DNA of 64,000 nt from contig OX638149.1 of the NCBI GenBank assembly GCA_951804945.1, forward strand, positions 60,884,001 through 60,948,000, written 5' to 3'. A program made the position numbers and the translations under genes. Shown one piece after another: positions 1 through 64,000 of the stretch. The stretch comes from Podarcis cretensis. Its lineage: Eukaryota. The notes below the pieces were generated by a model, which was given only the letters and a program-made list of their open reading frames with translations, made no database searches and was not told the origin of the DNA. How positions within the stretch are numbered: the stretch's first letter is position 1; every line of letters starts with the position of its first letter.

Positions 1-1080
1 CTGATTAACATATGGACACACTCTGCCTCGCTCAAAACAGGAAATCAATTTGAAAGGCAAGACAAATATTATTTGCTCCCTTCCCATCTGCTGTGATATG
101 GGAACACGCCTGCTTTCAGCAGCGATAGAGCCTTATTGATTGAGGGTATTTATAGAGCAGTCACCACTATCAGCAGAGCTATCAGAGGACCAAAGGAAGC
201 AGCATTTGACCCTACGGGCTGTTTAAATGTGTCGCTGCTTCCAAAAATGTTGGCTTTTCTCATTCAAGGTGACAGCCGTACTATTTCATGTTGCGCCTAA
301 AGATACATTTCCTGTTTGTCATCTACTTAGGGGCTGATTGCTGCTAAATTAAGTGTAATTCTAAGAGGTCTCTCCTGCCTGCGCAGTGACCCCGGTCTAC
401 TTCCGAGCTACTGCTTTGACCTTCCGTGTCCACAGGCAGCTTTTATCAATAACAGGGCCATGTCACAAGAGGGGATATTGCCTCTCTCAAGGCTTCTGCT
501 CATTATGGGATTGTACCGCCTTGCCTTACTTTTTAAAAGCAAAAGGTGCAGGGGTTCAGCCCTTCCATGAGTGTCATGCCCTCTGCCCTGAAAGACTGCC
601 CTCTAAGCAAAGATGTGGAGGGGGTGTGAGCGTCACACAGGGAGGGTGGGGGAGCAGCCTTCGCTCAGGAGAGGCATCTATGAGTCATTGAAAGTGAGAT
701 ACCATCCTAACAATGCCTACTCAGAAGTAAGTCCTATTGAATTCAGTGGCTTTTGCGCCTAAGTATGTGAGCTCCACATTGCAGCCTGGCTCCAACAAAT
801 GATTCCCCCCCCTCTCCTCCCAAAAATGTTGCTTCGTTCGCCCAATTTAATCTTAAATATATCTCAAGGCCGAACTTTTCATTTCTTCCAGTGACGCAAA
901 GAGAAAATCTTTGTGCGTTCTTATCCACTCCTTTTCATGATAAGCCTCCCCATCTTCTCAGTAAATAAAATAAACAAGGTTCTCCCACCATTCGACCCTG
1001 AAATGGTGCTGCTGTTATCCTAAGGACAAGATTTAAGGGTGAGTCTAGGCAAGAGAGCTTGAAGATGCTCTGTGATAAGG

Positions 1081-1405
1081 ACATAAGAAGAGCCTGCTGA
1101 CTCTCATCTAGTCCAGCATCCTGTTCTCACAGTGGCCAACCAGATGCCTGTGGAAACCAGCAAGCAGGATTCAAGCACAAGCCCCCTCTCCCCTCCTGTG
1201 GTTTCAGAAGCATTGCTGCCTCCAGCCGTGGAGGCAGAGCACAACCATCATAGCTAATCGCCACTGATAGCCTTTACCTCCATGAATTTATCTAAACTTC
1301 CTTTACAACCCTCCAAGTTGGTGGCCATCACTGCCGCTTGTGGGAGAAAATTCCATAGATTAACTATGCACTGCATGCAGAAGTACTTTCTTTCATCTGT
1401 CCTGA
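1081..1405 (-). mobile_element. CR1 (second subfamily) 3' end
   Basis: acataagaagagcctgctg...tagtccagcatcctgttctcacagtggcc 3'UTR followed by an ORF2-end remnant (aagtactttctttcatctgtcctga). Confidence 0.75.
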
Positions 1406-1616
1406 CGATCAGGTCTCTGTCGCTATTTTAAAAGGGTGACTTCAACCTGCAGGGAACTTTGATTGAGATGAAGGCACCCGGGGCACCAGGTGAATAAAGT
1501 TGTTGTTTTGCCCAAATTCTCCTGCACCTTTTGGGAAATGAGTTTTCATGCTTTCTAGATCTGCTGCATTGCTGTTTCCTCTGCCCCTGGATCGTATTCT
1601 GTTTTACATTGTGCTA

Positions 1617-2014
1617 CCGTATTTTTCGTTCTATAAGACACACCTGGCTTTAGAGGAGGAGAACAAGAAAAAAATCTCTCCCTCTCTGCGCAGCGCCTCT
1701 CCAGCAAAGCGGGAGGAGAAATGGAAGGGGCTCCGTTTCTCCTCCCGCTTCGCTGAAGGGGCGCTGCACAGCTTTTCCCCTCTGCGCAGCACCTCTTCAG
1801 CACTGAAGAGGAGCTGTGCAAAGAGGGAAAGCTGTGCAGCGCCTCTCCAGGGAAGCGAAGTCAGAACAGCAAGAGGGATCGATGTGCACCGATCCCTCAC
1901 CCTCTCCTGGCTTCAGGGATTGCTGCGCAGCGTGCATTCGCTCCATAAGATGCACACACATTTCCCCTTATTTTTAGGAGGGGGAAACTGCGTCTTATAG
2001 AGCGGAAAATATGG
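1617..2014. mobile_element. Tc1/mariner MITE, family B (long copy)
   Basis: TA|ccgtatttttcgttctataagacacac...tgcgtcttatagagcggaaaatatgg|TA. Confidence 0.88.
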
Positions 2015-2330
2015 TATTTTGCTGTTTCAGAGTTCATGTGCATTTATTATCTTATAATCTTGGTTTGTTTGTTTTTATCGCAACTTCAGTTATCGGGCCC
2101 CACAGAAATGAAAGAAAAAGTGGTAAATCGTTTCCCCTCATGCCAACTTTGCAATTCAAATTTCACACCCCCCCCAAACAAAAAACACATAACCCACCTT
2201 TATGTGTCCCATAGAAAAATATTAATGGAATCTGGGCCAGTCACTGTCTTTCAGCCTAACCTACCTCCCAGTGGTGTTGTGATGATAAAATGGGGAGGGG
2301 AGAACCATGTAGACTGACTGAAGGAAAAGG

Positions 2331-2333
<3 letters not shown>

Positions 2334-2369
<36 letters not shown>

Positions 2370-2382
2370 TGTGTGTGTGTGT
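2334..2382. repeat. (TG)n microsatellite
   Basis: Read directly. Confidence 0.97.
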
Positions 2383-2640
2383 TTAAATAAATAAATGAAT
2401 GAATAATGTTGGGCACACACACAATTTGAAACAGCGGGCTAAGAGAATGTGGTAGACTCAAGCAGACAACAGTGTTTGCTGTTGAATCCTTATGGGATGC
2501 AGGGGTTAGAGTGTTGGACCAGGACTGATGAGACCTGGGTTCAGATCCCCAGTCAGTCAGACCAGTCATCAATTCTCTGCATAACTTACCTCAGAAAGTT
2601 ATTGTGAAAATAAAATGGGGGAAGGACACTGTTAGCCACC

Positions 2641-2652
2641 ATGATGATGATG

Positions 2653-2699
<47 letters not shown>

Positions 2700-2918
2700 T
2701 TATTATTTATACCCCGCCCATCTGGCTGGGCCTCCCCAGCCACTCTGGGCGGCTTCCATAGAAAGCAAAAATACAATAAAATATCACACGTTAAAAACTT
2801 CCCTGAACAGGGCTGCCTTAAGATGTCTTCTGAATGTCAGGTAGTTGTTAATCGCTTTGACATCTGCTGGAAGGGTGTTCCACAAGGCGGGCGCCACTAC
2901 CGAGAAGGCCCTCTGCCT
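2641..2918 (-). mobile_element. Same L2 family 3' end with (AAT)n/(GAT)n tail
   Basis: Reverse-complement match to 9300-9560. Confidence 0.88.
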
Positions 2919-4122
2919 CAGGATATAAATGTAACATAATAAATAAATAAATTGGCAGGCAGGAGTAAGACACTGACCTCTCCCTTGTCCATAATTTCCT
3001 TCCTATAAACTTTTGACAAAGAGGGGTGAGGGGTGCATAATGGTACCCAAAGGCCAAAAATCACCCTTGCCAAGAGACAAACTGCTTTTTAAGGCTGCTC
3101 AAGGTGGGAAAACACAGACCTGTGAGTGTAGGGAAGTATTATACCCCTCTGCCTTGTCTTGCTTTGCTTTAACTTCCACCCTTGGCCACTCACTTTATAG
3201 GCAATTGGCTGGTCCTGCCGCTGTCCTGTCTAGTTGCACCCTCATAAGACTTTGGATGGGTGCAGAGCAAAAGATCTGGGTGTTTCTTGGCTTCATTTTT
3301 AAAAGCATCCAGGGCTATGGGAAGCCTCTCTTTCCTTCCTCCTTCCCCCACATATACAGAGAACAGGAATTAGACCGTAATTGGAAATCCTAACATCTGG
3401 AAGAGTGAGCATCTGGAAATCATCACTTCGGCTGAAATGCTTGCAAGTTGACTAAAGGTCCTTATCAGACTTCCGTTCTCCAGATTCCTTTCAACTGCCT
3501 CGTTTTATGACCCCCATCTTTACAAGGTGTGTCCACCTCTACTCTATTTTATACTCCGTAGCAACAGGCATTACAAGTCACTTTTGCCCAGTGAAATTTT
3601 ACAGTCGTCTTTGGAAACCGTGTTGAAGCGAGCATGACTGACCGGGTTGTTGGTACACAACAGGGCCCTGTATCAGCAATAAACTTTGGGAAGCTAAACC
3701 TGAAATAATAAATATATAAAGCTGCCTTATGCTGAGTCATATCATAGGCCTTTCATCCTGGTAATGGTCTACATGGTTCCAGGTTACAGTCTGGATGCAC
3801 ATGAGGGCACCAACTTGCTGAAGCTAAGCAGGTCTGGCTCTGCTTGGGATATGTAGCTGCTTCCTAAAACCATTTTCAAGTTGTTCTTAAAGTGATCAGC
3901 ACTCTGTCACAAGACAGCAAGTAGCAATAATCAAAAACCAAGTAAGTCTTCTGCAGGACCATTATTGAACATCTCCAGAGTTGATGAGGCTCATCTGTCA
4001 CCACCAAAAAGCTGAGCCTTTGGTGTCATTGGCCCAAGCACCTTCTGTTTTAACCCTTACATGTCTGCTGTAAACTTTATGATACTGCCAAGTTTATGCA
4101 GGCAATTAAGAAAATATCAGTA

Positions 4123-4364
4123 CAGTAGTACCTCAGGTTAAGAACTTAATTCATTCTGGAGGTCTGTTCTTAACCTGAAACTGTTCTTAACCTGAAGCAC
4201 CACTTTAGCTAATGGGGCATCCTGCTGCCGCTGCGCCGCCAGAGCACGATTTCTGTTCTTATCCTGAAGCAAAGTTCTTAACCTGAGGTACTATTTCTGG
4301 GTTAGTGGAGTCTGTAACCTGAAGTGTATGTAACCTGAAGCGTATGTAACCCAAGGTACCACTG
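4123..4364. mobile_element. Tc1/mariner (Tigger/pogo-like) MITE, family A
   Basis: TIR cagtagtacctcaggtta...taacccaaggtaccactg with TA on both sides, and internal taacctgaa repeats. Confidence 0.9.
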
Positions 4365-4581
4365 TAATAGTGGATGAGTTTAAATCTTATGTGGTTTTTA
4401 TTGTGTAGATGTATGGTTGTAAACCACTTTGATTTATTTATTTTTAGTAGAGGTATCAAAAACAATTAATAAACACATAAGAGTAACTTTTAACGTTTTT
4501 CTCTTTTTGAACATCTCTCCCAGCTAGCGAGCAATTCCTTTCCTTCACTCCATCAAAATATTTGCCATAGAGATGAGAAAA

Positions 4582-4767
4582 GGCCGTGGCTCAGTGATAG
4601 AGCATTTGCATTGCATTTGAGAGGCTCCTGGTTCAATCCCCAGCATCTTCAGTTAGGGTTGGGGATGTTCCCAGTCTAAAATTCTGGATTGCTACTGCCA
4701 GTCAGTGTAGAGAATATTAAGCTCGATAGACCAATGGCCTGGTTTGGTATGAGTCAGCTTCATATAT
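4582..4767 (+). mobile_element. Older tRNA-headed SINE (Squam3-like)
   Basis: gtggctcagtgatagagca...ggttcaatcccca head, then ctgccagtcagtgtaga...tagaccaatgg...cagcttc. Confidence 0.7.
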
Positions 4768-7700
4768 TCTTCTTCACTCTCATACTCTGAGGATTGTAAG
4801 CTGAGCAAGTTCAGAGAAAAGAAGGTATGGAATACAGAGGCGAACTGTGCGGGTTTCTTTTAAGCTTTTTGATCCACTGCTGCCAAAAGGATTGTAATAA
4901 TGATCTCAGTATAATTATACAACATTGATTGGTGCAATCAGCCCTGGACTTGTGACTCTGTAATCCCATGTAATTCTCTCCACAAATTACCTTTTGAGCA
5001 TCAGAGCCTTGAAGTTCCAAGAAATGCCAGGCATGCTTTCCTTAGCTCAATGTGTGTTCCTTGTTCAGACAGAGAGCATTTCACAGGAGTCAGTGGAACA
5101 GAAACATAAACAAACCTCTGTGCCCTGAGTAGGCCTCTGGAATGCCAAATACCTCCCCCTGCTCCCTGTCACTGATACCTGCAGCCCCATGGGCCACCAC
5201 TGGTGGCTGCAGTTTTGAAAAATTGCACGCTGGGTTTCTCTCCGGTGATTTATCACCCTTTAATAGTTTTTCTGTTGAGGATTCCCAGTTAGCTGCTTAA
5301 CCTTCCTAGTGAAATGCAGCCCTGGGAGAAAAGCAAAAGGGAAAATTTCAGCCATGTGGAAAGCAAAAAGAGGAATTAATGCCGTCTGAAGAAAAATATC
5401 TGTCATTGACAAGAGTTTTTCAGCAAATAATTAGTGGGACCATAAATGTCTGAAGGGATTATTAAAGGGTTGGAAAGTTCAAATATTTGAAGACCGGTCT
5501 AATATTCTAAACAGTGAACCCTTTTAGCTATCATTTTCTGCACAGGGCATTTAAAAAAACAACACAGAGTGACTCAGTACATTCTATCTTAGAGTGCGTC
5601 CCACTAAGGTGCCATTTTGAGGGAAGCGTCAAGTTACTTCTGGGCAATGCAATGGATTTTCTTTCCAGTTAGTAGAGAGGAGCTCTTTTTCCAAGGGCAA
5701 GTTTGGTCTCCTTAAAACAACATGAAAGAACCCTTTGACAGTGATTTCAGTGGGGCCAGGATTTTACACATGATAAAGCAAAATTACTGAAGACACACAC
5801 TTTCCTTCACCTTAACATTCTTCAGTAGTAAAAATTGTTATCCCTAATTTTTCCACAGGGAAATGTGGGGAATTATTTGCTTATTGCCACACTATTAAGT
5901 ATCAATTGTTGTTTCAGCGTATGTCCTGCAATTGCACCTAAAGCGAACATCAGATTGCTACAAAATGTGCACATTTTTGGACACTGTTTCCCAAGCTGGA
6001 CGAAAATATGCACAGAATTAGCTGGGGCAGGAGAATAATTTTTGCACTCACTGAATAAGTGCCTAGTGGTCAATGATACAGGACCATCCATAGGTGAAAT
6101 GCTATGAAGGCAGCTCCTGTCCAAAGTGATTCTTGATACTAGGCTAATGTACATTCTACCATGATGAACCATTTGAACAAAAAGCCAACCTGGCTCTGAG
6201 CATTTCATTGAATTTTGTTTCCAGTTAGTGAAAAGGAGCTTTCACTTATCTTGCTCCCCACCGCTGTCTGCACAACAGAATAGTGTTTTTACCCAACCAG
6301 CTGTCTGCAGTTCATCACCCAACCAGAAAGCTATAATGGTGCCAGGTTTAGAATCAAGAGGCCTTGGCCCACATTTTAATGTTCAGAGCCATTTCTTTAC
6401 ATATATAATGCTTCTGTTTACAAACAACAAAGAGGAGATACATGTTCTGGTGGATGAGGGGTGCTTTTCTTGGCTGCTTTGTATCCTCACCCCACCGCTA
6501 TCTGCTCAGTTTCTCTTGGCTAAAGAGGGAGCAGAGCTATCAGAATAACAACTAGTACTCAGTTCAAACTGATGCAGAAGACCATTTGTCTAAGTTTGCT
6601 TTTGCCTTCTCCATCAATTACTATAAAATCAGAGGTGGCCTTTAGAACAGCTCGCAGACCACACCAGTTCAAAATGTCAGTGGTAGAGATGACTGCATAC
6701 AGGAAAACCAGGTGAACTATTGCTAGCCTATGATGTGTGATAGGTTGTCTATTACACATTTCTTTCATCTGTGTTAATGCTGAGCAACAGCTAGCAGGCT
6801 CAGCAGCAATTCTTGGTGAAGCTACTAGAGATTTTTTTAACTAGAAGAACAGACATGAAAGGCATGACAGATAATAATAATAATAATAATAATAATAATA
6901 GAATAATTACAATACTATCTACCCCTTCCTTCCAAAGGGGGGGGGAATTGAACCCATCAGTGATAAAATAATAGAGAAAAAAATTGAAAACATCTTAAAA
7001 CATGCAATCCTATGCATATTGCTGCTGCTGCTGCTACTATTACTACTGAATTTCAGCCAAAAAGAGTTGCAAGAACCAGAATGTATTTGGGAATAAATCC
7101 TCTAGAACTGAATAAGACTCGGACATGGGATTTATTGCCTTAATGTTACTGTGTATAATGCTAATGCTTCTGTCCTAATTTCTAATCTTCCTTTTAGACT
7201 GCAGTCCTGCTGCATCATGGAACGGTGGCTTTTTGACCAATATACCCGCCATGTCACTCTAAATTCTAAACAGCAGCAAAGAACTGCACACCAGGACATT
7301 ACACCAGATTGTGTCAAGTGAGCGGCGGCGGCATGATCATGAAAACCGTGTGGAAATCGCAACACAAAACTCCTGCGATTTTCTGAGTTCATGGTGTTGC
7401 AAGTGGATTTGTTTTCTGGGGAAATTTAGCATGGAAATGAGAGCTTAACTTCTTCTAGATTTCCAGAAGCAGCTTTTACATCATGTAAAAGATTGCATAA
7501 AATGTGGAAATGATCAGGTAAGGAAAAATCAGGAAGATGGAATAAAGTCTGAATGGAGCCTAATGGAGCAAATAAATGAAAATCCTCAACCAAAAGGAGT
7601 TGGGCCAATATATGATGCAATCTGTGGGCAAGGGACCCGGAGGGAAGAGGAATGAAGACCAAGTTGCCCATGGAACAGCATGATTCAGCTCTACCCAAAG

Positions 7701-9140
7701 ATGCATGGGAAACCTTTTCAATATGGTATTTAGTCAAAGCTGTAAAGCTTTAACCAAGCCACAATTAGAATGCAGGAATTCTTGGTTCATAGCCTTATGT
7801 TCGGTGTTACTATTTCACACATGTAATCAATCAGTAAGTCTCCAAACGTAATAATCATGGCTTAGATGTGCATATATTATCAGCGATATTTCAGGGTTAA
7901 GGCCTCACGCAGTAACAGGTGCTGAATGAATGCAGCCTATGCATAAGGGTGCAGCCTGATCCTGACAAAGCGAATGGGCATATTCTTTGCAGATTTACTG
8001 CTCTCCCTAGGATGAGATGGAAGTGCTAAAAGCTTAAGCTGATACACAGGAGGCTTGTTTATTGCATTGTACAGACCAGAGAGGAATTTCCTGCACATAG
8101 TGCCAAAGACAGAGCGCACAAAAATGCCTCTGAAGTCTGTGGATAGCATTGAACAGGCTCCCTTCTGTATTAGCTTTACTCCTCATATATCTGGGTTTCA
8201 AATTTTAACACAGCTGTATAGGAGGGGCAACCCTAATGCCAGTCTACAGCCCGGCCAATTGTGAGCCGCAGTTTGAGAAAGAAGGGAATCGATTGGACAG
8301 CAAAATGGCTGGAGCGGGGGGAGCTCGTCTACTGCGGGTCTGTAATGACATCATTCCCTGCGCTGTCTCCATCACAATTTTCTAGAACAGGATTAAAGTG
8401 CTGACAGATTCCATTCCAAAACTCCCAGGCAGCTCTTTACATAGCTGTTAGCAGAACAAAAGCATTACACGAGATTTCCTCTCTCCCTCCAACAGCATTT
8501 GATGCTCTCTAATCCTCACCTTGGGAAAAAGCACGGGAGAGCCAACTGCACTTGCTGACATCACACAGGATGTGTTGTCTCTCCGCTGGAATAAATGGAT
8601 TGGGGGAGCCATGGGGGGTGCAGAAAAGGGAGGCTGTGTCTTCCAATCAACCGCTTTGGGTCCAAGGGGGAAGGTCATGTCCACAATCCAAGAGCTAATG
8701 TCTGCAGTTAGTAGATTCTGTTTGGCAGACCACACATGCAACTTTTACAGGAGCTCTGCACAGAGTGAATAAAAATAATGGCCACATCATGTGTTTTCCC
8801 TCCAACAGCTGGACAAAGTGAAAGGAGCATGCTCATTAAAACAGCACCACTGCAATTAACACCAAATTGGGCATGATATAATCCTCTTTCTTTCCATACT
8901 TCCCCACTGCTGTTTCTTCTGCAGGCCACAAGCCTGACCGTTGACGTTTTGAGTAAGCGTCACTGAATGCAACAGGATAAGTCATCGTGTATAGGATGTG
9001 TCATTAGTCTATCTGTGACACATCAGGGCTTCTGTGACATGCTGGTGGCATATCTGGACTTGCTAAAAAAGAATCCCTGCATGTGGAAAAATTGGCTTGA
9101 AAATGAACAGAAGTACACCGATGCTCTTCTCATTATTGAA

Positions 9141-9518
9141 CATTTCAAAGTGTTGGTGCTGACCTTTAAAGCCCTAAACAGCCTCAGTCCTATATACCTG
9201 AAGGAGCGTCTCCACCCCCATCGTTCAGCCCGGACACTGAGATCCCGCGCCAAGGGCCTTCTGGCGGCTCCCTCACTGCGAGATGTGAGGTTACAGCGAA
9301 CCAGGCAAAGGGCCTTCTCAGTAGTGGCGCCTGCTCTGTGGAACGCCCTTCCATCAAATGTCAAAGAAATACAGAACTATCTGACATTTAGAAGACATCT
9401 GAAGGCAGCCCTGTTTAGGGAAGTTTTGAATGACTGATGTTTTAATGAATTTTTAATCTTGTTGGAAGCCACCCAGAGTGGCTGGGGAAACCAATCCAGA
9501 TCAGCGGGGTATATATAA

Positions 9519-9567
<49 letters not shown>
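9141..9567 (+). mobile_element. L2-type LINE 3' end with (TTA)n tail
   Basis: Encodes FKVLVLTFKALNSL...RAFSVVAPALWNALP...FRRHLKAALF, an L2 ORF2 C-terminus, then 3'UTR gccacccagagtggctggggaaacc and (TTA)n. Confidence 0.88.
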
Positions 9568-10269
9568 GGATGCAACACTTTGGCATTAAAAAATTAGCCA
9601 TTTAAAAAATGGCTTGAAAAAATAAATTACAAGCTATCTGCCATGAATGATCGCATTCAAAATAAAGCTTTTGTGGACTCTTCCCTTGATGGACTATGAT
9701 GAACATTATGGCAACAAATGAACCTGTGGTTTCATTTCAGGCACCAAGGGAATAATGGACTGGAAGCGGCAAAGAAACAGAGGGAAGAATGGAGAGATCT
9801 AATGAATGTTTTCCCCTCTTTGAAAACTGATCTCTGTAGCTGAGATTTAGACTTGCCACACAGCTAATGGCTGTTACAAATGGTTGTAGATAAGATAGAT
9901 AGCATCAAGATTGATGGTTTGCTGTTGTTGGGCATAGCGCTTTAAGCTGTGCTCTTGCTGCAATGCAGAGTTCCCAGCAACAACCCAATTATAAGAGGAT
10001 ATAAAGAAGAGAGAGAGAGAGAGAGAGCACTGTGGTATTTGCCTATTTTTCAGACATCCCAGGAAGAGAGGGCTTCCAGTCACATGGCAATTTGTGATCC
10101 CCTTACCCCATTTATTTATCGTTTAGATGCACAGTGTCTTGGAAGTAACATGTTTCCTCACCCTGAAGAGGATTCTCCAATACATTGTTTTCCTCTCTCA
10201 TTGATCCTGTAAAGTTGGGGACTTCATTATTTTCAAGCACTCTGCTCCCACTAGGTAGGAGAGAGAAAT

Positions 10270-10700
10270 CCAATGCAGTTCGCATTCAAAGGCAAACCTA
10301 CCTAATTCACACTTTCTGAAACCATACAGGAACTAGAACACAGCCATCCTTTGAAATGTGCATGTCTCTGAGTTTTACCATGCAGTTCTCCAGCCAAATG
10401 AGGTGTACAACATGCATATGCTAGCAGATAGTGTGCATTACAATTCATATATTTGTCAAAGTAAAGTACAAAAATGCATTATTTGAAGGGAAATGGCTCT
10501 CCAAATATGTGTATATGAGGCAAAATGGCATACAAAAGTGTGTACATTAGGAGAAAGTCACAGTAAAATGCTGATGGATTTTCATGTGGGCTTTTAAAAA
10601 ATAAAATTACAAATGCAAATTATGTGGAAATGTGGAGAAGTGAACCTAAAATTGGAAAAATTGTAAACGAGGGAGAAACCAAAACTGACAATCCCTTGTA
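10270..10700. repeat. Degraded AT-rich interspersed repeat; a related remnant may lie at 53440-53640
   Basis: Recurrent tgcat/aaaatg motifs, ttcgcatt head, gaaaccaaaactgaca end. Confidence 0.35.
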
Positions 10701-11520
10701 CCACTCAAACACACAACAGTTGAATGTACAGGAGAGTTTATCTTCCCCACATAAGATAAACAGGAAGTCCAGCTGGTCTACAGAGGCCCAGCAGAACAAT
10801 ATATCTGCTTCATTACTTAGCTATATATAGAAATTTATATTATTTAGCCTATTGCATCCTATTAAAACACAGCAAGAGCCGGGAAGGGGTTATTGGTTTG
10901 TTTAGCTTTTGTTTTATTATGTATTTTGTGTTTTCATTTTGTATTTTTATGTTGTGAACTGCCCTGTGAACTTTGGATGAAGGACAGTATACAAATTTAA
11001 TTAACAACAACAACAACAACACCCAAACTTGTTTGTCTGTTACTAAGGTGATGACACTAGTAGTTTAGGATTCTGTGGTTATTGTGTATCCCTGTTTAAT
11101 AACTTCACCCCTCTGTTGGTACTCCAGTTTCAGAAATTGGGTCTCTTGCATCACTGGAGAAAAACCCTTCTTTATTAAACGTTTCTTTCATGTCTTTATA
11201 AATGAAATTGGGGATCATCCCGACATCCTTACATAAGGAAAACCCATTAGCAAATATAGAAGCAGTACTGAGAACTCTTCACGGTCCGTTGGATTTTACC
11301 ACATTCCTCTGTAACCCCCTTCATCCATAGCTAGCCAGATGATAAACAGAGAGCTCTCTAAGAAGCTTTTGAGAAAAAATGAGGTTCAGAATGTTACACT
11401 AGTCCTAGCGATTCCACAGGTGATTGTTAAAGAATACAGAGTTCGTGCTTTAAAATTAAAAAATTAAAAAGAGTCCATAGAAGAAGAAGAAAGGATATGT
11501 GAATGTAAGGCAGGCTAGTA

Positions 11521-11781
11521 CCATATTTTTTGCTCTATAAGATGCACCAGACCACAAGACGCACCTAGTTTTTGGAGGAGAAAAACAAGGGGAAAAAATA
11601 TTCTGAATCTCAGAAGCCAGAACAGCAAGAGGGATTGCTGCGCAGTGAAAGCAGCGATCTCTCTTGCTGTTCTGGCTTCTGGGATAGCTGTGCAGCCTGC
11701 ATTCGCTCCATAACACGCACACACATTTCCCCTTACTTTTTAGGAGGGAAAAAGTGGGTCTTACAGAGCAAAAAAATACGG
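11521..11781. mobile_element. Tc1/mariner MITE, family B (medium copy)
   Basis: TA|ccatattttttgctctataagatgcac...tcttacagagcaaaaaaatacgg|TA. Confidence 0.88.
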
Positions 11782-11904
11782 TAATTTTCAATTATTCAGA
11801 CATTTTAATGATTATTTTGTGTCATTTTTATAGTATTTTATGTTTTCTTGTACCTGCATGTGAGGCAGAACCTAGTCACTTTGGCTAGTTGCCAGTGATA
11901 CCCT

Positions 11905-12440
11905 TATCCTAGCAGTTTGTCTAATCCTCTTTTAATGCTATCGGAACTGGTGGCCACTACTACCTCTTGCAGAGGCAAATGTCATAGTTTATGCACTGTG
12001 TGAAGAAGTGCTTCATTTTGTCTGTCCTGAATCTTCCAACATTCAGTTTCATTCGATAACCCTGAGTTCTAGGTTTGCAGGAGAATAAAATATTTTCTCT
12101 ATTGACTTTTTCCATGTGAAACCTTAGGCATCTCTATTGTGTCCCTCCTTAGTAAGTCCTTGCTGACCTTTTTCTTCTAAACTAACAGTCTCCTGATGTT
12201 GTAACCTTTGCTTGGGGAGTTGCTCAAGCCCCGTGATCATTTTGGTTACCATATTCTGAAACCTTTTCAGCTCTACCGTATCATTTTCGGAGTGAGGCAG
12301 CCAGAACTGGACACAGTGTTCCAAGTGCAGTCGCTCCATTGAGTTGTGTAATAGACTCATGGTATTTGAGATTTTATGTTCAATCCTTTCCCTAATGATC
12401 CCTTATCTGGAATTCACCTTTTTGACTGCTTCTGCATGTC
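11905..12440 (-). mobile_element. Degraded CR1 ORF2 3' fragment
   Basis: Track ORF 12124-12360 contains LHLEHCVQFWLPH...VTKMITGLEQLP, a CR1 RT C-terminal remnant. Nucleotide similarity to 1300-1405. Confidence 0.8.
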
Positions 12441-13914
12441 TTCCGGAGAGTGAGTTCATTCATTTATGTGCTTTCAAAGTTCACAATACGTTTGGTCATA
12501 ATCCACAGTAATTTTTGTTGTTGTTACTTGCATTATAAATTGAGATTTTACTGGGAAAAGTGGCTACTGTGAACCATAAAGCAATTGCCTCAATCAAAAG
12601 CAATTTTGCACATTATGTGTAAACACTGAAAGGATCGAATTGTTGCATTTATGCTTTTCACACATTACCGTGCATTAAACCTGGGATGCCTGATTTGTAG
12701 TACCTCACTCAATGTTGTTGGACTACATATCCCATCATCCTTGCCAAATTGCCATGCTGACTGGGGCTAATGGGAGATGTAGTCCATCAACATATGGAGG
12801 TTACAGTCTTGGCTACATCTGCCTACGTATGCCTATTGAAATCAATGCACTTAAGATGGAAAATAGCACTTTTAAATATTTTGAAAAAGAACGAATTGTA
12901 TTCCCCACTAAGTGCATGTTACTAGATATTTTATCCCATAAGGAACTAATAACAAATCCGCTTCAGAGAATGTGGATCTAGACTCGCCTCAGAGACGCCA
13001 TGCATCCAAAAAGATCCCAATGCCTTCACAACTGCTGGAGAATTGGAATAAAGTAAGAACACATTCCTTAAAATATAAAGTGTGTGCATGTGTGCATGAG
13101 AGAGAGAGAACAATTTTATGTCTCTATATTAAAAGTATTAGATATAACAAATATTAAAGAAGAAGAAACATTGCAGACAATGGTCTTTCATTGGTTGGGT
13201 AACAGCATCTACTTCTCTGCTCCAAGTTTCTGAGACAATATCCGAATTAAAAGCACTTCTCATATATGTTAGCAGCTCTTGTCAGTTACAGCATTTCCCC
13301 TTAAGCTCTCATTTGTGACGGGGAGTTTATTGTATGCAGTTGGCAGACAAGACACTAGGCCCCCAGCTGTTCAGATTCCTTCTATGAGTCAACATAATTG
13401 CACCCCCCACTCTAATATCTTCAGCCTCTCTTTGCTGTTGGTTGGTTGTAATGGACAGACCTAAAGTAATTGAGCCACCTGTTGCACTGTTGCATCGCCA
13501 GTTCTGTTTATGGAAGCCCCGCTGAACACTCAGTAACTTGGTTTGACACTAATTGTTTAAGAGCATGCCATTGTGATGGCATTGTAAATAAAGTTGTAGA
13601 TTTCTTTTAATCAATAATAACAACTTGCTCACTAGAGTATAAGTTCATGGCTTTGTTACCTTTTACCTTAGGCGCTTAATGCCAATTTTAAGGACATTAT
13701 AAAATCTGTGCATTTGAAAATAAGTTTATTTTTACAATAATGTACTCTTCCAGCTCGCATTTTTCAGAGTCTTAGAACAAATGACAAAATAGAAATATCT
13801 ACAATGAAATTCATATTTCTACATGGTTTGAGCTATCTGTTTGCTGTTCATTAGGGGGTATATGGAAAGTTAAATGATATCAGCACAATCTTTAGCAGGG
13901 AAGAGTAAATAGTG

Positions 13915-15376
13915 AATCATAGAATAGAGTCATAGAATCATAGAGTTGGAAGAGACCACAAGGGCCATCGAGTCCAACCCCCTGCCAAGCAGGAAACACC
14001 ATCAGAGCACTCCTGACATATGGTTGTCAAGCCTCTGCTTAAAGACCTCCAAAGAAGGAGACTCCACCACACTCCTTGGCAGCAAATTCCACTGTCGAAC
14101 AGCTCTTACTGTCAGGAAGTTCTTCCTAATGTTTAGGTGGAATCTTCTTTCTTGTAGTTTGGAGCCATTACTCCGTGTCCGCTTCTCTGGAGCAGCAGAA
14201 AACAACCTTTCTCCCTCCTCTATGTGACATCCTTTTATATATTTGAACATGGCTATCATATCACCCCTTAACCTCCTCTTCTCCAGGCTAAACATACCCA
14301 GCTCCCTTAGCCGTTCCTCATAAGGCATCGTTTCCAGGCCTTTGACCATTTTGGTTGCCCTCCTCTGGACACGTTCCAGTTTGTCAGTGTCCTTCTTGAA
14401 CTGTGGTGCCCAGAACTGGACACAGTACTCCAGGTGAGGTCTGACCAGAGCAGAATACAGTGGCACTATTACTTCCCTTGATCTAGATGCTATACTCCTA
14501 TTGATGCAGCCCAGAATTGCATTGGCTTTTTTAGCAGCCGCGTCACACTGTTGGCTCATGTCAAGTTTGTGGTCAACCAAGACTCCTAGATCATTTTCAC
14601 ATGTACTGCTCTCAAGCCAGGTGTCACCCATCTTGTATTTGTGCCTCTCATTTTTTTTGCCCAAGTGCAATGCTTTACATTTCTCCCTGTTAAAATTCAT
14701 CTTGTTTATTTTGGCCCAGTTCTCTAATCTGTCAAGGTTGTTTTGAAGTGTGATCCTGTCCTCTGGGGTGTTAGCCACCCCTCCCAGTTTGGTGTCATCT
14801 GCAAATTTGATCAGGATGCCCTTGAGTCCATCATCCAAGTCGTTGATAAAGATGTTGAATAAGACCAGGCCCAAGACAGAACCCTGTGGCACCCCACTAG
14901 TCACTCTTCTCCAGGATGAAGAGGAACCATTGATGAGCACCCTTTGGGTTCGGTCAGTCAGCCAGTTACAAATCCACTGAGTGGTAGCATAGTCAAGACC
15001 GCATTTTACCAGCTTCTTTACAAGAATATCATGGGGCACCTTGTCAAATGCCTTGCTGAAATCAAGGTAGGCTACATCCACTGCGTTCCCTTCATCTACC
15101 AGTCTTGTAATTCTGTCAAAAAACGAGATCAGGTTAGTCTGACATGACTTATTTTTCAGAAATCCATGCTGACTATTGGTGATCACAGTATTCTTTTCTA
15201 GGTGCTCACAGACTGTTTGCTTAATGATCTGCTCCAGAATCTTCCCTGGTATTGATGTCAGACTGACTGGGCAGTAATTATTTGGGTCCTCTCTTTCCCC
15301 CTTTTTGAAAATAGGGACAACATTTGCCCTCCTCCAGTCTGCCGGGACTTCGCCTGTTCTCCAGGAATTCTCAAAG
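13915..15376 (-). mobile_element. CR1 LINE, 5'-truncated, young copy with open RT frame and (TTCTATGA)-like 3' tail
   Basis: ORF 14002-15375 encodes [14 protein letters not shown]...[11 protein letters not shown]...[10 protein letters not shown]...[10 protein letters not shown]...[11 protein letters not shown]...WNLLP with no stops. Tail gaatcatag repeats at 13915-13943. Confidence 0.97.
14002..15375 (-). pseudogene. CR1 ORF2 C-terminal part (reverse transcriptase), lacking the endonuclease and a native start
   Basis: RT motifs are present. The first ~30 aa of the track ORF (15376-15468) come from unrelated flanking sequence. Confidence 0.9.
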
Positions 15377-15539
15377 GGATGGGAGGATACAAAGATTATG
15401 TCTAGGTTCACCACGGCTGCCATTGGGTCACCATCCAGAGGTTGACCAGATGCACAATTCCATCTCATCCAGGGAAGGGAATGCTACCAGTTGATGGAAA
15501 CCACAGGAGGGGAAAGTGCTCTTGTGCTCGAATCCTGCT

Positions 15540-15640
15540 AGCTGGTTTCTCATAGGCAACTGTTCAGCCATTGTGAGAACAGGATGCTGGACTAGATGGG
15601 CCATTGGCCTGATCCAGCAGGCTCTTGTTATGCTCTTAAA
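15540..15640 (+). mobile_element. CR1 3'UTR fragment
   Basis: gtgagaacaggatgctggactagatgggccattggcctgatccagcaggctcttgttatgctctta, the reverse complement of the 1081 element end. Confidence 0.7.
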
Positions 15641-15927
15641 TAGTTATTTAGATTATGGTACGTCTGCACTAACGGCACAGGTAAATGACCTTACACCAAC
15701 GATAACATACCATGGAGACAATGGTTCTAATCTGTTTGCAAACACGCCATTTCCATTATCTTCTAGCCAGCCAATCCATAAAAGCCGAAGCATCTAGGAC
15801 TGTCACTGGATTCAAGGCTTTCTTCCTAAATCAATGGAAGGGGCTGGTGTCAGCTCCCAAAGGTAAACTTTTGGAAGTTTTCGCAGGGCCTTTATTAGGC
15901 CTTTAAAGTGTTTGGGAAATGGATATA

Positions 15928-16167
15928 CAGTGGTACCTCGGGTTAAGAACTTAATTCGTTCTGGAGGTCCGTTCTTAATCTGAAACTGTTCTTAACCTGA
16001 GGTACCACTTTAGCTAATGGGGCCTCTCACTGCTGCTGTGCTACCGCCACGCAATTTCTGTTCTCATCCTGAAGCAAAGTTCTTAACCCGAGGTACTATT
16101 TCTGTTAGCGGAGTCTGTAACCTGAAACATCTGTAACCTGAAGCATCTGTAACCTAAGGTACCACTG
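15928..16167. mobile_element. Tc1/mariner MITE, family A
   Basis: TA|cagtggtacctcgggtta...taacctaaggtaccactg|TA. Confidence 0.92.
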
Positions 16168-18049
16168 TACAGATGAATATAACTGAAAAGAGGTGGCATA
16201 AACTATGGTTATCTAGACTGTATTGGTCAGCTTCAGCATACAGAAGGGAGAGTACATTCAAAGTCACCCACAGGGGCACTGCACAGTGGTGCAACTTTCC
16301 CGAATGACATCAGGGACTCTCACCAAATTGCTGATGCTGATGTAGAGGTAAAGGTATATTCCACCATTTATGGTGGGAATGCCCAAATGTTGGTCTGATG
16401 TCTATAAAGAAATATCTAATGTCTGTAAAACTGATTGCTGTGTTGTATTTATGGGATGGGCTTGTGGGTATTCCATTCACGAAGGATTTAGTAACATAGA
16501 TGCTGACTGAAACTCATATTTCAATTGCATGAAAATGGAAAGGCATAAAGGATTAGCAAATCATGCTCTGGTATAAGAATGAGTGGGCAACTGTAATTAA
16601 ATATATATATATACAAATCATTTAAAAGTTTCCACTGGCACAGACAACCCAGAACACTTTTAAGCCATTTGGTGGGACTTCATGCACAAGCTGGACCCAG
16701 TGCACAAACTTACCTGTCTGCATTGATGGGAGAAATTTGGCATATCAAAGGTTGTTATCTGCACTGCTCCTGTAATTGTCAGCTTTGTATATACAGTGTT
16801 AGTTTCTTATTAGTGCTAATGTGTCTCAGTTCTGCTCAGAGTGGCTCCATTGAAATTAATGGATCCAAGTTAGTCATGTCTGTTTCAATGGGTTTACTCT
16901 GGTTGGAGCTAGCATTGAATACAATTTATTGAGCTCAATGGGACTTAGTTTATTTTTTATTTTATTTTATTTTATTTAAAAAAACAGTAGATAACTAAAT
17001 CCTAGGGCCATTTGTCACACAAACTGCATTCCATGAGATTTATGGCATATCAAATATTTGTTTTGCCAATGTGGGAATTTGCTGCCATGGCTCAGGATGA
17101 GTCTTGCATGCCTTGCTACTCTGTTATGTAACACCATAGTCTGCGATTAGGAAATTTCATGGAGCTCTATTGTTCATTTTCTTATCTGAATGGTATTTTT
17201 TAATGCAAGTACATATGCTTCTCTGCCAGAAAATCAAGGTCAGACAGAGACAACAGCTACAAATCAGACAGAGTATCTTCTGTGCCAGACATTGGGAAAG
17301 GGATTCTAAGCAAGGTTTGGATATCAAACCATTCATGGATGACTATCGAAACCAAAATATGTGACATTATAAGTTTCTCAACCTGAACTGGCTTGCAATT
17401 CATTTCTGGGTCCAATTCATAGTCCTGGTCTTGACCTATAAAGTCCTATCTCAGTACCGAATGGTACCTAACCATACCCCAAAATCATCATCAGAGACTA
17501 TTCTCCAAGTGCCCCCTAAATCACTGTATTTTCAATGCCAAGCAACTACTTCTTCTTTTTTGTGCCTTTCAATATTTTAAAAATCATTTTAACATCTTTT
17601 TTGTCTCTGACAAATTGATGGAGCAAGGAAGATCTGCTGTTGCTGCTCTCTTTAATTGTTTGTTGCTTCTTTTAATTATTATATATAGTATTTTATTTTA
17701 TTTTTATTATTTTATTTTTTGGTAGGGAGCCACCCTGAAGATATTTTTTGATGGGCACAACTCACTTGTGAGGCAGGTATGTGGTTGTCTTTTTTTTCTG
17801 AATCAAGGGGGAAATGATAGAACTCTCTAGGGTAAGTCTAACCTAGAGAAAGAAATGCCCTTGGGGAATAAGGGAAGGAGAGTATCAGACAGCTCTGAGT
17901 GAGCCCTGAGAAACAGGCTAAGAAGGCAAAAGTAGGAGCCGCCTTGAGTCTCTGTCAGGGAAAAGGCAGAGAATAAGAATAAGAATAACAGGAGTAGGGC
18001 CAATTCAAAAACTGTAACTAGGGCAGAGAATCTTAGAAGATGAAGAACC

Positions 18050-18216
18050 ATTTAGCACAGCAGTTAAATCACCTGCTTTGCATGCAAAAGGTTGCAGGTT
18101 CAGTCTCCACTATCTGCAGGTAGAACTAAAATATACCCTCACCTGAAACCCAGTACAGCACTGCCAGCTGAGCTAGATGAACCTATGGTGTAACTCAGTA
18201 TAAGACAGCTTCCTAT
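18050..18216 (+). mobile_element. Degraded copy of the same tRNA SINE
   Basis: ctgctttgcatgcaaaagg...caggttcagtctcc...ctgagctagatgaacc...tataagacagcttcctat. Confidence 0.6.
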
Positions 18217-18231
18217 CTTTTCCTCTTAGGC

Positions 18232-18364
18232 CAGGCACGGGCAAACTTGGCCCTCCAGATGTTTTGAGACAATTCCCATCATCCCTAAACACTGGTCCTG
18301 TTAGCTAGGGATGATGGGAGTTGTAGTCCCAAAACACCTGGAGGGCCGAGTTTGCCTATGCCTG
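18232..18364. mobile_element. Palindromic hAT MITE with a perfect 8-bp TSD
   Basis: caggcacgggcaaacttggccctccagatgtttt...aaaacacctggagggccgagtttgcctatgcctg, with TCTTAGGC at 18224-18231 and 18365-18372. Confidence 0.9.
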
Positions 18365-18945
18365 TCTTAGGCAGTCAATGACCAGAACCTTATTCATGAG
18401 TTACTCATGTGTAGGGCCTTGCTATGTTGACAGAGAAACAGGGCTGCAATTTTAGGCCCCCCAATATGTCACTACACCTTTCTGTAAGAAATGGATGTTG
18501 CTCTTGGTGGTCTGCAAAGAATATCCAGCAGGCTCTGCATCATGGCAGCATCCATGCAGTGGACATCTGTGGATGCATACTGGCAACATCTATCAAATAT
18601 ATAGATGATAAAGCTCTGCATGCAGAAAATCCCAGATCTTAGCACCGGCATATCAAAGGATCTAACAGCAAAATCCTAACCATGTCTACTCAGAAAGGAG
18701 CCTTGTTGAATTCAATGTATCAGTTTTCCAGAGATTGATATTTTAGTTTTAGTTAGCAGAACTGGGCAAGACCTTTGCCCTAAAGACTTGGGGAGCCATT
18801 GCAGGTCAGAATAAGCAGTCCTGGGCTGGATGGACCAATGGTTTAACTCAGACCAAGATCACTTCATTGGTATTGTACCACTTAGTCAACTTCTGAATCC
18901 CTGCAAATGAGGAAGGAAAAGAAGTATATACAGCAAGCCAAGCCA

Positions 18946-18951
18946 TTTATT
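18946..18951 (-). terminator. Candidate SMIM38 poly(A) signal AATAAA
   Basis: tttatt on the plus strand about 600 nt past the stop, with U/GU-rich sequence downstream on the minus strand. Confidence 0.35.
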
Positions 18952-19556
18952 CACAGTCACTATTGAGGTTCATTTTAATTAAACAGTTTTCGAGTGGCAT
19001 GTCTTCAAAGCCCAGATCCATTTAGAATGTTGAGATCTAAACAATCACTTCCAAACATGTCCATCTTGTTTTTTTAGAAGCAACTATTTACATCAGTGCT
19101 TCAGAGGGATGCTGATCATCCTGATTCAAGTTGGTATGGGTGAGTCTTTGCATATAGGCAGCTGTTGTAGACTCAGGCAGCAGGTCAGCAACTTGTGCAA
19201 CAGGAAGGAAGTCATCTCACTTTGTCAAGACAGTGGAATTGTCCAATTGGCTGCCTGGATTCAATAAGATTGCATTCAGCCTATCCAAATACTTAGGAGG
19301 CAAATGGCTACAGGTCTGTTCCAGCAACAACTTCATGAACACCAGTTGACTGGACTACTTTGCAATTCACGGCTTATTATAATCTAGGCCTATTTAAACA
19401 AATGGACCCTAAACTCAGTTGACCCTATGAAGAAAAGAATCATTAACTAGCCCCTTTGAAAAGTTTTTTAAAAAAAAAAAAAAAAAAAGAGTGTCCTGTT
19501 CTATGACATTGTCCAGTAAGGCACCATTTGTTCATTGAAAATGCATATGAGCTCTT

Positions 19557-19688
19557 TCAAGAGTCCTTCCTCTTTTCAGGAAACCTACGGGACAGTTTGT
19601 AATCTAAATAAGCGCTGAAACAGGACCATAAAATGAATCGCGTTAATATAATTACAACCACTAAAATCATCAAAGGGCCTGATCCCAT
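19557..19688 (-). CDS. SMIM38: Small integral membrane protein 38 ortholog, 43 aa: MGSGPLMILVVVIILTRFILWSCFSAYLDYKLSRRFPEKRKDS*
   Basis: ATG at 19688 in strong context (A at -3, G at +4), TGA at 19559-19557. One hydrophobic helix plus a basic tail. The motif R-x-ILWSC-x3-Y(L/I)DY(K/R)L matches recalled human SMIM38, and the position downstream of and co-oriented with TPCN2 matches human synteny. Confidence 0.9.
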   Translation of the reverse strand: MGSGPLMILVVVIILTRFILWSCFSAYLDYKLSRRFPEKRKDS

Positions 19689-19695
19689 ATTTAAG

Positions 19696-19730
19696 CTATA
19701 ATAATGAGGTAACGGGGTAGGGGGAGGGAT
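19696..19730 (-). promoter_or_regulatory. Probable 3' splice site just upstream of the SMIM38 start codon
   Basis: Minus strand: atccctccccctaccccgttacctcattattatag|cttaaatATG, a pyrimidine-rich tract with AG 7 nt before the ATG. Confidence 0.5.
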
Positions 19731-20033
19731 ACTAATCCTACTACTATCACTGCTCTGGGAGATCTAATTATATAATGTCGTATTCAGGGCTGTGTGGCGG
19801 ATGGAGCCATTCCTGTAACATTCCAATCAAAGTGATCTCACTAGCATGTGAAGGAAGAGTCCAGCTGACAGATTTGGGACATGTACTATTTAGTCAAGAG
19901 GCCCCATGTACTATTCATAAAGAATTAACAACTCTTATATTGACAATGACATTATTGTCAGAAGGTCTTTGGAAGGGGAAGAAGGGGGGGGGAGCCTCCA
20001 TAAACTCTCTCTCACACACCCTGTGAAGTTAGA

Positions 20034-20036
<3 letters not shown>

Positions 20037-20082
<46 letters not shown>
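20037..20082. repeat. (CT)n microsatellite upstream of SMIM38
   Basis: Read directly. Confidence 0.97.
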
Positions 20083-20084
<2 letters not shown>

Positions 20085-21043
20085 GCCTCTTTTTTCCCAA
20101 TGCTGATGTAATCTCCAAACATCTCCAACAGCAGCTGCTTAGCGAAACCGGGCACCTTCTCCCTAGTCTTTTTCAGAAGCACACGCGGCACTTTCCAGTC
20201 CCCTCAAGACAATTGGGGCCTTTCTTTTGCCAATTAGCTATCACTTCAAGAGCCCCCGCGCTGTCCAACGGGCTCTTTGCAGGAAACAACACTGGAGGGG
20301 CTTTTTCTTTTCCTTTCCTAGACAAATTAAAAAGGAAAAAGGAGGGAGGGAGAAGAAGGGGGAAAGCAAATCAGAGCACAGAAACTTCCCAAAATGCATT
20401 GCTCATCAATTAGTCCAGGGCCGCATGCAAAAGCACCCATGAGAGTCAATCTCATAGCGAGGAAGAAGGCGGCCGGTGGTGGTGTGGTGGGGAGGGAAAT
20501 GCTCACTTTCTCTTTGGGAGACTGTTTCGGTCAGTATGTTAAGCAGATGTGACAGAAAAGACTGTTTGTTATAGCAAAGCTCAGAGTTACAAAAACTGTA
20601 CAAGAAAAGGAGTTCTTGGAAGGCTGGTCTTTGCTTCTCTGTGTTAGGGGCATTGTTATTTGTAGCAAAGTGAAATAGGAAAACGAAGCTTTGTGGGGCT
20701 TGATTTTGCTAACTATTGGTGAAGATAAATAGGAGGGGGACTTTGCAAAAGCCCTACTGTAGACCAGTGCAAATGAGACTCAGCTACTGTGCTTTCAAGA
20801 AAATAAAACAGGTTGGGTTCATGGGAAACTAGATATTGAGGCAGAGGCAGACTGAACCGTAGTTATTGCCTTAGTTGGTCTGCCATGGTAGGGTATGATA
20901 CAGCTACTTGGCCCATTGAAGTTTCAATTCCTTGAAAGCAATGGAGCTGAGGGATACGACTTTGGTTTATTGTAGTCCTCTACTCCAAACAAGGTGCCTT
21001 TTGGTCCCTGTCAGGACCAAAGGTCACTAGTTACCTAACTCTG

Positions 21044-21047
<4 letters not shown>

Positions 21048-21084
<37 letters not shown>
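21048..21084. repeat. (TA)n microsatellite
   Basis: Read directly. Confidence 0.97.
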
Positions 21085-21086
<2 letters not shown>

Positions 21087-24000
21087 TTATAAAAATTGCC
21101 CTTACATCAGGGATGGAGAACCTTCAGAAGTTGCAGGAGTGCAATTGCTGTCAGCTTTGATCATTGGCCATGCTGACTGGAGACTCTGCTCGCTGGGACT
21201 GATGGGAGTCCAATGGCTTACCTTGAGGGATACAGGTTTCTCATCCCTGCATTAAAACATATGGTTGGAGTAAATCTTTTCTTCACATATTGACCAAACT
21301 CATAACCAAACTCATAAACTGAGGTCAAGTCGGCTGGGCCTGTTGTTTACACTGTCATTTTGACAGGTTCAGATATCATCAGCTAAAGACTGAGCATTTT
21401 AACTGGAGCCCCAAGCCATGAAACCTCCCAGGCCCGTGTAGAGCTTGTCTGAGGACCAGTACAGGGGTCTTGTTTTAATAAAGTTATAAACGCAAACAAA
21501 AAAGCAGAGGGTCTCTGATGGGACCCCCTGGCCAGCTTAACCCTCCAAGGCCTGGGGCAAGTGTACCCAGCTGCCCGTCCCGTCCCATTCTCGCCCCCCG
21601 CACAGGCCTGGAGCTTCTCAAGAGGTAAGGAAGATTCATCTCCACTGCCCTTTCACATGGGTTGTAAATCCTCTCAGTTTCATCAAGGTTTCCAAAGAAG
21701 TTGTATTCATTTTGGTGTTTCGTTTCATATGCAATATGTACTGGTTTCAAATAATGTTTTGGTCTTGGCAATTTTGGGTGGTTGTAACTGCTTTGAGTTT
21801 AAGAAGCATGGGATCAAATTATAAATAAATCATATTTATTTACATATACAATTTTATTACTCAGATCTCTACAATAAAGTTTCAGAATGATGTAACATAC
21901 AAGAAAAAAAGTCAATACATATTACAATTTTATGGAAGTACAATAATCTATAGCCACCAGTCCAGTACTAGTCACACTTTAGCAGTACTTAGAAAACTCA
22001 TTTATAAAAGGTTCTAATTCATCCTGTCCCAAAAGGAACTAGTTCAAGTTAAAGCTCGTACTTTTATAAAACAAACTAGTTTGGTTCAAGTTCATCCAAA
22101 TGGACTTTTTAGTTCATGAAAGACTAATTCTTTGGAGGTGGGAAATCAGCATTCAGAATATGATACACTGAAGTATAGGGTCCAAAAGTAAATCAGGGGC
22201 TACACACAAGTAATAAGATGTCTAAAAGACAGAATTGTCTTTCCCCATAATTTTATTTCTATCTTGGAAAAGGCTTACCTGTTTAATTTCTGCCTGCTAC
22301 ACAGCAGGCACAAGACAGCGTTCACTTTGTTATTTTACCTGTACTTCACACTGCAAGCTTCCCCTGTTGGAAGAAAATGAATCTCTTCAGCAGAGAAGAT
22401 ACTGGAAATGCCTCATATTCCTTCTTTCTTTGCTTAGCAACAGTGATTTTGGTGACTGAGTGACCATAGCAACAGCAATACCTCCATATCTGCCTAATAA
22501 GACACATAATGTTGCCTCCATGTTTTGTTTTCTAACTTTCAACTGACACTTAAAAAAATATATATGAAAGCTTCCAGGCCTCCTACTGGAGGCAAGGGGT
22601 GGAAAAGGGGAATGAACATGAAGATTAACTAGAAACCATTCAAAGTTCCACCCCAAAATAATCCTTAATTCATCTTTAACTCATCCAGCAATAATGGGAA
22701 CTATTTTCAGGTGTAGTTCAGAGATTTTTGAACTAGTTCAGTGAACTTCATTAAACCAAACAGGTTTATTCCAACCGCTGCACTTTAGTCTATATCTAAC
22801 CCAGAATGAGGGTACTTAAGCCAACAGAGTTATGCAAACTTAATTCTGGGTTCGATTTAAGCCTCTGTTTTGTGTGGCTAGTGGCCCAGTTGAGGGGAAG
22901 GGGATCCCTAGATGCAATAAACACAACAAACACATTGTGCTTAATGGGGATCAGATGAGAATTGTATTAGTTCTCTATTTCTGTGTCAGGATAAATTCTT
23001 CTTATAACATATCAGTGTTGACCTCATTATTCACAATTATCCTGGGGGACGGATTATAACAGGTAGCGTTTTACAGTAATGGATCAAGTTACTTTTCTGG
23101 GGGGGGGTATATTCTATGGCTTTTGCACCACAGTCCCATGCATGTCTACGCAGAAGAAAATCTCATTAAGTACAATGGATTTCCTCCCAAGTGTATAGGG
23201 TTGCAACCTTAATGTCCAGCATTGACTTTTGCCTCACACCTCCCTCTTCTGGAATTGAAGATCCTTCCTCTGCTTCACCATAAGAAAGAAATATTCCCAA
23301 TATACTATGGTAATTTTAGCTCCGTGTATGAGATGGGAAATGCACACACTGGGAGATTCATGGGATGGGAAGCCCCATGCTGTACATCTTTGTCCAGATC
23401 CAGTAAGGCAGATCCGCGTGCACAGCTGATTTGAATGTGTATCTTCATCTGGATGGACTGTGAACATTATTATGCTTATCCTATCGAACTGGCTGAGTGC
23501 ATCTTTTGATGCAAATGGGGCTGCATGTCGCCCCCATTCCAGACCACCAGTTGTTATGTATAACTAGATCTCCTTGACTACAATGGGACTGTGGTCAATG
23601 TATGTCGTATACACCTCTGTGAAAAATGGTGATATACTCATAACTAATATATTGTCATAGTATCTTGATTATATGCTTTTTTTAAAAAAAATAACAACCA
23701 GATTCAGTATTTTTGATCTTCATGACCTTGCATTCAGGAGGAAGATACTTGAACAACTAATCAGAAAAATAATAATTACATTTTAGGTGGCCTTCAATTT
23801 GCAAACAAAAATTACTGACATTCAATATCAACAGTAAACAAGGATTATGTTCGGTATCAACTGCAATAGGTTCTAGTCCGTAAAATTGTGTGTGTGTGTG
23901 TGTTACAAATTTATTTTCCTTCTTTGTATTGAAATACTTACATTCTGCCTTTCCGCCTCATTTAAATTACCTTCAGGGTGCTTACAGCTCATAAGAAAAT

Positions 24001-25639
24001 GACAATTAAAACATCCTAACCATCACCACAAGCTAACCACTATAGGAAATAAATAACGTATGAAGATGGTGAAAATTATATCTTAACACAAAATTAAAAG
24101 AATAAGGAAATAGGATACTTAACTTACTCTTATTAGTCTCATATTCAGAGAGGGTGGAAAAGGCAGCAACACAAACCTAGCAAGGGCCTTTTGACTAATA
24201 CAGAGGTCTCGAAGTTTTCTTTTAAAGATTTTTTAAATTAAAAAAACCCAGAGATCACCAGTGCTTATCCCTTAGCATCACAGGTTTCCTACATTTATCA
24301 GACTGGAAAGGTAAAGGCATCTCTTTTCAATGTATTTACCTAAGGTCCCACAATTCCCTGTACAATGAAGTGAAAACAATACAGCCTTTTAGAGGAGTCC
24401 TGTTAAAAGCCAAATCAAGGAGTTTTATCTTTAAAGGGCTAAATCTGAAATGTTGACAAAGTAAACAACTGTTTCAAGACCTTGTGATTGTATGCATGCT
24501 CCAAGTTCTTTCAATGTTACATTGTGCCGAGAAGGACACAAACCACATGCCTCTTACTTACTCTTCGGCAACGAAAAATGTCACAAAAGTACTGAGAGAA
24601 CAGGGAAGCATTGATAGAAACTAGAGGAGAAACTATGCAAGAGTAGCTTCCCCCTCAACCTCAGATTAAAAAAAAGAGTTCATTTTAATATCGTCCTTGC
24701 ATTTTAATCAAATTTGCATCATATTGTGTGGGATGCTGATCAAACCTGTGACATCAATTCTGAGCTGGTGTGGTGGCAAGGACTGTTCAGTTGCTTCAGG
24801 AGTGCATCAGCCTTCATTCCATTTATTTCTGTGAAGGAAGGGAATGCTGTCAAGATGGCTGGGATTAAAGTCCCCCAGTGAGGGAGGCTGAGGACTGAGA
24901 GGTGGTCCCGGGATGTAGCAAAGCTAAGGGACAGGAAACCTAGAATTAAGAAGGTTGAAGGGAAATTACAGAGCAGGCAAAGGACTTAGAGGGACATGAA
25001 GGAATAGTAGCTTGCTTGAGAGAAAAGACAGCAGGGACTGGAAATGAAAAATGGGACTAATCAGAGAAGGAGTCACAGCATTCAGTTTCAAAGCATTTAA
25101 GGTTGAGGGAGCTATATGCTTTGATGGGAAAAGAAAAGCATACTAGGAAGGCTGGTCAAGATATAGAGTGACTAATTGCTACATCCAGACTATGCCAAGG
25201 GATTCTTCTTGTTGTGGGTTGGCCAGTATAACTGTCAAAAAGCAGGGGGGCGGGAAGGCAAATATTATTTGAACTAATCAGCCAATTATCTCACAGTAGA
25301 CGTCTAGCACTTACTTGACTATGGAATAAAACATTTTAATAGAATGCCCAGGTGCCATGTACTAGAATTCCAAAAACTAATTTGGAACCGGTTCTGAGTT
25401 TGAAGAGGTATTTTAATAGGCCTCAGACCCAGAGTTGGTTTTCAACATGACAGGCACCAGAAGGTAGTCCACCTGGCTGTTGGCCCATAAAGGTAGGAGT
25501 GGTGACAGAGGAGAAGAGACCTCAGATGCAGCTCTTTGCCCTCATACCTACAGGGTGAAAAGGGGAGTATTGAAAGGGGGAGGAGGAAGGGGAAACAATT
25601 TTGGGAAGGGAACAATTTGGGAGTCAAAATGGGAAAGGG

Positions 25640-25890
25640 TTGCATTCTTCAGTAGCTGCAACTTCAAAACCAGTGTAAGGGGAGCCCCACATAGATCACA
25701 TTGCAATGATCCTCGTTACAAGGTGACCTGGGCATGGGGCACTGTAGCAAAGTTATCTCTATCCAGCAACAGTCAGAGCTGGCATACCAGCCAAAGCCGA
25801 TAAAAACCAATCCAGTGGCAATGATAGATGAAGGCATACTCCCAGCCTATATACCTGTTTCTTCAGAGGAGTGCAACGCCATCCAGTGTG
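25640..25890 (-). mobile_element. Old L2 remnant
   Basis: gcattcttcagtagctgcaacttc...cattgcaatgatcc...ggagtgcaacgccatccag resembles the 63.2-63.6 kb remnant. Confidence 0.5.
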
Positions 25891-26001
25891 GGAGATTATA
25901 GTCAAATCCAACAATGCATTTTCTTGCTTTTTAGTATGTTTTGGTGCTGATGACCACAGAGCTGTATTGCTGTTGGCAGAGACTCAGACCATAGAAATGT
26001 A

Positions 26002-26166
26002 CTGTATTTTTCGCTCTATAACACGCACCCGACCATAACACGCATGTAGTTTTTAGAGGAGGAAAATCCGTAGGCATGCCACCCGTAGGCATTCCCTCCA
26101 TAACACGCACAGACATTTCCCCTTACTTTTTAGGAGGAAAAAAGTGTTATGGTGCAAAAAATACGG
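26002..26166. mobile_element. Tc1/mariner MITE, family B (short copy)
   Basis: TA|ctgtatttttcgctctataacacgcac...ttatggtgcaaaaaatacgg|TA. Confidence 0.85.
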
Positions 26167-26238
26167 TAATTGATAGAGAGGGTTCTATGTGATATCATTT
26201 CCCCATGTCTCTTGAGTAGGAAGAATCAAAGAAGTATT

Positions 26239-26242
<4 letters not shown>

Positions 26243-26290
<48 letters not shown>
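26243..26290. repeat. (CT)n microsatellite
   Basis: Read directly. Confidence 0.95.
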
Positions 26291-26291
<1 letters not shown>

Positions 26292-27178
26292 CGACCAGAA
26301 ATGGGGACAGATATGCCCTCTGCTTGGTCCATCTCAGGCTCATGCCTGAGACTGTTTTGACTGTAAAGTAGATTTCAGTTGATCCAAAATACAGCCGCCA
26401 AATTACTGGCTGGAGTTCCATTTAGATCACATCTAACCCCCATTTTAAAACAGCTGCATTGGTTGATAGTTCATTTCCAAGCCCAGTTCAAGGTATTTAA
26501 AGTCCTAAATACATGAAAGACAACATATTGGGAGTTGAAATCAGTCGTGTTGGTAGTTCCACCACCCTCAGAAGTTTGCGGGTGGGATGGGAGAGGCTGT
26601 TCTCTGTGACAACCCCTAAGTTGTGAAACACCTCCCCTGTATATTTTCAGGACCTACCCTATTTCTTGTAATTGCTTTTTTCTGTAATTGTACGTTTTTA
26701 AAAACTGCTTTTAATGTTGTGGTTTAAATTGTTGTAACCTGCCCTGGGACCTTAGTGTGAAGGTTGGGGGTAATAATAATAATAATAATAACAATAATAA
26801 TATCCTTTAGGGAATTAATGCACCACCCATTTCTGATCTTTTATTTAGTATTAATGGTCTATCTAGATTATGTTTACGATTTCTTTGAACATGGAAAGGA
26901 GGGCAGAGAGGAAGGAAAGAAAGTCCATTTCAGCAAGCTCCACTGAAAACTGATATGTAACTTTGTTCTGGCTGATCAAGCTGTTAACCAGGAATGCTGT
27001 CAGGAAGCAGGAAGCATGTTCTGTTGCGTTTTTTGGAAAAACAGTATACCTGAATGAGTTTTCCTCATTCCCTTTGAGAACATACAAAATCAGTCAAGGA
27101 GGTGAAAAGTAACTGTATCGCCTTACAGACGAAAGCAACTTTCTGATTGCAGTTATTTCAGATACTTGGCAGTCTAAG

Positions 27179-27180
<2 letters not shown>

Positions 27181-27236
<56 letters not shown>
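27181..27236. repeat. (GAAA)n microsatellite
   Basis: Read directly. Confidence 0.97.
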
Positions 27237-27919
27237 ACTCTGCATCAGACTGCATTCACAGGTTTACAATGTGACAAACACACTTTTGTAAAAATTAAGA
27301 AGGCAAGGTACTAGCCATAGCATATGAATAAGACTACCTTAAACTGATTAGAAGTCTGAAGAGAAGCGTTTACAGCAGGATGATGTATTTGGCTTGTAAA
27401 GAGGCCAAAATAAGCATTTTGAAAATAATCTCTGACTATGGGACATTTTATTTTTCATAAGAAGGAAAGAGCTGTTGCTGCAAGAGGAAGAAAAGAATTA
27501 CCCTTTTATTTAAGCGTTTTCTTTTCTTTTTTTAAAAAAAGACAATTTTGTAAAGGAAGGAAGTGATCATCAGGCCACGATCTTAACAAAAAAATGCCCG
27601 CATGCTGAAACACCATACAAATCAAGGATTCTACAGAGAAAATGAGGAGATGACCTAATGATTCAGAGAGACAGAGAAAACACTGATCAAAGATATAACC
27701 AGCTCTCTACAGTTCCTCCTCACTCTGTTTTAAGTGAGAGAAGTGAAGCAAGATTCAAGAGAAGGTATTATGGGAGGAGGAAAGGATGTGATCACACAGA
27801 TCCAGTTACAAATACCCCACTCCTCCCTTAATTCAGTCTTTAGTATTGACAAGTTTAATATTATTGTGACAAGCCAATAAATAAATAAATGAAAGAAGAC
27901 AATGCTAAAATTCTTATTT

Positions 27920-27987
27920 TGTGTGTGTGTGTGTGTGTGTGTGTGCGCGTGCACACACGCACGCGCACACGCACACGCACACACACG
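27920..27987. repeat. Compound (TG)n-(CG)-(CA)n alternating purine-pyrimidine tract
   Basis: Read directly. Confidence 0.95.
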
Positions 27988-28929
27988 ATACCTGAAGGAT
28001 ATCCATTCTGGAGAAGCACAAAAATTCATCCACTTAGCATTCCTCTCTCTAGGGTTAAATATATTATGCACATTGCATGAATTTCACACTGCAAAAGAAC
28101 AAGAGTCTCCTTATATTGCTTTCTATTACATGTCTAATTTTGAAACCAAACAGCCACATTCAACATTTTCTTTCACTTAATTATCAGAGCATTGCCCATA
28201 GCCGATTAGGTATTTAGGTCCAACTCTTCTGAAGATTCATTAGGGAAGACTTGCCTGTGGGGAGAATGAAATCATTTCCTTCCCCTTCCTCTCTTATCTC
28301 CCTTGTGCATATGTCTAGATTGTAAGCCCCTTGGGGCAGGGAGCAGTCTTTCACTCATGGAAAAGTGCCAGGTCATGTACATGGGGCTATATAAGTAATA
28401 AATAATGACAATATGAAGGAAGTGAGGCTTGGCTACAACAGTAGTCAGGACTGTCAATGACCAAACCTCTGGATGGCCCAGCAAGTATCCAGCCTGATGT
28501 TTTAAGAAGCTGGTAACAGAGGTGGCCAAAAATAACAAAGTTACTGCAGCATAGGTAAAGGTAAGCCTTTTTACCATTTACCTTGGAGTAAGAGCCACTG
28601 AAATCAATGGGACTTGTTTCTAAGTCAATGTGCATAGGGTTGTGTTGTAATATGTCTCCTTGGAAGCAAACCCCATTGTGTTAAATGGGACTTACTCACA
28701 GGTAGGCGTGAACAGAATTGCAGCCTAATGGCAAAAACGGGATAAAGCTTTGAGGACTGTAGATGTATCCTGATGGCCCAGCAGCCCACAAAAATGGTGT
28801 ATTAGGTACCGTAAGTTGTAGCATCACAACTCACTGCTTTCTAGAAACACCTAGTTCTACTCTGAGGGCACTTGCAGCACAATCCTAACCATGTCATAAG
28901 TAGAACCTATTGAATCCTGTAGGGCTTAT

Positions 28930-29030
28930 TCATAGAATCATAGAATTGTAGAAGGGACACCAAGGGTCATCTAGTTCAACCCCCTGCAATGCAGGAATCT
29001 CAGCTACAGCATGCATGACAGATGACCAAA
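28930..29030 (-). mobile_element. Short CR1 3' tail fragment
   Basis: catagaatcatagaattgtagaagggacaccaagggtcatctagttcaaccccctgcaatgcagg. Confidence 0.75.
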
Positions 29031-29163
29031 TTCCAGGTAACTGGGATTGGGATTGCCACCTAATTCTCACTGAGTTCAGTACAGAATGCTCACAACAAAT
29101 TTTGGTTGAACTAGAAAGAGGGGGGCAGTAATACAGTAATTAAAACTGCTTACAGCCTTAAGC

Positions 29164-29500
29164 AGGATGCGGGTGGCGCTGTGGGTTAAACCACAGGGCC
29201 TAGGGCTTGCCGATCAGGACGGCGGTTCAAATCCCCGTGACAGGGTGAGCTCCTGTTGCTCGGTCCCTGCTCCTGCCAACCTAGCAGTTCGAAAGCACGT
29301 CAAAGTGCAAGTAGATAAATAGGTACCGCTCCGGCGGGAAGGTAAACGGCGTTTCCATGTGCTGCTGTGGTTCGCCAGAAGCAGCTTAGTCATGCTGGCC
29401 ACATGACCCGGAAGCTGTACACCGGCTCCCTCGGCCAATAAAGCGAGATGAGCGCCGCAACCCCAGAGTCATCCATGACTGGACCTAACAGTCATGGGTA
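29164..29500 (+). mobile_element. Sauria-type SINE (tRNA head), lacking its ACCTTT tail
   Basis: ggtggcgctgtgggttaaacc (A box), ggttcaaatcc (B box), gtgcaagtagataaataggtacc core. Near-identical to 61873-62225. Confidence 0.9.
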
Positions 29501-29515
29501 TCCTGCATCCTAGTA

Positions 29516-29706
29516 GGCCGCCCTGTGGAACACCCTCCCACCAGATGTCAAAGGAAAAAACAACTACCAGACTTTTAGGAGACATCTGAAGGCAGCCCTG
29601 TTTAGGGAAGCTTTTAATATCTGAAGGACTATTGTATTTTAATATTTTGTTGGAAGCTGCGCCAGAGTGGCTGGGGAAACCCAGCCAGATGGGTGGGGTA
29701 AAAATA

Positions 29707-29738
<32 letters not shown>
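29516..29738 (+). mobile_element. Same L2 family 3' end with (TTA)n tail
   Basis: ccctgtggaacaccctccca...gacatctgaaggcagccctgtttagggaag...(tta)n. Confidence 0.88.
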
Positions 29739-29739
<1 letters not shown>

Positions 29740-31181
29740 GATGCATATAACTGCGATAAAGATATAAGGTTACCTTAATTGTTAAGTCTATTCGGAAAAG
29801 GGGGGTGTTCCAGGTTTCAAGCTTTTAAAGTGAGGTTTCATCAGCCTTTTTGAGACATAGGCTGCATCGCTAGACACAAGAAAGATGCATTTCAGTTAAA
29901 CGCGTTAAACTTTGTATGAAAAATGGCGTTGGCAAAAATAGAACTCCACAGCTCCACACCATCTGATGTCACAGGGTTATAATGTATATACAACGCATAT
30001 AAAACACTTTTTCTTTACCAACCTAGCTGAGTCCCTAGTGGTACAACCCAGACAAACTGGGGTTTGAATATGGGAAATCAGGTTCAGCTTCAAACAATTA
30101 TGCACCTATATGTTTACTGATCTCGGGCAGCCAAACCTACCTCATAGGGTTGTTGTGACAGGAAACTGTCTCTGTCAGCAAAAATGGAAGGAGAAAGGGA
30201 TGCAGATGGGTGTTTTTGATGCTATGATGTCTATACACAACAATCCCCTTCCATCTTCATGTGGGGATGTGGCCATCACGTGAAAAGGACCACCACATTT
30301 TAAAGAGGCAAAAGTGACTGTTGCTGAGTAAAACTTCCTTAAAAATTAACATGCTGACTTCCCTACATCGGATGAAAAGAAATGTGTGAATCAGATACAA
30401 GTCACTTAAATTACGAACGATGCAGCCTGTTAATCAACTCGGACATGTGGTCCGATTAATGTTTGCGCCAGTTTCCTGTAGGGATGTCTTGCTGTTAGTT
30501 ATTGCATCTGTCAGTACAGCTTATCTTCATCCTTGGCCCAAAAACTCCATAAAGTCCAGAGAACAGCAGCCTTCCTTGAGGGAAATGAAAAGACAATCAC
30601 ATAATTAACTTATATGGGTAAAATATGAAATAGGCAGAGGGAATCCTTTGGGAATGTTTATTTCCTTCCCTTGGAAGAGCGAGAAATTTGCTTCTACTAC
30701 GTGCAAGCTGTGAGGAAGGGGCAGAGAGGTGGGGGGCGGGGAGGGGGATAAAAAAAGAGAGAAGAATTTGGACTTCTCCAAGTTGTGGATCACAGCCCTG
30801 AGTTAGCAGCGAGTCTAAACAAGGCCGACGTTAGCATTCAGAGCACACGTTGCCGCAGAGTATGGGAAAAGGACAGAACAGCCCAAAGAGCTGGCGCCAC
30901 TAACTGACGAGCAGAGCGCAAGTGATCAAGATTTACTGCAAGAGAGGAGGAAACAGTCCGCTGGCCCGATTAGAGCTGTGAATACCGAGTTGTTCAGGGA
31001 GGATTTTGCAGCTGACTGATCACAGGCTGGCGGAGCAGGCCTCGGACAACAGCTGCAAGGCTTGCTGGGCTGCGAAAACAAAGAGCGCCTAGCACAGCGC
31101 AAAGAAAGAGCTGACAGGTTGTGGTTAGCAGTGGCAAATGTGTGAGGTATGGCGCTGTGTGTGAGACACGGTGGGTTGCTG

Positions 31182-31218
31182 GGAAGGAAGGAAGGAAGGA
31201 AGGAAGGAAGGAAGGAAG
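31182..31218. repeat. (GGAA)n microsatellite
   Basis: Read directly. Confidence 0.95.
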
Positions 31219-31700
31219 GGGAAAACAGAGAGCAGGCAGACCTCAGGGAACAGGGACAGGAAGCAGAAGAAGGCAGGGAAAGGGAGAGAAGGTCAAACAT
31301 GCTCCTAAAACCAGGCCAATGTTTATATGGGGGGCAATTGCAAGGCCCATTTGCTGCTGCTGCTGCTGAGATGAATTAGCCCATCATCGTCTCATTGATA
31401 AGAAAAGAATCCAGTGGCACCCACTGTACAAGTATCTACTTAGTCATTTAAAGAGACCAATTACAGCCCATTTGAATTAAGGCACAGTTTTTCTCCTTTG
31501 GCAAGCAGAACAGTAGGGGCCTAGTTGCAGGCAGCTTTCCATCTTCATTGCTGAGGGCAGAAGAATGAACTAACCTGTGGAAGTACTGCTCTTGCTGGCT
31601 GAGTGCTTTTAGGGGGTTGTTCTCCAGCCTAAGCCTGGTCCCACTTCTCCAGCATTAAAAGTGAGCTCTCCCTCCTCCCTCCCTCTCTCTATTTTAGGTG

Positions 31701-31703
<3 letters not shown>

Positions 31704-31733
<30 letters not shown>
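31704..31733. repeat. (CA)n microsatellite
   Basis: Read directly. Confidence 0.95.
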
Positions 31734-31739
<6 letters not shown>

Positions 31740-34700
31740 TCCTGCAGACCAACAGATAATGCGCTAGGAAAAGCTTCATCTGCTTAATTGCTTCATGTAG
31801 CCTGCTTTAGTTTTTCTTTTTAAGTTGAACAGTTTAAGTTGAACTCCCTCCACACAGTTACTTACTTTAGCTACTTGTATTGCATCCCACAACAGACAGT
31901 CCTGAAGCAATTTGCAAAAACAACATACGACAACGGTAGAAAATATATAGGCATGTTCAAATCAGCATTGTAGCCAACCAAGTCTTGTTCATGAAGTTGC
32001 ACAATGGAACTTCCCCTCTCTATCCACAGACACACAAACCTATTCTGGGGGTTCCTCAACCCTCTGGAGCGGGGGGGGGGCACAAGGAGACAAGAGAGAG
32101 GGGGTGCCATTGCATCCTGGAACAAACAGGATGACTTCATTAGATACAACCCATAATCAGAGTAAAAACAACCAAGCATTGGTGCTGCCCAAATGCCCAA
32201 GACAACAAAAAAAAGTGTTTGCCTAGTGTCAAAACTCTGACAAAGTTGGCATCAGGTGGCCTTCCCTGGGGAGAGCCTTCCATAGAAAAGGCCTGCTCTC
32301 TCTCTCAACCTCCCTCAGAGGTGACATGCAGAGAAGAGTTTCAAATGATGACATCGAGGTCCCTGTTTAGACAAAACACAACCACAGTGTTCTTGAAATG
32401 ATAGAAATGACACATTTAAATGAAGGTTGTGGCCCTTGTGCACTGCTCACTCAGTGGCTTTGCATGTTACACCTAAGTAGGAATCATTTCAGCTAAACTG
32501 TGTCACCCATCTCTTCTGCCTCCGCCGTAACATCCTGAGAGGGTCCCTGAACATTTGACACCAAGGCGAGAAAACCATGAGCTACCTAAGCCTTTGAAAC
32601 TGATGCAGAACACTGTGAGAGAGCTATCCTAGGCATGTGAAAAGCTGATGAGTAGAAGTGCACCTCAGTGTTCAGTGTCATGTTGCAATATAGCCAAGCT
32701 GAAAAGACATTCTCGTGTCTTTCTGACTTCTTTCAACATGTTGTGGTGAGGAGCACGGATGGATAAGGGTCAAAGAAGCCTGTGTTAAGATTGCAGGGCA
32801 GTGATTTGGGAGGTTAGCAAGGGCTAGGATATGGGGAAGGAGGATGAAGCTAGAGTTCTTCATCACTTGACCATTCCATCTATCTATCTATGAGAATGAA
32901 TAAGGGCTTGATTGTCTGGACTGCAATATGAAGTTTCCTATTTACTTCTCTATCTGATGACAAAGAAAACAGCTTCTAAAAAGTGACAGCCTCCTGTTGG
33001 AATGTAAATAAGAGATATTATGATGCAGTGGAATAACAAAATCCAGCTCTCCTCCATGAAGGATTGTTTTAATTCAGAAATATCAGCATTATGCCACGTA
33101 AGCAATAAACAGCAATCATTTCATGGGGTATGTTGCTTACCAAATAATGGAACTAGATTGATCAACCAGTTCAATTCAGATAAAAGCTGTACTTTCTTTT
33201 TTCCAAGTTGCTGAAGGTTTTTTTTATGAATAATTCTAAAATAAGGGGAGTTTCAGACAAGAAACATCACGAGGCTTCTAAACACATCGCTGTCTATGTT
33301 CTTCCAAAATGTCAAAAATTCCAATGTGCAGATTACTCCATCTAGGGGCAGAAATTTCATCTTCTTCCCCCTTCCCACCCCAAGCTTTGCTTTGAGTTGT
33401 GGCACAGTTTTAGGAAGCCAGACGAGACATCTCTAAGCTCACAATTTCCCTTGATATCAGCTAAGTTAAGGCAATATACAGTGTTACATTCCACCCCCAG
33501 CACTATGCTTTCTGTGCATAAACTTGCTCTTCTTGGGTTTGCACGAACACCTAACCATGGATATGTTTCATTCATGTTAATTTTTCCAGTAGTGAATATC
33601 CATGCCTGGTACCTATGCTGCATCCTTCTCAGAAATTCACCCAGCTGTTTTTCTTAAAGGATTTTTTCCATCTCACTTTTTATGTCTCCTTTTTTTATTT
33701 GGTCACCTTTACAAAAAAAATAATAATCTGTATGGCAATGTTGTTGTTTTCATTCATTCCATTTGTAAAATGCCCTGGAAACTGTTGTTGAAGAGCAATA
33801 TAGAACTAAATAAATCTGAAAACTTTTTTTAAAATAATGTTCTACTTTGTGGGGGGGGGTGGCGAGGGGTTGGAATCCATGTTGTCATATGCTAAAAGAA
33901 AACCAACAATTGCACTTGACTGTCATCCCAAGCTGCTTTCCCAGAGACAACTGAGGGTTGGAGGGAGGGAAAGAGAAACGCAGGAAGACATCTGAAGAAA
34001 TGATGCCTCTATCATGCCAACTTCAGGTGGCACAGTTCAGGTTGGGGGACGTTCGCAACCCCCTGTCCTTCGAGCCAACCACAACGTCAGTACCTTGGGC
34101 ATAATTCCATGACATAATCATCTGCATATAATATTGGCATCTCATACCTATTTGTATTTTCTCCCTTTTGAGGAGGCGAATAGGCCAACGGCATTAAAGC
34201 CTCTCTCATTTTTCTTCTTCTTTTTTTATAAAAAAGCTTGCCATGTTTGCATTGCTGGACCATGGCAGTGTGGAAGCCAGTTAATTCCTCATGCAAGCAG
34301 TAAGATCACAGCTTTCCGGCATACTGTATTTTGGTCCTTTGTCTCTCGCATCTGCCAGCATAGTCAAGTGGATTCAGAAGCGGCATTATAATATTCTGGA
34401 AGGTAACCAAATGACTTCTTTTAAAAATGCCCCTCTTCTCCATCCTCCTCCGAGGAGTCGGGCGTCGCGCACAGCTTATTTTCTGCCTACTCTGCCATTT
34501 CAACTGCAAAAACTTTTTTTTTTTTACACAAAACGCAAAAGGCTCCAGAGACCGTGTTAATTTTTCAAATAGCAATCCAATTACTGAGCAAATTGGCACA
34601 GGTGCCTAGTTACATAGTGACTTGGCACTGGCTTCATTCTCTCTCTCTCTCTCTCTCTCCTGGCAGTGATGAATGAGCTCGCCTTCACCCTCCTCCTCTG

Positions 34701-36864
34701 TCTGCTCTTGCCTCAGAGCCAACATCAGTGACCACATAAGGAGAGTGCCTGGCAGCTGCAAGTCCTGGGTGCCAAGAGGCAGATTGTATTCGGTGGCAGC
34801 AGGATCAGGCACTGCGACTGGCTTCCTGGCTAGCCTTTTGTCAAGTCCCTCTCTCCCCCGAGCCTCTGCTGGCTCCAAAGTATAAAATGCCAGAGCGGGG
34901 CCAGTACGGAAGCAGAGGATTTGCTTTCCAAAAATGAGGGGGTTTTTAAGTTGGCACACACACACACTTTTCAACAACTACTGGGCTCAGGGTGCATGAC
35001 AGCAGTACCACCAAACACATCACTGTCCTTTGAGGCTAGAGTTGGGCGATCATTTTTGAGAGACCTGTGCGCTGCCCACAGTATCTGCACGTGTTTCTTT
35101 TGTTCTGTGGGCGCCTCTGATCCAACAGATTATGTAGGCTTTTGAAACACTACAAAACCCTGCAAAACCTAATTAACCCGTGATGAAATTGGGCTAAGTG
35201 TGCTCACCAAAAGCAGCCAGCGTTCATTCAAACGGCTGTCAGCCCTCTGAGAAACTGATTACCTGCCTCCAGCCTTTGCATCAGTCGCTCTCCACATTGG
35301 GGGTACATTTCTGGTTCCTGAAGGGTACAGTAGAACTGAGGTGACAGAAAGAGCAGCTGCCCTTCAGTAAGGAATGTGTTAGAGTGAAATTACCTGCATT
35401 TCTTTGAGTTACCTGCATATACAGCATTGCATGTTTGAAGCTGCTCAAGTTGTGCCGAGTACTGGCCTTAGGCATGCAACTCCCATTGAAGCACAGGAGA
35501 AGAGAGCAGGGAAATGGGATTTTAGGATTGTCAAGAAGGGAGGGAAGGGACTTCCCAAGAATAAAACTGTCTGGACCATCATGTGCATAACAAGGATCAC
35601 ACAGGTGACTTCATTTGCTTCTTCATTCATTGATTTATTCATTTACATACCATTTTCCTTAGCCAGAAAAATACACAGAGTGACTTGCAAATCAATAAAA
35701 ATATCACTCTCTCTACTTCCGGGCTTACATTCTAAAAAGACATGATACCAAGGGAGAAGAGGATGGGAGAAGAGGAAAACAAGCAAAATCAGGCACCAAA
35801 TGTTTAACACTATGAAGTTGTTGCTGTTGTTTTTTAAATAACCACCTTGGATGGAAATGATCCACTCACATTTCACAAAGCAGGACTTTGTAGCACCTAA
35901 AAAGCCTAACAGACATATCTACACAGATATGCACTCTGTGACATCAAAATATATAAGATGTAATGTTAATTTTTAAGTCACTCTCATTTTTGGCTTAGAG
36001 TTGTCTTTTGAGCCCGGCCTATAAAAAAAAAGAGGGGTGGACTGGGTCAGTCCTTTTTCAGAAACACGCTCCTGGCATACCTAGAAGCCACTGAAGAGAA
36101 TCCTAGTCATCTGACTGGCTGCTCTCAGCTGTGGACGTCAATCTTGAAAACATCTGACTGGACTCTGAACTGCACATGCTAGGATATTAATGCACAAGTC
36201 ACTTGCTTGGACTTTACCTGCAAATCCAGCTGTTACCAGCGGAATTTTGCATAAAGTTCTTGACCGATAAGGAGGTAGCTCACAAACAGGTGGGGGCGGG
36301 GAAAATTCTGATTGGAGCCATGGCAGCAGTAAAGGGTTAAATCATCCCTCCCCACCACAACATCGTCTGAATCAGGCTCAATTCCTCCTTTTGCCAGCTA
36401 TCTTTTCTTTTTTTAATGAACAGTTCACAGTCCTTCCTTTCAGAATTTTTAGAATTTTTTAGATAGGGTGCAATAGGACCTGTTGAAATCAATGAACTTA
36501 AAGCAGACATGACTGGTATCAATGTATTTTGAATAGTGGATGGATCTAGTGTATTGCGTAGTTGGATACAATCCTCTTCATTGATGGTTTTTCTTTTTCT
36601 TTATTTTTTTCTTACTTAAGGTGCATTCTAACTTCTACCCAGCTAAGAGTAATGAGGCCATCACTGCATTCGCAGCCCTACTGCTCACAGCAGCCCTGGT
36701 GGAAGAATCACCGGGCCCAATCTGGACCCGATCACTGTATCACCTCCAGGGTGGTGCAGTGTTCAAGGCCAAATCGGGCATGGTGCTATCATGCGATGGT
36801 TGTGAGACTGGCTCAGGATCCAGTGGATCCTGGGCTGTCTCAGCCTGCTTTCCCTCCACTCTCT

Positions 36865-37180
36865 CACAGAACTGTAGAGTTGGAAGGACCCCAAGGGCCA
36901 TCTAGTCTAACCCCCTGCCAAGCAGGAATCACAGTTTAAGAATCCCTGACAGGCAGCCATCCAAACTTCTGTTTAAAACCTCCACTGAAGGACAGTCCAC
37001 CACCTTCGGAGGTCGTCCATTCCACTGTTGAACATCTCTTACCATCAGAAAGCTCTGTCTCATGTTTAGTCAGAATCTCCTTGCTTGTGATTTGAATCTA
37101 ATGGTTTGGGTCCTACCCTCTGGAGCATCGGAAAACAAGCTTTCTCCATCATCCAGGTGACAGACCTTCCGATATCTAAA
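36865..37180 (-). mobile_element. CR1 3' fragment
   Basis: cacagaactgtagagttggaaggacc...ttccactgttgaac...ctctggagca is colinear with 13940-14245. Confidence 0.85.
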
Positions 37181-37231
37181 CCTCATTTGGGGGAGCTTCC
37201 ACTGGTTCCCACCGATAAGAAACCTACTGCC

Positions 37232-37470
37232 AGCATAATGTAGTGGTTAAGAGCGGTGGACACGTAATCTGGTGAACCGGGTTCGCTTCCCCGCTCCCTC
37301 CACATGCAGCTGCTGTGGGCTAGTCACACTTCTCTGAAGTCTCTCAGCCTCACTCACCTCACAGAGTGTTTGTTGTGGGGAGGAAGGGAAAGGAGAATGT
37401 TAGCCGCTTTGAGACTCCTTAAGAGGAGTGAAAGGCGGGATATCAAGTCCAAGTTCTTCTTCTTCTTCTT
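37232..37470 (+). mobile_element. tRNA-derived SINE with L2-like 3' part and (CTT)n tail
   Basis: tgtagtggttaagagc (A box), ccgggttcgcttcc (B box), agccgctttgagactcc...gcgggatat, (ctt)n. Confidence 0.8.
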
Positions 37471-38264
37471 CCAGCTTTCCTCATCCACACCCACCCATTT
37501 GGCTGGCAGGAGGACTGCTGCTAAGCCAGGAAAGCTGAGTAGAAGGGCACATCCTTTTAATCCAACCCCGACCCCAACCCAGGATAACAAGGGTTTGGAT
37601 TGCTCTGCCCCTCATTTATTTTAAGTGAGCTTTAAATGTTTTCTTTTAAACCTCTCTGTAATGCCCATTAAGCATCTCTTTAATTATCACCCAAATTTGA
37701 GATTTGAAGTTATCTGGTGCTATTGTTGTTTCAGTTGGCAACTATAATTGTTCTGTTTAGGCAATGCAAACTAACTGAGTATGAGCACTGTGGTAGGTAG
37801 CACCTATTTCAATGAATTTCATAAGCAATTTGTGTCCTGTTTTAGGCTAAATGGCTATGCTCATTGTCTACTCAACCAAATTAACTCATGCACATGAAAT
37901 TTTGGATAAAGAATTAAGACTGAAGTGCATGGTATACTGAGCCATAAGATGGCCGACCTTTTTAAATGATGATCTGGATTCCTTGTTTATGTAAGGTAAC
38001 TTTTACTTTTTATGATGTATTGTCCTCTAATTAGCTGGTACTGTACATGCAATATTTTGCCCCTTAGGTTATTTCAATCCTTAATTTTCAAAGCAACTCA
38101 ATCAATTGACTATATAAAGTTTAATAAAAATCTGGCAGCAGCATTCATCTTTGTCATTACATCTTGGGCTTGGTACCTTCACATGTTTTCTCTGGGTTTA
38201 CACGTTCATGCTTAATGATATCTGTCAGAAACAATTTAATCAAGAACTTCTTTTCTCTTTGGGG

Positions 38265-38312
38265 ATTGAATTGTTGCTAACAGGTATAATTGAATTGTTG
38301 CTAACAGGTATA
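38265..38312. repeat. Perfect 24-bp tandem duplication (attgaattgttgctaacaggtata x2)
   Basis: Read directly. Confidence 0.95.
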
Positions 38313-39519
38313 ATGAACAAACAAGTAACAAACATGAGAGCCTTGTAGAAATGCTTTGGAAGTTCTTGGTAGTCTTTTTCAATCTTGTGACAAACAGAAG
38401 AGTAGTGGATTACACAAGTAACTGAATTAGAGTTGACTCAAAATGGTAACAATAATTACAAAACCATTTCACTGACTATGAAATGGGTTATTCTAAATTA
38501 CCTTTTTCATTGCTGGTGGTCAAATGGTGAAATATTTTTTTTTAGAACAGGTGTGCTGAACCTCCAGCCCACAGGTCAGACTTGGCCTATCTGAGGGTTT
38601 AAAATGGCCCATGAGGCCATTTTACTGGTAGGAGGGCAGGGTTCAATTTGCTCTTCAATCATCTTTGCAATCAGAGGCTCATTCCACTGCAGCTTCTCCT
38701 GCTATCCCATCACACATCAGCATATGAATGCAGAATAAACTACAGGGCCTTTCAATATTGCAAACAGCTTTCCTAGAGGGGAGAAGCCACCGGAAGGTTT
38801 TTGTTTTTTTAAGGCTTGCTGTGATTCTGTGCATTTGCTGAGACAACATCTTCCAAAAGGTAGATAGTAGGACCCACTGGGAGCTGCCCAGCGTCCTGAT
38901 TTGTCTGATCAACACCCTGGTTTTCGTCACAGCCTCGCTGCAGGTTTCTGCAGAACAGAATAGAGGCTAGAGAATTGCTGAGGGAGCAGGAGGCAGGCAG
39001 GCAGGCAGGCAGGCTGGTTCTTGCCTGCTCAGTTTCTAGCTCACAAACAAATATGGCAATGCCAAAACCCATGAGTTGCAATCCAGTTGTCATGGAAGAT
39101 TTAGAGGCCGCACCAGTCAGGAAGTGAGATAAGAACTTTATTGTCTCCCTCCAAAAAGAACAGAACAGAAAACTCCTGGCTATGCACAGATTCAACTAGA
39201 TCTAGTGATCTCGTAAGATCATAAATCACTTGGAACCTCCCAGCCATACAGATACAACTATCCTAGCACTGGCTTTATTTGAACCAGGGAGGACAGCTTT
39301 GGAATCTCTTCTGAGTGCCCCACAATAGGTGAATTCATTAAAGATTGCATCTGAAAGACCACCTCAGGTGTTAAGATGGCAAAAGGGGTGCTCTTGGTAG
39401 TTCAACCACCCTAAGAAGTTTGGGGCAGTGGCCCAGAAGAGGGTAGTCTCTGTGGCAGCCTATAAACCATGGAATTCCTGTCCCAAAGAGGTGTGTCTGG
39501 CAACTTCATTATGTAGCTT

Positions 39520-39710
39520 TAAGAACATAAGAACAGCCCTCCTGGGTCACACAAAGGGCCCATCTAATCCAGCATCCTCTTTTCACAGTGACCAACCAGC
39601 TGCCTCTGATTACTAGCAACTGGTAATCAGAGATATACTGCTGTAGAGGTAGAACATAACCACCATCAGAGGCTAGTAGTCATTGATAGCCTTATTCTCC
39701 ATGAATTTGT
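39520..39710 (-). mobile_element. CR1 3'UTR fragment followed by (TAG)n
   Basis: taagaacataagaacagcc...ggcccatctaatccagcatcc...cattgatagccttattctccatgaatttg. Confidence 0.7.
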
Positions 39711-39711
39711 A

Positions 39712-39743
<32 letters not shown>

Positions 39744-39764
39744 ATGTAGTAATAGTAATAGTAA

Positions 39765-39960
39765 TAGAATTCCTAGAGTTCCCTGAGAAGAAGGATTTAC
39801 CATTAAACCATTCTTGCAATCGAAGCTCTGAGAGGGGAATAGGGGTCTCCTAAGAACTCTCAGCGCTCTTAAAAAACTACAGCTACAAGAATTCTTTGGA
39901 GGAAGCCACAACTGTTTAAAGTAGTATCATGCTTTAAAGGTATGGTGTGCATGTGGACTA
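39765..39960. repeat. Interspersed MITE-like repeat (aaactacag...gaattct family); related copies near 50300-50420 and 60930-61090
   Basis: Shared aaactacag / ctgtagttt and gaattct / ctttaaa..tatggtgtg motifs at three places. Confidence 0.5.
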
Positions 39961-40247
39961 TATGCCTTCCCCCAAATAGTGGCAGCTAACAGGGTGCAAG
40001 TTATGAAGGGAATGTTAGGGGACTTTAATAAAATCCACAGCCCCCAACTCTTCACTCTCCCAAATTTTGGCTAAATCATGGTCTTCTTATAGTCTTCTAA
40101 AACTAAAAGGGAGGTGGGCAGCACAAAACATAGGGGCCTAGTCCCCTCCCCAGCTCCCTGTAGTTCCAACGTTGGCTGTAAGCTGCGGAGGGGAAAGATT
40201 TGTTTGTATTGTTCCCTTACAACAGCTTTGGTATAGTGACATAGATT

Positions 40248-40395
40248 AGGGAACATCGGAAGCTGCCTTCGTCCATCTAGCTCAGAATTGTCTACACTGA
40301 CTGGAAGCAGCTGTCCTGGTTTTCAGGAAGCGGTCTCTCTCAGCCCTAACCTGCTGGTGCCAGGAACTGAACCCAGGATCTTCTGAGCTACAACC
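40248..40395 (-). mobile_element. Degraded copy of the same tRNA SINE
   Basis: ggaagctgccttc..gtccatctagctcag..tctacactgactgg...gaacccagga. Confidence 0.6.
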
Positions 40396-41153
40396 CCTCC
40401 TCTAGAAAAACAACAAGTGGGTGCGGTTAAAGCCTGCTCCTTCAGCCATGCTGCTCTGATCACATTCTGTGCTCCCTACAGCCGGGAGAAGAATGAAAGA
40501 CACCAGGAGACCCAGTCACTGATCGCCTCTGGAAAATGCAGATTGGCCCTCAGGTTTCACAGTGCAGTCATAGGTTTAGTGCCTCATCTGCTGTTTGTGA
40601 GGCCTAGGCCAGAGGCACATGAGCAGTTTACTGCAGTCGGGTGTCTCTCCCCAGCCCACAGCACAGCCACTGCAAATCCATTGCAAATGCCAACTTGCAA
40701 AATGCCTAACTTGGCGTTTTAAATTCCCCATGTAAATCATCATCTTGCTTGAGGAGACGCATTAAGGCAGCACGCTTGTTTTTCCATTCCTGCTAGCGTG
40801 TAAAAGCAGCCCTCTGCCAGGCAGCAATCACATGGCTTCGAGGTGCTAAGCTGGCAGAGAGGTTCACCTGGTATTTGGCATCTCACCTTCTTGGCAACCA
40901 GCTCGGCAGTTGCGCTGACAGCCTGTGGATCTGTCAGGCAGTCAGATTCCCCTGATAGCCTATCAGACGCTGTGTCCTTGGGACACTGTTGTTACTGGAA
41001 TTATCTTCCAAGGAGGAAAGGAGGAAAGGAAGAAGGTGATTGTTGCAAGAGCAGAGTGTCCCACAAATGTTTAAAAAGTCAAAATATGTGTTCCATTCAT
41101 TAACATTGCATTAGGAGATGGCTTTGGAGAGCAAGCTCCATACCCTACCTTTA

Positions 41154-41154
41154 A

Positions 41155-41206
<52 letters not shown>
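41154..41206. repeat. (GAAA)n microsatellite
   Basis: Read directly. Confidence 0.97.
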
Positions 41207-43329
41207 AGCCACCACTGAATTCATCCATAAATTCAGTTGATTCATCCTGATCTAGGGAAAAGCCAAGGAGAGCAATAATCAGGTGAATTATTAGCTCTAG
41301 TCTAAGACATTCTTGTATTCTTGAAGAACATCTCAAGCTGTGTGACTCCCCAAACTAAAGCCAGCATGTTATTAAAGAAGGCAAGCAGTCCTGTATTTTG
41401 CTTGCACAAAGAGCATTCTTTCATTCAGATGCTTTGGGGAAACTTGCTAAAAATTATATTTCCATGAGATCTTTTGAGTGGACAAAACTGATAAGCATTT
41501 GTGCCTTTTTGATGTTACGGCATCTCTAGGAGAAATTCAGTGAAATGGTCCTTCCAATTCCTCTGTCTGCAAATAGAGTGGAAAATTTGGAGAAGCCATT
41601 TGCACAGAGCCCTAATGTGAGTGATACTGAGCTAGATGGACCAATCAGCATACGACAGATTCCCATTTTACATCTGTGCCAAATTATAAAAAGAGAGTTA
41701 TACTACCAGAGCTTAATTTAAAAATGGGAGAAAATGCATTTAAGAACATGAATATTTTTTAAAGCAACTATTTATGCTTTCGAATAGGAGTACTCTTCAA
41801 CAGATTTAAAAGCCAGAAACTGACTTTTTTTAATCCTGTGACATCACACTGCTTAAAACACTGTGTGTGTTTTGTACTGAGCTTAAGACTGAGAAGTTAA
41901 TAGAGTCCCCAGCATTTTACATTGCCTATTTCAATATTCACACAGAGCAATGACAGGATAAGAGGTTGGGGAAGCTAATAAACATCCCCCATTAATTAGA
42001 AAGAAAAAAACAAAAAAAAACAGCAATTGTGCCATAATGCAGAACTAAAATGATGTTTTGGAAGGCAACTACCTCTGGCCCATTCATATGTTGGTTTTTG
42101 AACTGCTTCTTCCTACAATCAGGTAAGGAGCTGAGGAATGTTCCAAAGGTCTGGATCCAACTCATTATTAACAGATTGGTTAGATCTGCATTAGTACTAG
42201 CTACTGGTTTTAACACCATGTGACCTTTACTCCCTGCACCACAATAAATTGATTTTACTTCTGTGTTTTCTAGCTCACTTGAGAATATGTAAATGGTTTT
42301 GGCTTCTGAGACCTGCTCCTGACATTCTTTTATATTTCAGTAAAATAAAATTATATACTTAGGGAATCTATCACTGAGACATTTCCAAGGCAGGCAATTC
42401 TGGCTAATTTGGAAGAAGAAACAGCAAAGGTCATAATATCTGTTAAGTTAGAGTCTCCCTTGAAATTTCCCATTCGGTGAAGGGGTTAAGCTACATCAGC
42501 TTGAGTAACCCTCAGGGCACTGTGTGTGACTTGGTTCATATGGCCTCCACACATTTTTGCACACTGCATGTGCCAGAAACTGAAATTTCCGGCTTTCAAG
42601 AATGTAAGCACTTGGCCATGTGTCTGTAACACATCTATTCCTTGATTTGAACCATCAGAATGTTCACATTGCCTTGGGTTAGTTTGAGGTTGGTCCATTC
42701 CAGTACATATACATTCTTGGATGAACCAGATTATCTATCTGGGACCATTTCAAGCCATCTTCAAACAGATTTTCAGGATTGAGACAGCTCTGGCTTCCTT
42801 GGGAAATGATCTCCACAAGGAACTAGACATGGGGGCATGTCCTTGTTGGTTCTGCTGAACGTCTCAGCAATGTTCATTCCCATCAATGTCTGGACATTTT
42901 GACAGGAATAGTCTTGAGGGTTGGTTCCAGGAGGTGGTGTTGGAAGATTCCTGCTCAGAACATTGACCATTGGTTTGCAGCACTCCACCACATTCAGTGT
43001 TGTCTCCCATGGAACTGCTGGGAGAGATCATCTGGGGATTGGGCACACTTTGCCACCAATGTATGGATGACATATATTTATTTATTCCCATCTAATACCA
43101 AGGAAGCTTGGTGTTTTGAATTGGTTTCTGCAGAACACAATGGGTTTGTTGTGGGCTAGCAAATGGAGGCTTAATCCTAAGGAGCTCCTGGATGGGAAGG
43201 AGAGGGTCTTTGGAGTGGGGATTTGAGCTGTTGCGGATGGGTGGGTGATTCCCGTGAAGTATCAGGTTTGCAGGTCATTTTCAATGGGGTCAAGCAATTA
43301 CCATTGCCACTTGCCATTGCCACTTTCTA

Positions 43330-43515
43330 GAGCTATCCATAAAGACTGCAGTGAAGTGGTGTCTCCAACACCCAGTCCTCAAAAACACTCCTGGGGACAT
43401 CATGGTCAATGCTATCGAATGCTGCTAAGAGGTGAAAGAGAATTAACAGGGTTGCATTCCTCCTATCTCTTTCCCAGCAGAAGTCATCAATCAGGGAGAT
43501 CAAGGCAGTTTTCAT
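43330..43515 (-). mobile_element. Old L2 RT remnant
   Basis: Track ORF reads TALISLIDDF...LLILFHLLAAFDSIDH, resembling L2 ETALV...LLDLSAAFDTIDH. Confidence 0.7.
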
Positions 43516-43685
43516 TTCCCAAACTAATACGCAGATGAAAATGCAGTTAGTCTTCAGCTTTCACACTTCTCTGAATTTTTGTACTACAGTTCACAGCTAA
43601 ACAAAAAAATACTAAAATATGTATATAAATGCACATTCTTTGGGCTGGAGGCAAATTCATAAATAATGGAATTTTTCATGACATG

Positions 43686-43686
43686 A

Positions 43687-43718
<32 letters not shown>

Positions 43719-43720
43719 AA
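43686..43720. repeat. (GAAA)n microsatellite
   Basis: Read directly. Confidence 0.95.
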
Positions 43721-45342
43721 TCATACGTTGATGTGGGAACAGGACATAACAGACATCACAACAGACTTGTGGACTCAAGCAAAACTGACACAGGCCAGAA
43801 ATCATCCATCCATCCATCCATCCCTATAGACTGGGATATTTATCAATACTCAACTGGGCCCAAAATATTAAGTTCGGGAAATTTAAGAAGGCTTACAACA
43901 TCATTTACATGAACACATGCATCTGGAGAAAATACGAACTAATGAAGGCTTACCAGGAAGGGGGCTATGTGATGACCTTGGCTAATGATGAAGCAAAGTA
44001 TGAGCTTTTGGCCTACATGTGGTTTATGGAGAAATGTTTCAGAATCCATATAGCCCCAAATCTAGTTGAAATAATGTAATACTTCTACTAGCTTTTCTCT
44101 GCAGGTACTTTTGTTACATGGGGTGTTTCTGGTGGGGATTACGTCATGAAAAGCAGAGGCAAGCATCTCCAAAGCTGTGACAGACACATTCTAGGGAACC
44201 CCAACCTTTGCTGCTTCCTGGGTGCATGCCTACTGTCTGTTCCCAAATGTTTAGAGATACACAAGTGCCCTTTATGAGAAACACTGGTGTAAAGAGAGAG
44301 GTAACAGCAGGTTGTATCTAATGTTAGTCACATTCAGTGTAGACCTATTGAAATTAATGGACATGGCCAGTTTAGGTCAATTAATTTAATTGGTCTGCTC
44401 TTGAGTAAACCTGGGTTGGCTGCAACTCAATGTGCATTACCTTATATTGTGTTGGACAAAGCAGCATTTGGCAGAAAGATCTGGGCGACAGCTAAAATCA
44501 CAAGCGAGTCAGGAACACGCCTTCCTATGCGTTAGATACTTCAGTCAAATGAATCCTGATAATGATCTATGATGGTAAGTTGGCAGCCAGATGATGGAAA
44601 ACCTCCAAACATTACCTCCACACTGCAGAAATGAAGAGGATATGTGCAAATGCAATGCTTGGCAAGGAAAGGCATATTGTTTTTAGTGCTGTGGGAAAAA
44701 ATACTTAATGCTCAAACATTTCCTTAAAATGAGATTATAATGAAACATTAGAGGCAACGTTATTAAAGTTAATCAACTCTGCTGGCTAGATGAAAAAAAA
44801 GAACGTCATTCTAAGCCCATGTCCTGTCCTCAGCCTACAAAATAAATCCAGTGTTTCCTACCATCATGTTTTATCTGAATACTAGACAGGAGACATTTAC
44901 CTAGAGAATGAGCTCTTGTGTGCCTTGACTCTTGAAATTCAAGCATGTTCCTGAATTACCTGAGGTTTCCAAATGAATGAAGAAGTGATTAGCTAAACCG
45001 TGAAAGGGTCTGGCTATGTAACACCAGTAATCTAACCTTACTTTGGCTGAGCAGATCCTGTTTATAAAAATTTCTCCCGAAAATTTGCAGTTATAAACAG
45101 AAGAGCCCTGTGATCTCAGCTCCCTCACATGCAGATGTGTGCACCCATACACCCCTGGGTTGAGGGCACCCTGTAGCTCAGTACCAGTGGAGTATCATTT
45201 CACAGTCCATATTTACTGCTGGCTTTTCAGCATCAATTACTGCTGGCAAGAAGTGAGTACTGAGTCAAGTAAATAGCATGTTGGCCAAATTCTAGGAGCT
45301 ACCCATCCTTTTGAGGTCCATTATTCAGCTGAAGTTATATTC

Positions 45343-45688
45343 TGACCTGAAGGAGTGTCTCCACCACATCATTCGGCCTAGACACTAAGGTCCAGCTCCG
45401 AGGGCCTTCTGGTGGTTCCCTCACTGCAAGAGGTGAGGTTACAGGGAACCAGGAAGAAGGCCTTCTCGGTAGTGGCGCCCACCCTGTGGAACACCCTCCC
45501 AGCAGATGTCAAGGAAATAAACAACTTAGAAGACATCTGAAGGCAACTCTGTTTAGGGAAGTCTTTAATGTTTGATGTTTTATCATGTTTTTAATATTCT
45601 GTTGGGAGTCGCCCAGAGGGGCTGGGGAAACCCAGTCAGATGGGTGGGGTATAAATAAATAAATCATCATCATCATTATCATTATTAT
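45343..45688 (+). mobile_element. Same L2 family 3' end with TAAA/(CAT)n tail
   Basis: acctgaaggagtgtctccacc...ggccttctcggtagtggcgccc...gaaggcaactctgtttagggaag. Confidence 0.88.
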
Positions 45689-48542
45689 GTCAAACATCAG
45701 AAAATACCAGTCTACTTTAGAACTTTAGAACTTGGGTTATTTCGTGGCTGAAAAAGAGAAATCCATTAAAAAGGCCACTGATCAGTAAATAGTCTGAGCG
45801 TATGATATTTTGCTCCTTGGGAGTCTGGCCAATTGGAATATGGGGAGAGAAAGATCACAATTTTATGCCATTTTATGCATGGAATAATCTTTCCCCCCAC
45901 ACACTGCCAGGCTGTGCCTGAGTTAATACTATCCCTTCAATCAAAGAGCTGCCTAGAAAGAAGAACTTTCACAGATGAAGCTGTGGAAATTTCCGCCAGC
46001 TTCCCTTTGCCAAAGCCCAAACCAGGGGCATTCAGTGCCAAATTGCAATAACCAATTTGTTTTTCATAGCTTTCTCTGAGCAAGCAGGTAAGATTTTTAA
46101 GTTGCTAGATGGGTTGACACCCTCCTATGTGGCAGAATCAAGCTCTTATTGTTCATAGCATTTTGAATACCTATTTTAATTACAATAGTTGTCAGGGAAT
46201 AGGCACATACTTGTTTGGGATTACGGCTTAAACATATACAGAAATGAAATAATGCTCATATCCTTCCTTATCTAAACTGTTCCATGTTTAATCTTGCTCT
46301 TTTTCATTTGTAAGCTCCTCAGGGCAGGGTTTGCCTATGTCTCTGCTTGCAAGCAAATGCACAGCATTATATAATGTTGAGAAATGGGCCTGTTAATATG
46401 CTGTGCTGTGTTTTTAGTCACCTGTAAAATCTTTTTCCTCTGAGAACTCTTCTTGTCCCATCTCTTTTTATGCCATTGGCGAACCTGCTCTGATGTCACA
46501 GCAAGCCAAGGCAAACAAAGGATTCACTTCCTGCCTCTGACTCCTGTTGGATTAGATGCTTTTAATATCACACAAGTCCTGAGTATACTAAAGCCAAACA
46601 GCAGAGACCTTAGAATTTAAACGCTACAGGGTCATGGAAAATTTTGGTAAATTAAAATTGCCCTTTTGCAGCATTTGCAACTGGGAACACCTTGTAGATT
46701 TCAATCATTTGAATAGTTTTAAAGCCTCTTGAAAAGCTCAATCAATGCTTGACATTTACAAGTATACAAGTGGTGCCTCATTTGTACACAGAATTGCAGG
46801 TGTGGTTTTGGGTTTCTCTGGCTATTCCTTTTATCTGTTGCCTGGCATGCCTGACTGGGAGAATAAGAGTGAGCATTGCCAACCACATTGTTCCTTACTA
46901 ACCTACTCCACAGATTTCAATTTATCCATTGGCCAATTTATCTGGTGGGAGTCTTGTATGTGACACACAGAAATTCAACAGGCTGGGCAGCCCTGACAGC
47001 TACTGGAGGTACAGTAACCTTCTTTGGTGACGGAGGCGGCGACTTTCGGAGATAGAGAGCCCTAAACAGTTGGCTAACAGAGGCTTATTATGACAATGTT
47101 TGAGAACAGCTCATTCAAAACTCTTTCTGTTGTATGTCAGAGTTCTGAGCCAGCTTAGGAGTTTGGGTCCACAGTCTCCAGCTCGCTGACTGACAGTCGC
47201 TGGAATGTCACCATGTGGTACTTGGATGTGCCAGGTGTTTATGTGTCAAATGCTTTGCTGCCATCCAATGACGTTTCTTGGTATTGCCCCATCTCTGAAG
47301 CCTCCCACACACTGGTCAGGTGGAAATCTATCCAGTTTAATTAAAAGATAGCACTCACAGCTGGAAGGACTTTGCATACCTGGCAGTGGCTTGGACTACA
47401 GCCTTGCCTCACCTGTATGCAAATACTCTGTTCTTTTCATCCGCTTGCCAAGAGAAGCAGAGCTTTATCTGAATTCCTAAGTCACAAAAACAGCATTGTG
47501 CTCTGGCAGTTAATTTTTACCGGTTTACAATGTACTTTCCTTTGCAAAAAGAGATAATGCCAGGTAACCACCACAAACCTTCTCAACACAGCTGTTATTC
47601 TTTATAGCTGATCAAAGCATTGATTTTTTTTTCACCCCCTTTTCTTTTTTGCAGGTTGTGTCCATGCCAGACACAGATATTCCCTCATTGCTTTCATTTC
47701 AGAATGGTTCTGTTTTCTCACAAAGGCCAACCTGTTTGTGGTACCTCAGTGAAGCTGGCAGTGGTATATTTAAGTACAAGTAACATCTTGTAGGCTGAAA
47801 TGACAAAAGGGCATTCCAAAAAGAAAGTGACAACAGGGGAAACAATTCCAGCTCTGAACCCACCAACCACAACAATAAAGTGGACAAGATGCTGCTGCTG
47901 GACCTGGTGTCTTGGGCTTCGGGATCTCAGACCCACTGGGGGTCAAAACTACCCATGACTTCAGAGATGTGGGGATGCATTCCCCCCCCCCTTGGTAGCT
48001 GGTGTTTGTGTCTGTGTGTGTTTACACACATGCACACAATTTGCATCATGCTGTGGCACATGAAAAGGAGTGGGCTATCCCTTCCCCAGCACATTACCAA
48101 ACTGCACATTGGAAACATACAGGCAGAATAATGTCAACTCCACGGGATGGGTGACATGGGTCACAGATGCAACATGGGGAGAAAGGATCAACCTTCCATC
48201 ATGCCACATCCCCAAATTGGAAGGCAAGCTAAAGAATTTGAAAGATGGGGAGCTGCCCTACACCAAATCAGTGCACAGGTCCAAAGTGCTAAGCATTATC
48301 CATACTGGTTAGCATCAGCTGTCCAGAGTTTCAGATAGGAGACTTTCTGAACCCCACCTGGAAATGCTGGAGATTGAACTTGTGACCTTATGTATATAAA
48401 GTATGTCCTCTACTACTGCAGCCCTTCCACCAGTGGGAAGCTGTATTTCTACCACCACCACCACCACCTGGACCGGTGTTTTATCACAGGGGTGTTCTGC
48501 AACACATTCATGACATAATAATAGTGCATCAGTGGTGTATTG

Positions 48543-49545
48543 CATAGAATCATAGCATTGTAGAATTGGAAGGGATCCCGAGGATCATCTAGTCCAAACC
48601 CCTCCAATGCAGAAATCTCAGCTACAGCATCCATGACGGATGGCTCTGTTTAAAAGACTCCAAGGATAGAGAGTCCACAACCTCCTGAAGGAGGCCATTC
48701 CTCTGTCAAACAGCTCTTTCCATCAGAAAGTTATTCCTGATTTTTAGTCAGAACCTCCTTTCTTGAATCCATTGGTTTGAGTCCTACACTCCAGAGCAGG
48801 AGAAAACAAGCCTGCTCCATTTTCCATGTGGCAGTCTTTAGATATTTGAAGATGTCTATCAGATCTCCTCACACTCTCCTCTCATCCAGGCTAAACATGC
48901 CCACCTCCCTCAACTGTTCCTCATAAGGCTTGGTTTCCAGACCTTTGATCATCTTGGTCGCCCTCCTCAACACACCTTTGAGCTTGTCAACATCCTTCTT
49001 AAATTGTGGTGCCCAGAACTGTTGACTCCTGTTAAGCTTGTGGTCTACTAAGACTTCTAGATCCTTTTCACATGTACTACTGGCAAGCCATCTTATATTT
49101 ATGCAGCTGGTTGTCACTGCCTAACTGTAGAACCTGGCATTTGTTCCTATTGAAATCCATTCTGTTTATTTGGGCCCACTTCTCCAATCAGTTAAGGCCA
49201 TCCTGAATCCTAATTCTGTCTTCTGCTACCCCTCCCAGTTTGGTGTAATCTGCAAATCTGATGAGCACCCCCTCAATTCCTTTGGCCAAATCATATATAA
49301 AGATGTCGAACAACAATGGGCCCAGGACAGAACCCTGTGGCAGAACCCACACGTCACTTTTTTCCAGGCTGATGAGGAACCATTAGTGATCACTCTTTGG
49401 GTTCAGGCAGTCAACCAGCTACAAATCCACCTAACAGTTACCTCTTCCAGCACACATTTCACCAGCTTCTTCTCAAGAATATCATAGGGAGCTTTGTAAA
49501 AAGCCTTACTGAAATCAAGATTGACTACATCCACAGCATTCCCCT
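48543..49545 (-). mobile_element. CR1 LINE 3' fragment, degraded, related to the 14 kb copy
   Basis: catagaatcatag tail. Colinear with 13920-15090, with remnants [13 protein letters not shown]...GMFSL, frameshifts and an internal deletion. Confidence 0.92.
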
Positions 49546-49874
49546 ACTGTTCTGTGATGCTTGCCCAATTCTACCAGATTACTGCTGTCCAGAGAGTCTA
49601 TAGTGCAACGGACTAAAACAAAGCAGAACCTTACTGGGTTTCAGCAACAAATTTCTAGATGTCCACTGATCGGAAATGAATCCTTTCCTGACATTTAGAT
49701 ATCTGGGAACAACTGTGGCATATCAGTACAATCCATAAGTCCAAGAGAATGTCCAGGCAATTAGCTGTTCCAGGGGCAGTTCTCATGTCTGTAGCTGCAT
49801 GCTATAGTTTCCAACAAGAAGCACAGGTAAGTAACCAAACTGATTTTGCTTTCAGAAATAAGTAGAACATGTAC

Positions 49875-50157
49875 AGAATCAATCAAAACAAAATAAAAAA
49901 AAATTCCTTCCAGTAGCACCTTAAAGACCAACTAAGTTAGTTCTAGGTATGAGCTTTCGTGTGCATGCACACTTCTTCAGATACTCAGATATTTCTTCAG
50001 ATACTTCAGATATTCTTCAGAAGTGTGCATGCACACGAAAACTCATACCTAGAACTAACTTAGTTGGTCTTTAAGGTGCTACTGGAAGGAATTTTTTTAT
50101 TTTGTTTTGACTATGGCAGACCAACACGGCTACCTATCTATAACTAGAATCAATCAA
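49875..50157. mobile_element. Penelope-like element remnant with inverted terminal segments and a 12-bp flanking duplication
   Basis: About 90-bp near-perfect inverted repeat (49883-49975 vs 50020-50110) containing gtagcaccttaaagaccaac...gagctttcgtg...cttcttcagat, tail accaacacggctacc, and AGAATCAATCAA at 49875 and 50146. Confidence 0.8.
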
Positions 50158-53100
50158 GTGAGTGCACAATTGCATGATAGAATTTAAACTGCCGTGCTTC
50201 CAAAATGGATGTGCCAACTCCGTGAAAATGTCCTAGATAAGAGGCCCAAAGGATTTCACCATGGAAAGTTCCGAGAAAACAATTTGTGTCAACCATTTCT
50301 AAATTCAAAACACATTTAAAGTCCATGGCATCTTCAACAAACCCTGGGAACTGTAGTTTGTTAAAGACACTGGTAATTGTAAACTGTGATTCCCAGGATT
50401 CTGCGGGGGAAGGGCAGGAGTCGTTTTTGCTGCCCATACATTTTCTCAGGGAGTACAGGCTTGGAAGGTATGGACTCTGGAGGTTCCTATTCAGGGTTCT
50501 CTGCATCCAGCCCCCCCCATCCCAATCTGCTGATCAGCTTCAGATCTGGATCTCATGGTGATGAGTTCTGAGTCAAAGCCCAGACTGCTGCTCAGGTTGG
50601 GGGACCCAACAGACACAGGCAATTCCATATCTACAGATCTTTGGTTATGTGGCCAGCCAACCCCCAAAATTGGTTTGGCACCAAATACAACTCCACCCTC
50701 TTTACTACTCAGTGAGCACTCAGGATAAGTGAAAATGCTTTGATGTAAAGAACAGCACAAGCCCTTCATGGCGGCAATGCAGAAAGCCAATTACATGAAT
50801 CAAACCCACATTTCTCAATATTCTTTCTGGTAAATGCCCCGTGGGCAGAAATACTTGAGTTGCAAAGGCGTTTTTATTTTGTTGCATGGAAGCACCGCAA
50901 TTACTTTTTGATTTGCACAGCACTTTAAATGTATTTAAAAGAGATAGTAATTAGGGATCTGTCTGTGCCAACAACATACTGGCATTCCGCAGAATCTTGG
51001 CTAAAGACAGAACCAACTTTAAGGCGACATCTCCCAAAGTGCATGTGACCCTTTCACTGCAGTGGCACTTTTGGATCACAGGAAGGCAGCACCTGCTATG
51101 TCATATGATTGGCGATAAATAATATGAACCAGGTGACCCTAAAGAAATATTCAGGGTATCTTCTGTAACACGGAGCGCTTTCTGATAATTGTATTTGCAC
51201 AGTAACATTATGGCAACCATTCAAAACAGAGGGGGAAATAATAACCCCATGCGGCAAAGTACAAAGCAAGTGGCAGGGAAAACTCTGGCTTCCAGAAACC
51301 TAACAAAGCAGAGCCTCAGGCCTACAAATCTAGACATATGATGTTCTTCCCTAGATATGAAGTACCTGACCTTAAAACCAGAATAAAGGTGGTAGTTAAA
51401 AGAGTGAGGTCTGAGCCAAGATATTCCCTGGTTCAATTGAGTTGAACCGATGGGTGGAGTTAAATAAACCACAGTATTTCCACCTTACCCTGTTCCTTGC
51501 AGTGGCACCACAAGGGCCAGTCTGTGAGACCTTGGTCTGGGGCCCTGCAGTCCAGAGGACCCCAAACTACAGGACCCCAATGGCAGCAGTCGCCACAACA
51601 TCTTTCCTTTATTTTCTTTGTTTTGCTTTTTACAGAGCAAGCGCCTTGCTCCAGGCTGGGGGTCTATACAGTTGTGGCTGCCATCATCATTTTCCCAGAG
51701 GCACAGACGCTATTGGGCCAGCTCATCCACTTCTGTAAAATGTAGAAGAAAGAGAAGAAGATGTTCCGCAGATTTCTGCCACTGCCCTGGTGGGGTGAGA
51801 AGGGGTGGGCCAAGGGGCAGGAAGGTAGCCAGAGGGTCTCTTTCTCTTTCTTCAAAACTTTTTACAGAGGATATCAAGCACACTAGAGTCAGCACATTCA
51901 CTGGACATCCTCTGTAAAAAGATTTGGAAAAGGGGACCAGATCCTTCCCTTCCTGCCTGGTATGCAAGAGATGGGAGAGGAAAGGAGACCCTTTTCTATC
52001 TTTTTGAAAAAGGGAACCCTTTGTGTCCATCCCCCTTATCAGGCAGTGGGGTAAACAAATGGGTACTTTTTCCCCGTTGCCTGATAAGTGGGTTGTCACA
52101 TAAGTGGTGCCCTCCATGCATGCCAGATTCCAGGGTGGGATCTCAAGGCCCATGAGGCCACCACTTTGTGGATGCTAAGCAGTTCTGGGTCTGGTCAGTT
52201 CCTCGGATGAGTGAGTGTGCCTAGAAACCACACCCATGCTAATTTGGGTGTGAAATGAATGTCGGGAAGATAAAATAAATGGCATCCAATGTGTGGAGAG
52301 GTGAGTGAGTTTCGTGGCGAGTCCCACTTCAAAATGTTTGAAAAACACAGGCCTAGGGCCTTCCTTCCTCCAACACCAATGTAAGCCTGAAGCCTTGCAT
52401 GCCAACATTCAGGAGCCTTCTTCATGTAATCCTTATGGCATGCAAGATCAACAAACTGTCCCAGCATCGAAACAGAACAAGGAGCAAAAGGCAGCTACCG
52501 TGAGCATGAGCCATCAAGTTGTTGTCCCATTCATGCAAAGACTTGTGCTTGCACAATCAAATTTCTCCTCCTTCTCCTCCCCCACAATAGATTGGGGGAG
52601 TGCATGGGGAGAGGAAAAGAGAGGAAGTTCAACTGAACAAGCAGAAGTCCCTGCTCAAACAGGATGACTCTGCAGGATATAAGCATAAAGATTTATTTTT
52701 GTGCTGAGAGTTTCAGCAGATTAAAAGCTTCGGCAGATTTATTGTCACATAAGCTTCCATGGACTGAACTCCACTTCATCAGATGCAGGAAGTATTATCT
52801 TTGCTTGGCTATATATACACATCAGGGATACAGCAGTGTGTGAGAGAGAGAGGCTGCAGGGGGGTACTAAATGGCAATGAAATGGGGCGGGGGGAATAAG
52901 TATGTGAATATATCTATCTGCCAACCGACATAACACTTTATGCATTTAACAAAATGGACTCAAATGTGCTGCAATAAATTTGTTTGCCACAATATGTTTT
53001 GTTGTTTTTGCTTAAGCAGACTTACACAACAGTGTGCAAGTACCAGAAGGGTGGAATTGACATTTTATATAAAATAAATAAATCTGCTGGTCTGCAAAGG

Positions 53101-54138
53101 AAGGCAGTTTATCTGTGTCTTCAGGAGACTGGAGAATAGTTAGAAAAGATGGGTGCACAGCTTCTGAGATTTCAGAAAGCATCACCCATACCTTTAAACA
53201 TGCCTTTAAAAGATAGGTACCTGCTTCTTATTTAAAATGAAAACTTTGACTCTCAGGAACCTGAATTCTTTACCCATTACCACATTCTGAGTTACCATAT
53301 TTCTGTACTTCCCCTGCATTGCAGCATATATATATGGCCTATAGAGGCACTTCCTTCTTGATGGGACCTATGCTGGGTTAGGGAATAAAAGAATAAGTCT
53401 CTTTCCAGTTCGTGTTAGCTTTGGATGTGTTCAGTCATTATTGATTCCATCCCTTTAAAAAAAAATTGCAGAAAATTTGCATTTTGATTGTAGTCACTTC
53501 CCCTAAACTTGACCAATAATATGCATTCTTGTATAATTTCCTCCTAAACCATGCATTTCCCTATACGTTTCTTTGAGCTGAGACATACATGACACAATCT
53601 GAAGAATAACTGTACTGTATTCCAGTTTGCATAGTAGATCAGGATGTTTGAATTAGTTGGTTTGCTCTCAATGGGGGATTCCACTTTCCATATTTAGCAA
53701 TGAGGTAGGAATTGTATCCAATAACTATTGATAAAGAGTCTGATAAAATATTCAGGCTTTCTCCAGCCAAGTTAAGAACATTTGCCTGGTATTGAATCAC
53801 CCAAACATAAGTAGCTGTAGTCGAGAAGTTCTCATAGATGAAGCAGTGCCCTACAGAGCAGCTATCATGCTTGAAATACACTGAATAGGGACAGTGACAA
53901 TTGCATAAATGACAGACCAACAGAAGCATTTATGGAAGCAACAAGGATTTCCACCAGCAGTCTTTGTATTAGAGATGAGCCTATCAATGAAGTAAGAATA
54001 ATGTGGGGGCACAGCATTGTGTGTGCATTTTAAAATATCTGTTCTGTTTTCTTGCAGGCAGTCCTCAACTATCATTTCGCTGACACGGGTCAAATGCATG
54101 ACAGGATCTGAACCAATAAGGGTAGTATTTGATTGTCA

Positions 54139-54282
54139 GCTGGGATAGCTCAGTCGATAGAGCATGAGACTCTTAATCACAACGTCATAGGTTTGAGCCC
54201 CATGTTGGGCAAAAGATTCCTGCAGGGGGCTGGACTAGATGACCCTTGTGGTCCCTTCCAACAGTTCTATGATTCTACGATT
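54139..54282 (+). mobile_element. tRNA-Lys(CTT)-derived SINE with a CR1 3' tail
   Basis: 54139-54211 aligns by eye to tRNA-Lys-CTT (tagctcagtc..tagagcatgagactcttaatc...gagccccatgttgggc) with stem-breaking mismatches, directly followed by ggactagatgacc...ttctatgattcta. Confidence 0.85.
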
Positions 54283-57200
54283 TAGGTCCATTAATTTCAA
54301 TGGGTCTACTAGGAGTAAAATTGAGTTGACTGTCACCCGATGTTTGCGTGAGCATGGTTACAGGCTGTTCCCTCAGGCCCTAGTTGTAGGAGGCAGACTC
54401 TGGCAACCAGGCCCAAAATAAAATGAGACTTGTATTGGAAAATATTTTCCATCCATATGATACATCATGCCCAGAATAATTCCAGTTTGTGAACAGACAT
54501 TTCTGCCTTCTATTTCCCCCCCATGTGAGCAAGTTTATAGCCATACCAAAAAAAAGCCATTATCAATATTTATGGTCTTGTGCTATTCAACTCTGCTGCA
54601 ACCGACACAGCTGGAAGGATGAACGTCCTTCACAGCATAGTTACAGAATCCAAAACCTGCCTAATATGAACTGGGTTAACAGCACACTTGGGCAACAGGT
54701 GTTGTTGCTGCCCCAGCAAGCTGGGGTAGTGGATTAGCCAACCCCCATCAGGCCAGGAGGGTCTGCAGCCCAAAATCTAAAGCAAACAAAGCAGGTGCTC
54801 TCCTTGTCGATCCAGCCAGAGGCCCGATTGAATTACCTTTCGAAAGAATGGCTTTGCCTCTTTCATGAAATTCAATTACGAAAAGAGAGAGGTGGCACCT
54901 TCTGTGATGTGATGGAGTCGAAAGGACAATCTGCTCTTCTTGTGGCCTCCTTCTGTTGGCTACTTTGATCTGAGTTTTATTGTCTGGGTTTAACACCTTC
55001 ACCTTTAATTCCAAACAGAGAAGGTCTTTAGAGCCGTTTTTCTATAGCAAGGATTGTTCAGGCCTTTTTAATAGGAACCCTCAATTATCCAGGAAGCCAG
55101 AAACTAAATACACATAGGTTTGGTGAAATATAAGATTATTCTCACCAGTATTAAAACAGGTAGGAGAGGCCACATTAAAGACTCGGGTTTTACTTTCTAA
55201 GACCATTGCTTAATAAAAAGCGCACTGGCAACAGCTCAGCAGCACATTAGGGCTGGAACCGGTTCAACCCAAAATGCAGAAAGGAGATGTAACTGAGTAA
55301 AATAATACAGGTTAGACAGGCTCTCCTGCTCACCTCAATGAGATCTTTATTGTAAAGAGCTACCACCATATTGACATGACCCAAGGCCGTGGCAGTTCAA
55401 CACTATAGTGTTACAGATTTGCATCACAAATCTCCGTGGAACAAAACCACACTCCTCTGCTGGATAGAAATGCAACCCAAGCTGCCAGGACCCAATCCTG
55501 CACTACAGTTCTCACGTACATTTCAGGACCAGAAAGAGAACAGCCATCTAGCCAAGCTTCCACGCTGACAAACGAAAAAAGAGGGGGCGATTCCATTTGT
55601 TTATTCTTTCACTAGACAAAATATCTCTTTTAGGAAGTCAACTTGTCTGTCTTCTAGACTGTAACAATTTAACATATTTCCTTTCTTTCTTATTCCAACT
55701 GTCAGCTGGCGCTAGCCTCTTAAGGTTTCATGAATAAGATTGTCGTGTGTGTGTCCCCCCCCCATATGTTTTCTAGACGTTTCTGTTTTAGCTGTAAGCC
55801 ACCATGAGTCCCTGTCAGGGGAAAAGGCAGGATATAAATAAATAAATATTTAAATAAATAAATAACATTCCTAGGTTCCTTTCTTTGGCCATACCTGATT
55901 GCTGGTTCACTAGTTTCCCATTTTCTAGTAGTTGGGAGTCCAAGATGATGAAAGAGAAAATGGAAATTGTGATTAACAGGTCTACTTTTGCAGAATTATA
56001 GGATACCGGTATCTGTCTTGCAGTCAATTTCAGATGTGTAGTCATCTTGGGAAATGCATGGATGCCTGCATGACTGCTATGAATTGGGACCTTTGGTATA
56101 TTAAGAAAAACAGAAAATGCAGAAACACTACACACCACTGGTATGTCAGCCTGACATACACACAGGTTGGAGATGTCATCTTTTGCACTAGATTCTATCC
56201 CCATGGTTGAACTTGTTCTGTTCTACCAGATGACAGTGGGGTAGACAGTGAAAAGAGCAATGTTGGTACAAGATGATACCTATGCACATTTACTTTTGAG
56301 TCAGCATAACTGAGCTTAATGACCCTTGTTTCTGAGTAGATGAGGAGTCAAATCAAATCAAATCTTTATTACAGTCATAGACCAGCATAAGTAGATGGGG
56401 AGATTATGATAAAAAACTGATAATGATTTTCAAGCTTTTTCTACAGGGCATGAGGATGGATCTGTTGGAGGTTCCATTCCACTTTTTGTTGCAGATATGT
56501 GGGATTGTTACATGTCACATGTCTGTTTACATTCTAGCACAGACTGCTGGGTCCCGTGAGCGGAACTTCCGCTCTGTGTATTGCTTTTGTTTTTAGTCTC
56601 TCTCCGAGAAGACAACAAGGAGAGACGACATGTTTCTTTGTTCTGATTTATGTAAAATAAATCCTTAGTTTTAGTATGTATCTACAGCCTCAAGCCTCTT
56701 CTGTTGTGCAGTTTACTGTGCTAAGTAAAGTGTGCTCAAGTGAGCAAGCTTGAGTCGCTGATTTACGTCGGAGCCAGAGGTCGATGAATCTCAGCAGTGC
56801 GAAGGCTGAGAGGGAGACGATCTAGCTGGAGCCAATCAGATGCCCCCAGATGCCAACAGGATCATGTTGAATAAACAAGATGAGAAGTGTCTATGCTGGA
56901 GGGGCTCACAACATTAACACCCCAGAAGGCCTTGTTTCTCCCATAGCCACAGCCTTGGATTCAAACAAAAATCAAACATCTCTCTCTCTCTCTCTACGGC
57001 TTGCTGCTTTTCTTCATTTGTTTCAATGGGTCTACTTTGTGACTACAACTTATAACACCTGCATGCAGATTGCATACAAAACTATAAAACCATATTGTTT
57101 CCTTAGGCAGCAATATTGTACCCATTACAACAGAGACATACTTTCAAGTATACATGGCTGACAAAGGGAGGGGGTTCTCTTTGAATACATTTTGTTTTGT

Positions 57201-57349
57201 TATCTGCAAATCTAACATTAACATGAATCTTTTCAAGGCCTTGAACTGTCATTTCTTGTACAGTTCATCAGTTCCCTCCTGGTAAAAGTAACAACACTCA
57301 TCCTCGTCAGACTCTGTTGTGTTGAGTAGTTTTCTGTGCATTAGATATA

Positions 57350-57544
57350 CAGTGGTACCTCGGGTTAAGAACTTAATTCGTTCTGGAGGTTCGTTCTTAA
57401 CCTGAGGTACCACTTTACCTAATGGGGCCTCCCTCCGCCACTGTGCAATTTCTGTTCTCATCCTGAAGCAAAGTTCTTAACCTGAGGTACTATTTCTGGG
57501 TTAGCGGATATAACCTGAAGCATCTGTTACCCAAGGTACCACTG
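57350..57544. mobile_element. Tc1/mariner MITE, family A (shorter copy)
   Basis: TA|cagtggtacctcgggtta...tacccaaggtaccactg|CA. Confidence 0.9.
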
Positions 57545-57616
57545 CACAGTAAATAACTGCACTGGTCTGACATTATCAAAGTCATTCCCCAATGAGAGCC
57601 CATGCGATATAGACTA

Positions 57617-57790
57617 GGACACAGGAAGCTGCCTTATACCAAATCAGCATATTGGTCCATCTAGCTCAGTACTGTCTGTACTCATTGGCTATGGCTTTCC
57701 AGGGTTTCAGGTAGCACACATTTTCAACTCTGACTAGAGGCATTGAACCTTGAACCTTTCAGATGCAACGCAGGAGCTCAGTATGCCCTT
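57617..57790 (-). mobile_element. Degraded copy of the same tRNA SINE
   Basis: aggaagctgccttatacc...ggtccatctagctcagtactgtc...attgaacct. Confidence 0.6.
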
Positions 57791-58816
57791 CACCACACTG
57801 GGAAAGCCTTGCTTCCATTCCCTGATCAGCAATAAAACTCACTGAGTGACTCTCTCTCAGCCTAACTTACCTCAAAGGATGTTTTAAGGATATAGTTGAT
57901 TTGGCAAGCAGGGGAAGAGATGGTACCCTGATTTCCATGGAGGAAACACAGGAGAAAAAATGAATGAGCAAATATTACTGTGTTGCTTGCTTGTGTAATC
58001 CGACTCATAAGGCAGGAATTTAAGCAAAAATGTGGCAACACCAGTTGAACTAAACAATGCACGAATAAGAGGTTGACAGTAACCCACCTCAGATAAAACT
58101 GCCCCCAAAAATCTAGATGCTCAAAATGTTCAGAAAACCAGAGGACAGCTTAATATTTCAGACAGCCCAATTTCAAACAAGCAGTCACACACACAAAATA
58201 AATGGGAGGATTCCAGTTGTTTCAAAAATATTTTACTATATTAACAAGTAATTACATTCAAATTCTTGTGCTCTCAGTAATGGACTTGCATTGATACACT
58301 TAATTTTTAATGCATTTTTAAAAATCACAAAATACACAATCCTAGTGGTTTTTCTATAAAAGATCCCAGAGCATGAATAAAAGGTATGTTGCATTGATAT
58401 ATTGGGCACATTGTACTGGTCAAATGGCACTATTTTATTTTATTGAAAGTTGCATAAGAGGAACTTTTTGGGAGCCCCAACTGGTGTTAAGAGTATAGAA
58501 AAATGCCCATTTTACTTGTAATTTGAAAAGGTGAAAAATTACAGAGACATACTGTTCACAACTAAAGGTGAAACTAAGTTAAGACATGCCCTAGCCATTA
58601 TTAGATGGAGAAACATCAAAAAAAAGTCCCAAAGTTCCCATGAGTGTATTATAAATGAAGAACCAGGTACATTAATCTGGCATGTCACAGAGACAGCTAT
58701 GGTATGTTCGTTATTCCCAATGCGCTAGCCTTGTACACACAGGCGTATTTTTATTTTATTTTTGTATGAGGGGAACATTCAGAACTGCAATCCTTTATGT
58801 GCAGTCTGAAGTGGTG

Positions 58817-59116
58817 CAGTGCCGGATGTACATATAAGCTAAGCAAGCTATAGCTTAGGGGCCCACTATCTTGGGGGCCGCCCCCAAAAAATGTAAAGGG
58901 AAAATGTACTGGATGTACTGGATCAAAAACTTTGATAAAATACATTTGTTATGTGCAAATGACTTTAGATACCTATTAGGTCCATAAATTACCATATAGC
59001 ATATATTCAAAACAAAAAACAGCGGAATTTTGTTGTTGACAAAGGACAGCTGGACATATAATGGGCCCCATTACCTTCAGTAGCTTAGGGCCTCATCAAA
59101 CCTAAATCCAGCCCTG
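58817..59116. mobile_element. hAT-like non-autonomous element
   Basis: Imperfect termini cagtgccggatgta / taaatccagccctg and internal tagcttaggg repeats. No clear TSD. Confidence 0.55.
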
Positions 59117-60151
59117 GCTGGAAGTATTCTACCATATGACTGTACTGAACATGTATGTTGCCCTGAAAGAGTTCTACTGATGCTAAGACAGGAATAATCC
59201 CAGGGCTGGTATAATGGCGCATACATATGAAATTGCTACAAAGAGATCACTACTCATTGCTTCTTTTTTACAATTCCATTTGCTTGTCAACTGCAAAGAT
59301 TGGAACTGTTTTCCTGAGGAATGAACGTGGTGTGCCAGTTTCCCTAATTTGTGCAGCAGGTTACTCAACACATTCTGATTTCCCTGTCCAATTTTCTGTA
59401 CACCTCCCCCCGCCCTCCAGGTTGTGGTTTGGGGACAGGTGGCACCTCTCAGGGGTCTGGCACTGGACCTCCAAGTTACTAAACCCTCAAAGCTATGCAC
59501 AGCATGTCTAAAGAGGAAAAAGGATCCCAGCAGACAGTTTAAAGAAATTAAAAATTCAGGATTGCAATGGCCAAGAGGTTATTGGTTTAGAACTGCTTAT
59601 GAATCTAGAATCTACTTGCTAGATGAAATTCACAAGGAGAATGGGGAAAAGGGGGCAGAGCGTGCCTTATGATGGAAATAACAGAAAGGGGCTATTTAAT
59701 AGCTCTTGCTGACTAAATGAATCACAGGAATGGATATCAGAAGCAATGTGTCATAACACAGAACTCCTTAACCGGCAGGGATAGTCTCCATAACATCTGC
59801 GGTCTGTATCATGGTGTAATGAACTACTTTTACTTCTAAAACTGTATTTTTAGGACTCTTTCAAGGACTCGCATCCCAAGGTATTGCACACATGCTGTGA
59901 TGGAACCACAGCTCATTCCTGCACAAAAGAATTTTGTCTAAATGCCCAAGAAAGATATTTAGACTACTACTACTACTACAATTAAAAGCACTGAGATTTT
60001 CCTACTGTAATTCTCATTTTTTTTTTAAATTTGATGGCACAACAGCCTCAAATTCTCATTTTACTAATATAAAATGGATGTTGGTTTCACCTTTGTCTAA
60101 TGGGATTCAACACCAACGCAATAGTCCAAATACCAAAGGCTGTCTAGAAGT

Positions 60152-60157
60152 TTTATT
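60152..60157 (-). terminator. Candidate TPCN2 polyadenylation signal (AATAAA), implying a 3'UTR of about 1.6 kb
   Basis: First canonical AATAAA I found on the minus strand after the stop, followed by GU-rich ctttggtatttgg...gcgttggtgttg. An alternative ATTAAA lies at 61462-61457. Confidence 0.45.
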
Positions 60158-61705
60158 TCACACTGCCAATAACTTCAGAGTCTACACTTGAAACATGGCT
60201 TTAAGCACCAGTCTTCGTAAGCATGGCAATGTATGGAAGTTATAGCTCCATGCAACCTCAAGATCCCATATGTAACGTTCTAGCAAAAAACCAAACCCCT
60301 GAGAAACAAAAGGATGCTAATGGGAATAGCCAGAACTATGGCAGGGTAGTACAATTAGGAATGAAACATGCACTCGGCAGTCTAACAATTTTATGAATGT
60401 GTAAAAGCAAAACCCCTAAGAGCAAAGGGGTGCTCCCTCTCATCTTCTACTTGCCATATACAAACCATAGTGGTCCTAATCCAGATGCAGTCATGTTCCA
60501 CAAGGCATTGCACATGATCAGATAGCGGCCTAAATGAGGCTGTGTGTTCTCCTCCATGCTGCAAGAAAGAGGTGGCTCCTCCTAAAAACCTGGTGAGCAT
60601 CAAATTTGCCCACAGGTTTCCCAAACCAAGACATGGCATATGTGCACAGAAGCCTGCTTCAATGCACATGTCTCCCTTATTGCAACAAGGCATATAAATA
60701 TATATATCTGTATATCAACAACAACAAGGAGGCACAGTCCATCATGCTCAACTATTGTGAAACTGCCAATCCATTTAATAAGGCATGTGTGGGAATTTAA
60801 AATAGGGAGAGCAGGTCTGCGGTTCTCACTGCGCTTCAGTGTAAACCCAGCAACAGGTACAACTGAGTGCAATTGCTATGAAGATGCTGTACTGGCACTG
60901 CATTATTCTTCATTCTAACCTAGGTAGTATATACACTTTACCGTTAAAGCACATTCAAAGCATATTTTCCTCTCAAAGAATTCTGGGCTCTATAGTTCAT
61001 TCATTGATGATAGGAAATGCAGTTCTCTAAGGGGAAAACTACAGCACCTAGAATTTTGGAGAAGATTGCGTTTTTGATGTGCGTATACACAGTCATAGAT
61101 TTACCACTTTGGAGCAGGTGATATTGGAAAAGAATTCCCAGGATAATGGCGTCTTGTTTCAATCCTCACGCTTTTGCATTAAATATTTACTTTTTTAAAA
61201 GAAAAAAAGATGCTATTTTCCAAGAACTTTCCCCGTTATCAAAGGCATTGTCCGTGGCATATCACACACACAAAAATAACAGAAAAAGTCCAACTTACAG
61301 AGTTTATGTTTTTAAATGCTAGCAGCAAGCCAGCATAGTAGTTCTACATCTTCCACAGTTTCCATTCTAAAGTGCAGTGTCATTAATGCATTTCCCTTCT
61401 TTAAAAGACTTAATTGCTCTGTCACATTATTTCCCAGATTTTTAAAGTTCTGTATTTTTAATGTGACAGTGCCATAAGCTTATAAAAGTCAACTTAAAAT
61501 AAAGTCAAATTAGGATTTTTTTAAAAAAAAATGTTTTAAATGAACCGTTTAAAACAAACCTTTAAAGACCATGTACTACAGGCACCATTCAAAAATAAAA
61601 TCAAAGATATAGAGTACTTCTTTCAGAAAGATTCCCGATATCTTTCCTTCTGCTACAAAACCTGCATGCAGGCATGACGAGGAGAAACTGCTGCTTCCAC
61701 CTGTG

Positions 61706-61784
61706 TCATCTACATAGATGCATATGTGGGTGCTGGTGAAGTTTTTCAATTAGCTCTTCTTCTGTAGGTTCTTCCAAAACATCC
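61706..61784 (-). CDS. TPCN2: TPCN2 last coding exon: (R)DVLEEPTEEELIEKLHQHPHMHLCR*
   Basis: Acceptor tgttttgtccttctag, phase consistent with the upstream exon, TGA at 61708-61706. Matches recalled human C-terminus [25 protein letters not shown]. Confidence 0.96.
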
Positions 61785-61872
61785 CTAGAAGGACAAAACA
61801 GGAGCCATTAGAAGTCAACAGAGCTAATGTCTCAGTGCAGATTTTGCACACCTTTATGTACTCTAGATATGA

Positions 61873-62225
61873 GGGATGTGGGGGGCGCTGTGGTCTAAAC
61901 CACAGAGCCTAGGGCTTGCCGATCAAAAGGTTGGCGGTTCGAATCCCCGCAACGGGGTGAGCTCCCGTTGCTTGGTCCCTGCTCCTGCCAGCCTCGCAGT
62001 TCAAAAGCACGTCAAAGTGCAAGTAGATAAATAGGTACTGCTCCGGCGGGAAGGTAAATGGCATTTCTGTGCGCTGCTCTGGTTCTCCAGAAGCAGCTTA
62101 GTCATGCTGGCCACATGACCCGGAAGCTGTACTCTGGCTCCCTTGGCATATAGAGTGAGATGAGCGCCGCAACCCCAGAGTTGTCCGCGACTGGACCTAA
62201 CAGTCAGGGGTCCCTTTACCTTTAC
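61873..62225 (+). mobile_element. Full-length Sauria-type SINE in the last TPCN2 intron (antisense to the gene)
   Basis: A/B boxes (ggttcgaatcc), conserved core, cctttacctttac tail, flanking duplication tactctagat on both sides. Confidence 0.93.
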
Positions 62226-62641
62226 ATACTCTAGATGCAACTTCTACAGTCGCTTGAACATTAATAACCTCTGTGGTGGCACACACTTTCTAAGTTGGTC
62301 TTCAAGGTACAGTTCACCCACAAAATGTTTTACAGTTATCCCATATGCCCTTGCAGAGAATATAAAAGAATCCAACATCAAAAGGGGATTCACTCTCTTT
62401 CAATCAGGGAAAATAAAATAATACATCTTTCTAAAATCTGGTACCACACTGTGTCTTGACCATACTGTGTCTATAAGGTTGGTCCCTATTGAATATTCTG
62501 ATCTTTAATAGAGTTAAGAAACAATCACTTGTGGAACACAAATTTCGTAGCCCTTAGGGAAATTCTAGTGTCAACAGCCATTCAACTACTCCTTAAAACA
62601 TGTTTTAAATCAGGAAATAAGATTAAGCACTCCATACTCAC

Positions 62642-62727
62642 CGGAACATGAGTTCCATTGTCATCTGGTATTCAACTTCTGAAAGAGATGGTCGATGGCA
62701 GAGACGGTCCCATTTATGGATAAAATT
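62642..62727 (-). CDS. TPCN2: TPCN2 penultimate coding exon: NFIHKWDRLCHRPSLSEVEYQMTMELMF(R)
   Basis: Acceptor ttctttctcttcactggcag, 86-nt exon (28 codons + 2 nt), donor CCG|gtgagt. Phase 0 start fits the upstream exon. Matches recalled human NFLHKWD...YQMTVELLFR. Confidence 0.96.
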
Positions 62728-63149
62728 CTGCCAGTGAAGAGAAAGAATGGGAAGAGGGCTATTTCGGGTGGTCTTTCTGAGAGGTTCTCATCTCCACACC
62801 CACCAGGCAAGCATGACTCTACTCATGGAAGCAACCATTCATGGAAGCCTAGCTGTATGCCTCATAAAAGTGAGGTGCACCAGGAGCAGTGGAAATCTGC
62901 TTTCCCAGATTTCATGGAAGTTGGTGGTGAAACTTCCATGACTTACCTGCCCCTAATCACCACAGCAGCCTTTCCGTGCTGAGTAAAAGACAGACAATTT
63001 GAACCCGCTCTAAGTCTCAGGATGTAAGGTGGCCCAGGCAAGGACAAGGCTTTTGAAATAAGTCTAGATGTTGTTTGGGAGAGGTACTATAGGGCTAGAC
63101 AGATATGTCTAAATGGCTATCAGAAAAATAAAATAAAATAAATGTTTTC

Positions 63150-63670
63150 ATTGTATTTGGGTGTCAAGTCATTTAAGGCTTTGTACACTGGTTCTAACAC
63201 TTTGGGCCTAGTAGTTCATGTGAAGGCAATGCAGTTCCCTGAGGAAGGGGGTGGTATATTTCTTACCATATCGTACAGCAAGTGGGCAGCAGTGTTCTGC
63301 ACTAACTGCAGCTTCAGGGCCATCTTCAATAGTAGTCCCATGTAGAGGGAATGGCAGTAATCCATCCAGGAACATGGGTCACTGAGGCCCACTAAGGCCT
63401 CTTGGTCTAGAAATAACCACAGCCAGTGAACCAGCTTTATCTGGGTATATGTGACATTCCTTGCTTAGAATTGAGGAGCAGCCCTAAGCTACATATCTGC
63501 TTTCTCAGGTGATTTGTTACCCTGTCCAGAACAATGGGCAGGGTAACAAATCACCTGAGCTCTAAGGACCAACAGGGCCTCCTTCTTGTCAGGCTCCAGT
63601 TTCAGTTTACTGACCCTCACCCAGCCTGTTGCTGCCTTCGGACACCGGTTCAGCAACTGAACAGCCCTTT
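63150..63670 (-). mobile_element. Old L2 RT remnant inside a TPCN2 intron
   Basis: Minus strand near 63640-63660 reads CADDAQL, a decayed YADDTQL. The flanks gcagtaatcc and ctgcactaactgcagctt are typical of L2 ORF2. Confidence 0.65.
63504..63559. repeat. 25-bp inverted repeat with a 6-nt loop
   Basis: ctcaggtgatttgttaccctgtcca-gaacaa-tgggcagggtaacaaatcacctgag, one mismatch. Confidence 0.95.
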
Positions 63671-63800
63671 CTGATTCAGGTGGAATGGAGAGAAAGAGCT
63701 GGGCGTCATCCGCACACGGACAACATTGTGTTCCAAATACTGCCTGTACGATAGCATAGCTTGCCTATTCCATTTATCCATCAGAGGGTTTGCTACTTCA

Positions 63801-63959
<159 letters not shown>

Positions 63960-64000
63960 TTAAAGATAATCAAATAGCACCTATTATTCCAAATGAATGG

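Follow-up and report, generated by a model that had tools for sequence, protein, structure and literature searches.

A conserved C-terminal lysine in the lizard microprotein SMIM38 is consistent with a COPI retrieval signal

The 64,000-nucleotide stretch of the Podarcis cretensis genome analyzed here (contig OX638149.1, positions 60,884,001 to 60,948,000; hereafter the window) carries on its minus strand a coding sequence of 43 residues (19557..19688) whose product ends in two lysines close to the stop codon. The question raised by this locus is whether the tail is a COPI retrieval signal and, if so, what kind of protein carries it. The coding sequence occupies one exon and begins in a strong start codon context (A at -3, G at +4). 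The minus strand at 19557-19574 reads AAGAGGAAGGACTCTTGA, which translates directly to K-R-K-D-S-stop. The preliminary description of the locus, which gave SMIM38 ending in KRKDS with Lys at -5 and -3, is therefore correct on this point. The candidate retrieval signal (19557..19574, minus strand) comprises Lys39 (-5), Arg40 (-4), and Lys41 (-3).

The first protein search with the lizard frame returned eight matches, all eight named small integral membrane protein 38. These reptile proteins show local identities of 85-98%, with a best E value of 1.2e-20, and the nearest named relative is a lacertid lizard protein at 98%. A profile search reaches primates and the coelacanth, and database records also cover amphibians and reptiles. 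By sequence, the lizard frame is the ortholog of the already annotated SMIM38 gene, and the P. cretensis genome contains one copy. Human SMIM38 (SIM38; rat Rmt1) shares the helix, the single coding exon, and the TPC2 neighbor with the lizard protein, though it has 51 rather than 43 residues. Its C-terminus (P0175) is KPKQD, as the preliminary description had stated, and the same sequence appears in the PMC6886504 supplement, whose available part also gives a single coding exon, orthology to rat Rmt1 with peptide support, and conservation as "mammals". Searches for remote relatives were unproductive. A profile search over 1.84 billion representatives gave 14 matches, all SMIM38-like, with distant families absent; comparison with PDB chains, run to E 10, gave none. 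The best ESM Atlas scores for lizard and coelacanth SMIM38 (0.84 and 0.78) are at chance level, Foldseek found no match to the SMIM38 model in the PDB (the method is uninformative for a single helix), and a homotetramer prediction computed without an alignment scored 0.03, which speaks neither way on self-assembly.

Taken alone, the lizard KxKxx is mildly unusual and constitutes weak evidence, with a chance level of 2-4%. Two of the 535 ATG-initiated frames of at least 25 residues in the window end in KxKxx, one being SMIM38, and shuffling of the tail yields KxKxx in 1.8-3.8% of cases and KxKxx or KKxx in 3.4-7.3%. For comparison, the available part of 10.1101/2021.09.03.458953 counts 119 KxKxx or KxHxx C-termini among about 6800 human membrane or secreted proteins. 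Because the motif in a single sequence is only mildly unusual, the case for a COPI signal is built on conservation.

The conservation set consists of 139 SMIM38 orthologs with an organism name, the lizard protein included. Protein and profile searches and a first round of clusters supplied 92 of them (one profile search contributing through 120 listed of 129 matches), and a second round of clusters supplied 47; the two rounds covered 15 clusters, one of them in part. The set leaves out 32 unnamed SMIM38 records, all 32 with KxKxx; P0126-P0128 (RxKxx, KxKxx, and a 192-residue form with a different end); the unnamed P0178-P0180; and P0050 and P0155, which are unrelated misfiled cluster members. 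The 192-residue record, P0128, has a degenerate SMIM38-like start followed by an unrelated long end and is possibly a frameshifted copy. Changes were counted by parsimony on a hand-written species tree.

Lys41 at -3 (19566..19568, minus strand) is the one constrained residue among the last six. It is kept in 130/139 named orthologs and in 112/114 amniotes, and Arg occupies the position in none of the 114 amniotes. Parsimony assigns 5 changes to -3, versus 32 to -6, 22 to -5, 27 to -4, 23 to -2, and 21 to -1. The preliminary description had staked its reading on conservation of both lysines; the one at -3 is indeed retained, but the one at -5 is present in only 76 of the 139 orthologs. KxKxx is found in all 17 squamates, 47 of 49 mammals, and the alligator, as well as in 3/45 birds and 2/24 amphibians, the mammalian exceptions being two New World monkeys with RxKxx. 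Strict KxKxx or KKxx tails together account for 87/139 orthologs (birds 16/45, amphibians 5/24). Most birds have Arg or Lys at -4 in place of Lys(-5), giving KKxx or RKxx, many frogs have RxKxx, and the coelacanth has KKxx. In 126/139 orthologs, including 44/45 birds, one of the positions -4 and -5 next to Lys(-3) holds a Lys or an Arg, and in 4/139 Lys(-3) is present but neither position is basic. What the tail conserves is thus not KxKxx but Lys(-3) paired with a second basic residue at either -4 or -5, and few independent events lie behind the apparent trade-off between -5 and -4. The C-terminal residue is acidic in 108/139 orthologs and Ser in all 17 squamates, P. cretensis included.

Nine orthologs (P0009, P0039, P0031, P0101, P0172, P0173, P0165, P0166, and P0170) are without Lys(-3), namely both turtles and 7 of the 22 frogs. 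Lys is found at -2 in both turtles, and the frog residue is Trp in four species, Arg in two, and Ile in one. We note that the turtles belong to the softshell group and that three ranid frogs also carry a Trp21 to Gly substitution. Fourteen orthologs have longer tails; Lys is still positioned at -3 in 10 of them, including all five mammals, and the four in which it is not are all frogs.

This pattern can be compared with the binding rules of the coat. The available passages of PMC3521961 identify the -3 Lys and the free carboxy terminus as key determinants of COPI binding, state that beta'-COP does not accommodate Arg at -3, and report weak binding (about 160 micromolar) of a STKLL peptide, which has no second Lys. 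The introduction of the same paper describes lysines as strictly needed at both positions, and this weakens the case for the RKxx forms of birds and the RxKxx forms of frogs. Both forms are termed proven variants in PMC5798408, in a second-hand statement after Ma and Goldberg 2013 within the part available. An acidic last residue is reported to strengthen alpha-COP binding, and 24% of the dibasic tails of human proteins have one (10.1101/2021.09.03.458953, available part). Lizard SMIM38 has two residues between Lys(-3) and the stop, and a second Lys at -4/-5, the latter shared by 87/139 orthologs across the family; on its sequence, then, it has the features expected of a dilysine cargo. The conservation pattern likewise matches the COPI determinants as far as sequence can tell, with Lys(-3) retained, no Arg there in amniotes, and a variable second Lys.

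Known dilysine cargo (Wbp1 and Emp47 of yeast, as well as OST48 and ERGIC-53; PMC3521961) shares with the lizard protein Lys(-3), a free C-terminus, a second Lys (at -5 here), a single helix, and a cytosolic tail, the last being predicted for SMIM38. SMIM38 differs in having no luminal domain, since only five residues precede its helix, and in a second basic residue that, depending on the lineage, is Lys or Arg and stands at -5 or -4. A dilysine tail alone does not fix residence in the ER, as illustrated by yeast Emp47p, which ends in KxKxx yet is Golgi-localized according to an abstract-level source.

A retrieval signal of this type must face the cytosol, and the predicted topology is compatible with that placement. 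Hydropathy predicts a transmembrane segment at residues 6-24 (19617..19673, minus strand); the best 19-residue Kyte-Doolittle window scores 2.57, starts at residue 6, and marks the sole hydrophobic segment, after which a charged tail of 19 residues follows. The AlphaFold2 model consists of one helix spanning residues 4-35 (mean pLDDT 80). Pro37 (-7; 19578..19580, minus strand) lies past the predicted helix end, with Pro at -7 in 128/139 orthologs, and the tail beyond it is predicted to be free. Net charge is negative before the helix in 131/139 orthologs and positive after it in 125/139. This bias predicts a luminal N-terminus and a cytosolic C-terminus, in agreement with the earlier placement of the tail on the basic, probably cytosolic side of a single helix.

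The helix itself contains the most conserved positions. Arg17, inside the hydrophobic segment (19638..19640, minus strand), is Arg in 138/139 orthologs and Lys in one. Cys23, near the predicted cytosolic edge (19620..19622, minus strand), is Cys in 136/139 and may be a palmitoylation site. Both exceed the tail motif in conservation. Parsimony counts no change at L6, one each at R17, L20, and W21, two at S22 and D29, and three each at F18, C23, and L9, and the variable positions 8, 12, 16, 19, and 26 lie mostly on one side. Conservation along the helix is most strongly periodic at 94-98 degrees, short of significance (permutation p 0.056-0.069); a conserved stripe (L6-I13-R17-L20-W21-F24) is suggestive only. 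The strong conservation of the helix, at Leu6, Arg17, Leu20, Trp21, and Asp29 in particular, suggests a membrane partner.

The reading that we favor, with a probability of roughly one half, is that SMIM38 is a COPI-retrieved single-pass microprotein of the ER and cis-Golgi that serves a membrane protein as its escort or accessory subunit. The terminal carboxylate would dock, together with Lys(-3), on the propeller of alpha- or beta'-COP, and COPI would return SMIM38 from the cis-Golgi to the ER. The conserved helix face would carry the function and the tail would set the address; Arg17 would probably find an acidic or polar counterpart in the partner helix. A gastric epithelial membrane protein would be a likelier partner than TPC2, because SMIM38 is expressed in the stomach in human and mouse (PMC6886504 supplement, available part).

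Of the alternatives, the one that survives best holds that Lys(-3) is kept for contact with a partner, for modification, or for its basic character, with no involvement of COPI and with the protein located elsewhere, for example in mitochondria. The limited extent of the strict dilysine (87/139) and its loss in turtles and several frog lineages that retain the gene are in line with this explanation, as is the arrangement of an N-terminal anchor with a basic C-terminal flank, which is also the mitochondrial signal-anchor pattern; several other small membrane proteins are mitochondrial. Lys31, moreover, is nearly as constrained as Lys(-3), with 6 parsimony changes, though it is not terminal. However, Lys31 tolerates Arg (93 K and 46 R among the 139), which Lys(-3) of amniotes does not, and the spacing of Lys(-3) is fixed to the stop and not to the helix in 10/14 length variants. 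The SMIM38 helix is also very hydrophobic (2.57-2.71), and high helix hydrophobicity favors the ER over mitochondria. We regard a function of Lys(-3) outside COPI as unlikely.

The conserved Arg17 also allows for an assembly checkpoint, in which the ER retains unassembled SMIM38 until pairing with a partner through Arg17 masks the motif and the complex exits in gastric cells, its destination being the surface or secretory membranes of those cells. An intramembrane Arg in 138/139 orthologs combined with a juxtamembrane Cys is reminiscent of subunits of multi-chain membrane complexes, in some cases with a dilysine signal that becomes hidden upon assembly (Fc-epsilon-RI alpha), and the weak motif forms of birds and frogs would suit a signal of modest strength. 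SMIM38 is also one of 75 co-falling genes, together with ATP4A, ATP4B, KCNE2, SLC26A9, and CBLIF, in the available part of PMC11675858. That list additionally holds pepsinogens and LIPF, and with its chief-cell and unrelated genes it may merely mark gastric gland tissue. We consider such a checkpoint, including the proposed destination, quite unlikely. Between them, COPI retrieval as favored above and retention until assembly put a working COPI signal in SMIM38, as read from the sequences, at about two in three.

The gastric connection can be pressed further. SMIM38 could be specific to the stomach and cycle through COPI while it escorts or helps to assemble the acid-secretion machinery, which it would bind via Arg17, and monotremes and lungfish could have lost it together with their stomach; the H+/K+-ATPase, KCNQ1-KCNE2, or SLC26A9 would then be candidate clients. 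We view this proposal, clients included, as improbable. Among the matches listed, the 139 named orthologs include neither a monotreme nor a lungfish, but ray-finned fish and sharks are missing as well, and the missing monotreme and lungfish records may reflect either co-loss with the stomach or the limits of search and annotation. We know of no description of a Vma21-like role for the gastric acid-secretion machinery. Vma21 has two helices, and the Pfam search of 49 orthologs gave no sequence relation between Vma21p and SMIM38. Even so, yeast Vma21p, a small membrane protein that carries a KKXX retrieval motif and is needed in the ER to assemble the V-ATPase, is a better model of how SMIM38 might work than the regulins are; human VMA21 is without the KKXX motif (PMC7483274, available part). 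As for the gastric cell type, five atlases of the stomach or of several tissues gave none: SMIM38 is absent from the searched parts of the supplements of PMC13689627, PMC10865703, PMC10319429, and PMC12513844, and among the rows listed of the PMC10236154 supplement it appears solely in non-significant ones. Mouse Smim38 falls in infected large-bowel tissue, as stated in the available part of PMC9871501.

An analogy with the regulin micropeptides had been proposed in the preliminary description, and neither the sequence nor the predicted topology bears it out. Regulins (phospholamban, sarcolipin, myoregulin, DWORF) resemble SMIM38 in being small, in having one helix, and in possibly regulating a larger membrane protein. 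They have a cytosolic N-terminus and a C-terminal membrane anchor, so they can display no cytosolic C-terminal motif, and the predicted orientation of SMIM38 is the reverse, with a helix from residue 6 and a 19-residue tail after it. The 23 Pfam families matched by 49 orthologs include no phospholamban, sarcolipin, FXYD, or KCNE. A match to SMIM15/UPF0542 (PF15086) was rejected, with E 0.018 and 15.3 bits against a cut-off of 27; it probably reflects composition, namely a helix with a basic tail. PF15086 is matched weakly by 12 of the 49 orthologs, with a best E of 0.0042.

TPC2 was considered as a partner on account of its location. An exon at about 63843..63935 (minus strand) matches human TPC2 residues 668-698 in a phmmer search (E 1.6e-8), which substantiates the earlier identification of TPC2 as the co-oriented neighbor. 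A putative last coding exon of TPC2 (TPCN2) lies at 61706..61784 on the same strand and is assigned from its position and from a motif that we take to be that of TPC2, whereas a database match identifies the exon at 63843..63935. A Pfam scan of 148 of the 320 minus-strand frames found no TPC2 exons, and they were located by motif and PDB search. The putative TPC2 stop (61706-61708) and the SMIM38 ATG are separated by 42,018 bases on the same strand, presumably as in human, where SMIM38 is downstream of TPC2 on the same strand.

The SMIM38 locus, though, appears to include its own exon about 1.5 kb upstream of the ATG. Contigs of three of eight runs guessed to be RNA (X2, X7, and X8) cover the coding sequence; such contigs carry no strand, level, or tissue information. 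An X7 contig, from a relative, joins 21222 to 20317 on the minus strand: it departs at 20319, and its 26 loose letters match 21224-21249 with 1 mismatch. The corresponding 904-base GT-AG intron (20318..21221, minus strand), with donor AAG/GTAAGC and an acceptor TCTAG/G preceded by a pyrimidine tract, is probably part of the 5' untranslated region. Coding sequence and junction are on separate contigs; provided that the spliced RNA carries the coding sequence, as we infer, the junction gives the locus its own upstream exon.

Several other features surround the coding sequence. At 19698, the ATG is preceded at a distance of 9 bases by a candidate acceptor that is unproven because contigs continue unspliced across it; use of this acceptor would remove nine upstream ATGs (frames of 5-36 codons) from the probable 5' leader (19689-20317, minus strand), which also contains a CT microsatellite at about 20040-20081. 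L-N-M is translated just before the start in several coelacanth, gecko, bird, and marsupial orthologs, a recurrence that indicates conservation of the bases just before the start. Contigs from all four runs of one comparison lie on parts of 20091-21430, and the coding sequence is covered by one of the four. A candidate polyadenylation signal, AATAAA (18946..18951, minus strand), is found about 600 bases past the stop, and an X2 contig spanning the coding sequence ends at 18950, a weak hint from one study in its favor. Elsewhere in the window, a stop-free frame of 493 codons at 14005-15483 (minus strand) contains a reverse transcriptase domain (PF00078, E 4e-30) and reads like what we take to be the 3' part of a CR1-type LINE. 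A smaller fragment is present at 49191-49382, and a short high-copy repeat at 18270-18365, with hundreds to thousands of contigs per run, is probably a SINE.

The functional link to TPC2 suggested earlier comes down to this adjacency, and a role of SMIM38 as escort or regulator of its neighbor is very improbable. Adjacent genes generally stay together in vertebrate genomes, and TPC2 is endolysosomal and widely expressed, in contrast to the gastric SMIM38 of the available PMC6886504 supplement. A TPCN2-SMIM38 chimeric RNA is tabulated in the available part of PMC8064075 but marked there as unconfirmed by Sanger sequencing.

Equally remote is the idea that SMIM38 loses its hydrophobic segment as a signal peptide, with the last ~18 residues secreted and the tail luminal: the hydrophobic run L6-T16 at the extreme N-terminus and C23-x-S25 (C-x-G in mammals), compatible with the -3/-1 rule for signal peptide cleavage, would permit it, but position 25 is Asn or Arg in 10/139 orthologs, the N-terminal flank is acidic in 131/139, and cleavage is unlikely because a human mass-spectrometry peptide crosses the would-be site uncut (PMC6886504 supplement, available part).

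In the literature searched, with subscription papers mostly outside its reach, nothing was found on the location, binding, or tail of SMIM38, searches for Rmt1 gave nothing relevant, and no function was found in print; the passages available of PMC6886504, PMC8064075, PMC9871501, PMC11675858, and PMC13718048 contain nothing on location or tail. As far as this search reached, the COPI-motif reading seems new to print. The retrieval signal is textbook and the gene is annotated, and little about the reading is surprising; a partner in the gastric acid machinery would change that. The result is a testable annotation of a known gene and not a new system. SMIM38 is a protein-coding gene kept from the coelacanth to human for which no published function was found, and its conservation now offers a probable address (the ER and cis-Golgi), a residue (Lys(-3)), a candidate face (the Arg17 stripe), and a tissue (the stomach). 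The SMIM38 tails, which include KxKxx, KKxx, RKxx, RxKxx, and motif-less forms, make up a natural series for the tolerance of coatomer, in which the turtle and frog proteins without Lys(-3) are natural controls for binding.

What the first reader, a model, noticed from the sequence alone, without database searches (positions are those of the whole stretch)
19557..19688. Hidden 43-aa transmembrane microprotein (SMIM38 ortholog) below the ORF-track cutoff
Seen: an intact minus-strand sORF with strong Kozak context, a probable splice acceptor 7 nt upstream, a ~20-residue hydrophobic helix with an intramembrane Arg (ILTRFILWSCFSAY) and a basic tail. Recalled knowledge: human SMIM38 lies downstream of TPCN2, carries RLILWSC...YIDYRL, and is essentially uncharacterised. 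Inference: retention of both sequence and synteny between a lizard and mammals points to a real, selected amniote micropeptide that automated reptile annotation could easily miss.
Basis: partly seen in the sequence, partly recalled or inferred. Interest (0 to 1): 0.8.

Follow-up and report, generated by a model that had tools for sequence, protein, structure and literature searches.

The report
Lizard SMIM38 microprotein gene, already annotated
The 43-codon reading frame is the lizard copy of SMIM38, a tiny single-pass membrane protein conserved from coelacanth to mammals; this exact peptide is already in NCBI's protein database, so the gene is real and of unknown function but not hidden or new.

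Summary
Window 19557-19688 (minus strand) is an intact 43-codon ORF with A at -3 and G at +4 of the ATG. An AG preceded by a pyrimidine-rich tract lies 7 nt upstream. The peptide has a hydrophobic helix with an internal Arg and a basic tail.

The ORF alone is no better than chance: the window holds 228 ATG ORFs of 43 aa or more. Homology makes it real. It is 98% identical to Tiliqua scincoides SMIM38 (E 1e-20). A profile search found 47 proteins, 46 of them named SMIM38 (or SMIM38-like) by NCBI and one unnamed, from lizards, snakes, turtles, alligator, birds, frogs, a newt, marsupials, placentals and coelacanth. No other family was hit.

So the SMIM38 reading is right, but three parts of the interpretation fail or stay open:
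- "Amniote" is too narrow.
- "Hidden" is wrong: the exact peptide is already in NCBI nr and the ESM Atlas.

RNA evidence is inconclusive. No read or contig was laid on the ORF. One short contig from a close relative shows a minus-strand GT-AG junction (20019..18901) that skips the ORF.

The most likely mechanism is inferred only: an N-out/C-in membrane micropeptide with an invariant Arg17 and a dilysine-like C-terminus (K at -3 in 45 of 48), suggesting COPI retrieval to the ER or early Golgi.

Already known; low interest.

The parts
19557..19688 (-). SMIM38 coding sequence: 43 codons plus a TGA stop, all in one exon
   Evidence: ORF and translation. (98% identity to Tiliqua scincoides SMIM38; 47 family members found). 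(the exact peptide is already in NCBI nr).
19683..19691 (-). Start codon context AAATATGGG, with A at -3 and G at +4
   Evidence: Read directly from the sequence. The L-N codons just upstream of the Met also appear in the N-terminally extended models of coelacanth, geckos, birds and marsupials, so these bases are conserved.
19696..19722 (-). Predicted splice acceptor: a pyrimidine-rich tract plus AG at 19697-19696, so the exon would start at 19695
   Evidence: Sequence only: 76% pyrimidines in the 25 nt upstream of the AG. It is not verified, because no read or contig was laid on it. Read in frame, the window gives ..LPHYYSLN, which resembles bird models reading ..LPHYSSLN.
19617..19673 (-). 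Codons for the predicted transmembrane helix core, residues 6-24 (LMILVVVIILTRFILWSCF)
   Evidence: Kyte-Doolittle mean 2.57. The simple sum on the Hessa scale is -2.16 kcal/mol despite the Arg. AlphaFold2 on the 48-sequence alignment gives one helix over residues 4-35, with pLDDT 96 for residues 11-20.
19638..19640 (-). Codon CGA for Arg17, which lies inside the hydrophobic stretch and is invariant in 48 of 48 sequences
   Evidence: It starts the block R-F-I-L-W-S-C, where each position is conserved in 43 to 48 of 48 sequences.
19560..19574 (-). C-terminal KRKDS, which fits the KxKxx dilysine pattern at the extreme C-terminus
Evidence: K at -3 occurs in 45 of 48 orthologs. Canonical KKxx or KxKxx occurs in 31 of 48, against a mean of 5.6 in tail shuffles (not corrected for phylogeny).
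18946..18979 (-). ATTAAA (18979-18974) and AATAAA (18951-18946), candidate poly(A) signals for a terminal exon of about 0.75 kb
   Evidence: Pattern scan. Predicted only.
18901..20019 (-). Minus-strand GT...AG intron seen as a junction in a contig from a closely related organism; it contains the whole SMIM38 ORF
   Evidence: an X1 contig covering 18872-18901 runs on into loose letters; the first 12 of those letters match the window only at 20021-20032; the boundaries read CAGG|GTGTGT and TTTGCAG|GG. One 58-letter contig at depth 4.3 from one run carries the junction; a second X1 contig ends exactly at 18901.

Best explanation
This is the single-exon coding sequence of the lizard SMIM38 gene, a 43-aa single-pass membrane micropeptide that is already annotated. 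That identity is shown here. How it works is inferred. The peptide is too short for ordinary co-translational targeting. It most likely inserts with its 5-residue N-terminus on the lumenal or outer side and its basic 19-residue tail in the cytosol, following the positive-inside rule. The functional core would be the cytosolic-leaflet half of the helix (invariant R17, L20, W21 and S22; near-invariant F18 and C23) together with the juxtamembrane segment Y-x-D-Y-K-L...R-x-P. The tail ends in a dilysine-type signal with K at -3 plus K or R at -4 or -5. This would be read by COPI and would keep the peptide cycling in the ER or early Golgi. There, the buried Arg17 would pair with a polar or acidic transmembrane residue of a partner protein, as in other small accessory subunits. 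My confidence is about 0.95 for identity, about 0.7 for the topology, about 0.35 for ER/Golgi retrieval, and lower for the partner idea.
For: Identity: it is 98% identical to Tiliqua scincoides SMIM38 and 85-93% identical to seven other reptile proteins named SMIM38. The profile search returned 47 proteins, 46 named SMIM38 or SMIM38-like and one unnamed, and no other family. The exact peptide is in NCBI nr, in the same 90% cluster as Zootoca vivipara XP_034972935.1. Selection: 33 of 48 sequences are exactly 43 aa. L6, R17, L20, W21, S22, D29, R35 and P37 are invariant, and 9 more positions are at least 90% conserved across lineages that diverged more than 300 million years ago. Helix and topology: one helix over residues 4-35; a hydrophobic core at residues 6-24; no charge N-terminal of it against +6/-3 C-terminal of it. 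C-terminal signal: K at -3 in 45 of 48. The motif switches between KxKxx (squamates, alligator, mammals) and KKxx (coelacanth, chicken, finches, Bufo) while the -3 Lys stays put. Human SMIM38 was reported as a PhyloCSF-discovered gene with proteomic support (PMC6886504).
Against: No transcription or translation evidence was obtained for this lizard. All four runs gave zero depth over 18992-20173, although the tool warns that such holes prove nothing. The one junction seen skips the ORF. Many birds have RKxx rather than a canonical dilysine. Two turtles and one frog lack K at -3. The shuffle control ignores relatedness. A basic tail could equally serve the positive-inside rule or lipid binding. 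Arg17 may snorkel to the interface rather than sit buried. No partner, localisation or phenotype is known: 11 papers in the library mention SMIM38, and the four read do so only in gene lists or as a newly annotated gene.
Confidence: 0.85

Rival explanations
1. It is the same SMIM38 protein, but it is not ER-retained. It would travel to the plasma membrane or endosomes and act as an accessory subunit of an epithelial ion transporter or channel, in the manner of FXYD or KCNE proteins. The basic tail would serve only topology or lipid binding.
For: In a human gene list, SMIM38 falls together with gastric acid-secretion genes (ATP4A, ATP4B, KCNE2, KCNJ16) (PMC11675858). In infected mouse colon, Smim38 falls together with Fxyd4 (PMC9871501). 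The dilysine pattern is not canonical in 17 of 48 orthologs.
Against: Co-listing in differential-expression tables is weak evidence. K at -3 is far better conserved (45 of 48) than the neighbouring basic positions 39 and 40, which a generic basic tail would not predict. The sequence shows no similarity to FXYD or KCNE families in Pfam.
Confidence: 0.3
2. In this lizard the locus mainly yields a spliced, largely non-coding minus-strand RNA in which the ORF is intronic. The peptide would be made rarely or only from an alternative terminal or cassette exon.
For: A GT-AG junction from 20020 to 18900 removes the ORF in a contig from a close relative. Further minus-strand junctions lie upstream at 22278|21245. 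No read was laid on the ORF.
Against: The junction rests on one 58-letter contig. The runs that hold it also held 50-59% of the sampled words of 18900-19700, which is almost entirely inside that 'intron'. That region is therefore present in them, and its absence from the laid table is a filter hole. Protein-level conservation over more than 300 million years requires translation.
Confidence: 0.1
3. It is a chance ORF or a decaying pseudogene copy.
For: ORFs of this size are common in the window: 228 of 43 aa or more.
Against: It is intact, has the modal 43-aa length of the family and is 98% identical to a skink ortholog. Every invariant family residue is present.
Confidence: 0.01

Closest known systems
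SMIM38 (small integral membrane protein 38), as annotated by NCBI in vertebrates. The human gene was added to GENCODE through PhyloCSF and has proteomic support (PMC6886504).
   Same: It matches over its full length, with the same 43-aa size as most non-placental orthologs. The R-F-I-L-W-S-C core, the D-Y-K-L..R-x-P segment and the basic C-terminus are the same. The exact peptide is already in NCBI nr.
   Different: Nothing essential differs. Placental proteins are 51 aa, with 8 extra N-terminal residues and Q, R or H in place of F36. Some gecko, bird and marsupial models carry N-terminal extensions that read through the region upstream of the ATG.
Dilysine (KKxx / KxKxx) COPI retrieval signals of ER-resident type I/III membrane proteins
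   Same: The window peptide ends in K-R-K-D-S, which is KxKxx at the extreme C-terminus of a predicted cytosolic tail. K at -3 occurs in 45 of 48 orthologs.
   Different: The function is untested. Many birds carry RKxx, and a few species lack the motif. The resemblance is a sequence pattern, not a demonstrated signal.
Single-pass regulatory micropeptides and accessory subunits (FXYD proteins, KCNE proteins, and the phospholamban/sarcolipin/DWORF 'regulins')
   Same: The size class is the same: one transmembrane helix, with conservation concentrated in the helix and juxtamembrane segment. The likely mode of action is the same, by helix-helix contact with a larger membrane protein.
   Different: There is no detectable sequence relationship. 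SMIM38 has an invariant Arg inside the helix and lacks the FXYD motif. No partner is known. This says what it may work like, not that it is a member.
Pfam PF15086 UPF0542 (SMIM15 family)
   Same: There is a weak match over the helix and basic tail: E 0.018 for the window peptide, and 12 of 48 orthologs match with best E 0.0042.
   Different: The window peptide scores 15.3 bits against a cut-off of 27, and the best E-value among the 12 matching orthologs is only 0.0042. Other unrelated single-helix families match equally weakly. I read it as compositional similarity, not homology.

Membership tests
SMIM38 | Significant full-length sequence similarity to proteins named SMIM38 | tested here: met
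   8 hits with E 1e-20 to 1e-13, 85-98% identity and 91-100% coverage; 47 hits with E 4.5e-28 to 7.7e-14.
SMIM38 | No better or competing match to another family (the reciprocity criterion) | tested here: met
   Of the 47 hits, 46 are named SMIM38 or SMIM38-like and one ENA record is unnamed. No Pfam family reaches its cut-off for any of the 48 sequences. The Atlas feature search gave nothing above 0.84. A formal reverse search from a mammalian SMIM38 into this genome was not possible with these tools.
SMIM38 | Family architecture: about 43-51 aa, one transmembrane helix, conserved R-F-I-L-W-S-C and D-Y-(K/R)-L..R-x-P, and a basic C-terminus | tested here: met
   all invariant residues are present in the window peptide; a single helix over residues 4-35; hydropathy and charge.
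The 10 largest ORFs of the window hold only a reverse transcriptase. An ad hoc exon scan showed nothing channel-like by eye. PMC13718048 lists SMIM38 among shared target genes in a passage on loci that include 11q13, in human only.
SMIM38 | Transcribed and translated in this species | tested here: inconclusive
   One search gave zero depth on the ORF in 3 contig runs and 1 raw RNA run, of which about 12% was read. The tool's filters make such holes uninformative. One search shows runs guessed to be RNA holding 50-59% of the words of 18900-19700.
SMIM38 | Purifying selection at codon level (dN/dS well below 1) | not testable with these tools
   No orthologous vertebrate DNA could be fetched. 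Only the protein-level argument is available: length and 17 positions are kept over more than 300 million years.
Dilysine COPI-retrieval signal (KKxx/KxKxx) | Lys at -3, plus Lys at -4 or -5, counted from the extreme C-terminus | tested here: met
   The window peptide ends in KRKDS, which is KxKxx. Canonical motifs occur in 31 of 48 orthologs and K at -3 in 45 of 48.
Dilysine COPI-retrieval signal (KKxx/KxKxx) | The C-terminus faces the cytosol and the protein resides in the ER or cis-Golgi in a Lys-dependent way | not testable with these tools
   The topology is inferred only from charge asymmetry (0 against +6/-3). No localisation data were found.
Pfam PF15086 UPF0542 (SMIM15) | Score at or above the family's gathering threshold (27 bits) | tested here: not met
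   15.3 bits for the window peptide. Only 12 of 48 orthologs match at all, with best E 0.0042.

The most novel reading that the evidence does not exclude
SMIM38 may be a COPI-retrieved micropeptide of the ER or early Golgi, with its N-terminus lumenal and its C-terminus cytosolic. Its invariant mid-helix Arg17 and the adjacent W-S-C face would dock onto a polar or acidic transmembrane residue of a client or partner, possibly an epithelial ion-transport protein. The family would date back at least to the sarcopterygian ancestor rather than to amniotes. In lizards, the coding exon may in addition be an alternative exon nested in an intron of a longer spliced minus-strand transcript.
Probability: 0.25. 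Interest if true: 0.4.

Novelty: already known. Interest (0 to 1): 0.15.

Why it matters
It matters little as a discovery. The gene family has been named since 2016-2019. NCBI annotates it in dozens of vertebrates, and this exact lizard peptide is already in nr. The modest value lies in the comparative picture assembled here for an uncharacterised micropeptide. That picture includes a range reaching amphibians and coelacanth, eight invariant residues including an Arg inside the helix, and a Lys at -3 of the C-terminus in 45 of 48 sequences. Together these give a concrete, cheap hypothesis about where the peptide sits and what it touches, testable by localisation and mutagenesis.

Tried and rejected
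- **The look-up of encoding contigs.** I called it for gene context and ortholog DNA, which would have allowed synteny and dN/dS tests.
- **Reads.** I do not read this as silence, because the tool drops conserved or human-like records and skipped repeats at 19451-19499 and 20026-20090.
- **TPCN2 in the window.** Pfam on the ten largest ORFs found only RVT_1. A crude AG..GT plus composition exon scan produced nothing that looked like a channel exon. That scan is too weak to count as absence.
- **Remote family links.** Pfam on the peptide and on all 48 orthologs gave only sub-threshold single-helix noise, with UPF0542 best. The ESM Atlas feature search gave scores of 0.84 or less, which is within the range of shuffled controls. 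I rejected both as evidence of kinship.
- **Earlier scan notes.** Searches for TPCN2 and neighbouring genes found nothing.
- **Searches not run.** I did not run the costly all-representatives HMMER search or a third word search, because the identity was already settled. Whether ray-finned fishes or sharks have SMIM38 therefore stays open.
- **Sequences not built or fetched.** No human sequence was fetched or compared.

Full report
**What is in the sequence.** On the minus strand, 19688-19557 reads ATG, 42 further codons and TGA, giving MGSGPLMILVVVIILTRFILWSCFSAYLDYKLSRRFPEKRKDS.
- The start context is AAATATGG, with A at -3 and G at +4.
- An AG sits at 19697-19696, 7 nt before the ATG. The 25 nt upstream of it are 76% pyrimidine.
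- The string ILTRFILWSCFSAY is present, and the tail is basic.
- No in-frame ATG lies between the ORF's ATG and the next upstream stop at 19766. Spliced or not, the same 43-aa product is predicted.

An ORF of this size is not remarkable in itself. The window holds 228 ATG-started ORFs of 43 aa or more.

**Identity.** A word-indexed phmmer search of the peptide against 5.8 billion proteins returned eight hits. All are named 'small integral membrane protein 38' by NCBI. They run from Tiliqua scincoides (98% identity, E 1.2e-20) to the turtle Pelodiscus (85%).

A profile of those sequences (A1) then found 47 proteins. Of these, 46 are named SMIM38 or SMIM38-like and one ENA record is unnamed. They come from:
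- lizards and snakes (Anolis, Pogona, Varanus, Elgaria, Candoia, Crotalus and others);
- turtles, alligator and about 17 birds;
- eight frogs and toads, and a newt;
- marsupials and placentals (Mirounga, Lemur, Vicugna);
- the coelacanth.

No protein of any other name appeared. No Pfam family reaches its threshold for any of the 48 sequences. The weak UPF0542/SMIM15 match (15.3 bits against a cut-off of 27; 12 of 48 members) sits among equally weak matches to unrelated single-helix families. The criterion 'best hit is SMIM38' is therefore met, as far as a one-directional search can show.

**Is it hidden?** No. An exact look-up shows that this very 43-aa sequence is already in NCBI and NCBI nr. 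It is seen on three contigs, the longest 139 Mb. It belongs to the same 90% cluster as Euleptes europaea SMIM38 and Zootoca vivipara XP_034972935.1, which differs from it only at T16M. The ESM Atlas also holds it letter for letter. The literature agrees that the family is known. Mudge et al. 2019 (PMC6886504) list human SMIM38 among 70 genes newly found by PhyloCSF and note independent proteomic support (Ma et al. 2016). Eleven papers in the library mention SMIM38. The four I read do so only in gene lists or as a newly annotated gene, not as a functional study. So 'uncharacterised' looks right and 'overlooked' is not.

**Evidence of selection.** I could not obtain orthologous DNA, so no dN/dS or PhyloCSF score was computed. 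The protein-level evidence is nonetheless strong.
- 33 of the 48 sequences are exactly 43 aa.
- L6, R17, L20, W21, S22, D29, R35 and P37 are invariant.
- M1, L9, I13, L15, F18, C23, Y30, L32 and K41 are at least 90% conserved.
- This holds across lineages that separated more than 300 million years ago, a span at which neutral DNA is saturated.
- Changes in the N-terminal half of the helix are I/L/V/M exchanges. The block R17-C23 is almost frozen.
- The peptide is 72% identical to the coelacanth protein, so the family is at least sarcopterygian, not amniote-specific.

**Structure and topology (predicted).** AlphaFold2 on the 48-sequence alignment gives a single helix over residues 4-35. Mean pLDDT is 79.8, rising to 96 for residues 11-20. 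The most hydrophobic 19-mer is residues 6-24, with a Kyte-Doolittle mean of 2.57. Its simple Hessa-scale sum is -2.16 kcal/mol even with Arg17 included. The five residues before the helix carry no charge in this lizard and are acidic in most species. The residues after it carry six K/R and three D/E. By the positive-inside rule, the C-terminus should be cytosolic and the N-terminus lumenal or external. Only 19 residues follow the helix, so the protein would be released from the ribosome before the helix is fully exposed. Post-translational insertion is therefore likely; this is an inference from general knowledge of small membrane proteins and was not tested.

**The C-terminus.** An earlier first-stage note (s1-836681) pointed out that KRKDS fits KxKxx. 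I counted the pattern across the 48 orthologs.

| C-terminal pattern | Sequences (of 48) |
|---|---|
| KxKxx | 23 |
| KKxx | 8 |
| K at -3 with Arg at -4 or -5 | 12 |
| K at -3 only | 2 |
| none | 3 |

- K at -3 is present in 45 of 48 sequences, while the neighbouring positions 39 and 40 vary freely.
- Shuffling the last six residues gives a mean of 5.6 canonical motifs, with a maximum of 13 in 2000 shuffles. This control ignores relatedness and is not a probability.
- The motif changes form between lineages while the -3 Lys stays. That is what a functional dilysine signal predicts.
- The RKxx form in many birds and the absence in turtles argue for caution.

**RNA evidence.** The run search listed 14 small runs guessed to be RNA, holding 15-59% of the sampled words of 18900-19700. 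It also listed larger runs, probably DNA, and raw RNA runs of one species label. I laid three contig runs and one raw RNA run on 18401-24300. All gave zero depth from 18992 to 20173. The tool warns that it drops human-like or conserved records and that it skipped repeats at 19451-19499 and 20026-20090. X1 had held 59% of the words of that very stretch, so this hole says nothing about expression.

One positive result emerged. An X1 contig covering 18872-18901 continues into letters whose first 12 bases match the window only at 20021-20032. On the minus strand this is a junction between an exon ending at 20020 (CAGG|GTGTGT) and an exon starting at 18900 (TTTGCAG|GG). That is a canonical GT-AG intron of 1,119 nt, and it contains the entire ORF. 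A further minus-strand GT-AG junction joins 22279 to 21246, partly in repeat-like sequence.

A spliced minus-strand transcript therefore crosses the locus in a close relative, and at least one isoform skips the coding exon. This fits a model with two alternative 3' exons sharing the donor at 20020. The proximal exon would be the coding one, running from 19695 to about 18930, with ATTAAA and AATAAA at 18979-18946. The distal exon would start at 18900. The model rests on one 58-letter contig and is unproven. Indirect support for a conserved element there comes from the bases just upstream of the ATG. Read in frame they give ..LPHYYSLN in the window, which closely matches the N-terminal extensions of some bird models (..LPHYSSLN).

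**Surroundings.** The window looks gene-poor.
- The largest ORF (14002-15468, minus strand, 488 aa) is a reverse-transcriptase fragment (RVT_1, E 4e-30). Nine other large ORFs have no credible family.
- Rfam finds one weak tRNA-like match at 54139-54211 that ARAGORN does not confirm.
- CpG observed/expected rises to about 0.5 at 20000-20600, against 0.24 for the window as a whole. There is no clear CpG island.
- I found no sign of TPCN2 exons, but my means of looking were weak. Synteny is therefore untested.

**Mechanism, committed.**
- Shown: the gene is SMIM38, it is intact, and its product is conserved as a single-helix peptide.
- Inferred with fair confidence: N-out/C-in topology.
- Inferred with modest confidence (about 0.35): a C-terminal dilysine-type signal keeps it in the ER/early-Golgi cycle. 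There, the frozen R-F-I-L-W-S-C half-helix and the Y-x-D-Y-K-L..R-x-P juxtamembrane segment would bind a partner membrane protein, with Arg17 pairing with a polar or acidic residue in the partner's helix.
- Main rival: a post-Golgi accessory subunit of an epithelial transporter. This is hinted at only by co-listing with ATP4A, ATP4B and KCNE2 in a human table, and with Fxyd4 in a mouse colon table.

**Verdict.** The SMIM38 assignment is correct. The claims of novelty and of being missed by annotation are wrong.

Noticed in passing
window:14002-15468 (-): A 488-aa open reading frame encodes a reverse-transcriptase domain (Pfam RVT_1, E 4e-30). It is most likely a retroelement fragment about 4 kb downstream of SMIM38. 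A second RT-like stretch (..ADDAQLFLS..LEPDKKEALL..) lies at 63492-63764 (-).
   Followed up: partly
window:18901-20019 (-), and 21246-22279 (-): Contigs from close relatives show canonical minus-strand GT-AG junctions: 20020|18900, which skips the SMIM38 ORF, and 22279|21246, which lands in SINE-like sequence. This suggests a multi-exon transcript across the locus.
   Followed up: partly
window:54139-54211 (+): Rfam reports a tRNA match at 32.1 bits, just above the 29-bit threshold, but ARAGORN finds no tRNA in the window. It is probably a tRNA-derived SINE head or a degenerate copy.
   Followed up: partly
window:22360-24125: A contig from a related organism joins 22359 to 24126 with two other letters between. 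As aligned the ends are non-canonical. However, GTAAGT at 24127-24122 and an AG at 22365-22364 on the minus strand would also allow an intron here. An alternative is a 1.77-kb insertion in this genome.
   Followed up: no
window:18663-18695, 18260-18390, 21140-21250, 23140-23200: Pieces of repeat-like sequence recur in these stretches (..ctgagtagacatg.., ..ggactacaactcccatcatccc..). Reads from many other loci stop at their edges (18663-18695), which complicates any transcript model.
   Followed up: no
window:20026-20090 and 19468-19490: A long (GA)n microsatellite lies just upstream of the observed splice donor, and a T22 run lies in the presumed 3' UTR. The reads tool skipped both as repeats.
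   Followed up: no
protein cluster of P0048: A 631-aa JGI protein named 'glycyl-tRNA synthetase' (P0050) is filed in the same 90% cluster as the SMIM38 peptides but shows no alignment to them. This looks like a clustering artefact in the collection.
   Followed up: yes
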